This document shows positions 1-64,000 of a stretch of 64,000 bases of DNA, one piece after another. Below the pieces are notes generated by a model that saw only the letters and a program-made list of their open reading frames with translations, searched no databases and was not told the DNA's origin. The stretch comes from the human T2T-CHM13v2.0 reference genome, Homo sapiens, in the NCBI RefSeq assembly GCF_009914755.1, contig NC_060928.1. One strand, given 5' to 3'. Made by a program: the position numbers and the translations under genes. Numbering within the stretch: the first letter of the stretch is position 1; each line of letters starts with the position of its first letter.

Positions 1-690
1 TGGAAAGAAATAAGATAGGCTAAATACAATGGGCTCTCCACAGTGGACAATCCTGACTGTCACATTAAGGAGTTGGATTTGTTTTGTTAAGTAGGAGGAC
101 ATGGTGATTAAGGATGAGATACAAATTTGAGCCTGGTCATACAATACTCAAATGAATCTTCTAGAAAGATTAGTCTTGAATCTCACATAGAGAGGTTTAA
201 GACAGAGAGAAAGATGCCAAAGGCCAGGATGGAAGTTAGAATGCTTCTGAGGTAATCCATGTGTTGAGGCTCTTGACAGGGAGGGATAAACAGGAATAAA
301 GAAGGAAATGTAAATCCAAAAATTTGAAGGCACACATGAGAAGATTTTGCACAAGAAAAAGGTAGAGTTGGACACAATCCCCAAAGTTTTTAGTCTAGGA
401 CATGAATGATTCTAAGAACCAAGTTTTGGGGGAAGAAAATAAACATTTACTAAATAGTGAATGAAAAAGATTTTTTCCATGGCTTTCTAGTCTATTCATC
501 CATAATTTACTTCCAATCTACATATCCTATGTTATCTTCCACTACCTATTTATTAATTCAACAATGACTTTATAAATTGTATGCCAAGCAATATTCTAGG
601 CACTGGAGAAATAAAAATATGTAGTACAGTTTGAGGCAAAAGTTGGAGATGGGTAATGGGTATGTAAATGAACAATTATAAAATTTGAAA
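1..690 (-). mobile_element. Decayed L2 (LINE-2) fragments
   Basis: Purine-rich L2-like body, plus 'tattaattcaacaatgac...tatgccaagcaatattctaggcactggag' resembling the reverse complement of the L2 3' end. Confidence 0.5.
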
Positions 691-1069
691 TTTCTGTGTA
701 TGTTTCCTACTTTCCTATTTTCAGATTAGAGGGGATAGATGCTAATATTAATTGAGCTCTTACTATACACCAGGACTTTTTAGAGTCATCTAACTTAATT
801 TCTACACCAACACAAAGAAGTAGATATTGTTATTCTCATTTTTCTTTATCAAAATCACCACCTGTTAGCTTCCCTCTATACAGAACCCCTGAGGATGCCC
901 ACAATGTGAAAGAATCCAAGCCCCTGAAAAATATTGCTTTCTATCTTGACATAACTACCAAGGCGCCTGGACTGATGGCAGGGACCCTTCACTGTGAAAA
1001 AAACAAGACTTGTCAAGCCCTTTAAAGCTTCAAAAATTCTACCCCAGTTCCAAGACCGACTGACCAGAT

Positions 1070-1135
1070 TTTATGGATTTTAACACTTTTTTATATATTT
1101 CAACATCTTGAAGTTGGAATGCATCTTAGAGTCAA
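1070..1135 (+). mobile_element. MER104-like (Tc2) DNA transposon fragment
   Basis: 'ttttttatatatttcaacatcttgaagttggaatgcatcttag' resembles the recalled MER104 terminus. Confidence 0.4.
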
Positions 1136-2608
1136 AAAGATAACCTATTCCTCTGGCAAAGAAGGGTCCCTTTCATCCATCCAGGTGCCGCTGGTATCTG
1201 TGTCTAGAGAAAAAGCAATGTCTTGCGTCATGGAAACTGTTAATTTTGTGCTACACTTTTTGTGCTGTTTTCCCATCACAGAGGTTGCTATCTGTATCCA
1301 AAATTAGTTGTTTCGTTAATTATTTTTAAAAATCACCCACAAAACAACACTGGAGGATTTCATTTCCAATCCACATTTTATTATCATCTTTAATTTAAAG
1401 TGCAAGCAGGAAAATTATTTCCTTAACAAGTGAGAATTATTCTTCAAATATTAAATATTACTTTTGGAAAAGTATTATAATTATTGTGTCATTAGTTTTT
1501 TTGTTACTTTTATAGTGTGTTTCTTTACCACGATTTGCTCATAAAATTAATGAAAAGGTAGCCATCTGTAATTAGACCTTCTCTCCAGATATAAAATAAA
1601 ATCAGTACATTGTGACCAAAACCAATTTAACCCCAAAAGTTTCATTTCAAACAAAGTGAGAAATAAATATTAGCAATTCTTGACTCTGGGAAGTGTCAGA
1701 CTACAATGAGCCTAAGACTGGAGTAGCAGCTTGACACATGAACATTTTACGACAGGTAGCCAACTCAGCTCTTTAGGTTTTGTCCTGCTGCCAGTGTTTT
1801 TGCTTGGCATGACTTCAAGGGCCTTATGTGTTCAACCCAAGGCAGCCCCCTTCAGGATACATGAGCCAAGCTAACTGCATGCAAACCAGGCTGGGTCTTG
1901 GAATCAGTTTACATGGGCATGTTGTCAGAGAAAGATGTTTATGTGTGTGAGAGTCTTAAAGGGCTGAATAGAAAGATCAGAAGCAAGGTTAAGCAGAATG
2001 GGGCTGGGAAGAATTCCACACGTCCTTAGAGGACAGGCAGGGGATAAAAGAAGGTACAGTAGGGAGGCAAAAACAGAAGTGCATTCTTCACAGTCTGGCT
2101 GGCAAGCCCCGCAACAGTGCCATTCTTCAAACAAAACCTCCCTTGGCCTCAGATTCTCCACTGGTCATGCCAGCTCTATTGATTTACACAAAGCCTTCAA
2201 GGCTTTGATCAGCTACCAAATTGCAAACATTTTAAGCAATGCTCCAAACATGTAAAAGTTTAAAACAGTCCATTAACAATCTCATGTAGAAATGTGTATA
2301 CATATATGATCATCCATGCATGGTTCTATGCACAAGAATATTTTTACACAGTCTATTAACAATGCCACATATTTATCACACATATTCACTTCAAGTCCAA
2401 GGAAACGTCATTTGCAAATGTAAAGTCAAAAATACAAAACTAAACTCTTCTCTCATTGAACCTCACACTCAACCCCACTCAAAGAGTGAAAAAAGAAATT
2501 ATACTCCATCCACCCATCAGACATGAAAAGGGTGATTTATAGTTGTGTTTATTCAGACCATAAATTATTTCACAAAGTAGGATTTTAGGATGTGAATTAA
2601 TCACATAA

Positions 2609-2732
2609 TTTTAGAGGCCACAAACATTCAAATGATCATTTCCAACTTTTTACTTCTTATTGACTGTTCTATACTTTTAGAGGCCTCAAACATTCAAATG
2701 ACATTTCCAAATTTTTTACTTTTATTGACTGT
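2609..2732. repeat. Tandem duplication, ~58-bp unit, 66-bp period
   Basis: ttttagaggccacaaacattcaaatgatcatttcc...ttattgactgt (2609-2667) is repeated at 2675-2732 with few differences. Confidence 0.95.
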
Positions 2733-3072
2733 CCAAGTGCTTGTCAATCTGATAAATGCCTGGTACATTATAACAATCAAATGGCTTCTAAAAATAATGC
2801 CCCATTACACATGTCAAATGCCAACCTCTGTGGACCTCTGGCTGCACACTGAGAGTCTCCTGTACTAACAAGAGTAACAGTGTGAACAGTCTCTCCAGTC
2901 AGTTATTCCTTCTAAAACTCCACTTAAGTTTGATTTGAATTTTATGTCCAAGATGATCACTTTTCATTTCTCTGCTCAATTTTATCTTTGTTGGCTGATT
3001 CCCTCTTTTCATTATCTATTTTTGTAAAATGCCACATGGGTGGACCCTGAGATCTTGCTCAACCTGAAACAT

Positions 3073-3759
3073 TGACTCAGTATGCTAGCTTTAGAGAGCA
3101 ACTGGCAAGATTTCTACCTATGAAATAGGCAGCCAGGAGGTTTAACGGTATGGCTCCTGTACTTTAAAGAAATTACTAAATAATATTTTTCTGCCTGAGT
3201 CATTTGGATTCTATTTCTGGACTTTGTGAGTATGAAGAGATCCATTTCATAAAAATATGCACTTCATCCATTCTAATAGAATAAGAGGACCTGGCTCCAA
3301 ACTACTACTTTAAAAAACAAAAACAAGCAAACAAAAACCATTGACTCACAGGTCCAGAGATAAGTTTCCCTTAACAAAGTCATTATGAATATACAAGCTA
3401 TTATAGGTTACAATCATGACCAAAGCTGACTTTCAGCTAAGACTTCTTCTAGCTAGAAAGGCAGCAGGACAGCAGTTTCCTAAGTTACAGTGGTACATGA
3501 GCCTGAGGAGACAGCAGAACTGCCTGAGGCAAGAGGCAGCAGAATTTCAGTTCTTCAGTCCCCAAAAGAATTCCAAACACTGTTCTATCTCAGTAATTTC
3601 TAGCCTTTAAATTCTGATTGATCCTGAGCCCAGTGTTTTCTACACTGAAGTTCAAGCTGAAGAGGTGCTACAAAATTTTAAAACACATAGCATCTCTGGG
3701 CTACGAATAACACAGGCCTTTCCCAACTCTACTAAATAAATTCCTTCTGGAATGAGTCA
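3073..3759. promoter_or_regulatory. Homotypic AP-1 motif cluster (candidate enhancer)
   Basis: TGA(C/G)TCA at 3073, 3196, 3342 and 3753. The last overlaps a TEAD-type GGAATG. Confidence 0.45.
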
Positions 3760-4129
3760 AGCCCTCTCTGAAACCCACATGAAAGAGAAGTATCCTCCAG
3801 ATTCATAAACACTAAAGATTCAACCATGATCTTCCCTTTGTGGGTTGAAACTCCCCTAGCCTGATTGGCCAAACGAGGCTCCCCACTCACTCTCTTCCTG
3901 CCAGCTCAGCAAACTTCCTCAAAGCTACCTTCCTTTTATTCTGTATCTTCTTATGCTATTACCAATGTTTCGGAGAAAAGTAAAGTTCACAATGTGTGCC
4001 ACCCTGGCCCCCACCGCCCACTTCATTTTACAAAGCCTTCCCATACTAAGTTTAAACAAAGTATAATGAAGTATTTTGTTCTTCTATTTAATCAACAATT
4101 TATTCAAGCCCTCTTAAAAATATATGACC

Positions 4130-4630
4130 AGAGAGAGCCATGGAGAAAGGCAGTGCTATAGAGGGGCTGAAGATGCCAGCCCTGGAGTCAGGCAAATCTG
4201 GGTTAACTGCGACTCGGCTCCTACTAGCTGGGGGGGGGCTCTGGGCATGCACTGTCTGCTCAAGCTCCTGTGTTTTCATCTACAAAATGTGCAGGAAGTA
4301 ACTTGCAGAATTGGGGCAGATTAAATGAAACACAGTGTGTAAAGAAGGAGTCTAGCCCATGTCCCTTCTCATGACTGTGGAACACAGAAACCTTGAAACT
4401 GCCTCAAACAGACGAATATGTATAAGACGAGAGGTTACCCACCGTTGCTTAGTTAAATTGCCTGGGTTAGAATCACAGCTCCATCACTTATAATCTGGAA
4501 GACCTCTATATTCCTCAACTTCCTCATCTTCCTCATCTCTAAAATGTAGCTCATCATAGTACCCACCTTATAAAGTTGTTGAGAGAATGGAATGAGAGAG
4601 TGCTGGGAAGATGCTTAACCAAGTACTACC
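4130..4630 (+). mobile_element. Two MIR SINE copies (~4130-4350 and ~4440-4630)
   Basis: MIR core motifs 'ctgtgttttcatctacaaaatg', 'ttcctcatctctaaaatg...agtacccaccttataaagttgttgagag'. Confidence 0.7.
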
Positions 4631-4644
4631 ACATTGTTGTGGTC

Positions 4645-4971
4645 GTCTGTCCATGTATGCAGGATGACTTTAAAAATATTAACTGAGTTTCTTTATTGTA
4701 GAGAGGCTGGAAGTTACTGAGATAGAACAGTGTTTGAAATTCTTTTGGGGACTAAAGAACTGAAGACTAAAAGCATGAACACAGAGCACAACTGGTCACT
4801 AAGGTATTTACGGCCTAATGAAAAGGTGTTGGAACAGGGGACACAGCACTGTCAGCCTAAGGTACCAAGAGTTGCAAGTGAAGTGTTCATTGTGTAATCT
4901 CCCTTAGATTAATTGATCAATGTCTGTCTATGTGTATAGGGTGACTTTAAAAATATTAACTGAATTTCTTT
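4645..4971. repeat. Dispersed ~50-bp direct repeat (4645-4694 and 4922-4971)
   Basis: gtctgtccatgtatgcaggatgactttaaaaatattaactgagtttcttt vs gtctgtctatgtgtatagggtgactttaaaaatattaactgaatttcttt. Confidence 0.9.
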
Positions 4972-5272
4972 CTGTTTTCTCCAATGGAGATTCACTCTTG
5001 TCACTTATTCTTCCCAGAAGATATTTAAAATAATCTTAAATGAGAATGTGATTCATCCCTACATTTTTTAAAAGTACATCTGAGTTCTACACTGACTACA
5101 GCCTGATGCAGTCAGGGACTGGACATCACTGAATCCTGTCCAGCTGATTTGCCAACTCCTCTGCCATCACCAGCCTCACTCATTTGGCCACAGCAGTTAC
5201 AGTTCCGAAACACAGCTGATTCCTATGCCCAAATTCTTGCAATTTTAATAACCTGAACAACTGATTTTATTA

Positions 5273-5633
<361 letters not shown>

Positions 5634-5896
5634 CTGCCCCAAAAATATGCAAAATGAGTTTATATCTAATCCCATTTCTAATCTGCAGCAAATACTGTGA
5701 CCTTATTCAAGTCTTTCCATCTCTGAGCATTACTTTTCTCCTACAAGAAATGAAGGGGTAGACTTCTAGACCTAAGCTCTGAAATACTATTGTGCACGAT
5801 TCCATTCTCCCTAACCCCAGCAACGAAGAAATAAGGCACACATTTCTGGTTTGGATTTGACCTCCTTGTGTCCTGCTTAGTCTGGAAAAGGCAGTA

Positions 5897-6167
5897 CAGG
5901 CACACCTCAAATATATCGCAGGTTTGGTTCCAGACCACCACAATAAAACAAAGATAGCAATAAAGCAAGTCACACAAATTTTTTGGTTTCCCAGTGTGTG
6001 TAAAGTTATGTTGACAATATACTATAGTCTGTTAAGTGTGAAATAGCATGATGTCTAAAAAACAATGTGCATACCTTCATTTTAAAATACTTTATTGCCA
6101 AATGTGTAAAAAGCACAACAGCTGTGAAGCATGATAAAGTGAAGCTCAATAAAACAAGTTATGTCTG
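5897..6167 (-). mobile_element. Internally deleted Tigger1 (Tc1/mariner-pogo) with both termini, inserted in a MIR
   Basis: Begins TA|caggcacacctc...ggttccagaccacc and ends 'aataaaacaagttatgtctg'. Flanks read as a split MIR head (ggcagta / tgtagcactg...ccaggtttgagtc). Confidence 0.85.
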
Positions 6168-6959
6168 TGTAGCACTGTGTGTGGCACATGGCTCCAGTGC
6201 CAGGTTGCCCAGGTTTGAGTCTGAGTTCTGCTCCTACTCTCTCCACCTGCAAGCTCAGCAGGATCCAGCAGTCAGACAGAGAAGCCAGTTGCTAGAGATG
6301 GGAAGTGGTAAGAGCAGTGGAGGAAAGAAGGGTGAGTGCAGAGGGCAGAGGATCGGACACACACAGTTGTGCTACATACCTCGTGGGGTTGGTGTGAGAA
6401 TAAAATAAGTCAATATACAAAGAGGATAGAGTAGTGCCTGGCACAGACTGAGGGCTACTTAAGTTTTAGCTATTATTATCGGGACATAACACAAACACTC
6501 AATAAATGTTCACTGTGCTGAAATGAACATCAGCTATGAGCCAGGCACTTGACATATGTTGTGCATTTCATTCTCGCAACCCTGAGAAGAAGAAATTATT
6601 CCCATTGTATATATAATAAATCAGAAAATAGACTCAGGGAGGTACAATAATAGATTGAAGAGGAAGAATAAACTGGCATTCAATGCCAAGATGCATGCTA
6701 AAATGCAGCATTGTCTGATAACAAAATACATATTAAATATTATTTTCCATATAATAAACAATATAGAAAGAATGAACCCTTTCACTTTCACTCTAATATT
6801 GGGCATCACTTCAGGAAATTGTGAATAAAGTTTGTTTACCTATTTTTACATGAACCTTGAAGTCTCCAAGAATATCCTCATGAATCTACTAGGAACAGGA
6901 ATCTAGGCTAACATGATCACTTAAATCCATCATAGAATTAAATCAACGTTATTCTCTTA

Positions 6960-7320
6960 TGATCAAAGTTCCTTGGGTTAAAGTAATAGAAACATCAAAC
7001 TTGCTTAAGCAAAAAAGGAGGATTTATTTTAAGAAAACAGAGTCAGAGAACCCCAGGGAGAGAATGTGGCCAGGTCTCAAAGGACTAGACGCGGAGCCTG
7101 GAATGCTGGCAAGAAGGCAGCTACCACTCTCGGGCTCTCTCTCCTATAGGGCGTTACAGTCTCCATCACCCCTCTTTACTGATCAACTTTCTCTGCGTCT
7201 CTATGCTCCTTATATCATCATCCACAGCTCCTTACTCAGAACATTCGTGCAACTGACCCAGGCTGAGATTAGCATCTGTCAGTCCCAATTCAGAGTTCTC
7301 AGAGTAACTATATAGAATAG
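6960..7320. mobile_element. Probable old MaLR/ERVL LTR fragment
   Basis: 'gtaatagaaacatcaaacttgcttaagcaaaaaaggaggatttattt' is typical of old MLT1/LTR33-class termini. Confidence 0.4.
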
Positions 7321-7335
7321 GCATTCCAAGATCTC

Positions 7336-7336
7336 C

Positions 7337-7407
<71 letters not shown>
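7336..7407. repeat. Compound (TC)n(CA)n microsatellite
   Basis: Direct reading. Confidence 0.98.
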
Positions 7408-7411
<4 letters not shown>

Positions 7412-7559
7412 CCTAGACAGCACCCTGAGCCTCTAGCAAAATGAATTGCTGCTACTTTGTTACATCTCTACCCATTTTGTCATCAGAATACTCAGGAAAG
7501 TCTGAGCGTACTCAAAGGACAGTCCAGTTCTCAGGCATGTACAGCCAATAGAGAAACTG

Positions 7560-7970
7560 GGGGGGAGATTTTGAAATTGGACGCATCTGAGCTGCCAGAA
7601 AATTGCCTAGAAGCAGCAGCTGAGCAGTGGCTGAGAGTGGGCCTTGATGTGATACTTAATCAGATGATGATGAGGGAGGGGCCCTGCCAGCCAACAAACC
7701 AGCCGCCCGCCAGGAGCCCCGGGAATAGGGAGCAGTCTGCTGTAGAATTCTCTCACAATGGCCTGGCAGAAATGGATGGTCCACACAAGGAAGGATCAAT
7801 TGTAAAAAGTGGAATTAGTCATTCTAAATCATGCAGCTGTGGTCGAAGGGAGCTCTTCTAAAAATCATTAAACAATCATGTATTCCTATTGATTTATTCA
7901 AAATACCTTGAGGGAAAGCAGATTAAACACAAGGTAAAAGTAAGCTAATGCAGATTAAATGGATGAAGGA
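7560..7970. promoter_or_regulatory. Candidate conserved non-coding enhancer block
   Basis: Repeat-free, retains several CpGs, carries CAGCTG E-boxes, TGATTTAT (7890), ACAAT SOX-type and TAAT motifs. Confidence 0.4.
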
Positions 7971-10900
7971 TGGGCCGAGAGTTCCCTAGGTAGTTTTTGT
8001 ACTAATGAGAGGAAAATTATATGTACACTATTACCAGGATAAAAGGGTCTATTAGAGGTCTTTTGCTTGACATATTTATGTATTTCAAATACTAAGTAGC
8101 ATAGTGAATTAGGTTTACTCTGGACATTTGTTATTTTTATTGCATCTCCAAAGTGATAAACAGAGTTCTCTGTTGAGGCAGCATGCTGCCTCACTCCAGG
8201 AAGCCCTGCCTGAATAGACAAATCCTGATGCCAGAGCTGTTCCCTGGATGTCATTTATTAACAAACCCAGTGCAGTTGGACTGCAAAGACCAGGCCTTTA
8301 AAGTCCAAGAGCAACATGCATAACCCAGAGGTAGGAAGAAGCTGCAGTGCTTATGGTGTCTGTTCCCTAGGCCACATTTACAGATGGCCTTTCTTCTTCC
8401 AGTGGAGTCTTTCCAAACACCTTATCACATAAGGAAACCAGAAATGTGATGCCTATGTTATCCACATATTCTGGCATGTGTGGTAATTACAGCAGGTGTT
8501 ATGATCCTCAGAGAAAGAAATGGAAGCAGAGAAATCATAAGTGAGGAGCCCAAGGGCATGCAACTAGTGAGAATTGGAATCAAGACCTCAAATATTTCTG
8601 TTCCCTTGTTCAGGGGCTTCCAGCTATACTGTTTACTAGTGAAATTTGCACTCGTGGACTACAATCTTACAAAAAGTCCTATTGTCACTCAACTCCTTGG
8701 ATGTTTAAAACCAGACTCACTGCTCTCCCCAGACCAATTCCATCCTCCACACTCCTCACTACCACTACCATCCCCACTTCAGTCAACTAGGAAATTACAT
8801 CATTCTCCCATCATCCCTCTAGACCAAAGTAATAAAATTCCACCTGATGTTCTTACTCTCATTCTTAGCTCCCTGATAGCCATTCAGCACCCGAATTCCA
8901 GCTTAATCTTTCTAAAATATTGCTTTCATTATACTAATCCCTATCCATAAAAGCTACAGAAGTAAGGTGGCAAGTATCCACATTTCTCTTTTACCTGGTT
9001 TGGAAAGGCGTCATGGAAGGCTGACATTTGAGCTGGTTTTAAGAGAGATCACTTATAAAGGAGGCACTTGTGGTTGATAGAGCCTGCGATGGCCTCAATC
9101 ATCAGTGGGTGGATTAAAAGGAATGCCAAGAAGGTTGCAAGCTTAGAGCAGAAACTGGAAGCTCGGGAGGAAAGGCAGATTAACCAGATGGTATGCAAGC
9201 TGAAAAGAGTGTAAGAGTGAAGACCTCGGTGTTAATGAAGACCCACGCAATGTGGGTGACATTGGCAAAATCCAGCTACAACCAACGGAAACATTAAGCT
9301 CACTGTATTCCACAGTAATGACTTTAGTCAGTAACTATAAAGGCACAGCAATGGCTCTCAACTGTACAAATACCCAAACCTCTACATCAAAAATCTCCAG
9401 GAGAGGGATCCATGAATGTGTAGTTTTAGAAAGTGCCACACATTTTGATGTGTGACCAGGTTGAAAGCATCTATATACTGCATTAAACCTCATCTATTAG
9501 CCATCTATGTTTGGAAGGATTGCTTTACTATTAGACAAAACTCAATATTCCAGCTAAATCTTATACCTCCTTATGGACCCTCTATATGTCTTCAAGTGGC
9601 TGTTCTTATCTACAGAACAGATATCATAATCATATGCCTGTGCATAGTCTGGCCAGAAAACTAGAGAAATGGTCTGTCTATTCTTGCTGCAGGAATAAAT
9701 TTACATTTCTTGCCACCTGATTATGTTCTTTACATCTTCTACATGTTAGAGCCAAAAAAAAAAAAAAGCCTGCAATCTAAAACATTAATGACATCTTCCA
9801 TTTTCATAGTACTTAAATTCCACAAATACATTCATTCATTTGGTCATCACTTCAGTCTATGGGAGAGGCAATGGGTTATATTCATTTCTAATTTGCTTGG
9901 GGAAATGGATCCTGCAATACTGAAAGACTTGCTTAAGGTCATATGAATAGGTAGTACCAGAACCTAGACTAGTAACCTTTCTTTGGAATTCTGTCATCTG
10001 ATGTTATTTTGCATTACAGCATTGTCACCTTTAACAAGCTGGACAGAAGTCTGGAAGAAAAGACCCTAAACAATGATAAATGTTTTGAAGTATCCACAAC
10101 CAGACTTCATCAAAAATGTAACACATTTTTGTTACAGATTAATAGCAATAGGATTTGACTCTCAATATAACATTTTGGTAAAGTATTAAAAAGGGTTAAA
10201 ATCACAGGGTGCATGTATGTAGTAAGAACTGGTGGTATTATCCCTTTACTCATTTCTATCTCTGCTCTGTGCTTTTCAGATATCAGCAGCACTCACAGGC
10301 ACATGGACAAACACACATGCACACATGCACAATGGCCATTGTACTAAAATTAACTTGGACAAATCCAAATAGTACAAGCAAAGGTCTAAGAAATGTCTGT
10401 TTGGTTAGAACTGCTTAAATACCACAGAACTCACAGGAAGAAAGCAGAAATACTGTCCACATATACATCATCAATGCTGGAAAATATAAATTGTAGTCCA
10501 TTCTGGTCTGTTTCAGATAACATCCTATTGCCAAAATTACTAGATCATAATCTGTCTGCAGTCTAATCAAAAGAACAAATATGACTTCCTTTCCCATTGT
10601 GCAATTGGGGATGAGCTTCCAAATGACCCGCTTTAAGAAGAGGCATCAGAGACCGAGCTTTTTCACTCAGGAAGCCCTATCCAGTGTCTTTTGTTCTCCT
10701 TTTGCGGGTCATGGAGTGGGGGCAGTGTCACTATGGTCATGTAGGTCCAGGACAGGAAAAGTCTTTCTGCTTACTGAAAATGAGTTCTATTCACAACTGT
10801 GCTTTTCCAGAGTTTGGCTGTTCCCATTTTCTTGGACGCTGTTAGAGTTATAAAATAAACACTTCCAAGATTGTTTTCTTAAAAGTCAGTCCAACATAAA

Positions 10901-12130
10901 ATAAAATGAAAGAACTTTTCTGAGTCTTCAGTTCAACATGGGTGCATTTAACCAGGAACATACCTTTTTCTTCCTCTCTTTGAACTTCTTCAGACTGATC
11001 TTTGTTTTTCAAAGTCTCAACACTGGCTCATTCCACTAGAGACCTCTGTTTGATGACTGGCTCCCTCCTAAACTCTGGGACCACATTTGGATATCAGTTA
11101 TTTATTTAAGATCTGAATTCAGGCAAATACCAAGACAGGTGTTTAGGAACTTGAGCAGTAGTTGAGTAATTATAGAGCTTAAACCTAGAAGGAACATGGA
11201 CATATGATCTAACCAGCAGCTTTCAAGCAGATAAGGCACAATTGTCCCATTTTACAACTGAGGCACCTGAGGTGTAGAAGAATTCAGTCATTTGCTAATA
11301 GATACACAGTTAGTTAAAGAAGAGGAGAGAAAGGAGAATGAGTTGAAAGAGAAGTGGATCCCAAATTGCCTCCTGCTTTTCTGTTGCACATAGAACAACT
11401 CGTGTCACCTGCTGCTGGTTTAATCAGTTTATAGCAAAGTGGTTAACAACTTGAATTCTAATTTAATCATATGGGCCTAAGTTTGAACCCTGTCTCTTCT
11501 CTCTACGGGGCTTGAGAAAGCTACTTTTTAGAAATAGAAAAGAAGTAGGATGCTACATATACGGTGTTTATCCCAGAGTCTAACACATGGTAAATGCTTT
11601 AAAATATTAGCTATTGTTTTAAATCAATCATTATAATCTGCCTGCCAAGGCTCCCTTTATAGCAATACTTGAAATCCTTTAATAATTTCAAGATGAGAAA
11701 AACAGACTTCCTTTAAACAGTCAAAAAGCAAAGGGAAAGAAGAACAGATCTTTTTATACAAGTGGGCATGAGTGCCCAATAAAATGAACCCACTGAGGTC
11801 CTGGCAGAGGGTCCAACAAGGCTTTACTTGATTTAAGGAGTGACATGACCATAGGAGGACTTAACATGTAACTCATAAAGTTTATTTGCAGAGTCCCTCA
11901 TAGCATGGGCTTCTTCCAAAGCCTTGCCAGGGCCCCTAGCAATATGGTCAAGTGATACTTTGAAATTTTCTCTTAAAGAATACCTACTGAATTATATAAG
12001 CTTTAGGCCCCCAAAAGTTTGAATTTACTTCTGCAAATACTGATGTTTGCAACTCCTTGAAAACCAAACAAAGCCAAAGTTGACGTAACTGTGAGAAATG
12101 TCTTATTCATTTGGCTTCTCTGTTTTTCAG

Positions 12131-12269
12131 GTGCCTTAACACCAGCCCTTAAGTCCTGGAGAAAAAGGCCAAGTTACTGGTTAACACTACCATAAACTAG
12201 ATGGTTCCTTCCAAGAGTATTAAAACCCATAGACTGGGCACAGGTCCAGGGGACCCTTCTGAGTTGTAG
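12131..12269 (+). other. Candidate plus-strand non-coding exon
   Basis: Acceptor ggcttctctgtttttcag| and donor tag|gtgagg. No evidence of usage. Confidence 0.2.
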
Positions 12270-12959
12270 GTGAGGTACCTCAAACAATGATCTGAAGAAT
12301 ACATTTCAAAGTCCACTCAGAGACTTGAGGATGTGCCACTGGTTCACTTGGTGACTCCTATTGAGAAACTAAAATGGGACATCATGTGGAGCTTGATCAA
12401 AAAAGATGCTCCTTCCTGAATGCAAAGTGATTTTAAACTCCTCAAAAGAAAGCAACCTAGTGACACTGAATACACAAGACTTGTCCAGGTGGAACTACAC
12501 CCAGACTTCTTGTTTCATCTTATATTCCTTCTTGTTGCCCTACTCTCTGACATCGTGGCTTGGTCATCATTTTCCGAGAAAGAACATAGAGGAGAAAGGG
12601 AAGAACTAAATATTTTGCTGAATTTTTCCAATGTGACCAAGTATTATGGTAGCACTTAATATATCATGTCATTTCATCATCACAATAACCCTCTGAAATA
12701 CTACTGCATTTCTCAGATGAAGAAACACAGACTAAGAGAAACAGGAAAAGACAATGAGTGATGGAACCAAATCAGGTCTGCCACTGTGGGGTAGAGGAAG
12801 GCAAGAAGGTAAGAAAAAAGGGGAAGAGGAATAAAACAAGAAGAAGAAAGAAAAGAAGAAGAAGATAGGATGTGATCAAATTTCAAGAATGGTTTGCACC
12901 TCACTAGATCAATGGAATCCTGAGATCTAGAACTAATTCAGTAAGCTACTAAATTTCAC

Positions 12960-13180
12960 TCCAGAAGTGTAGTGGATTCTCTAAATTGGTTAGACCTGAG
13001 TACAAATTCTGGTTCCACCTGCATAGTCTTGGGCAAGTTACCTCTCTAAGCTTCAACCCCTTTATAGGTAAATGGTATTAAAATAGTGCCTATGCATATG
13101 GTTGTTGAAGGATTAAATGTGTTCATACGTATAAAACAGTCCTTGTAACATAGTAAATATTAAGTGTTAGCAATTATTAT
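12960..13180 (+). mobile_element. MIR SINE
   Basis: 'agacctgagtacaaattctggttccac...ttgggcaagttacctctctaagcttc...ggttgttgaaggattaaatg'. Confidence 0.8.
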
Positions 13181-13244
13181 AGAGAAATTCACATCTTGAC
13201 TGTCTTTCCCTTTATCAATAATATTGCATATAAAAACTGATATA

Positions 13245-13538
13245 GGCCAGGCACTGTGGCTCACACTTATAATCCCGGCGCTTTGGGAGGCTGAAGCAGA
13301 CAGATCAGTTGAGGCCAGGAATTCAAGACCAGCCTGCCTAACATGGCAAAACCCCATCTCTACTAAAGATACAAAAATTAACCAGGCATGGAGGCGCATA
13401 CCTGTAATACCAGCTGCTCACAGGTTGAGGCACAAGAATCACTTGCACCTGGGAGACAGAGGCTGCAATGAGACAAGATTGTGCCACAACACTCCAGCCT
13501 AGATTACAAAGTGAGACTGTCTCAAAAAAAAAAAAAAA
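13245..13538 (+). mobile_element. Alu SINE, diverged AluS-type
   Basis: ggccaggcactgtggctcac...gagactgtctc followed by poly(A). Confidence 0.95.
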
Positions 13539-15962
13539 GAGTATTCTCTCTTTTTTTCTCTTTTCTGTCTACTTGCATATAATGCAAGTATTCCTTCATT
13601 AATTCACTCATCCTACAAATTTTAATATGCACATGCTAAGTGCTGGGAAGACAGCATGAAGAGGGCAGACTCAGTCCCTCCCTGCCTCCTCAGAACTCAC
13701 AGTCTAAAGCAGTCTTTATTCCATCTAAAATGCAAAAAGAAAAATAGACTGTTTTTTATTAGTGTCATTCCAAATGGACTTCTTTATTATGACTTTAATT
13801 GCTTGTAAAGCACCTAGTAGATCTCTGCCCACTTCAAAAGGATCCTTGATAAGTATGCATAAGATAGCTCAGCAGGGTGCAAGCTGCATGCAATTATTTC
13901 TTAGTTAATCCCTTTATAGATGAGTCTACTTGTGAAGTGTCAGGATAGAGTACCTAACATGGGGGAAGAAAAGCCTCCATTCTTATTGGTTCATGTGTTT
14001 CATATTGCCTGGTGAGCCTCTGCTCTTCATTTTCAGGAAAGTGTCATTGAACAGACATCTTTGTGTCATCTAACATGTGTTTAGTGATTACTTTATCTGT
14101 AAGTAGTGAAGATCATACTAAAAGATTGCTCCCTCTGTCTAGTTAAAGCTGACAGCGTTGTCACTACTTCAGTGATAGATTCAATACCCCAGCTTCTTTT
14201 CATGAGTGTGTCTTATTCTATAGCCAAGAAATACAGATGGTTTGAGAACAGACAAAGCCTGCTGTAGCCAATGGATTCAATGTCACATTCTTAGAGTTAA
14301 TATCAGACAAGGAAGGTTTATTTAAAGTTTGTTTTTCCTTTATCCTATACCCCAGACCTTATTCTTTGCTTTCAATGTTGAAATGGTTAGTTGGGTCAAC
14401 TACTTAATGCTAATTTTTTGAAGGTGTTTTCATGGAAGATGATTTGTCCTTTTCTCCTCCCTAATTCTTCTATCTTTTCCTGACAACACATGTTTATTCC
14501 AGTAATGGCATCTAGGGTAAATATTCCTATCTTAATGTGTAAGAATGATTCTAATGGTGGGAATTTCTAGCCAGGATAGATAGGAAATCTAATCATCAAG
14601 GAAATTATTTTGATAAATTGAGACTAAAAGAATTTCTTAAGTAACTAGGTATGTAGCTAGAGCTACTGATGATAACAGCAAAGAAAATATTTGAAAGGGG
14701 TATTGTTTTTATTCTGTATACCCCCTTCTTGTCTGGAATTAGTTGGAATCAAAGTGTTCTTCCTCAAAGACATTTTAATGGCCCGTCCTATTTGAAGGTG
14801 AGGACAATGCTCAATTTCTGATATAAGCTAGCCTATCACACAGTTCCTTTTGGTTGCTGAAAGGGCAATTCTTGACACTGGCATTCATTGATTTTGATTT
14901 TTCTGCTAAGCTTTCATTCCATCATTTTTTTCCCACCTTGAAAAAAAAAATAATCCTGAGCTACATTAAGATGAACAAGATCTTAGCAAATAAATGTACT
15001 AGAAAAAAGCCAGGACCTCAGTAGAATTATGTACCTGGTACTAAGAGGGAAGGAGACAAGGAGTTTGCTGAAGCAGTTGGAATAGAGAATAGGAATGGTC
15101 AGTCAACCAATCAGCAATGAACAATGAAAAGGTCAAGCTACTTTTGAACATTACCGTGTCTTTCACAGGCTAAAGTGAGCATTAAAATTCTGAAGTCTTG
15201 CTTGCTTCCCAAAGTTTAGCAAGAAGAGAAAATGGCACACCAAGACTGTACAATATTTAGAAATGGTTTGAACATCTGGCGGTAAATATGAGGTCACCTT
15301 TGGAGCACTGCCGTCAACCTGGTCACGCTCGCCATCCCCACCCCACCCCCAGTCCTTGCGTCTCACTTCATGCATATCCATGGGGCAGCTGCCTGATTGG
15401 TAAATCAGACAGAATTCTTCAAAAGGCACCTGGGGGGCCGACAATCACAATAAATATTACAAGTTTGTCTTCACACAGACCTTTCTTCAGGAGGTCTTCT
15501 AGGCTAGCCAGTTTAATTGTTATGGCTGCTCTTTTTTCTCTCATGTGGGATTGATGAAGCGCAGTGGCTTCCCTGAGGTCACCCAGCAGGATGGGTTCAC
15601 TACCAGAAGTTCCTATACTGCTTAGAGAATCAATGATGTTGCAGAATAGAGTTCTGTAGGAGCCAACAAAAATATGTCAGTGAGTTTTACAAAGGACTTT
15701 TTAATAAAACAGCAAAATCCACTTCTGTTCCAGGTCATTTCAGTGGGCTGTGCTATGTTATTTCAGTGGGCTTCCCCAACACCAAAAATCAACCAAATGG
15801 GAGCTAAATTTTGTAGTATTTGGTAGTATAAATAATCCCAAGTGGAGATTTAAAGACATCGAATTTTCTACATTTTAAAGACATCGAATTTTTCAAACAA
15901 GATCCACTTTACCATTTATGTTCTTTTTGAGTCAACGACAATCAATCTGCATTTTCCTAACA

Positions 15963-16166
15963 TAGTGGTTCTAAATGGGGGTCAATTTTGCCTACAAAGA
16001 GGCATTGGGCAATGTCTAAAGACATTCATACTTATCACAACTTGTGGGGAGGGTGCTACTGAATCTAGGCTACAACTGTGCTAAACATTCTACAATGCAC
16101 AGGACAGTACCCTACAACAAAGGATTATCTGGCCTAGTATGACAACAGTGCCAAAACTGAGATACC
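15963..16166 (+). mobile_element. MER20 (hAT-Charlie) non-autonomous DNA transposon
   Basis: tagtggttct...ggcaatgtct...tacaatgcacaggacag...acaacaaaggattatctggcc matches the recalled MER20 consensus end to end. Confidence 0.88.
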
Positions 16167-16329
16167 AAAAGCCTGGAAGCAGAGATGTGAATTGGAACAG
16201 AAAAGTCGTGTATGCAGTTTTTGGACCTTGATTCCCCAAATGTAGACATCAGGCAATGACTCCACTGTGACTCCCACCTTTGTAGTGAACCCTCCAATTT
16301 CTATTATTATACCTCTGTTTGTATTTCTA

Positions 16330-16790
16330 AACAGTAGGTACACATATTTTTAGTTTTTAACCACGATAAAAAGAGAATCATGCTATATGTAATCTTTGGG
16401 GGCTTGCTTTTTGCTGCAAATTATATTGGTAAAATTTACATATTTTTTGTGTGCAGCTTTATTTAGTTTATTCATTTTTGCTGCTACATAACATTCCATT
16501 GTATGAAAGAACTACAGTTTACCTTGAGAGATATTCAAATTGCCTGCAGGAGTTTGCTATCGTGAATAGTCCTATGAACATCTTGTATAAAACCCAAAGT
16601 GTACATACATAGTTTTCTTTTTTCATATGTATAAAAATACAAAATACATGTAATATAATAGAATTATGCACACCTGGATATTATTATAACAATGATTAGC
16701 TCTATGTTGTAGGATTAGTAATTTTTTTCTTCTTTGTATTTTCTATTTTTTTCTACAATAAATATGTATCTTTTTTGCAATAAGAAAAAA
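16330..16790. mobile_element. Old L1ME-type fragments
   Basis: 'aatcatgctatatgtaatctttg...cattccattgtatg...ctatgaacatcttgtata' (minus-strand L1M 3' region) and a T-rich L1ME tail. Confidence 0.55.
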
Positions 16791-17782
16791 ATGCTTTCTA
16801 TAAGGCTGGGAGATTGGCATCATTGTTTTAAATTATAAGAGCATCCAAATGTGCATAAATATCTGTACATTTGTATGAGATGCTATTGTAAATTGCCTCA
16901 TTAAGTTTAATTTACTCCAATCTACAGACTACTCATAATTTTGTTGTTTCACTTCACTTAAAACGAGACTTTACTTGGGCACATCTAGATAAACTCAATT
17001 TACGAATTTGCCCACACAATACGCAAAGTCAAAAGTAGACCTAAACTACATACAAACTAAAACCTAACAAAGGGTGAATTATGCCAAAATAGGTGTCCAA
17101 AAGCCAAAGAAGAATAGCTGTCTGCTCATTGAAGTCTTTATATATAATTAAAAACTTAATTTTTAGCAACAGAAAACATTTAGGACAACTTGCTTATTAA
17201 CTGGAAACCTTGCAATTTATACCATAATGTATTCTAGGTGAAATAGACATTAACTATAAAAATAAAATTATAAAACCTAGAAAGAAATGTAATTTTTGTT
17301 TTCACTCCTCCCCCCAAAAAATCCACTAGAAACACTATGTAATTCTCAAGTTTGCAGTCTGACCATTCACAATTAAATCTGTTGATTATAAATTATAATC
17401 CATTGCCAGCCTATGTCAACAAAACCAAAATTCTCTGTGAACAGGTGATGGGCCGAGGGGTGATGCAGTCACCATTATTTAGTTGTAATGTAGAGGGAGT
17501 CCCTTGTTTTGCCTTGCTGCTGCCTCCTATCCACAGACGAGGCAACAACTGACCTCAAAAGAAGAAACCTGGGATGAGGCTGTGTCCTCAAATATTAACC
17601 GAGAGAGACAATACAGAAAAGGTTCCAGCTATTCAAGTCCTTCTCCTCACTCTCATAAAAAGAAATATCACTGTTCTCTAAGTTTGTCCAAAAATTTACT
17701 GGTGGAAACCTGAATTAACTGTATTTTTTTCCTTTAATTTTCCACACCATTTTTCCTGAGCAGAGATAATATGAAAGCTTAC

Positions 17783-17868
17783 CTTTCAATGCCAAAGGAC
17801 ATTTTCTTTTCTTTCTATGCTACAGAGCAAGCATCTCCTACTGTGAACAGCAGTTGGAATTGTGTGAT
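17783..17868 (-). other. Candidate 86-nt exon of a minus-strand transcript
   Basis: Minus strand reads ttcttattcaactttcag|ATCACAC...GGCATTGAAAG|gtaagc. Stops occur in all three frames. Confidence 0.4.
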
Positions 17869-18239
17869 CTGAAAGTTGAATAAGAAGTGTCATAGAATAA
17901 AAGATTAAAAAAAAAAGAGGTATTAGGGGATGCAGAAAGGAAGAGAGGAGAATAGCAATGCAACAAACTATGGCAACAATTAATCTCTAAACCCAAAAAG
18001 TTCCTCCTTCAAAGAAAATGCCAGTCCCACTGGACACCAGAAACTAGAGTGTAAGCTACTGTCAATGTGCCTTTTTTTTTTTTTTTTTGTCGCTGGAGAG
18101 AACAACAGGCAGGTGGCAGGGTTCCTGCCCGTGCTTCTGCATGACATGGCCCCACTGTGCAGTCACATGCACAAAGGCAGACTCAGGCTGAAGAGTGGGG
18201 CAGGGCAGCTCATGCTGTTTGCCAGAGGTCTTAAGGGGA

Positions 18240-18660
18240 TCTTCTATTTCATTCCCTAGTAATGCCCTTTTTGTTGACAAAAGTAAATTGATGATAGTCA
18301 AGAGGGAAGCATTTGGTGGAAAAAATTCTGTTGACCCTTCTCAGATTGAATTTGACCACAGAACAGGATACCAGCAGTTGCAGAAATGATAGATTATTGT
18401 AATGACTGCCAGAATGGCCTTTTGGCATGTTTAAATGGCAATAAATTTCACCAGGAAGAAGGCAATTTTACTACTTTAGAGCAGTAAGGAAACACGGTGT
18501 TTAAGGTGTAAATAAATCGTGGGTCATTAACAGCAAGCGTATTCTGTCCATGGTGCAATTCTCAATCAGTGGCTATTCATATTTAATTTAATTATGTGGA
18601 TTTACTTAGCCAATTATGCTTTTTTGTTCCAGGTCACAGACTTCTCAGGCTGACAATTTT
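18240..18660. promoter_or_regulatory. Candidate conserved non-coding enhancer block
   Basis: Repeat-free, dense in homeobox (TAAT/AATTA, CAATAAA), TGACA, GTAAATA and ATTGT motifs. Confidence 0.45.
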
Positions 18661-21374
18661 GCTCTCTTCCTGTCTCCCTTATGTCTATAAACACAGCCCT
18701 AGTTTCTCCCTCACTTTTCCTTCCACAGGTACATAAATACCATCGGGGAAGTTCAATGATACTAGCTCACTGAATAGCCTGCTGAGATTATTAAATTAGA
18801 GACTGATGTGCTATGTGGTCTTTTTCTTGGCTCCAAAATCCCCTCTGTCCCTCGCTCATTAATCTGGTTCAGTCCTTCACTGAACTCTGCCATTAAAGGA
18901 GGAGGCGGGAGAAAGAGGTGTGCAATGAAGTTTGACATTTTCTCAAAAATGATTGTATTAAAACCCACTTACATTTATAGCTCCATCTCATTTGAGAATG
19001 TTAATCAGTTGCAATTTCATCAAGGTAAAGGTATTGGGATCTAATCAAGTCAAAGACTTGCTCACATTGGTATGTATCGCACTTCTGAAGCATCACTTCA
19101 AAAGGTCATTTTTAAATACAGTAAAGCTGATAATTTAAAAAGTTCATTCATAATAACAATCTGCTTATGGACAGTTTAAAACATTTGGGCTCCATCTACT
19201 GTACTAGTTTCAGGCCAAATGCAGCTCACGTCAAGCTTGTGTAAGCTCTGACCCGAGCTGCAAAATTCAGGAGACATACTCCAAATCAGGCAGGTCAATA
19301 ATGCTTTCCAGAACCCAATTAGTGCTGAACTTGGGTTGGCCAAACAAGCACAATCTCTCCAAAAGCCTAAATCTCATTTTATACTAAGCAAAGTGTGGAA
19401 TGTCCTTCCCCAATCTGACTGAGAGGATAGTCTGAGTGATTAGTCCCAAGCCTCACTTAAGGGCAGGCACGTATATTTCTTTCTGCTTGATTCATGTTTC
19501 CTGGAATGTTTTTCCTGAGACCATACTGAAAAGCTTTTCTGTTTCTATAATTCTGTAAACTGCCAGGAACACACCAGTAGCTCCAACCAACTGTAGGCCA
19601 AAAACATCATCTTGTTTATCTGAGATCAGCCCTAGGAACTAATGAAACTCTGGGCAGCTAGTGGAAGGCACACAGATATGGGGGGCACTCACCACATTGA
19701 ATTACCACCTATTTCAGAGTTCATGTGCTTGGCATCCCAGATGGAGACAGGAGAGATAATACAGAACGATACTAAAGACAACCATCAGAGGAAGTTTAAT
19801 AAGGCAAAATTTGAGGAATTACATTGAATATTTAAGGTATTTATAGCAAGAGAAAAGAATCACTCATGTAAGAAGAGTTGGACGATTTCAGAAAATGATC
19901 TATTGATTGTGTTGTTTTACAGATGAACAAGTAGAAACCCCAAAAATCTGAGTGGATTTCTCTAGGCCGACAGAATTTGTTGACAAACTAAGACTAGAAC
20001 AAAGACTTCTGACTCCTAATTCTGCTACTCCAACAAGCAGTATTCCAGGACGGACAAGCCACTGAGAGTGGAAAGCCAAACTGCTGGGGCACTCTGCAGC
20101 CCTGAGGAGCAGCTACCATTTGGGGCAGCAGAAACCTTAGAAAACCTGCAAGTGTCCTCACCTCACCCCTTCTCACTGAGGTCCTGGGCTGTGGTCACAA
20201 TTCTTGAAAACAAATGTCCAGTGTGTTTGGGTTGCAAGGGTGGGAATGCCCAGTTTTCCGAGTCTACACATCGTTTTCAAGGCCCAGGTTCATCTTTATC
20301 ATGACAGCCAGAGATAAAAAGAATACTGGGAAGGGCAGGGTATTTTTGGACTACAGGGCAAGGTTATCTGGCTCTGGCTGAGATAAATGGGAAGGGTCAG
20401 ACCTTGCCAGTTTTCACTACAGTCAGTCAAGTTGACCACATGTGAGGAAGAGGGAATTTTTATAGAAGCTGTCAACATTTAAAAGCACATGGTCACATGT
20501 AGTGATAAGTCAAACCCCCTTTGTTTTTAATGGGCTTGCCTCCCAGCCTTACTTTTCCAAATGATGATAGCTTCATCTCTTAGTGTATAGTTAACTCTCC
20601 AGCTAGATCTATTCACAGTCAGGCAGACCAACAGAAAGTGTGTCCCTGGGCTCCTTCTTTGTTTACCATCTCCTGCTAACCTAATTCTAGATGAGCAAAA
20701 ATGTCCCTGCACTGGGGGTAATCATGATGACAGGGAAGGTAATGTTGGTGACATGATGATGATGCTGATGCCAGCATATGAAGGTAGAGGTGAGCAGCTT
20801 TCTCTACCTACTGATGAAAGCTAAATTCTTAAAGCAAACAGCCACAGATACAATATAAATGAAGGAACTTGAGTCAATAAATGACTGTTTACTTCACATC
20901 ATGAGTAAATATGGTGGCCTTATGACAAAAAAAAATTTCATTTTCTTTCTGTTTGATTTCTACTTCGTTGGCTTTATGATTTGCTTATTTTATCAGGTTG
21001 ATCAGGCACAATTAGCATGTCTTTCTAACAAAGATTAATAACTCTTGAGCTCAACAAAGGGCAATTAGATGTGGGGTATATTACCCCACTACAGTGTGAA
21101 GAAGACTTATTCATTTGTTCTTGTGCTGTTAGTCATATGCTTGGTGTCACAGACACCCACCTACACTACAGCAGAGAGGGGGAAAAAACAGTTCATAAAA
21201 GTGTAGGGAAGAGATCCTTCAGCTTAGCACCAATGTCCTTTTATACAATGTTTCCGCAAAATGGTTGTTTGGAATCACCTCTGACAACATAACATTTTCT
21301 GAGCAATTAATACATGCTAGACCCTATGCCAAGTATTTATTTTAATCCTTGTATTAAGCCTATGAAATAGGTAT

Positions 21375-21835
21375 GGAAGAAATTATTTCTTACTCACCCA
21401 CAATAGCCATTCTCCCTTTTATCCTCAGCATTAGAACCCTAACTTTATTTATGATGGCAATATTGCTAACTTTAAAGGACTACATTGCTCAGCTTCCTTC
21501 ACAAGCGGGAACAGCCATACAAAAAATTTCTAACCAATGAGATTTATGCAGAAATATTGTTTGGGATTTCAGAGATCGTTCCTTAAAGAAAGTTATCACT
21601 GCTTTTGCCCTTCCCCACCTCCTCCCTCCTTCTGTCTGAAGAGTAGATTCGATGGCTGAAGCTCCAGCAGCCATCTTGGACCTGGCATTAGGAAGATAGA
21701 AGAGAAAGACAGAAGGAGCCTAAAATGTTCTGATGACACTTCTTACAGACAGAAAATGTAAGGTTCCACCTTTCTTAAGCTACTGATTTTTTAGATTTTT
21801 TATTATATGTAACCTGACCTAATCCTAGTAAAATA
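21375..21835. mobile_element. MLT1J/I-like MaLR solo LTR inside a MIR
   Basis: 'gactacattgctcagcttcctt...aaccaatgagat...gatggctgaagctccagcagccatcttg'. MIR sequence lies on both sides. Confidence 0.7.
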
Positions 21836-22299
21836 GTCAATATTTTTATATAAAAATTGGGAAACTGAGGCTAATAAATGGCAGAGATGCAATTTGAACT
21901 CAGGTTGTCTGATTCTAGAGCCTGTATTGTTAATGCTATGTTGCTTGTAAGAGTCATTGCAATGGCACCCTCCTGCCATTACTCTTCATACTCTTCAGTA
22001 CAGTACAGCCATTAAGGATTAATTTTAAATTTTCAAACCAACCTGGCTCTGCTCTATCTTATCTTAGACATTCACGTGTGTTGTTTCCTTTTACTGAAAT
22101 GCACTTCTTTCTGTTCTTTGAACAGCACCTACTCAGATTTCAACTTCATTTAGGCATAATTTTCTCCAAAAAAATTTATCTGATCTTTCTAATATAGTTA
22201 AGTTTTCCTCCAATATACTCCCATAGTTCTGTCATCACTCAGCATTAATTAACTCCCAATAGACTATGAGGGAAGTTACTGTGTCTTTCTTGTTTGCTA

Positions 22300-25200
22300 T
22301 TAGAGGGAACAGTGGCCAGTGGCCACACCATGCCAGGAATAGTGTTTGTCTTTACCAGCCAGAACAGAAAACCTAAAAATTCCTGCATTAGGTAGAGTAC
22401 TCAGAAGCATCTTACCTTAGTAGTGAGGAATAATTAGCCCTAGACTAGGCATGGCTCTGTTCCTCCTAACAAATTGTGAAGACAAGACTCAAAGAGATCT
22501 AAACTGTCTCAGAATAAAGTTCAACAATGTGTTTATATCTGTCATCCAACCAAAGGTAACTAGGCCTACAAGGAAGCAGAAAAATATGACTTATAATGAA
22601 GAGAAAAATCAATCAATTGAAACAAACTCAGAACCAACACAGATTTTAGAATTTACAGGTGAGGGCATTAAAACAATGTTTATAATTATATTTCATAGAT
22701 CCAAAATCTAAGTAGACACAAAGAAGATATTTTTTAAAGACCCAAGTTCAGCTTCTAGAGATTAAAACTACAATGTATGAGATAAAAATATAATAGATGG
22801 AATTAACAGTAGGTTAGATATTACCAAAGAAAATATTGGTGAACTTAAAGACATAGCAATATTGACTATTCAAAAAGAAATGCAAAGAGAAAAAGAATTC
22901 TTAAAAATGAAAGGCTGTCAGTGAGCTGTGAAATAACTTCAAGCAGTTTAACATATGTGTTATTCGAGGCCCCAAAAGAGAAGGAGAACAAAAAATAATT
23001 TGAAGAAATAATGGCTTTATTTTTCCAAATTTGGTGAAATCTATAAACCCATAGATACAAGAAGCTCAATGAACTCCCTAGCACATGAAACATGAAGAAA
23101 ATACCAACTCATGTCATAGTTAAGTTATGCAAAACTTGTCATAAAGAGAGTCTTAAAGGCATCCAGAGGAAAATATGTCACCTTACATTCAGAGGAACAA
23201 AGATAAGGGTGACAGTGATTTTTTGCCAGAAACCATACAATGAAGAAGACAGCAATATCTGTACAGCACTGAAAGGAAAAGAAAAGAAAAGCTTTTAATC
23301 TAGAATTCTATTCCCAGCAAAAAAATATATATTTCAAAAATGAAGGTGAAACATGTTTTCATACATACAAAAGCTGAAAAAAAATTATCATTAGCAGAGT
23401 CACACTAAAAGAGATGTTAAGCAAAGTCCTTCAGACAGAAAGAAAATGATGCAGTTAGAAATATGGATCTACAACCATCAGATCTTTGACAAACCTGACA
23501 AAAACAAGAAATGGGGAAAGGATTCCCTATTTAATAAATGGTGCTGGGAAAACTGGCTAGCTATATGTAGAAAGCCGAAACTAGATCCCTTCCTTACACC
23601 TTATACAAAAATTAATTCAAGATGGATTAAAGACTTAAATGTTAGACCTAAAACCATAAAAACCCTAGAAGAAAACCTAGGCAATACCATTCAGGACATA
23701 GGCATGGGCAAGGACTTCATGTCAAAAACACCAAAAGCAATGGCAACAAAAGCCAAAATTGACAAATGGGATCTAATGAAACTAAAGAGCTTCCGCACAG
23801 CCAGCGAAACTACCATCAAAGTGAACAGACAACCTACAGAATGGGAGAAAATTTTTGCAATCTACCCATCCGACAAAGGGCTAATATCCAGAATCTACAA
23901 AGAACTTAAACAAATTTACAAGAAAAAACAACCCCATCAAAAAGTGGGCAAAACATATGAACAGACACTTCTCAAAAGAAGACATTTATGCAGCCAACAG
24001 ATACATGAAAAAATGCTCATCATCTCTGGCCATCAGAGAAATGCAAATCAAAACCACAATGTGATACCGTCTCACACCAGTTAGAATGGCGATCATTAAA
24101 AAGTCAGGAAACAACAGGTGCTGGAGAGGATGTGGAGAAATAGGAACACTTTTACACTGTTGGTGGGACTGTAAACTAGTTCAACCATTGTGGAAGACAG
24201 TATGGCGATTCCTCAAGGATCCAGAACTAGAAATACCATTTGACCCAGCCATCCCATTACTGGGTATATACCCAAAGGACTATAAATCATGCTGCTATAA
24301 AGACACATGCACACGAATGTTTATTGTGGCACTATTCACGATAGCAAAGACTTGAAACCAACCCAAATGTCCATCAATGATAGACTGGATTAAGAAAATG
24401 TGGCATATATACACCATGGAATACTATGCAGCCATAAAAAAGGATGGGTTCATGTTCTTTGTAGGGACATGGATGAAGCTGGAAACCGTCATTCTGAGCA
24501 AACTATCACAAGGACAGAAAACCAAATACTGCATGTTCTCACTCATAGGTGGGAATTGAACAATGAGAACACTTGGACATGGGATGGGGAACACCACACA
24601 CTGGGGCCTGTCGTGGGATGGGGGGAGGGGGGAGGGATAGCATTAGGAGATATACCTAATGTAAATGACAAGTTAATGGGTGCAGCACACCAACATGACA
24701 CATGTATACATATGTAACAAACCTTCACGCTGTGCACATGTACCCTAGAACTTAAAGTATAATATTAATTAAAAAATCAAAACTCTATAATAATCACAAA
24801 AAAAGAAATATGGATCTACACAAAGGAATAAAGTACACCAGAAATTGTAACTACATGTGTAGATATATAAAACTTTTTTATTATATAAATCTCTTTAAAA
24901 GATAGTTGTTTAAACAAACATAATGTGTTATGGGGTTTACAATATATGTATAAGTGAAAGTTCTGGCAACAATAGCATAAACAAGGGGAGAAGTGAAAGT
25001 ACTACCATAAGATTCTTATACTATACATGAAGTGGTATAATAAAAAGGTGGACTGTGATAAAAGAAACATATACCACAAATGCTGAAGCAACCATTAATA
25101 TAGCAAAACAAAGAATTACACCTAATAAACCAAGAAAAGAGATAAAATGGAATCATTTTGAAAACTCAATCCAAAAGTAGTTCAAAAGAAGAGCAAAAAG

Positions 25201-26011
25201 GAGCAAAGAGCAGAACACAAAAAACATAGTGAGATGATAGACTCAAACCTAATTATAAATAATTGCATTAAATGTAAATGGTCTAAACACTGCAGACATT
25301 ATCAAATTGAACTTCTTTTAAAAAGGGCAACACCCAACTATATCCCACCTATAAGAAGCAAACTTTCAAAATACAAACAGTTTAAAAGAAAGAAATATAT
25401 ACCATGCTTATACTAATCAAAAGAAGCTGTATCAGCTATATTAATATCAGACAAACTAGATTTCAGACAAAAATGATATTAGCAGAAATAAAGAAGTCTA
25501 TTTCATAATAAAGAGGTCATCAAGAGGACATAACAATCCTAAATGTTTATGCACCTAATAACATAGCTTCAAAATGAATGAAGCAAAAACTGATAGAACT
25601 CTACAAATAAATAAACAAATCCACAATTATACTTGAAGATGTCAATACCCCTCTGCCAATAACTGATCAATCTAGTGGACAGAAAATAAGTGAGGATACA
25701 GACCACCAAACAACATTATCAACCAACTTGACCTAATTGACAATTATAAAACAAACCACTCAACAATAGCCAAGTAACATAATGCACTCAGTTCTTTTCA
25801 AGTACTCACAGAACATTTGCCAATTTATACGGTACAGGGATGGAGGGATTTAAAAGGGCACAAGGAAACTTCTGGTTGTGATGAGTATATATCCCTACGT
25901 TCACTATCTGGATCATGATGATGGTTTCATGAGTGAATATATATTTCAACACCTATTAAATTGTACATTTTAAATATGTGCAGCTTATTGTTGCTTATTA
26001 TAGCTCAATAA
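22300..26011 (+). mobile_element. Old L1M (L1MC/MD-type) with decayed ORF1 and ORF2 endonuclease start joined to a 3' UTR, split by an L1PA
   Basis: ORF1-like 22.5-23.45 kb. EN-like 'aagaggacataacaatcctaaatgtttatgcacctaat' at ~25.5 kb. 3' end 'aagggcacaaggaaacttctgg...aattgtacattttaaatatgtgcag...ctcaataaa'. Confidence 0.75.
23474..24803 (+). mobile_element. 5'-truncated L1PA (L1PA4-6-like), ORF2 C-terminus and 3' UTR
   Basis: ORF track gives L1 ORF2p peptides ([13 protein letters not shown]; [27 protein letters not shown]) with a frameshift and a stop. G-rich 3' UTR. 17-bp TSD AGAAATATGGATCTACA at 23457-23473 and 24804-24820. Confidence 0.97.
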
Positions 26012-26118
26012 ATCCTTATATATACTACTTTCTCATTAACACTTCCCATGTAATATTGCCATAGAATTTGTCTTACAAATCTTAAGCAGAAATTAGCTTT
26101 ATAATTGTTTTCCCCTAA

Positions 26119-26157
26119 AAATGGCAAAAACTGCAATAACTTTAAAAACTAATATTA
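26119..26157. mobile_element. Half of a MADE1 (Hsmar1-derived MITE)
   Basis: aatggcaaaaactgcaataacttt matches the MADE1 arm AATGGCAAAAACCGCAATTACTTT. Confidence 0.6.
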
Positions 26158-26859
26158 TGTATAATTTTATATATGCACATATATGTATGTATGTGTGTGT
26201 GTATAAAATTATCTGCCCTACTTCTTTCTCTATGCTCCTTGAGAGCTCGGACAGGGTCTTATTTCTTCTCTGTGTCCCATCATCTAAGACAGTACTTGGC
26301 ACAAAGTAGGTGCTCAACAAATAATTGCCAAATTTTTTGCTGCTGTTATTTTTATGTTCTTAGGGAAATCAGGTATTAGAAAGTGGAACACTACCCATGA
26401 ATTTTGACACCTCTCTTCAGTGAGCTGTAAGTAATAGGTATAATATTGAAATTTGAATGAATAATTATCAGAAATCCTGAGTGAATCCTGAGGAGAAGTA
26501 TATCCAGCAGGAATAAATTCTTGCTCCAACTTCAAAATTAAAAATAAAATGTAGACATTTCCTTTATTTCCAAAAATTTACTTAAAATTCTAAACTTAAA
26601 TAATCCATTAATTATATCAAACTTTATCCCATCCCCCTCATTTCTCACACCACCCTAACTCCAATATTCTATTGTTCTTAAGAAAGAAAGAGAACAGCCT
26701 TATACAAGTCAGAGAGAGCATCCTGTTGATGACCTGTTGGAGTGTCTCTTCAGCTGGAGTATCTCATTTCTTTTTGAAGGCTACGGTGGGCACCTAGAGA
26801 CAATAGATTCATGTTTAACCCCTACACACCCTTCCCTGGGCTGAAACCTACACTTTTCA

Positions 26860-27100
26860 GTGGTAGGGGTTTAAAAGCACTGATTCTGGAGCTGGGTTGC
26901 CTAGATGTGAATTCTAGGCCTACCATATAATAGCTGTGTAGCCTTCAACAAGTTACTTAACCTCTCTATTTCTCAGTTTCTTTGTAATAGTGGTACTTGC
27001 CTTATAAGGCTGTTGAGAACATTAAATTGATCTAATACATGTAAAGCACATAGAAAACTGTCCACTGCACAGTAAGTAGCCAATGGGTGTTAAATATTAT
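26860..27100 (+). mobile_element. MIR SINE
   Basis: 'attctggagctgggttgcctagatgtgaattctaggcctacca...caagttacttaacctctctatttctcagtttc'. Confidence 0.85.
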
Positions 27101-28937
27101 AATAGGCACTCAATAAGCATGCCTTAAATAAATGGATGCCAGCTTTCCAAGAAGAGAAACTACAACAAGTTGTCTAAAACTATAGTTTAAGTAAGTCCTA
27201 TATGATTGACTAGAGGGATTCAGTAGGTTTTCCTGGCCCCCAAAAAATATTTCACAACTCCTAAAATTCCACCATTGAAAATCATTATTTTTAATAAGGT
27301 CCTTTAACTATAAGGTCTTGTTCGACTATTAGTAACATATCATCACCATCATCTTTTAAATCATTATTGCTACATTATGTCAATTAACCCCCAAAACCAT
27401 TCTTTGAGTTCAGGTCTCTTATTATTCCCATTTTATACATAAGGAAAATAGGGCACCAGAGGAAACTTTGTGCAAGGACACAAAGCAAAAAAATGGTAGC
27501 ACTAGGATTTGAACCCAGGTAATATGGCCCCTGAACCTACAATCAGAGGCATCATGTCTACCATTCATTCATCATGAAATAAATAAATATTTATTGAGTA
27601 CCTTCCATGTACCAGAATCCATGCCAGGCTCTAAACATGAGATGAGTGAGCACCCATGCTGGAGGCAGAGTATACCCTAAAAAAAGCATGGGAAAAAGCA
27701 GAAGAGGGAGGTGGTTAGAATGTGTGGAATAAAAGAGATGAAGGAATAGAATTCTATCTTTGCTTATCATATGTTTACTGGTCACAAAACTTGTAACTCC
27801 CCACAGGATTTGGCTTCTGCTTTAACCACCAGTCTTGCTTCTTTCAGAGTAGCCTCTGAGCACGGCTTCCGGAGACTATTCGCCCTACTAAAGGCTGACT
27901 CCATCACTTATGACCTGGAGCAATTATCCATTAGTCTCTCTGAGTTTCATTGCTGAAACAGGGATGTTAACTCTTACAGCCTGCCTCATCAAACTGGTAG
28001 TTAAGTTTGATGAGTACAGTAAATTAAGTAAATGAGTACTAGGTAGAGTACTAGAAATTTTCTTTTTTTCCCAAACAGCTTCTTCTAGAAAATTTGATTC
28101 TGACAATCCGTTTGGTTAATGATCTGGAAGCCTTCGTGCAATCAAGCTGCTTCCAAGACTGAAAAAGAAAAAAAAAATCCCTCCTACTATATCCTTGAGA
28201 AAAAGGAATAATGTGCAGTTCCCTAAAGACTTCTTAAAAGACAGATAAAAATGTTTGAGCAGTTGATGATTTTTTAAAAAGTAGAAACATCTGGACATCT
28301 CATCCCCCTGGTCTAGACCCATCCTCATGCCAGATTTTTTCCCTACGTAGCTATTTGGAATTACAGTAATAGTTATCTTTGGTTGACTGAACTGAGGAGC
28401 TAGGAGCCATAGCATATTCATTTAAAATTAAAAGGAAATTTAAAAAAAAAACTAAAATCTGAACTACTGGCTCTGAAAGACTTCTTAAACTCAAAATCAA
28501 ACTCAATTAAATTTCATATCAAGTTCCATTCCACCTGAGCCTTAAACTTATGCTTTATTCATTTATTATTCATATCAATAATTATTTTTGTATTCACTAT
28601 TTTTATTTCTATGTATTGTTTATTTATAGCTCACTCATCATGTAATATTAACCAGGCAATAACACAGGCCCTGATGGAAAGGTGGACTCCTTTTTCATTT
28701 ACTTTTATAAATATTTCAAACTAGTAGCCAAAATGCACAATTCCTACATTTTTATATAAGCTCTTTGATGTGCTAGGTTATGAAGTACTACAAATTCTTC
28801 ACCATGAGTCCCAAAAGAAGTGTTTATTAGAACTGCCCCCAAACTTCTCTGCATTTAAGAAGATGCTCAAACATAGAAATGATAATGTCACTGATTATAC
28901 TGCAACAAAGAACAGGCTTCCCCAGCTATGTGGAAGA

Positions 28938-29145
28938 TATATACATACATATATATATATATATATATACATACACAGACACACACATATATATACACAT
29001 ATGTGTATATATGTATATGTGTATATATGTGTGTGTATATATATTCTTCTGTAATATATAGACACATACATATATGTATGTATATATGTATATATACATA
29101 TATATATACGTATATATGTATATATACATACGTATATATATATGT
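28938..29145. repeat. Compound (TA)n/(CA)n/(TG)n microsatellite
   Basis: About 200 bp of mostly alternating purine-pyrimidine sequence. Confidence 0.97.
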
Positions 29146-29261
29146 AGCAGAGAAGAAGAGAAAACCACAGAGTCACAGACCAAATAGAGAAAATGACCAC
29201 CATGTTTATTTAGAAAATTGGTTTATATCTATCTCTGTGCTGACTCTAAACCAGGTTTACA

Positions 29262-30990
29262 TATGATCGTCTCAATAGATGCAGAAAAATTATTTGCATC
29301 CATTCATGATAAAAACCAATTCAGCATCCATTCATGATAAAAACCCTCAACAAACTAGGCATTGAAGGAATATACCTCAAAATTGTAAGAGCTGTATATG
29401 ACAGACCCACAGCCAACATCATGCTGAATGAGGAAAAGTTGAAAGCATTCACTCCAAAAACTGGAATGAGACAAAGATGTCCACTTTCACCCCTCCTATT
29501 CAACGCAGTACTTACTGGAAGTTCTGGCCAGAGCAGCAAAGCAAAGAAAGAAATACAAGGCATCTAAATTGGAAAAGAGGAAGTCAAATTATCTCTGTTC
29601 ACTGATGATATGTTCTTATACCTAGAAAATGCTAAAGTCTACTCCAAAAGACTTCAAGATTTGATAAATAACTTCAGTAAAGTTTCAGGGATACAAAATC
29701 ATTGTACAAAAATCAGTAGCATTTCTATATACCAATAACGCCCAAGCTGAGAACCAAATGAAGAACTCAATTCCATTTACAATAGCTACAAAAAGAAAAA
29801 AATACCTATGAATACACTTAACCAAATAAGTGAAAGACCTCTACAACAAGAACTGCAGAACACTGATGAAATAAGTAGTAGATGACACAAACAAATGGGA
29901 AAACATCCCATGTTCATGGACTGAATAAATCAATATTGTTAAAATGATCATACTGTCCAAAGCAATCTACAGATTCAATGCAATTCCTATTAAATTACCA
30001 ATTTCATTCTTCACCAAACTAGAGAAAGTAATCCTAAAATTTATTTGGAACCAAAAAAGAACCCAAATAGCCAAAGCAATCCTAAGCAAAAAGAACAAAG
30101 TTAGAGGTATCAATGTTATCTAACTTCAAATTATTATTCAAAGCTATAGTATCCAAAACAACATGGCATTGGTATAAACTAGACACATAAGGATACAAGG
30201 GAATCTGAGGACTCGGGGGAAAGGGTAGGAGGGGGTGAGGGATAAAACACTATACATTGGGTACAGTGTACACTGCTTGGTGACGGGTGCACCAAAATCT
30301 CAGAAATCGCCCCTAAAGAAATTATTCATCTAAATAATACCACCTGTTCCACAAAAACCTATTAAAATTTTAAAAATTATGAAAAACATAGAGTAATGGA
30401 AGAGAATAGAGAACCCCAAAATAAAACCAAATACAACCATCTCATCTTCAACAAAGTCAACAAAGATATATACTGGGGAAAGGACACTATTCAATAAATG
30501 GTGCTGAGATAATGGGAGAGCCACATGCAAAAGAGTGAAACTGGATTCATATTTCTTAACATACACAAAAATTAGCTCAAGGTGAGTTAAAGATTTAAAT
30601 ATACGATCTGAAACTGTTAAAATCCTAGAAGAAAACCTAGGAAAAACTCTTCAGGACATTGGACTAGGCAAAGAATTGATGGCTTTTGCAGCAACGTGGA
30701 TGGAACTAGAGGCCATTATCCTAAACAAAATAACTCAGAAACAGAAAGTCAAACACCACATGATCTTACTTATAAGTAGGAGCTGAATAATGTGTACGAC
30801 ATAACATGTGGAATAATGGACATTGGAGACTCCTCAGTGTAGGAGGGATGAGAAATTACTTAATGAGTGCAATGTATTCTATTTGGGAGGTAGGTACACT
30901 AAAAGCTCAGACTTAACCACTACACAACATATCCATGTAACAAAACTGTACTTTACCTCCTAAATCTATTTTTTAAATTTAAATAAATAA
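29262..30990 (+). mobile_element. 5'-truncated, internally deleted L1PB4-like element
   Basis: RT-region peptide ([12 protein letters not shown]...[15 protein letters not shown]). 3' UTR 'gagaaattacttaatg...cactaaaagctcagactt...catgtaacaaaactg'. Confidence 0.9.
30190..30380 (+). mobile_element. Nested L1PB1-3-like 3' end
   Basis: 'ggactcgggggaaaggg...gggtgcaccaaaatctcagaaatc...caaaaacctatt' interrupts the host L1 at 'agacacata|ga..aatggaa'. Confidence 0.85.
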
Positions 30991-33598
30991 GTAAATCTAG
31001 TTTAATAGTGTACTCAATCCGAGCACTATACAGTACCACTATAGAGACAGTAAATACCATTCATTTTAGAAACAAAGGATTATTGAATATTATATTACAC
31101 TTCAAAATTGTATGAAAACTGTACATTCATCTCCTTTCCTGGAATGTGAGGTTCCTCAACACATAGAATATGCATAGCTTTCTGAATGAATGAGTTTGGT
31201 AGCTAACCAAAGACCCAGTCATTAACAGCAGAGTTATAGGTTTGAAAAAATATCTTGAGGGTGGATCGGAACCATACAAATGTTTATTCTACTCAAAACT
31301 GTAGGACCTATCTATCCTTCAATTACAATTGCCCTAAGACCCTACACTTGATCATTCTGTAATAACAGTATCAGAGTTAATTTGATGACAACTTAGAATG
31401 GACAAGGCCTATTGCCAAGTACAATGCATATTTAGAAATATGTTGCCATTTAAATATCACAACATCCCTGTGAAGTAGATTTTTTCCATTTTTTCACATA
31501 ACAAAACCACATCTTGCTTTACAAGTGTTACTTTTCTTACTAAAATATTTGCTGTTTTTAATAAATAAACAGTATAAAAGACATCTTAAGATTACAAGTA
31601 ATTCATGTAAGTTATATATATCATTTACCTTGTTCCTTGGAGAAATTACAAAATAGTATTTGCATTTGGGGGTCTAAATCTGTTCAAGGCAAGATTTTCA
31701 CAATGCATTGTGTTTTTGGTCTGCAGACTGTGAGACTTATTCTTACTATAAACACTCTCTCCCTCTTTCTCTGTAATAGGATTCTTGTTTAACTATCTCC
31801 CTCTTACCCAACTTTTGACCCTCTTTGACTTTTTCACTGGAGAACAACAGGTAAATAGGGAAAAGTCTAGCCCCATAATTATCCTTTGCAGATATTTTTC
31901 ACTGAGTTTCACATTAGTCTCACACTCTTGTTGAACTGTTTGGAACATACCTGGCTCATTTTGACACCAAAAAAGTTCATGCTAGCTGGCATATTCGGTA
32001 ACTACAATTGTATCATGTACTATTCTAAAAATAATTCTGTGTGTTTAAAGCCACCTGTATGCAATTTAGCCAGGAATTTAGAAAGGAAGCTTTAACAATA
32101 AGTATGAATTGATGATTATCTTGGATAACCAGTACCTGGCACAGTACCTGACATAGATAAGCACTTGGTAAATGTATTTGAATGAATGAATATTCTATTA
32201 CCTGTGATTCTAAATATTCCTTGCCAAGGCAGTCTTCTCTTATACTGCTAATCAGGACAAATTCCAATCACAGTCCTGCTACATGGCACTTGAATTAGCA
32301 AGTGTGTTTAAACAAACAGAAAGTATGTCATTGCTTAAAGGATAAAAGGGGCTGGTCAACCAGGCACATCACATGAGCCATCGTAGGGTGAATGTTCACA
32401 GGATCACAAATGGCTTACCCTTTTGGAAGAGAATAGAGAAAAGAGGTTAAGAAATGTATCCCCATTTCACGGGTATGTGATCCAGTAATATTTTTGCCTC
32501 AAATCCCTGAGGACAAGCATTAATTAAAAAGGTCATTGCAGAAAAGCTTTCCCGAAAGAACATTAAAAGTAGCTACAGGGAGCAAGCATTTCCAAGCCTT
32601 TTGTATTATTTGACCCAAAATGAATTTTCCTCTTATTGTAACAATAAACTTACCAAAAAGCCAAAGGATGGTGCTAAGGACAAGATGGTGTATAAAATTT
32701 TATTCTGTATTTACCTTTAACAATGTCTCTTAAAATTAATACTTCAAATAAATGGTATTTAAAGAAATTATAGCATGATGTCTTTCCTTCAAGCTGTAAC
32801 TTCTTAGTAATTGGCCTTACCTATTGATAGCCAGATGTGAAGGAGAATAGGAGACATTCTATTATTTGCAAAGCACCCAACTATGGTATGCTTAGTCACA
32901 AACAAAACATTTCAAGGAGAAGACTCCATTTCTAAGTTAGAAAAAAAATGTACACCTATAAACACTGATTCATTCTCTTCTCTCTGATGACAAACACTAA
33001 ATTAGTCTATAAATTATGAGTATTATGTTTGTAGAGTACCCCCATGTTCTAACTACTCCACCTCTTTAATCAATTTGCCATTCCAAAATGGAAAATGGTT
33101 TAGAAAAACCTGTCAAACAGAAGAGAAAGAAAATCTAATCTGGGCAAGTTATTAAGAAATCTGCTTCTTTGAATCTTTAACATTTAAACTGTCCATAGAG
33201 ATTTAGAAATGAGGTGAGGGCAAGATGGGGGTGGGGTGGAGGCTTGGGGCACAGGGTGGGGGCTGCAAAGAGAGACTAGCTGCATCCCCAGAGCACCGGA
33301 GCACCGTCTAGCTTGGAAGAAGAATGGGAAGTTACACGTTGAGAGATAGAGAAAGAAGCAGAGACAGGTGGCAAAAAGAACAAGTATGAAACAGGCAGGA
33401 ATACAGGAGGAAGACAAAGAAGAACATGAAAAGTGGAGGAAAAAACAATGAGAAGTAGAGAAGGGGTCATGAGAGGAGAAAGGGGGAACCGAGGGAGCCT
33501 GCGGGGAAGAATGAAAAGAAGGGAAACTAAGAGAGAAAAAGAACAGCTCCTCCATCATCGGTGCTGCCTTCTTCATCTTCGTCTCTTTTTTTTTTCAG

Positions 33599-33915
33599 AT
33601 GGCACACTGACAGAAGATTAATTCAAGTCAGCTGCTGAAAATAATTATTGCATTATGGGAGCAGTAATCATTATTTAGAACATGATTAAATATGTCTGCA
33701 CCTATTGACTCTGCCTATGATTTATGTATTTGTTTAGTCAATAGTCTAATGTAAATGATGTAATTAATTATAGATGGTGGTGTCAGGTCATTGGTGAAAA
33801 CAATCTGAGGAGAACAAGGGCTCTGTTTTTTTCATGACAGATGCAGGGGGGTGGGGGGCTGAGTTGAGGGAATTCCAGGGGAACTTTTTCACGTGTGAAT
33901 GGCGGCTGGGATCTC
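33599..33915. promoter_or_regulatory. Candidate highly conserved non-coding element (enhancer)
   Basis: Dense array of TGACAG, CAGCTG, TAATTA, TGATTTAT (33718), TATTTGTTTA, AGGTCA, NF-kB-like GGGAATTCC and CACGTG. Preceded by a T run. Confidence 0.6.
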
Positions 33916-36900
33916 AATTTGCATGTTGTCTTTCTCTTGTTCAGCCTTCGTTTAGAAATTGAAATAACTTGTTAAGCAAAGGGGAAGGGAGCACATGGTT
34001 GCCAGGAGGACACCTGGGACTTGGGCGGGTGAGTAGGTAAAGAACCAGCTGCTCCCTAACACAGGGGAGCGTGGCACCATCATTTACCGCTTCATAAAAT
34101 TAAATGTTTTCCAAATTAAATCAGTAGACAGTGTGCAGGAGGCCTACTATCTCTAATAACAATTTTTCAATCAATATGAGGGGCCTTGCCAATATGAAAT
34201 CTGAGCTGAGGAAGTTAGGATGGGCTGGGGAGGGAGTGTCAGAGGATGGCACAGGCGAGGAGGTGGAAACAGGGTTTGAGTACCGAAGCTTTCAATCAAA
34301 CCAAAGGTTTAAAAAATATAGATATATATTCATGGTGGATTCGCCACCACTGTGAGTCTATTCCCTGTAGATTTTTCTCTTAACTGATAATTCGGTCAGT
34401 CACATTCCTCAGAGGGGGGTCACAGGTCACCCCAGCCCCTGTCAGGCCTCAGAGAAACCATTTCCATTTTAATGCCACAGCTATAATCTATCAAAGATGT
34501 GATGTACAAGATACAATGAATTTAAGTGGTCTTCATATATCACTGAGCTTTCATGCCTTCACCTGGGTAATAGTCTGAATTACTCTCCCTACCTCACAAT
34601 CTGTCACCCCCAGTAAAATAACTGCCATGCCGGTGTTAATGACAGATTTGTCCAAATTGGGGCCACAGTAGCCAAAGTCATTCTACATCATAAACTTTAG
34701 CATTTAGTGCTTAGCCTGGAAAGGGCCCATAGCTTAAAATACTTCTGTAAATAATTCTGTGGAGAGGCTCTACTCATGTTTTTATTTATAAGAGCTAAAA
34801 TAAATCTAGCTGGGGCTGCACACAACCTGCCTTCTCCATTTCTCTGTATCTAGACCTCTCTCTCTCAAACCTGTCTAATCTAGCCTGTCACTTTCCCCTG
34901 AAAGGTGTCTAATAGACACAGGTCTCTTCCTTAGACAATAAACATAGCAGAGTTCAGAAGACTCAGCTTATAGTTAGTGACCTTCTCTGCAACTCAACTA
35001 TTAACCCTTCTTATTTTACCAGTAAGTAGTAAAAGTCCTCTGTTGCCAACACATATATCTCCACTTAAACTATCCCTGGCTGTGAGACAAGTGCACTGCA
35101 AAAACCTCCAGGAATATAAGTCTCCATGCCCCACTTCATTCAAGTATGTTCATACATCCCTCTCTGTTTCCAGTCCTTTTCCCAGTTCCAACATCCAATC
35201 TATTTCATTTACAACCTTTAAATCAAGAGGTAAAAATAAATAATTAATTAAAAATTCTAGATGAAGGGGTAGAAGGCTGGGTTTGGACCCAAGGTCTGAG
35301 ATTTGGCAAAAGTATTATACAGGAATGATATCTGTTCCAACCCACACAAGATTTGCCATGCTACCAGTGGATCCATCTAATAGAAAAGATTGCATACTGA
35401 TTGATCATTCAGGTACTAAAACCCCTTGGATGAGACCAAGAAAGATTCAGACAGCAGATTTGTGCCTACAAGCATTTGTTGCACTGAAGTTCCTGCATAA
35501 ACATCTTATATTGGTGTATTGCCTATGTCTAAGAAACTCAAAGTAATTAGGCAATATTGAGAGAGGACCTTGGTTTTTGTGCATCAGCCTAACATGACAG
35601 GGATATGGATTTTAAAGAAATCTCGTAATACATTCTCTCATTGAAAGAGCAGTCTAAATTTGTTCATAGGTCACCTAGTACTAGAGTCACCCAATGCTTA
35701 TAATTAATAATCACAGATAAACATATAAAGAGTGTTAGTTTCTCAGAAAACTCTCTGCTTTGAAGTAGTTTATAACTTCTCTGTACCTCGTTCTTTATAT
35801 ATGAACACTGGGGGCCATTAGGACTTACAGACATTTTAACTCTCAAGGGTGTGATAAGGATTAATGAAGTAAGGTTTATAAAATATCTTGAACCACTCGC
35901 TCTTTCCACAGGCTATGGATTTCTAGAAATGGAGGCAAAGCTGTCTAGAAAGTTGATGGCCTGGTTAAAAGGCCAAAAAAGTCAATAGAATTGAAATTAT
36001 TTAGGAAAGCTTCAGACAGAACATGCAGCAGCAAATATTCCTTTAGGTTTCAGACCACTTCTGTTTAACAATAACAAGAGTCTGGTCCTCCTCTCTCTGA
36101 TAATGCTTTCATTAAGGTAAACAGTATATTATTAATGCTGAGGGTTTCTCCAGCAGGCTCTGTTTGCTTCCACTTTATCTGCTGCTTTGCAGTGAATTAT
36201 AAACTCAGGAGATGTAAGTTAAAAATATGCTCCCAGCCAGTCAAAATCAATGAAAGCCCTTAACTTCAGCTGGAAAGAAACTATAGTAAAATGAAGTTGA
36301 AAGAAAGAGTGTTCTTTCTATCAATGCTCTTGGGCTCACAATGGATCGGACTTTACCAGACCCTCCAATATGTTAATGCAGTGTGTTTTCAAGCACATAC
36401 ATATAGCATGTATGGTGAAAAGATGCTCTCACTCCTACAGAGGCACGCTTCAGCAGCCCCTTGGAAAGAAAGCACATCCCATGGCCATAGATATCTCAGG
36501 GTATCACTTTCTCATAATTCTGCATGTCTTTTGGCCTGAAAGAGTCTTTGCACTGTTATAATATAAAAACGATTTAACCTGATTCTCCTCTAAAAGACAT
36601 TAGAACTTGTGCAAAGAACTCCAAAAAGCTTTCCTTTCAAAGGGATAGCCTAAATTTACCAAGTAATTATCTTTGCTTTCCTAAAGTGTGTAGAACTGAA
36701 CAAAGAGGTAGCAATTGTGTGGCCCAATATTTAGAAATTCATAATAGATTCCCAAAAATGAATGAAAAGATTCATCTAGGACATGCCTGTTTGTCCCCTT
36801 CCTTCATCATCCCCCTGAAAGAACAAGCTTTAAAACGATAATGGTGTGTGTGCAGATAACACTCAGATTTCCTGAAGTTGTTTTTCCTGTGGGAAAACAC

Positions 36901-37080
36901 TTACCTTGTAAAACAGGATGGATTTTTTGCCCATGTTTGCAATCTTAGTAATTTACAAAGCTCTTCTTAGTCATTCAGAGTCAGAGCAGCAAAAGTACTG
37001 CCACCTCTCACCTCCTAAAAAGTTTTAGCTAGGGCCAGAGCTTTGCACTGGTTCAGAGTGCTTGACTATATCCCTTAAGT

Positions 37081-37465
37081 CAGTGTTTCTTAAACTTCAA
37101 TGTGTATAAAATAGACCGTCAAATAAAAGACAGAATGCTCAGTTCAATTTGAATTTTAGGTAAAAACAAATGGTTTTTCAGTATAAGTATTTTCAAATAT
37201 TAAATAGGAAATATTTATACTTTTAAAATATTGTTTATTTGAAATTCAGATTTAACTGAGTGTCCTGGGGTTTTGTTTGTTTGCTTGTTTTTTTTTTTAA
37301 TCAGAATTACCTAGGATGTTTACAATGTAGATTTTCAGTTCCCAAACCTCATAGATTTGGATTTCACAATTCTATTGGTGAATCAGGGAACTTTTTTTTT
37401 ATTTCCTAAATAAGCACCTTGGATGGCTCCAGTGCACAGACTTGAAACCACTTTGAGAAACACTT
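37081..37465. mobile_element. MER5-type hAT-Charlie element
   Basis: Termini cagtgtttcttaaactt ... ctttgagaaacact. Internal 'tcagaattacctagg' and 'taaataagcacc'. Confidence 0.75.
37120..37275. mobile_element. MER53 palindromic MITE nested in the MER5
   Basis: cagaatgctcagttcaatttgaatttt...gtataagtat / atatttatac...gaaattcagatttaactgagtgtcctg is self-complementary, as in MER53. Confidence 0.85.
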
Positions 37466-38250
37466 CTTAAGCGGTAGAATATCGCCTGATGTACCTTCAT
37501 ATATCAGCAGCAAAATGTTTTGAATTTAAAGCTGCCGGTTATTTTACCTTTGCCATGGGAAGTCTAATATGTTTGCCCCCACTTCTAAAATCCCAAAGAT
37601 ACATAGAGTCCTTGATCACCCAGAGGGGACAGGCACAAACAATATGAATTTCTGTCAAGGGATAAACGAAGCCTATTACCTTTTACTTGTAATTTTCCCT
37701 TTTTTCACATATAGAATACACTGATTTCTGTTGCTGTATTCCTTTTGCAACTTGGGTATTATTTACAATAAATTGAATCCTTTCCATATTTGACATATTA
37801 CACTGATCTATGGCTTTGCTTTCATTTTGTCCTGTTAACTAGAAACCCACTTCATCATGAAATATGTTCCCCACACTTTTCCCCATAGTGAGTAAAAACA
37901 TTGATAAAGCATCATAAATTGTAGGTCATTTCTCAACTGCTTCCTGCTACAGTGAGGACTGGGAGAAGGAAAAGTAAGTACTGATCAATGGCCACTTAAT
38001 AAAATTTATGCTGAATGTATAGACAAAAAAGCACTGGACGTGTGAGAAGCCACACATATAGGATGCTTGCCTCACATCCGGACTTTGTTCATTACTCCGT
38101 AACACCAAAGGCAATTCAGCTTTTCTCTCTCTAGCAAATAAGTTCCACCCCCAAAATAAATTAATGAAGGTAAACTTTTAATGGTGATTTTGCCTAAGTC
38201 ATCCAGATAATTGAAACAGATATACCAAAACCATCAAGATATATATGCCC

Positions 38251-39016
38251 GCAGCTGGGAATAAAGTACTCTAAGCCAAGTATAATTAAGGCATATTGGC
38301 AAGTGCTTGTTTTCATAGCTGAATTTACTTATAAAGAACATTTTAATTTTACTAAAGCATGGCTTCCAGAGAAGAAAGGCTGATAAACCAATCAGTCTAA
38401 TATACCTAAGCCATCAGAATTAATATCTAGTCCTCCCTTTTATTCTGTGTAAATCTTGGGTACATAGAGTTGCTTAAAGCCCGTTTTGGACCAGAGATGT
38501 CAACCAACAACAACAACAACATTGATCGTGACACATATAATATCACCAATTTATTTAGATATGCTGATTTACTGTGTACCAACAAATCTACCAGGCATTT
38601 TACAAGTGCCATCTCGGGGAGGACATCACAGCAACATTTCACAAATGAGGAATTAATAATTTGACTCAGACCACAAGGTAAGGGATGGGCGAGTAAGAAG
38701 CAGGGAAAGAAAGAAGGGAGGTGGAAAAAAGGGAGACAGAGAAGTGTGATATCCTTTAAAACCTATTTGTTAGACCGTCTCCCAGTATTCTTTCTTAAAA
38801 ACACCCTGTAGAGTATTAAATATCTGAGATCATTAAATATTCCAGATAAATGATGCCTTTCTCTGTCACAGCATAATATTCACTTTATCAGCCTTTCATA
38901 GCAACTGTGCCTTAGCAAAATTAAAATGTTCTTTATAAGCAAATTCAGCTATGAAAATAAACACTCACCAATACACCCTAGTAATACATGGCTTAGAGTA
39001 CTCTAATCCCAGCTGC
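38251..39016. repeat. Long inverted repeat: arms 38251-38387 and 38884-39016, 496-bp spacer
   Basis: Hand alignment: 94 of 109 identical with no gaps, then a short divergent stretch and a perfect 14-bp inner match (gaaaggctgataaa). Confidence 0.97.
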
Positions 39017-41785
39017 AGTGTTTAGAATTGCAGGGTCCTCAAGGCAAGATGTGAAATATCCTTCTGCCAACTCTTCTCAACCACATATTGAGGAAAATGA
39101 ACCTGCCTCTCAGGATTGGTATGAAGAATAGCTTATAAAAATGAGTGTGAAACCCTTTGCAAATACCAAATGCTGTATGAATGTTAAGTAATAATAAAGA
39201 TCTGTATAAATGCAGCGAAGCAGCCCAACCTCCAGGTGCTTTTTCAAACTGGACACCAGCCATTTAAGATTCATCCATCATTCACTTTCGGGCATCCTTT
39301 TCTTTACGAAAAAATAAAATAGGCTGTCTACATTGCAAGGAAATGGAAAAATCGAATTTCAAAGCATATAAGCCCCTATACCTTGATCATTCAAACTAAT
39401 GGGTTCTGTTAGTGAGTTAATGAAGATAATGTTCGTGAAGTAATGAAGGGGTAAAAATATCAATTACAATTATGGCTTTGTTTTCTTCTCAGAAAGCACA
39501 AGATTCTAGCTGCAAGTAGATTTTGAAGACATGAAGACATGTGGTACACAGCCGCTATCACAGGGCAGGCATTATTCACTGTGTCTATCCCTAACTCCTC
39601 CAAGAACTCACTTGTCAGTAATCCCCAAGCATTGTTTGTCTCTATGTTGAAGAACAAGGAGGGGGTGAAATACAGTGTTCATGAGCAACATAACCACGAT
39701 GATTGTCATCCTGCAGCCCCTTGCAGCAAGAATGATAGAAAAAGAGAGAGAAAGAAAAAAACTCTTCCCCAGCAAACCATTTCCTCCAAAGACATGATTC
39801 ACTAACATTTGATTTGACAAGTTGTAGGCACTCCTAACATTATTTTTTTCCCCTTTGCTGTTCATTTGGGGAGCAAAGATTTATTGCCTCTCCTGAATAG
39901 GACAAGAGATGCACTAGAAATAAGAATCAATAAGGTTTTTCTTCTTTTCCTTGCCCATCTTTATAGAAGAAAACCATTTCTTCACTAGGTTCTTAATTCT
40001 TTTTTATTTCAAAATACAGTTAATCTTTTTCTGTAATGTTAAATAAAATTTGAAAACAGAAGGAAACAGTAGTCATGTTGTGGGGCAATGAGAGGTGATC
40101 CATTTGAAAGTCAAATACTCTTCCCATGTGAAGTTTCCTGGCCACACAGAGTCAATAGCCTCTGTCACTGGACTGCCCTCCTCTTTCAATGTAGTGCGCA
40201 TAAATCTGCCACACATGTGAGCCGTATTGTATATGGGTTTGCCCTGAATGTACACGAATAAAAACTATGCAAGATTTCATTCATAAAATCCCAAGCAATT
40301 ATTGTTTAATAAAACAAAGGTAAAAAGAGCTGGGTCCTAGTCCATGCAGATTTTGCTGGGTATCTAATGAAGTGCTTCATGAAACAAAATAAGCCAGGAG
40401 AGCTGGCACTGGGCTGCATCGAGTTTTACTCCTGGGTGCAAAAAAAGAGCATAGTATTTGTTTCCTCTCTGGTGGTAAGTGGATCTAAAGAGAAAACCAA
40501 AGAGGAACAAGTAAAGTTTATTCAATGTACAATATATGAAACTAATTTTTATGAGTGCTATCATGTTTTATCACCCTTAAGATAGGTATAATCTCCTGAT
40601 ATATGCATATCATATGCATGTATACCCTTTCAAAGCAGTCTTAGCTCTAGCTGTTAAAATGGCAGACAGCCTCTCAGCATTTCCATTATAAAACCTGATT
40701 TTCAGGGATTTATAACTAAACTGAAGATTTCCTTCAGAGTGAGGCAAGAATCACCAGGTCTCAGCTCAGAGCACAATTTTGCTTTCAGTTTTCTGGGAAG
40801 TTTGGTTTGGTCATTATCAAGTTATGGAAATGCAAAAATAAATACATCAAAGTTTATAGGGATCTGGTTTTTTTCCCTCTATTTTTTTTAACCCGTAGTA
40901 AAGCTTTCAAATAGCTTGGTTATCTGAAAAGACACTTAGTCCAAAATATGGATTTCTTTCTTAAAATGGCTGCAACTTTGACATTTAAAGATTGGTTATT
41001 ACACATGCATAGAAGCTGCTTCCCCAAAAGCTACTCAGCAGTACTGTGCAATATGGTATGTATCACGCATACTTAATGCCCACTTGCCAAATGATCCTCT
41101 CCTATTGCTGGACTGAGGAAATGGCTTTTAACAGGAATGACAAATATATTACCAATTCAATTATTGCTTTATTATATTGCACTCTTTAAAGATTGCTTGA
41201 AGAGTAGCATAGATTGTGCAAAAACTACTTAATTTCATGCATCATTCTAAAAGTAATTATTTACTTCCAAATTAATATTAGCTGAAAGACCTTAAATCCC
41301 TTGCCACCAACGACTTCTAGAAAACATTATGGTGATTCTTTACAGGGTCCAGAGAAAATAATTAACAACAAGATAATGCTTAATTAGCATTCACATAATG
41401 CACCATTATAGTTTCAGACAAAGAGGCAATAATATTCCACATGCTCCAAAATGTATTTCCAAACACACAGATTTCAATCAAGTCTAAATAGGTTCATTGA
41501 AAAAAATAAAGTTCAATTCATTGTGACTCTTAGCTGCATAGTATTTCTTTCCCTTGATGAAAATTCTTATGTAATACACTTATAAAAAGACATACTTACA
41601 AGATGTTTATACAAGGTGTGATCATAAAGCTTTTGCACAGCCACTTGAATATCATCATTATAACAAATCCACATTCTTTTGGGAGCAAACTTATTCGAAA
41701 CAAACAAAGACATTACCAGACGAAACTTGTGAATGAGGCTGACATATGAGTTTTGGTTTGAATATAGCCTGATGAGACTGGGGTT

Positions 41786-41816
<31 letters not shown>

Positions 41817-43050
41817 TCTTATGACCCTGAAGCCTAAGCTGAAAGCATCATAAATGAGGAGGATAGGAAAATGTTTGGTGCAATGGAAGCATGATTGAAA
41901 TGTATGACAGTTTTTGATTCATGCAACAAATATTCATTACATGCCTTCTGCAGAACAAACACTGAGCTAGGAACTGTGATCACAAAGATACCAGCTATGT
42001 TCTCAAAGTTCTTATGGTCTAAAATGAACAAATTTTGACGTTTTAAAATTAGTATTCAGCCTTAATCATATGGATTGCTAGCTATTAAAATATACTCATA
42101 AAACTATAAAAGTAAAAGCCAAATAAAAGACATTTCAGTTCTTGTCTCAACAAAAAACTGAGTAAGTCTTTGGGAGGGTGGGGACACAGGGAAAAAAGTG
42201 CCTGTAGTCATCAGTCAAAAATCAGTCAAGATGCCGCATGTTGTTTTCAACTCTCTGAACTCCTTAGAAAAAAAAAAAATTCACCTCTCAAGAATCTTTT
42301 CAAGAAACTGCTTGCCCACAACATAATTGATAAAATTGATATATAATTCTGAATAATTTTCTGGTTTCAATGAATTTTCACATACATTTCCCCATTTAAT
42401 CTTCATAATAAGTCTGAAATAGGCAGAGCATGTGCGTCTATTCTTACTTTTTAGATAAATAAACTGAAATTTGGAAATGTTAACCACACAGTTAGAAAGT
42501 GACATTTTTAAGACCAATCAGGAGGATAGAAACAATAGGAAATAATAACAAGGAGGCTTTTCATGCAAATATTTCTAAAGTTTAGGTTGTCAATAAATCT
42601 TTTACGAATTCCAACAAATCTATATTTTTGTTTCTTCCCTTAGATAGCTGAGGCTGTTGTTTACCTGCCACAATTACATCAGACCAAACATGCTACAGTC
42701 AATATTTCTGACGATCTGAGATACCAGTAGAGTAGTAATCAGTTTAACTTCAGGGTAAAGACTGCTTAGGCATTACAACAAAAAACACAGATCAGCTTTG
42801 CTGCCATCTGACTTTTTCTGCCACCAAAGTAAATTAAGACCAAGATATTTGCTGTTGAGGAAGGAGGAGTGTTTGAGTGCTTGCATCATGCAGAAAGGCT
42901 ATCTATTCAGGAATAAAAAAATGCTGTTGATAATGTGTCAAATCTCCATTTTACTCTGCCTGTGTACGTCATCACTAAATTGTGCAGCACAGTACAATTG
43001 ACACAATGAGTAGGCACAATGAATTAAAATAATGAAAATGATCCATTTAC

Positions 43051-43080
43051 CTCTGACTTTTCTCGGTTTTGCTCTCTGAT
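43051..43080 (-). other. Candidate 30-nt microexon
   Basis: Minus strand reads aactgctctgtctttattcttacag|ATCAGAGAGCAAAACCGAGAAAAGTCAGAG|gtaaat. Length is a multiple of 3 and all frames are open. Confidence 0.45.
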
Positions 43081-43499
43081 CTGTAAGAATAAAGACAGAG
43101 CAGTTATCTCTCTAGGAAGGACACTTGACTGTCTTATGCATTTAACATACAGAAACGGAATGTGCATACATATACCAAGAGTGTGGTTTATAGTAGAGAA
43201 TGTAGAGCATTGAAGAGAACATACAACTTACATGCAAATCCTGGATTCTAGTCGTCCTTCCACCACTTGCTGTATGACCTTGATCAAATCACCTCTCAGC
43301 CTTAGTTTCCCTATGGGGGGAAACAAAATGTGAATAATAATAACATCCCGCTATCTCACAAGCATAACCAAAGGGAAAGCACTTTGTAAACTGTGCAAAG
43401 GACTGTACATATGTGAAGTGTCATATTAAAGATATTATTATTATTTTCATGACCACAGGGATTTTTTTTTAAATGTAGGTTTTTAAATGCCTGAGAAAA

Positions 43500-43860
43500 T
43501 GGGGCAGTCACAGAACCATGATTTTAAACAAACTTTATTTGGGCGCATGACTGACTGGCAATTGTGTGCAATCATTTCAGCTGTCACAGGCCCAGAGAAA
43601 TGTGGGAGAGCTCTTCCATGAAATGTTTATATTTCATAAACAAAATGATGTGCTTAACAGAGTGATGGGAGGGTTCCGGCTAATGCATTTTCCAATGTGT
43701 GAGGCAGATTATTAATGCGCTCCAGTAGCTGTTAATTTCAGTTTGCCGGAATGATTTATGGGGAGGTAAAGGAGAGAGACATAATCTAATTGAGATCAGA
43801 ATCACTGTTCTAGCAGCAAAGCACCAACATGGACCGTAGGCACAGCAGAATAATTAATAC
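43500..43860. promoter_or_regulatory. Candidate conserved non-coding enhancer block
   Basis: CAGCTGTCA (E-box plus MEIS), TAAACAAA twice (FOX), TGATTTATGG at 43752 (PBX-HOX), TAATCTAATTG, retained CpGs. Confidence 0.55.
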
Positions 43861-44294
43861 CTAATAAGCAAATAATCCATTAAATTATTATAAACATTAC
43901 TTTTGACAACTCTTTTGTTGGCAGATGGAAGAGGGAAAAAAAGAAAAAAGAAACAAAAGATATAAAAATCACTACTTTCTCTAATAATATTTATTGTAAA
44001 GGTAGATTTTGTCAGAGCAAGGGTGATGAATATCATGATGGGCTTGAGAATTGTGACGAATTCTGAGTATACTATGAGGCCATTTTTGCCATAATATAAA
44101 TGGCAATTGAATGCCTGGAGCAAGATCACTATGCAGACGTAAAATTAAATAACTCCCATTCTCAAAATATCTCTCACTGTACTTTATCATTACCCTGCTA
44201 GTAAGTAGACTAGTCCTTGCCACTATGAAGGCAATCAGATGTAGAGCCTAAAAGGGAGAGAAAGATAAATAGCCCCTCTATACAAGCCCCTTTT

Positions 44295-45045
44295 AGTTTT
44301 TTCTGTTTTTTTAATTTTTTAATGTGATAAAATACACGTAAATTACCATTGTAGCTCTTTTTAAAAGTGTACTATGCAGTGGTGTTAAGTATTCACATTG
44401 TTGTGTAACCATCACCACCATCCACCTCCAAAACTTTTTGTCTTCCCAAACTGAAACTCTGTACCCATTAAACAACAACTCCCCATACCCCACCCCCTAA
44501 CCCCAGGTACCCATCTTCTATTTTCTGCCTCTGAATTTCACTCCTCTAAGTAACTCATGTAAGTGGAATCATAGAGTATTTATCCTCTTCTGACTGGCTT
44601 ATTTTATTTAATATGTTTTCAAGTTTCATCCAAATTGTTGCAGCTGTCCGAATTTACTTTCTTTTTAAGACTTAATAATGTTCTATTGTATACTACATTT
44701 TGTTTATCCATGCATCTGTTAGTGGACAATTGGGTTGCTTTCTCCTTTTGGCTACTGTGAGTAATGCTGATATGAAGTTGGGTAAATACAAATATCCATT
44801 CAAATTCCTGCTTTCGATTCTTTTGAGTACACCCAGAAGCGGAATTGCTGGATCATATGGCAATTTTCCATGTTTAGTTTTTTAAGGAACCACTATAACT
44901 TTTTCCACAGTAGCTGCACCATTTTACACTCCCACCAGCAGCGCACAAGGATTCCAATTTCCCCACATCCTCACCAACACTTGTTATTTTCTTTTAGATC
45001 TCTTTTTATAATAACAGACATTCTAATTGGTGCAAAGTAGTTTTT
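44295..45045 (-). mobile_element. L1MB-type 3' fragment
   Basis: 'cattgttgtgtaaccatcaccaccatcc...ctgaaactctgtacccattaaac...ggaattgctggatcatatgg...cccacatcctcaccaacacttg'. Confidence 0.9.
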
Positions 45046-46957
45046 TCTTAAATAGACAGAGTTATTTAAAGTGGCTGTCTTACCTCCAAAGGACCCAATA
45101 AATGTTATTTTAGCTTTTGCCCTTCTTAGAGACTTTTATCTTGTCTGTAGTTCAACATGAATTTGACATCTACGTCAGAACAAGCCTAGAACTAGGTGGG
45201 TATGCATCAACCAGCTGAGGAAGCAAAACCACACTGGAATAAGTACATAACAGGTAAAGTGGCCACCAGATGGTTCAGAAGGGTGTATATGCATTTGAGG
45301 GGTACATGCAAGTAGAGAACCTCTTTCACTATCACCCAGAAATTCCAAACATACTCTGTAAGAAGACTTCATGTCCCCTCTCAGGCCTTACTTCACCTTC
45401 CTCTACTTCTTTTTTTAACCATCCTTTCTGGACCTCCATTTCTCCAAGATTAATCATGACTGCTTGAAGCAGGATTACCATTGCTTACTCCATTTCCTGC
45501 CCCTCATGGCTCCCTTCTCTGCCTATCCTTCTCAATGCTGTTTTTAAAATTATTATTATTATTCCAGTAAATCTCTGCAAGAATTTGTTCCCATGTTTGT
45601 TTTTCTCTCTTACTGAACAAAAGACCACAAATCTATGATGCCAAAGAATTAATTCCTTACTGCATGAGTGTAAAATATCTGAAGTCCAGTAGGAGTGACT
45701 CAGTCACTCAGGCTGATGGCTGTAACAAGAGTTAAGCTCTGGTTGCCCTAACTTCTTGTTCCCACTCTATTATTACATTCTTCGGGGACATGGACGAAGT
45801 CATATACCTTCTCTTTGCCTCGATTTCTTCTTCCATTAAATGGGAGCAACAGAATTGCCATTGATTTTGTTAAGACCTAATCTGGAGACTGCAGTCTGCT
45901 TTGAGACATTAGGATGCCTCTAATTAACATTATAATAAGCATTAAAGCTAATTTTAGTTATTTAATAATGTATTAGCTTAGGGGAAACATTAATAGATAT
46001 AGGGTAATGGATGATCAACAAAGAATGGGCAACTAAATATTTGGGACATGGTTTATACATAATGCAAGAATCCCTTCCCAATCATCATAAAATGTCTAGA
46101 TTGGTAATACTACAAGAGTGTATGAAATTATATACTATCAATTTGATTTATCTTCAAGAAATTCATGAAGTTTTGAAATTGGCAATGCAAGGATCTCTAA
46201 GAATTTCTAAAATCTTACTCTAATATACCCTTTAGAGATAATAAGATGTGACTCTTTGAAGAATGCTAGAAGAGAGTGTATCTTTTTTGCATTCAAAATC
46301 CACAGTACACATATAAAAAAGGCTTCTGAATTATTTCAAAGAGTTTTGCTTTAAGAAATTTGTTCAAAACTCTCTAGGTGTGCATTTAGGAGGCTAACCA
46401 AAAAGACAGGTAAACTTCTAGGCAATCCTTCTATTTCCACTTAGTATGTATAACTCTCATTCCTCAGGATCCTTTCATAGTACAGGCAGATGTCCCCTTC
46501 TTACTATCAATCACTAAAGGATTGAGGTTAGAAGTAATATTTGGAAATCCTGAGTCACAGCCTTGGTATTACACTTCTCAATTCTTGTAAAGAACACCCA
46601 ATTCTAAAGATCATTAACTGGCTGCCATAAAATTCTAATGGTATCTACTTTGCAAAAGCTTAGGAACACCTTACAACAGATAAGTCTCTTCCAAGGTACC
46701 TAAATAATGCTATATACACCAGAGCTTGAGGACACCCCAGAAACTATTTTACAGATGCAGAAAATACAGCACAGAGAGGTCCTAATGCTTGTTAGTGATG
46801 GAGTCGATACTAAAAATAAGATCTCCTGAGTCTTTATCTACAAGTCTTTCCACTCCTCCACATCACTTCCTCATCAAGTCTAGCTAAGTATCATTTTATT
46901 ATTGCTTTTCCTTGCTCATTCAGCAAATTTCACTGATGAAATAAAACACATTTGAAC

Positions 46958-47830
46958 TCATTCATTCATTCATTCAATCATTGAGCCACTATGTGCCACA
47001 CACTTTACTAAGCATTAGGAACAGTGCATGAGTAAGACAGACAAGTTCCTGCCCTCATGAGTTTACACTCTGGTAGAGGAGAAAGGAATTAAGCAATTAA
47101 ATAAAATTTTAAGATATGCATACAAATCCTAAGTGCTATGAAGGAAATAGGGTTCTATGAAGGAAATAAGGAGATGTGATAGTCACTAGGTGTGGCCGAT
47201 TTACATTGAGTGGTCAGAGAAAACTTCTCTGAGTAGGCGTCACTGAGCTAAAAGTGAAGTGAGGGATAACACTAGCACACAAAGAGCTGGGGTAGTGCAT
47301 TGCAGGCTGAGGGGATAAGCCTTGTGGCACAAAAGGGCCTGGTGGTTCAGAGGGCCAGCACAGAGGTCAGTGTGGCTGGGGTGCCATGAGAAAGGCAGAA
47401 GGAAGTATCAAGTGAGATTACAGAGGGATACAGGAGCCAGATCATCTGGGACCTAGAAGCCAATGTACAGGGTTTAGTTTTATTCAAAGAGCAATAAGAC
47501 ATCATTGAATGTTTTAAGCAGGAGGATGATGTGGTCTGCTTTAGGTTTTTGAAAGACCACTCACGACAACAGCTGGGTGAAGAAGGGATTGTAAAGGATT
47601 GAGTATGAAATTAAGAAGACAAAACAGAGGCTGTGGCAATGTCCAGGTGAGACAGGATGGAGTTTTGAACTAAGGTGATGGCAGTGGGGTAGAAAGGAGT
47701 AAGTGGATACCATGTAAGTTTTGGAAGTAGAGCCAATATAAGTTGGTGATTCACAATAAAAGAAATATGCGGGAAATTAAGAGACTAAGTGTAACGCTTA
47801 GTTACTGCCATGAGATAATGGCAATGCTGT
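46958..47830 (-). mobile_element. L2a-type LINE-2
   Basis: (TTCA)n terminus followed by 'ctatgtgcca...agacaagttcctgccctcatg...gttttaagcaggagg'. Confidence 0.85.
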
Positions 47831-49429
47831 CTAGCAAGGTGATGAATTTTGCTGTCGTTTCACGTCACCTCATTGTAAAGCCTACAAGGATATACAGCTT
47901 TGTAAAGCCAAGGGCATAACTGGAAATTAGAAATATCTATGATACCTCCAAGAGAACCAAGTCATCCATCTCTATATTTGAGATATTGAGAGATCATCCA
48001 TCTCTCCATGTACTAAGCATGATCCCCCATCAATACTAAATAGAATGGAGAAACATGTCCCTGCATTAATTACAAAACATTGATTACAATTGGCTTACGT
48101 TGGTGACTCCACACCCCTTCACTCCAGGGCTCTCCATAATGCCTGCAAAATAGCTAGTGATACACTTGCTAAGAACTTCAGGAAGCCTACAATCTTGTAT
48201 AGACCCACTAGAAGGAATAAGTGAGAATTCTGGACAGACTGTGCACTTTTGAAAATCATTATATAACATACTGTCAACCTTTTAACCCTGAACAAAATAT
48301 TCATACTTTATTGCCTATTTCACAGTTGTATATCTAAATGACAATTTGCTCTTTTCCTCCATGTAATCCCGATATATCTTGCCTCCAGAAAGTATTCTAT
48401 GGTACTTCTAAGAGCAACACAGGCTGAAATACAAGGAATATTGAGATGTTTACTTCTTTGAAAAATTGGGAGAAGAAAAACCATGGAATCTATAACAAAA
48501 ACAACAAAAAAGAGGTTAAACGTAAGCGAAGAAGATTATTATGCAACTCCTAGAATGCCCGTGAAACTGGAGAAAACGGGGAGGAAAGTAAAGCTCTCTT
48601 CTTTGTTCAGGCCAGCTAAGGCTGCATAGAGTCTATCATCAGGTCTTGGGTCCTTCCACAATTTGAGTACAGATGGAAGAGAAAACATAATTAACAGCTG
48701 TGCCTTGACTTCTATGCCTGAGTAATATCCCGGGTCCTAAAACCAGTTTGTATGGCAGAACACCAATCTCCAAGTCTCCCTGGGACAATGAATAGCCTGA
48801 CTTTTCCCCTTTAAGATACACAAATATGTCTAAATTACTGGAAGTAAACATCCAAAGAAGGAAACAGCCTAATTCCCACCACAGAAGTGACCCAGTCTCC
48901 AAGATGAAGGACTGAGGAGGGAGTGGTTACATTTTAGCTTTTGCTTCTTATTTCTCTACACAAATGTTTTACATCAATGCACATCCAAAAAAGGAGCCAT
49001 AAATTTTAGAAATAAGAATAGTAGCCCTAGTTTCAAGCTGGTGGTGGTATCTTCACCATTTATGCAATTGCTGAGGAACTCCCCAGGAGTTTTTGGCACT
49101 GTGCTTAGGAAATCATAAGACATTAGAGCTTGTAGACAGTCCTTGACTGGTGAGGTACAAAGTGTTTGTGATGATGAGGTTCCTCCTCCCCAAACTACCA
49201 ATAGTTTATTCCACCTTCCACACTCCTAGAGTCCACTTTTTTGTCATGTAGAAATTTTTTGCAGAAATATAGAGATAGAATTTCTCTAAACCTTTCATGC
49301 CACTATGGAGTTCATTTTCCAAAGACAATTTAAATTTGTCTGCTAAACGCACTCATGCATCACCTGATAACTAGGCCCTGAAGATATGGAGGCAATTACC
49401 CTCCTAGAACTTACTGTCCACACCAAGTC

Positions 49430-50860
<1,431 letters not shown>

Positions 50861-51466
50861 AAAGCCAAAGGGCTTAATAGTTACTATATTTGTTTATCAG
50901 GTATTTTTTATTAAGAGGCATTTTTTATCTTTTTGAAGTCTTGATGTCGCATTGCCAACATACACTATTGCCAACATAGAAAATCCATGCATATACACCT
51001 GCATGATTGAATATTATGCTCAATCAAATGCAGAGGAAGTGTTATTTGAGTCTCTTAATGAGATACAGCTAGAATGGAATATTTCAGGACTTAACAGTTG
51101 TCTCCCACTGCAGTAAGCTGAGGAGACATGTCAGACTCAAAGGACAATCAAAACACATGCATGTTCTTACTAGCGAGAGCATTGGACCAGAGCTTTTGGG
51201 CCTTCTATTATGATGAACTGGGCTGGACCATGTAGAAGATTGAAGGATTCATTCTACCACTTCAACTTAAGACTTATACTAGAAGCAGAACAAAGAACTA
51301 TCCAATTTCACCCACACCCACATATCTGACTTTGGCCAAACAGATGCAACACTGGGGGAAGATGAGCTCCATTCCTTCTTCGCAAGGCGTTGTGTGAAGA
51401 ACGCCTAAGTGTCTTCTCAAGGTTTCTCTCTCTCTGCTCTCTGCCCCGCACCCTGACCTAGCTTAC

Positions 51467-51540
51467 CCTTCCAAAACTGGAGGCATCCCCCAAGTGGAAG
51501 ATACTTAGAAGCTCTATTTTGACCCATAAGTTTCATGCAT
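51467..51540 (-). other. Candidate 74-nt minus-strand exon
   Basis: Minus strand reads ctttctttgtgctgtcttttctccaag|...GGAAGG|gtaagc. Confidence 0.25.
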
Positions 51541-52304
51541 CTTGGAGAAAAGACAGCACAAAGAAAGATCCGAGGAGAATGCACATCCTGCCTTTTATTT
51601 TATTTATGATACTTTTATCCTTCCTACTAAAAATTATAGTCAATTGTGTACATTTTGACATGGCTGTGTGTGTGTGGTCTGTGTGTGTGTGTTTGTGTGT
51701 GTGTGTGTAAAAATATTGGGAATACAGAGCTCCTCCTAGTGGTTAGAACTCATGGCCAATGGGTTTAAAACTAAAGTCCCAAGTTTGCTGTATTCACTTG
51801 TTAATTTAGAAATATTTGAAAGGCAATAAAATTGAGGGCTAAAGAAGCAATATCAAAAAAGAAACGGGAGAATTACTGAAGGAGGGAATAGTTATCTTGG
51901 TCTCTTTTTGCAGGAAGAACTGGGAATGTCAGTCAGGCCAGTGAAAACTGTATTAAGTGGATAATTTTAGAAAATCAACATGTAAAGCTGAAAAGGCTTC
52001 CTTCCAAATTATCAAATATGATCATCCTAGCAGTGAGTAAAGATCATATCTATGTTTTTCCCAGGAATTGAGAAAAATACTAATAATTATAGGCACTTAA
52101 TAAATATGCCATTTGTTGAATTTATTGAATAAGGGGCCTAGAGAATCAAACCCTCCACATATATTAGCTCTGATTCATAAGATCTTTATTTATTTTGCAT
52201 TTTATTTAGAGCTCTCTTGTCTCACTGATTGTCAGGAGTTATCCATGGGCAACATACTTATGAGAAAACAATTGACTTTTGAGCTACTTTAAAAAACAAT
52301 AGTA

Positions 52305-52572
52305 AATAATGGTTAAAAAGTTAAAAAGAATAAATAAGACCTAGTATTTGCTAGCACAACAGAATGACTACAGTAAAAAAAATTTAATTATACATTGTAA
52401 AATAACTTAAAGAGTGCAATTGAATTGTTTGTTACACAAAGGATAAATGCTTGAGGAGATGGATACCCTGTTTACCCTGCATATTATGCATTGCATGCCC
52501 TTATCAAAATATCCCATGTGCCTCATAAATATATATACCTACTATGTGTCCACTAACATTAAAAATAAAAGT
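52305..52572 (+). mobile_element. L1MA2/3-like 3' end
   Basis: 'aataagacctagtatttg...cacaaaggataaatgcttgagg'. 14-bp TSD aaaaaacaatagta at 52291 and 52573. Confidence 0.9.
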
Positions 52573-53369
52573 AAAAAACAATAGTATTAAACATTATATA
52601 TACATATACATACATGAAATCTGTAGCCTGAAGCCCCCAAGGAGCTGCAAAGCCCATAGAGCCCATGAAAACTTAATATGATTTGGGAAATATTATAAAG
52701 CTAAATATAAATACTTATATTTATCCTTCACAAGACTATCCTGTCTAACATTTCTTTGGATTCATTGCTAACAGCCTTTCAGAATCATTCGCAATTCTCT
52801 CACATATTAATATTTGACCAATTCATATTAAGTAAAACATAGTATTATTTGAAGAGGAGTTTAGTTTAATTTTGACAAACGTCTATTATTCTAAACACTG
52901 AAAATTACCATACATTGTTTCAACAAATGGTACACTACTACTGTCTTTTAGAGAGGAACTACAAATGTAGGTCAAATGTTTTCCATATCTTTACAGAACA
53001 AAGTAAATAAATGAAAAATAGATGTATTAAATAAAATTTACTCTAGCATTAGTCATTTCAATATTTGTGGTTTTGACTAATTTTTTAGTCAAAGGCTAAG
53101 ACATGTAATGATTTAAAACTGCTAAAGGAAGCAATTAAATCAAACTATGTCAAGGCTATAAGGTGGCAGCAATTCACTTAGCTTGTACAGGCCAGCAGAC
53201 TCTGGTGGGACTTTCTTTTTTCTCTACTTGTTTTCACATTTATAGAATCTCTCATTTCAGAACTGACACTCCTTAAGGGATCACTTAATAAAAAGAGGGA
53301 AATACAATTGAAAGTTTGAAGAGTCCAAAAGTCTTCAGACATGTCACTTACAATTATCAAATTCCATAG

Positions 53370-53703
<334 letters not shown>

Positions 53704-54599
53704 AATAACCTTACTTTTAAGTTAGATACTATCATAAGTTGCCTATAAACAGATTCGACCTTTAGACTCACAAGCTGCCAATAATTGAATAAAAATGAGT
53801 GTATATTTGTATGTAAGGGAACATTAAATAGGTCAATTCCTGTACTCATGAGATTGTACCTGAAGCCACAAAGCTACAAACAATAGGCAAAATAAGTGCC
53901 TTTACAATCTGAAAGAGGAAATAATCACATCAAGACCAGCCTTACTAAAAGGCTGCTCCAGCACTATGAACACCTTTCGCTAGAACGACCTACTTTCACT
54001 AGCCAGACGGATGTTTATATGGCTACAAAATTTGGGGGCCCAGGGATGCCACAGGGCCATGTGAAAAAGTTCTAAGGAGAAATTAGCATGTCTTCTAGAG
54101 TTTGGGGGGTTATGAATTTTGAGATTAGTATCTGCCTCTAGCCTGGTGGATGTGGAAGGCAGAAAGCAATCTGCATTTGCCAAAAAAAAGCAGCATTTGG
54201 GCACATTACACTCTTAGAGTTTTACATGGCAAAGAGAGTAGGTTTCCCATGAGCCAAGTAGATGCCATGAAAGGTAGCTGGGTCAAGCATGGCCTCCCAG
54301 ATGAGCAGATCCCAGAAGTAAGAAGCTGCTGGATTTGAACTTGGAAGCAGGAGTTGAAAGGAAGGTCACAAGAGGTATGCCTAAAAGTGCACGATTTCCA
54401 TCAGAGAAATGGACAGATCCCCACAAAGAAGTTTCAAAAATCCCATAAATGCACCTCTTGAGAGATCCAGCATGTGGACACTTGAAATTCTAAGGGCACC
54501 TTAGCAGAATTATACCACTAGACATTTAGCTACATTTGTCCTCCTTTTATCATTTGTCCCTCCTCCCCATCCAACTGTTTGTAAAAACAGTTGTTTGAG

Positions 54600-54950
54600 C
54601 TGTTTGTAAAAGAGAAATAAATGCCATAATTATTTGAAAATGGGAAGGGAAGAAGAAAAATTATTGCTATTTACAAATAGCAATAGTATGAATACTTACA
54701 AAATCTAAGAAAATAAACTGAAAAATGATATATTAGTATGGGAGTTTAGTAAAGTATCTAGATATCATCACACACACACACACACACACACAAATTAGTA
54801 TTGCATCAATAAAAGTAGCTGGAAAATTCCATCAATAAAAGTAGCTGGAAAATATAATGCAAAAAAAGACAACATACACAGCAACCTAAAGTAAAAAATA
54901 TCTAGGAATAACACTAACAAAATGTGCTGGACCTCTATATGAGTTTATTG
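54600..54950 (+). mobile_element. Old L1M ORF2 fragment containing (CA)n and a 23-bp tandem duplication
   Basis: A-rich L1-like sequence. catcaataaaagtagctggaaaa occurs at 54804 and 54830. Confidence 0.55.
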
Positions 54951-56796
54951 AGACAATATTTAGAGAGTATCAAGCTATTTTAGTGGTGGCAATTTTGTGT
55001 GCCATGTAATCTGGAAACAATAGACAGTGTCAGTACAAGAGGCGTGACATATGCTAAATCATGATCCAATCAACGGGAATGCATAAAACATGCTACTTCA
55101 AACACTGAGGTACCTGCTGTTTGGAGTTCTGCTACAGTTCATGCCTGCATAACACAGGAATTCTGAGAAATTCCATTTTGCACAATTTTTACCAAAAAAG
55201 AAAAAAGATCATTGTGAGTTTATAATTGTAAGCTTTGTATTATTGAATATATTTCTGGTAAGAGACAACATCCAATTTGATTAGGCATTGATGAAAACCA
55301 AATTACCCACTTAAAACTTTTTGTGACTGATGATTTGGGAGTATTTTCCATCAACTGGTTTGTAGCCCTGTACATTTCAGTCTTTCTCCTCTACTACTCA
55401 CATATTTCCAGAAGTAGGTGCTACAGGCCGTGTTCATGCTGACGTATAATCTCTGGCCTTACACCTTCCCATCACAAACTACATCACTGCAATAGGCAGT
55501 AAGAATATTCCTGGAAGACTTTCCTACATTGAGTCTGCGAGGAATAACTTAACTATACATGCAATTTATTCTCAATCTTGACATATGTCCTACTAAACTG
55601 TAACTAAATGATTCCCCAAGTCAACTTCCCCTTAGACAGGTATCAAAAATGCCTGAGGGCAAGTATAATGGCAAGGAAGTCAAAGTGGAATGAGAAAGGG
55701 GATGTGACATTTAAAACTGATGGAAGTTAAAATACCTTACTTTTGCCTATCATAATTATTTCTGGATGTGTAAAAACAGAATTTTCCTTTTTACATACAT
55801 CCAACTTCTTTCACCAATTCCTTCTACACTTGGAAGACCAGGCAAGAGAATTGCGGTATTTTTCCTGGTCCACTCTGTTGTTGCTAAGCCAGGCTGTTGT
55901 TATGCTCTTAGTTACAGCTATTTTTAGCTGCAGTGTGGATCACTACATTGTCAGCGATTTTTCCACCTACTCAATGAAAATACTTTGTCTCTTTAAAATG
56001 TAGTACAATTTTCAAAGCTCTGCTCTTTTGTTACCTTAACGTGGCACCCTCCAATGCAAAAACAAGAAACAGAATACCATTTAAATTGTCTTCACTATAA
56101 CTACCACTCTTTTCCAAAAACAAAATCAGAACAGAGATACATAAAACTCTAGCTTGAGAGATTAGACCTTCGGTCTCCCATGACCAGTTTCTCTTGTAAA
56201 TAATCTTCAAAGCCAAAATGGAGAAAAGGAAGGGTAGAACCACAGAACATACCTGTTTGGCAGTGATTCAGGGCAGTGAAATCCCCTGTTTTATGATGTT
56301 ATATGCTCTTATTGCTACCAGGAAATCTGATCAGTCTGTACCCACATCTCCAGCCTTACTCACACCTTCTAGCTCCCGTTCTCTCCTCCCGTCTCTAACT
56401 GGAAGTAGAATCGTCTGTGGTTTCCACCCTGTGCATGAACTTCTTCCACAGCACCCATCCATCACCCAGTAATCACTGACTTTACTTGTCTGTTCACTAT
56501 TATATCCTAGCACAGTACTTAGCTTGGAATAAAATGTCCAATGAATGTTTGTTGAACAATGGGTAAAATACAAAGGTTCTTTTTAATAGAAGTTATAGGT
56601 TTCCCTTTTTAAATTGGAGACATTCAAATTTCAGGAGGGAAAATGTGTTTATTCATATTTGGCAAAAAGAAGATACAGGTTATTCAAAAATTAAGTTTTA
56701 CATCTTAGGAACTTACTGTCTTTCTTAAGAGGCTTTTGGGAATATTCAAGGAGAGATACTTTCAGAAGAATTTTGATCTTAGAATCCAGGCCTCTC

Positions 56797-56973
56797 CATT
56801 AGGACAAATACCTAAGGCATGCAGGGCTTAAAACCCAGATGACGGGTTGATAGGTGCAGCAAACCACCATGGCACATGCATACCTATGTAACAAATCTGT
56901 ACGTTCTGCATATGTAGCCCAGAACTCAAAGTAAAATTAAAAATAAATAAATCAATAAAATTTAAAAATTAAA
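56797..56973 (+). mobile_element. L1PA8-10-like 3' end
   Basis: 'gggcttaaaacccagatgacgggttgataggtgcagcaaaccaccatggcac'. 16-bp TSD agaatccaggcctctc at 56781 and 56974. Confidence 0.93.
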
Positions 56974-57039
56974 AGAATCCAGGCCTCTCTGCAGAAGCAG
57001 TTTCTTTATGGAAAAGAACATGGACTTCTAAATCCAGGA

Positions 57040-57270
57040 AGCTGCTCCCAGAATATCCTTGACCTCAAGATGTATGGAGGCATTTCAAGCTTCTGTTTGC
57101 ATTTCATCTGCTAACATCCCATTGACCAAAGGTAAGTCACATGATCAAGACCAAAGCTGAGAAGCAGGGAAGTACACTTAATTTCTACTGGGAAGCGCTC
57201 AAAAGTCACATGGCAAAGACTGTGGATGCATGGAGAGGTGATGAAATGGGAATAGATATTCAATCTCCTG
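57040..57270. mobile_element. MLT1-type MaLR LTR fragment
   Basis: 'ctaacatcccattgaccaaagg.aagtcacatg...aagtcacatggcaaag'. Confidence 0.6.
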
Positions 57271-57609
57271 CAAGTGTATAATTTTTTTTAAGTTTCAACA
57301 TGAACAAAGCAGCCTTCATGTCTTCATACGGAAAATGAACTTAACCATCTGAAAAGTCTGACATAATCCATTGCAAAATGTCCACAGAAAAAGAAATTAT
57401 TTAGTTGGAGGGAACTGAAGTAGTGACTGACTATGAATTGTTATCTAGTAAAGAAAGGGAAATCAGAAAAATACAATGTACCAAAACAAAAAATATATAT
57501 ACTAGGGAAATTTGGAAGTTTCCATTAACAAAAGTTGACTCTGTCAATCTGGTTTTGCTGACTGAAGGAAACTATCTTATATAACTCATTTCCCATACAC
57601 TACTTTTTG

Positions 57610-58680
57610 AAGCGACTTGTAACTTTTTATTTTGAAATAATTTCAAGCTTACAGAAAATGCTCAGGAATAGTACAGAGAGCTTCCATACACATGTCACCC
57701 ATAATCACCAATTGTTAACATATTATAACATTTGCTTTACCATTCTTTCTTTCTCTGTGTGTGTGAGAGAGAGAGTGAGAGAGAGAGAGAGACAGAGAGA
57801 GAAAGAGAGTGTAATTTTTTTCTGAACCATTAGATAGTCAGTTGCAGACATAATGCCTTTTTGCCACTAAATATATCAGTATATGTTTCCCAAGATCAGA
57901 GACATTTTCTACCATAATCAATTATCAAAATCCAGAAAGTAACATTGGTGCAATACTATTATCTAACCTGCAGAACCTATTCACATTTCCCCATATTTGT
58001 CAATTATCCAGATAATGCTCTTTCTAGGAAAATAACCTCTGACCATTATCACACATTGCATTTAGTTGCCACATCTCTTAAATCTCAATCTGATACTGTT
58101 CCTCGGTTTATATTTTTCTTTCATTATCTTGACTATTTTTAAGAGACACATCAAGCTATTTTGAGGAAGGCCCCTCAATTCGGCTTTGTCTGATGTTTCC
58201 TTACTATCAGGTTAAGACTATGCATTTTTGGCAGTATTGACACAGATGTGGCGCTTTATCCACCTCAGTGCATCGTATTAAGAAATATGTGATGTTGGTC
58301 TGCACTCATTACTATGACATTAACTTTAATCACTTGGTTTCTCCAATGTCAAATTCCTATTTCTCATTTATTTAATATGTGTTTTCTAGAAAGATGCTTT
58401 GGAACTATGTAAATGTACTGTTCCTGATAAACTTTTACCCATTAGTGTTAACATTTATTGATGATCTTTTCATAAATCCATACTACCAAGATGTTTGCTA
58501 AAAGGTGATTTTCTAACTCCATTATTTCTCTTCTGTGTATTAGCTGGCATTCTACTGTAATTAAGGGTTTTTCCTTTTTTCCCATTTATTTATATCAGTG
58601 TAGTATTATAAATTCTTGTTTTATTCAATGGTTTGAAAGCCATTGCTATCATTCTGATGCTCACATTGTCCCAGTAGAAG
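57610..58680 (-). mobile_element. L1MC-type 3' fragment containing (GA)n
   Basis: 'tttttattttgaaataatttcaagcttacagaaa...gaatagtacagagag...gttgcagacataatgcc'. Confidence 0.7.
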
Positions 58681-58849
58681 CCATATTGTACTTTTATACA
58701 ATAAAATACCCCAAAAAATGGTACAATGAGTGAGCCCTCTTTAAATGTCCTATCCAGTCCTGACTTTGAAAGAACTTACCATGGGGCTGCATCTCTGGTG
58801 TTTTTTTCTTATGTGTGTCATGGGTATGCATTCATAAGAATGATAATAA

Positions 58850-59430
58850 ATCGTGATATAAATTTACTAAGAATTCACTATGTGCCAGGCTTATTGTTAA
58901 GCACTTTACCTACATCACCTCATTTAATCTTTTTAAAAACCTATAAGGCATATTTTTATGGTTATAATGCCTGTTTTGTAATTGAGTAAACTAAGCCTGA
59001 GAAAAGTTAAATAAAAGCCAGAAAATAGGAAAACTGGGGCTTTAACCTGGGTCATCTGACTCCAGACATTTTTTTCCTCTGAGCTATGCTTAGGTCTTAA
59101 GATTCCTAAAGGGTGGAGAAAGACTGTACTTGGTAAACACCCACATCCCTACTTCCTTAGGTGCAAGGCTCTGCATTCAGAAGATCAGCCTGGTGTGATG
59201 ATGTTTTGATGTTTCAGAGCACAGATACTAGAGTGAGGCTGCCTAGATTCTAATTTGTGCACTCCCATCCATGAGCTGTTCCACCTTGTCTTCCAGGAGT
59301 TTCAGTTTCCTCCCATCCAAAACAGAGATGAGAATAAGAACACTCCACAGAATTGTTTTAAAAATTGAGAGGGAGCATGCAGGTAGAGCACCTGGCATTG
59401 TGGCATGGCACGTAATAGACACACAATACA
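58850..59430. mobile_element. Two oppositely oriented MIRs (~58850-59090 minus, ~59200-59430 plus)
   Basis: 'cactatgtgccaggc...ctgactccaga' and 'ttcagtttcctcccatccaaaac...gagcacctggca'. Confidence 0.7.
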
Positions 59431-61589
59431 AATTTAAAAAAAAAATACTAAGATGGCCACAGAACAAAATCTCTGCTTATTATTTTTAAGTTGAGCCATA
59501 CCTATGCTATAATCATCTCTTTGATGTAGCTTAAAGTATTTCTTCCAAGAAGCAAAAAATATTTATTGCTGCCCAACGACTGCTATCTTCTGACTTCTGA
59601 CTCTCTGAGATTCTGAAGGCTTCTCTAAGAGTATCTTAAGATATTTTGTGCCCAGTCCAAATTTGGCTTTCATTAGCCATTAAAATCAAGGAAAACTTTA
59701 AATCAGGGCATAAAAGAGACTTTTCCTACGCTTAGCATCACATTAGCATGTGAGGGACTCTGCATCAGCAAAAATTTTTTTTAATCAACCTAAACCTCTG
59801 ACTAAATTAATAAGAGTTGAGTTTGACCTTTAAAATGCTAAAAAATACAGTTCCCAGTATAATTCTTGTTCATCCCTGGACCAAACCATTCTCATAGTAA
59901 ATTATGGCACTAACAGCTGGCTGCCAATGAAGTCAACTATTAATTGTATGTTCACTGCACTGCCTGATATAAATCAATATGAGCAATGAGCAATTGTCCT
60001 CAGTCTCTAGATACAAAGATCTTACATTGCAAAATAATTTAAGGTTGGCTGTCAGCCTTCTTAGACTAGATGTCATTCGGTCTTCCCTTTGCTAAAGATA
60101 TGATAAAAATGAACACACATTGAAAACCCGCCTGATCTACTGTCTCTGCAGCAAACTTGTAGTCATCTCTATGAAAATGACAGTAGAAATGGTTTTTGAT
60201 TGTGTATTCCAAAGAAGCAACATCTACATTTTTACAAATCCCAGTGAAATCTGAAGAATGGGTCTCACAGAATCACTACTATCTCAAACTCTCAAAATTT
60301 CTTGTCTGTTCACCCCCTTTTACCTTCACTCCCTCCTTTCTACCAACTTGCTCTCCATCTTCAAAAAGGCCACCAACTACCCTGTTTTCCTAGTTCCCAT
60401 TTTTATTCCAACTTCTCTCATCTCTCTTCCCAGTTTCAGTCTCATGGACACTAAGAGCTAGTGACATTCTCACTTTACAGCCAAGCATTCCCATCTTGGG
60501 AACCCCTTACCCTAAGCCATCCCACTGTTCCCCTTTTTTAACTCCTGGGTCACAGAGTATTGCTAGGGGATATGAGGAAATGACACTGACAGGACCTGTG
60601 ACAAATCCACATCATCTAACTCTGGTGGGCCCTCTATAAAACTCAACAATATTTAAATGCATGTTTTGCAAAGTTGCTTCTATAAGACATTCTCAGAATG
60701 CTCGTGTGAGTGAAGGATCCCATGGTTCCAGACCAGTTTGGAAAACACTGGTTTAAATTCAGTTAAACAAGTTCTTTTCTGCAGAACTTAGTGGAGCCTG
60801 GTAGGCATTGTGGGTTTCCAAATGGGGATTATATATGCACCATTTCTCAAAAGTTTTATCTAAAGAGTGACTTTTTCACAGAACAACCACATCTAGTATT
60901 CTGTGAAACAAGTTGGGGAAATACAATATTAACTCATTTTGTGTTCATTCCTAACACACTTGTTCTGAACCATGTTTACCCTAAAAACCCTAGACCCATT
61001 CTAGCCTTCTCAGCTGTAGCAAATGACTGAATTTACATAGAAGCTAGAGACTTTTTCACATAATCTCTTCAGCTTCCCTCCTTTTCCTCTTCCATTTTTT
61101 TCCCTCCTCCCTGCTAAGCTGAGGAAGTGGAGAGAGAGCACCCTGACAAGTCTACTTCTTTTCCTATCTCAAGATCCTGTCCCCTCACTCCCTCCACAGA
61201 AATCTCCATCTGCCACTCTCACTCCTTACATTTGAAACCCCTCTTGGTGTCTTCCCTGTATCTACAAACATGTCAGCAGTTATATAGCATAAAACCTTTC
61301 TCAATCAGCTGTCATACTGTCTTCCACTTCTCACTGTCCCTCACCCTCTACTCTGGCCAAGACAAACTACTCCTTGAATATGCCCTGCACTTTCTTGACT
61401 GCAGGCCTTTGCTCATGCTGTTAAGCCTAACTACGGTTATTACCATCTTCCCCATCGCATGCATAAATTCACCCCATAGCATTCCATGACCCAGCCAAAC
61501 AAACAGGATCTCTTCTGCCTCTATTCTTTTAATACCTACCATGTTCTATTTTGTTTATATTTTTAGAGGCTCTATAAAAGTGTTTAAAT

Positions 61590-62600
61590 CATCTTTATTG
61601 AGCTATAATTGACAAAATGTACCTATTTTAAGTGTACAGTTTAATGAGTTTCAACAATGCATACATTCATTTAACCATCACCGTAATATAACATTTTCCA
61701 TGACTCCAAAAAGTTTCCTTAAGTCTACCCATGGTCAGCCTAGACAACCACTGATCTGCTTTTTGTCACCACAATTTTGCCTGTTTTGTAAATGGAATCA
61801 ATATTTGCCTATCCCATAAGTGGGCGTAATATTCAATAAATATCAATTATGTTAGTTGATATTGTTGGTTAATAGTATTGTCCAATTCCTCTCTAACTTC
61901 ACTGATTTTCTGTCTACTTCCATCAACTATAATATGGATGACCTATTTCTCCTTTTAGTTCTGTACTTAGATGAATATTTGCTATGCCTTCTTGATGAAC
62001 TGGCCCTTTTATCATTGTAAAATATCTTTCTTTGTTTCAGATAATAGTCTTTGTCCTGATGTCTTCTTTATCTGTTGTTAGCATAGTCCCCTCAGCTTTT
62101 TGATGATTAGTGTTAGGTTGTATCTTTTTTTTTTTGAGTCTTTATATTTAATAAACTTTATTATATGTAGATACCATATAAATTGAATCTTGATTTTTTT
62201 CCAACCTGGTAATCTCTACCATTTAATTGAAATATTTAAACCATTTACATTTAAGTTGATTATCAATAGCTGGGTTTAAGTCAACTCTGTTACTATTTTT
62301 ATTCTACCTATCCCATCTTTTCTTCCTTCTTGTTTTATTGTGGATAAATTGAATATTTTTTAGGATTTTTTTATCTCAACTATTGGCTTGTTAGTTTTAT
62401 CATTTTAGTTGTTTCTCTATAACTTACAATATGCATCATTAAGTTATCATAGTCTTCTTTCAAATAATGTTACACTTTATATGTAATGAAAGAATCTTAC
62501 AATTCCTCTACCTCATCCTTTATTTTACTGTTGAGATTTTAATTTGATGTTATGAATTCTACAATAAGTGATTACTTTTTTTGCTTTAGACAGATAATTA
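61590..62600 (-). mobile_element. Old L1M fragments
   Basis: 'ctttattgagctataattgac...taagtgtacagtttaatgagttt' followed by a T-rich ORF2 complement. Confidence 0.7.
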
Positions 62601-62809
62601 TTAATGATTTCCACTTTTGGAATGGATTTTCATAGCAAACCTCCAGCTATTACCAGAAAAATTCTTCATAAATAATACCTATAAATTATGAAGAAAGTAA
62701 TTTTAAAAACAATTACCTCAAGGCACTGAAGAGTGAAGAAAAACAAGCAGGAACAAGAAGGAAGTCGACTGGAAGAAGGGAAGGGCACTGGATAAATTTC
62801 CCATTTTAG

Positions 62810-63088
62810 GGGGTTTGTTTTTTTGGTATTTTTGGCGATTTAAGGGGTGCACGTGCTTGTTTGTTACATGGATATTAATGCATAATGGTGGGGGTTGGGC
62901 TTCTAGTGTACCCATCACCCAAATATTGGACATTACATCTAGTAAGTAGTTTTTTCACCCATTATTCCCCTCCCACTCCCACTTTGGAGTCCCCAGGGTC
63001 TATTTTCTCCATCTTTAACTCCACATGTACCATTTGTTTAGCTTCCACTTATAAGTGAGAGCATGCAATATTTGATTTTCTGCTTCTG
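62810..63088 (-). mobile_element. L1PA16/L1PB-like 3' end
   Basis: 'ttgttacatggata...tagtgtacccatcacccaaata...ttagcttccacttataagtgagagcatgc'. Confidence 0.85.
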
Positions 63089-63089
63089 T

Positions 63090-64000
63090 ACTACATTTTT
63101 TATTGTTTTTAGCTTGAGGGACAGCCCAGTCTTCACTAAACAGAACTTTCAAAACTCTGACGAAAAACCCCCAGTCATATTGGCCTGAGGAAGCAGACTA
63201 TGTAAATCACAATAATCAACAGCTACTGGAAATTGATGGCAGAAATCCCAGAGAAATTAGAGTTAATAATGGGAACCCCAGAATTCAAATTCTGGTATAA
63301 ACTTTACCAAATCTCTGGCTAACACCTGAGCCATGCATGTCTTAGACAGATCCCAAACAGCCCAGTGACGACTAGGAAAATTAAATGAAAACTAAGCTGC
63401 CATCCACCAGAGGGAAAACACAAATTGAAGTCTAAGTTCAGCCAAGTAAACTGCCTGAAAAAAAACTAAATACTTTCCAGAAGAGTATAACAAAATCCAG
63501 AGTTTCTACAACACATTATTTACAATGTTTAGAATACAGCCTAAAATTACTCAGCATACAAAAAAAATAAATAAATGATGAATTCTTAAGAGAAAGTGCA
63601 ATTAGAGAAAACTAATCATAGTTTCCCAAAAGTTGGAATTAGCAGAGGTTTTAAAGCAGTTTTATAAGTATGCACAAAGATGTAAAGGAAAATATGTTCA
63701 TACTGAATTAAAACAGAATATCTCAGCAAAGAAACAGAAACTATAAAAAACACATGGAAATTCTGTCGTTAGAAAATACAATATCTGAAACAAGAAATTC
63801 ATTGGTGCATATTAATAGTACAATGTAGATAATAGAAGAATCAGCATACTTAAAGATAAATAAATAGAAATCACACAATCTAAATTGCAGAGAGAACAAA
63901 GATTGAAAAAGCTTTAACATAGTTTCAGGGATCTGTGGTATGCAATAAGTTTATTGTCTATGTATTTGGAATCCCAGAAAGAGATAAGAGAAAGAATGGG
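63090..64000 (+). mobile_element. Old L1M 5'/ORF1 region (runs off window)
   Basis: 'gaatatctcagcaaagaaacagaaactataaaaaa...ggaaattct...gaaaatacaatatctgaaa' is ORF1-like. Confidence 0.7.

What the first reader, a model, noticed from the sequence alone, without database searches (positions are those of the whole stretch)
38251..39016. ~135-bp non-Alu inverted repeat whose mismatches favour a minus-strand RNA duplex
Seen (hand alignment): the arms match at 94 of 109 positions without gaps, plus a perfect 14-bp inner stem. Of 15 mismatches, 10 become G-U pairs in a minus-strand RNA, 2 in a plus-strand RNA, and 3 are A/T transversions (10:2, two-sided binomial p about 0.04). A minus-strand transcript would therefore pair 104 of 109 positions around a 496-nt loop. 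I do not recognise the arms as a known repeat family or TIR. Inference: a maintained long intronic RNA duplex, acting as an ADAR substrate, small-RNA source or splicing loop-out. Alternative: transcription-associated A>G asymmetry on a neutral inverted duplication, which would still imply minus-strand germline transcription.
Basis: partly seen in the sequence, partly recalled or inferred. Interest (0 to 1): 0.8.

Follow-up and report, generated by a model that had tools for sequence, protein, structure and literature searches.

The report
Single-copy old inverted duplication near NKX6-1
A real, one-of-a-kind inverted repeat of about 135 bases sits in the gene desert beside NKX6-1, but it looks like a decaying relic of a local copying error, and the strand bias that suggested a maintained RNA hairpin is not statistically solid.

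Summary
The arms 38251-38359 and 38908-39016 match at 94 of 109 positions, and a perfect 14-bp inner stem leaves a 496-nt loop. The 15 mismatches split 10 minus-strand G-U, 2 plus-strand G-U and 3 A:A. With one 4-nt indel the arms are 137 and 133 nt.

It is not a multi-copy transposon. Each arm finds only itself and its partner in the whole T2T genome, and the loop and both flanks are unique. The same search recovered 57 matches at 68-83% identity for a neighbouring old MITE. There is no target-site duplication and no Rfam family.

The 10:2 bias is overstated. Four of the ten come from two CpG sites that decayed to CpA in both arms, and each such site counts as one trial. The split is then 8:2, p = 0.11. 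A second unique inverted repeat in the window splits 2:2. The whole window has a weak skew of the same sign, of the size published for untranscribed DNA 3' of CpG-island genes. No gene is annotated here, so "intronic" has no basis.

Best reading: a neutral, roughly primate-age local inverted duplication. Conservation, editing and transcription could not be tested.

The parts
38251..38387 (.). Left arm of the inverted repeat (137 nt, 34% G+C, no CpG left)
   Evidence: In the whole genome it matches only itself and the right arm.
38388..38883 (.). 496-nt spacer or loop, unique in the genome. It holds a short (CAA)n run at about 38501-38521, a purine-rich tract at about 38676-38744, and all 5 CpGs of the element.
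   Evidence: Sequence. CpG positions. The 766-bp query found nothing outside the locus.
38884..39016 (.). Right arm of the inverted repeat (133 nt, 35% G+C)
   Evidence: In the whole genome it matches only itself and the left arm.
38360..38373 (.). Poorly matching stretch with a 4-nt indel between the 109-nt outer block and the 14-bp inner stem. Its partner is 38898-38907.
   Evidence: Gapped alignment.
38292..38301 (.). Two tandem mismatch pairs, 38292-3 with 38974-5 and 38300-1 with 38966-7. Both arms read CA on the plus strand, which is the signature of an ancestral CpG that decayed to CpA in both arms. These pairs supply 4 of the 10 'minus-strand G-U' mismatches.
   Evidence: Mismatch table with sequence context. 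No CpG remains in either arm.

Best explanation
This is a single-locus, non-transposon inverted duplication. About 135 bp was copied in reverse complement roughly 0.5 kb away, most likely by a replication or repair template switch or fold-back. An alternative origin is as a by-product of a small inversion of the spacer. Both arms have since decayed neutrally. The divergence between the arms (K2P 0.156, about 0.08 per arm) puts the event, or the last gene conversion between the arms, at roughly early-primate age. The excess of mismatches that would be G-U in a minus-strand RNA comes from chance, from non-independence (two CpG sites that lost the same strand's cytosine in both arms), and at most from the weak strand asymmetry that affects the whole region. 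If a minus-sense transcript ever crosses the site, it would fold into an imperfect duplex of about 135 bp and would be an ordinary ADAR substrate. Nothing indicates that this is selected. Shown: the repeat, its uniqueness in the genome, the absence of transposon hallmarks, the mismatch classes and the regional skew. Inferred: the mechanism of origin, the age and neutrality.
For: 1. Uniqueness. The left arm, right arm, whole 766-bp element and both roughly 1-kb flanks each find only this locus in the 3.1-Gb assembly. The first look gave 2, 2, 1, 1 and 1 candidates. As a positive control, the MITE at 37100-37300 gave 263 candidates, of which 40 were scored, and 57 matches at 68-83% identity.
2. 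No target-site duplication of 4-10 bp at any boundary within about 15 bp of the arm ends. The 4 hits all need at least one boundary set inside an arm and come from GCAG/AGCT words of the self-complementary terminal GCAGCTGC (three of them) or a nearby chance GCAG (the fourth).
3. No Rfam family in 37000-40300 apart from a sub-threshold mir-1302 match 1 kb away.
4. The mismatch spectrum looks neutral. There are 12 transitions and 3 transversions, or 8:3 without the CpG sites. There is one indel with a degenerate stretch next to it. All CpGs are lost from the arms.
5. The strand bias falls to 8:2 independent units, two-sided p = 0.11. A second unique inverted repeat, 3546-3606 / 4704-4764, splits 2:2.
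6. The window-wide skew is A>T and C>G on the plus strand. It is seen in 46 of 64 1-kb bins for A>T and 44 of 64 for C>G, and (A/T)(C/G) = 1.19. This matches the sign and roughly the size of the replication-linked asymmetry reported 3' of CpG-island genes (PMC2817419, sections read).
7. Template switching is documented as a one-step source of inverted repeats with or without an inverted spacer in the human lineage (PMC5453318, passages). Non-repetitive predicted dsRNA-forming repeats occur at about 2 per Mb, about half of all predictions are intergenic, and over 99% of all predictions are unconserved (PMC11838218, sections read).
Against: Neutrality was not tested directly, because no orthologous sequence, editing data or RNA data are available here. 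Even after correction the split still leans to the minus strand (8:2). At the regional asymmetry I infer (p about 0.52-0.55), P(8 or more of 10) is only 0.07-0.10. The minus-strand RNA is clearly more stable: -176.8 against -147.7 kcal/mol for the arms alone, and -292.8 against -252.8 for the whole element. Mismatches are fewer in the inner half, 3 of 50 against 12 of 59 (Fisher p = 0.048, split chosen post hoc). That could mean constraint or gene conversion. The documented short template switches are tens of bases long, so 135 bp copied over 0.5 kb is larger than that class.
Confidence: 0.7

Rival explanations
1. Neutral inverted duplication, as above, but the G-U bias is real and records long-term minus-sense germline transcription across the site. 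The source could be read-through from NKX6-1, whose 3' end lies 53 kb away and points toward the window, or an unannotated lncRNA.
For: The bias points the right way. The whole window is G+T-rich on the minus strand. NKX6-1 is on the minus strand and the window lies 3' of it (annotation given with the finding). Intron-level asymmetry of 1.4-1.6 (PMC2817419) would give p about 0.58-0.62, under which 8 of 10 is unremarkable.
Against: No gene is annotated. The skew product of 1.19 is close to the 1.09 reported for untranscribed intergenic DNA 3' of CpG-island genes, not to 1.4-1.6. Twelve mismatches cannot separate a ratio of 1.1 from 1.5. The other unique inverted repeat in the window splits 2:2.
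Confidence: 0.12
2. A selectively maintained minus-strand RNA duplex that acts as an ADAR substrate, a small-RNA source or a splicing loop-out.
For: 104 of 109 positions pair in a minus-strand RNA against 96 of 109 in a plus-strand RNA. The minus-strand fold is 29-40 kcal/mol more stable. By the published scoring for predicted dsRNA, as I computed it, the score is 292 against a threshold of 75.
Against: The statistical basis drops to p = 0.11. There are three A:A mismatches, one indel and a degenerate 10-14-nt stretch, as in plain decay. No gene or intron is annotated, and no Rfam family matches. An arm divergence of 0.156 points to a repeat far younger than mammals, so deep conservation is unlikely. 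Published conserved dsRNAs are short and weakly paired, and over 99% of predicted dsRNAs are unconserved (PMC11838218).
Confidence: 0.07
3. A solitary or extremely low-copy MITE-like DNA transposon with terminal inverted repeats of about 135 bp.
For: The architecture, long terminal inverted repeats around a 0.5-kb core, resembles non-autonomous DNA transposons. An old MITE sits 1 kb away.
Against: There is no other copy in the genome at a sensitivity that recovers 68-83%-identical copies of an old MITE. There is no target-site duplication.
Confidence: 0.04
4. A DNA-level role: the arms mediate inversion of the 0.5-kb spacer, or they are duplicated regulatory sequence in the NKX6-1 regulatory desert.
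For: Inverted repeats flank micro-inversions, and 50-250 bp is quoted as the minimum homology for recombination (PMC8755829, passages). The arms exceed 130 bp. The inner half has fewer mismatches.
Against: There is no evidence of regulatory activity at this site. The only RefSeq functional element in the window is at 13582-14189. The heterogeneity test is post hoc and marginal (p = 0.048).
Confidence: 0.05

Closest known systems
Non-repetitive predicted dsRNA-forming inverted repeats of the human genome (dsRNAscan catalogue, Andrews & Bass preprint, PMC11838218)
   Same: Two nearby reverse-complementary arms that do not derive from a repeat family, with a loop under 10 kb and well over 70% pairing once G-U pairs are counted. 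It is intergenic, as about half of the catalogue is. That class is reported at about 2 per Mb (sections read).
   Different: I could not check whether this locus is in their table. Only a PDF supplement is held, and it has no hit for chr4, NKX6, 8443 or 8444. At about 135 bp it is below their '>300 bp, >96% paired' class of putative MDA5 ligands.
Inverted repeats created by replication template switching (four-point model, PMC5453318; hairpin and miRNA birth, PMC8794818 and PMC10710096, seen in the search listing only)
   Same: A reverse-complement copy of nearby sequence arises in one step, with or without an inverted spacer, and yields a hairpin-capable locus without selection.
   Different: The documented events are tens of bases long and very local. 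Here about 135 bp lies across about 0.5 kb. The ancestral state is unknown, so the mechanism is inferred.
MITE-type DNA transposons with long terminal inverted repeats (for example the MER53-like palindromic element at 37100-37300)
   Same: Terminal inverted repeats and hairpin-forming potential.
   Different: The neighbouring MITE has at least 56 other matches in the genome. This element has none and no target-site duplication.
Inverted Alu pairs as ADAR substrates
   Same: An imperfect duplex of over 100 bp would form if the site is transcribed. ADAR's preference for such duplexes is established knowledge.
   Different: It is not Alu and not repetitive. No transcript is annotated, and editing was not tested.

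Membership tests
TIR DNA transposon / MITE | Multiple related copies dispersed in the genome | tested here: not met
   The arms, the whole element and both flanks match only this locus. The control MITE gave 57 matches.
TIR DNA transposon / MITE | Target-site duplication directly flanking the terminal inverted repeats | tested here: not met
   A scan for direct repeats of 4-10 bp at boundaries within about 15 bp of the arm ends found only 4 trivial GCAG/AGCT-type hits, each needing a boundary set inside an arm.
TIR DNA transposon / MITE | Terminal inverted repeats | tested here: met
   Arms of 137 and 133 nt, 84-86% complementary.
TIR DNA transposon / MITE | Match to a curated consensus (Dfam/Repbase) | not testable with these tools
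Non-repetitive predicted dsRNA (dsRNAscan criteria) | Score of at least 75 (+3 per pair including G-U, -4 per mismatch, -12 per gap), at least 70% paired, arms within 10 kb | tested here: met
   For the 109-nt block I computed 292 on the minus strand and 236 on the plus strand. The criteria are from PMC11838218, section 5.
Non-repetitive predicted dsRNA (dsRNAscan criteria) | No overlap with annotated repeats | tested here: inconclusive
   The locus is unique in the genome by my searches and lies outside the masked stretches listed with the finding. RepeatMasker itself was not run.
Functional, conserved RNA duplex | Arms conserved above the flanks, with compensatory changes across species | not testable with these tools
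   Only the human assembly is held.
ADAR-edited dsRNA | Transcribed, with clustered A-to-I sites in both arms | not testable with these tools
   No expression or editing data are available. No gene is annotated in the window.
Rfam RNA families (miRNA and other hairpins) | Covariance-model match | tested here: not met
   cmscan of 37000-40300 at E up to 1 found nothing in the repeat. The only hit is mir-1302 at 37176-37226 (-), 37.4 bits against a gathering score of 62.
Template-switch-generated inverted repeat | Reverse-complement copy of adjacent sequence | tested here: met
Template-switch-generated inverted repeat | An outgroup shows the ancestral state without the copy, explained by a single event | not testable with these tools
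   No outgroup genome is held.

The most novel reading that the evidence does not exclude
The repeat is a primate-born hairpin locus that arose in one step by template switching. It is transcribed on the minus strand, by NKX6-1 3' read-through or by an unannotated transcript in islet or neural cells, and gives a G-U-tolerant duplex of about 135 bp. Selection has begun to preserve that duplex as an ADAR-edited dsRNA or a small-RNA precursor. The residual 8:2 strand bias, the cleaner inner half and the 29-40 kcal/mol advantage of the minus strand would be its first traces.
Probability: 0.06. Interest if true: 0.5.

Novelty: new member of a known kind. Interest (0 to 1): 0.15.

Why it matters
If the neutral reading is right, it matters little. 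It is one more of the few thousand non-repeat inverted duplications in the human genome, and a worked example of a pitfall: CpG decay in both arms of an inverted repeat creates paired, same-strand 'G-U' mismatches that inflate a strand-bias test. If the duplex were maintained, it would be a rare non-Alu, lineage-specific structured RNA in the regulatory desert of a key beta-cell and neural transcription factor. It would also be a case of hairpin birth by template switching.

Tried and rejected
1. Multi-copy transposon: rejected by five whole-genome searches, calibrated by a positive control.
2. Target-site duplications: none found.
3. Known RNA family: none found.
4. Outward or inward extension of the homology: none beyond 38251 and 39016. 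Inward there is only the 14-bp stem after a 4-nt indel.
5. Regional strand asymmetry as the full explanation of 10:2: rejected. The skew product of 1.19 implies about 52-55% minus-type mismatches, not 83%. It may contribute.
7. The dsRNAscan supplement was searched for the locus. Only one PDF is held and it has no hits. The large tables and the web resource could not be seen, so I cannot say whether the locus is already catalogued.
8. Mismatch clustering (outer 12 of 59, inner 3 of 50, p = 0.048) is noted but not used, because the split was chosen after seeing the data.
9. Two paper-tool calls failed on term syntax. I re-asked the first with plain words. I replaced the second by reading sections of another paper.

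Full report
**1. The observation**

- The repeat finder reports arms 38251-38359 and 38908-39016: 109 nt, 86% complementary, 548 nt apart. It also reports a perfect 14-nt inner pair, 38374-38387 / 38884-38897, 496 nt apart.
- A base-by-base comparison gives 94 of 109 matches and 15 mismatches. Ten are plus-strand A:C or C:A, which read as G-U in a minus-strand RNA. Two are plus-strand G:T or T:G. Three are A:A. The two-sided binomial p for 10:2 is 0.0386.
- A gapped alignment joins the outer and inner blocks through one 4-nt indel. 38251-38364 pairs with 39016-38903 (96 of 114), and 38369-38387 pairs with 38902-38884 (16 of 19). The arms are therefore 137 and 133 nt.
- Beyond the outer ends, 6 of 24 positions match, about what chance gives.
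- Folded as RNA, the 786-nt stretch gives -292.8 kcal/mol on the minus strand (z = -15.3) and -252.8 on the plus strand (z = -10.7). None of 20 shuffles reaches either value.
- The arms alone give -176.8 (minus) and -147.7 (plus) kcal/mol.
- It is the longest inverted repeat in the window. Of the 25 pairs shown out of 28, 23 involve the TA/CA-rich simple sequence at 28937-29146 (one of them, I24, pairs it with 26156-26204).

**2. It is not a transposon family**

The window's own assembly (3.1 Gb, 24 contigs) could be searched.
- The left arm finds 2 candidates and 2 matches: itself and the right arm, at 82%. The right arm gives the mirror result.
- The whole 766 bp finds 1 candidate, which is the locus itself.
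- The flanks 37310-38250 and 39017-40000 find 1 candidate each, themselves.

I calibrated the search on the palindromic element at 37100-37300, which has a sub-threshold mir-1302 match. That query returned 263 candidates, of which 40 were scored, and 57 matches at 68-83% identity. The search therefore sees old, diverged repeat families. The arms are 86% alike, so sister copies of a family of the same age would have been easier to find than those.

A scan for direct repeats of 4-10 bp at any boundary within about 15 bp of the arm ends found only 4 trivial hits. Each needs at least one boundary set inside an arm. Three come from the self-complementary terminal GCAGCTGC and the fourth pairs it with a chance GCAG just beyond the right arm.

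Rfam finds nothing in the repeat.

The arms are a locus-specific inverted duplication. No Dfam or RepeatMasker library was available, so a curated-library check remains to be done.

**3. The strand bias**

The 12 transitions are not independent, however.
- At 38292-3 / 38974-5 and at 38300-1 / 38966-7, both arms read CA on the plus strand, where the reverse-complemented partner reads TG. This is the classic signature of an ancestral CpG.
- No CpG survives in either arm. All 5 CpGs of the element lie in the loop.
- When a paired CpG decays in both arms there are three outcomes. CA/CA gives two minus-type mismatches. TG/TG gives two plus-type mismatches. CA/TG stays complementary and leaves nothing to see. 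Each visible site is therefore one coin toss that yields two mismatches.
- Counted properly, the split is 8:2, two-sided p = 0.11.
- Without the CpG sites, transitions to transversions are 8:3, which is an ordinary ratio.
- The only other non-simple inverted repeat in the window is 3546-3606 / 4704-4764: 61 nt, 93% complementary, 1,097 nt apart. Its arms also match only each other in the genome. It splits 2 plus: 2 minus.

**4. Regional asymmetry**

The whole window has A>T and C>G on the plus strand.
- The counts are A 21,175, T 19,163, C 12,272 and G 11,390.
- The A>T skew is positive in 46 of 64 1-kb bins, and the G-C skew is negative in 44 of 64.

My inference uses a transitions-only model at equilibrium. 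There, (A/T)(C/G) = 1.19 equals the product of the two rate ratios that favour minus-type over plus-type mismatches. That means about 1.09 each, or p of about 0.52. At p = 0.525, P(8 or more of 10) = 0.075. At p = 0.6 it is 0.17. The regional bias has the right sign but cannot by itself produce 10:2.

The bias does not imply transcription either. Polak & Arndt (PMC2817419; abstract and sections 8, 14, 16 and 18 read) report the following.
- In intergenic DNA 3' of CpG-island genes, on the gene's non-template strand, A>G/T>C is about 1.09 and stays constant over hundreds of kb. They attribute this to replication.
- In introns the ratio is 1.4-1.6.
- C>T/G>A is symmetric in intergenic DNA.

The window lies 28-92 kb 3' of NKX6-1, which is on the minus strand (annotation supplied with the finding). 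That NKX6-1 has a promoter CpG island is recalled, not tested here. The minus strand is thus the strand expected to carry the mild A>G excess without any transcript.

**5. Age and origin (inferred)**

The K2P distance between the arms is 0.156, or 0.115 without the CpG sites, which is about 0.08 per arm. The neighbouring MITE is 68-83% identical to its genomic relatives, so the duplication is roughly half as old as that family's copies. Using recalled primate-lineage neutral rates of about 1e-9 per site per year, and faster earlier, this suggests about 45-70 Myr. It could be older if the arms have exchanged sequence by gene conversion. The inner half has 3 of 50 mismatches against 12 of 59 in the outer part (p = 0.048, post hoc), which would fit conversion.

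Template switching in replication or repair is a documented one-step source of inverted repeats, with or without an inverted spacer, on the human lineage (PMC5453318, passages). Inverted repeats also flank micro-inversions (PMC8755829, passages). Those documented events are mostly tens of bases long. This one is larger, so the mechanism is a best guess rather than a demonstrated membership.

**6. Comparison with what is known**

A genome-wide prediction of dsRNA-forming inverted repeats is available (PMC11838218; abstract and sections 5, 9, 10 and 12 read). Its main figures are these.
- It counts about 5.1 million structures.
- Non-repetitive ones are sparse, about 2 per Mb.
- About half of all predictions are intergenic.
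- Over 99% have arm phastCons below 0.5.
- Conserved ones are short and weakly paired.

By that paper's scoring, the 109-nt block here scores 292 on the minus strand and 236 on the plus strand, against a threshold of 75 (my arithmetic). The locus therefore belongs to that known, mostly unconserved class. I could not see the paper's tables, so I cannot say whether this locus is listed.

**7. Verdict**

The functional inference is not supported. It rests on a p of about 0.04 that becomes 0.11 once CpG pairing is handled, and on the word 'intronic', for which there is no annotation.

The best-supported reading is a neutrally decaying, roughly primate-age local inverted duplication (confidence 0.7). 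Four rivals remain.
- Real minus-sense germline transcription acting on a neutral repeat: 0.12.
- A maintained RNA duplex: 0.07.
- A DNA-level role: 0.05.
- A solitary MITE: 0.04.

Conservation, covariation, editing and expression are the decisive data, and none could be examined with the tools at hand.

Noticed in passing
window 37100-37300 (Rfam hit 37176-37226, minus strand): A palindromic MITE-like element with a sub-threshold mir-1302 match (37.4 bits against a gathering score of 62, E = 0.0005). It has 57 matches at 68-83% identity across the genome. That mir-1302 derives from MER53 is recalled, not tested.
   Followed up: partly
window 3546-3606 and 4704-4764: A second inverted repeat that is not a repeat family: 61 nt, 93% complementary, 1,097 nt apart. 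Its arms match only each other in the genome. Its 4 mismatches split 2 plus-strand G-U : 2 minus-strand G-U. Two unique inverted repeats in 64 kb is more than the roughly 2 per Mb reported for non-repetitive predicted dsRNAs, although the definitions differ.
   Followed up: partly
window 28937-29146 (also 26156-26204): TA/CA-rich simple sequence that accounts for 23 of the 25 inverted-repeat pairs listed for the window. It coincides with masked stretches.
   Followed up: no
window 1-64000, strongest at 58001-64000: A persistent compositional skew, with A>T and C>G on the plus strand. The G-C skew reaches -0.16 to -0.19 in the last 6 kb, where the A-T skew changes sign. This may be a local repeat or a boundary of a skew domain.
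   Followed up: no
window 38501-38521 and 38676-38744 (inside the loop): A short (CAA)n run and a purine-rich tract of about 70 nt (pyrimidine-rich on the minus strand). Just before the tract, the plus strand reads CAAG|GTAAGG at 38674-38683, which resembles a 5' splice site. With no annotated gene this is probably chance.
   Followed up: no
window 4520-4604 and 4645-4694: Short stretches inside the spacer of the second inverted repeat match about 9 places on other chromosomes at 76-86% identity, plus one nearby copy (87734922-87734971 on the chromosome). This is probably a fragment of an old dispersed repeat.
   Followed up: no
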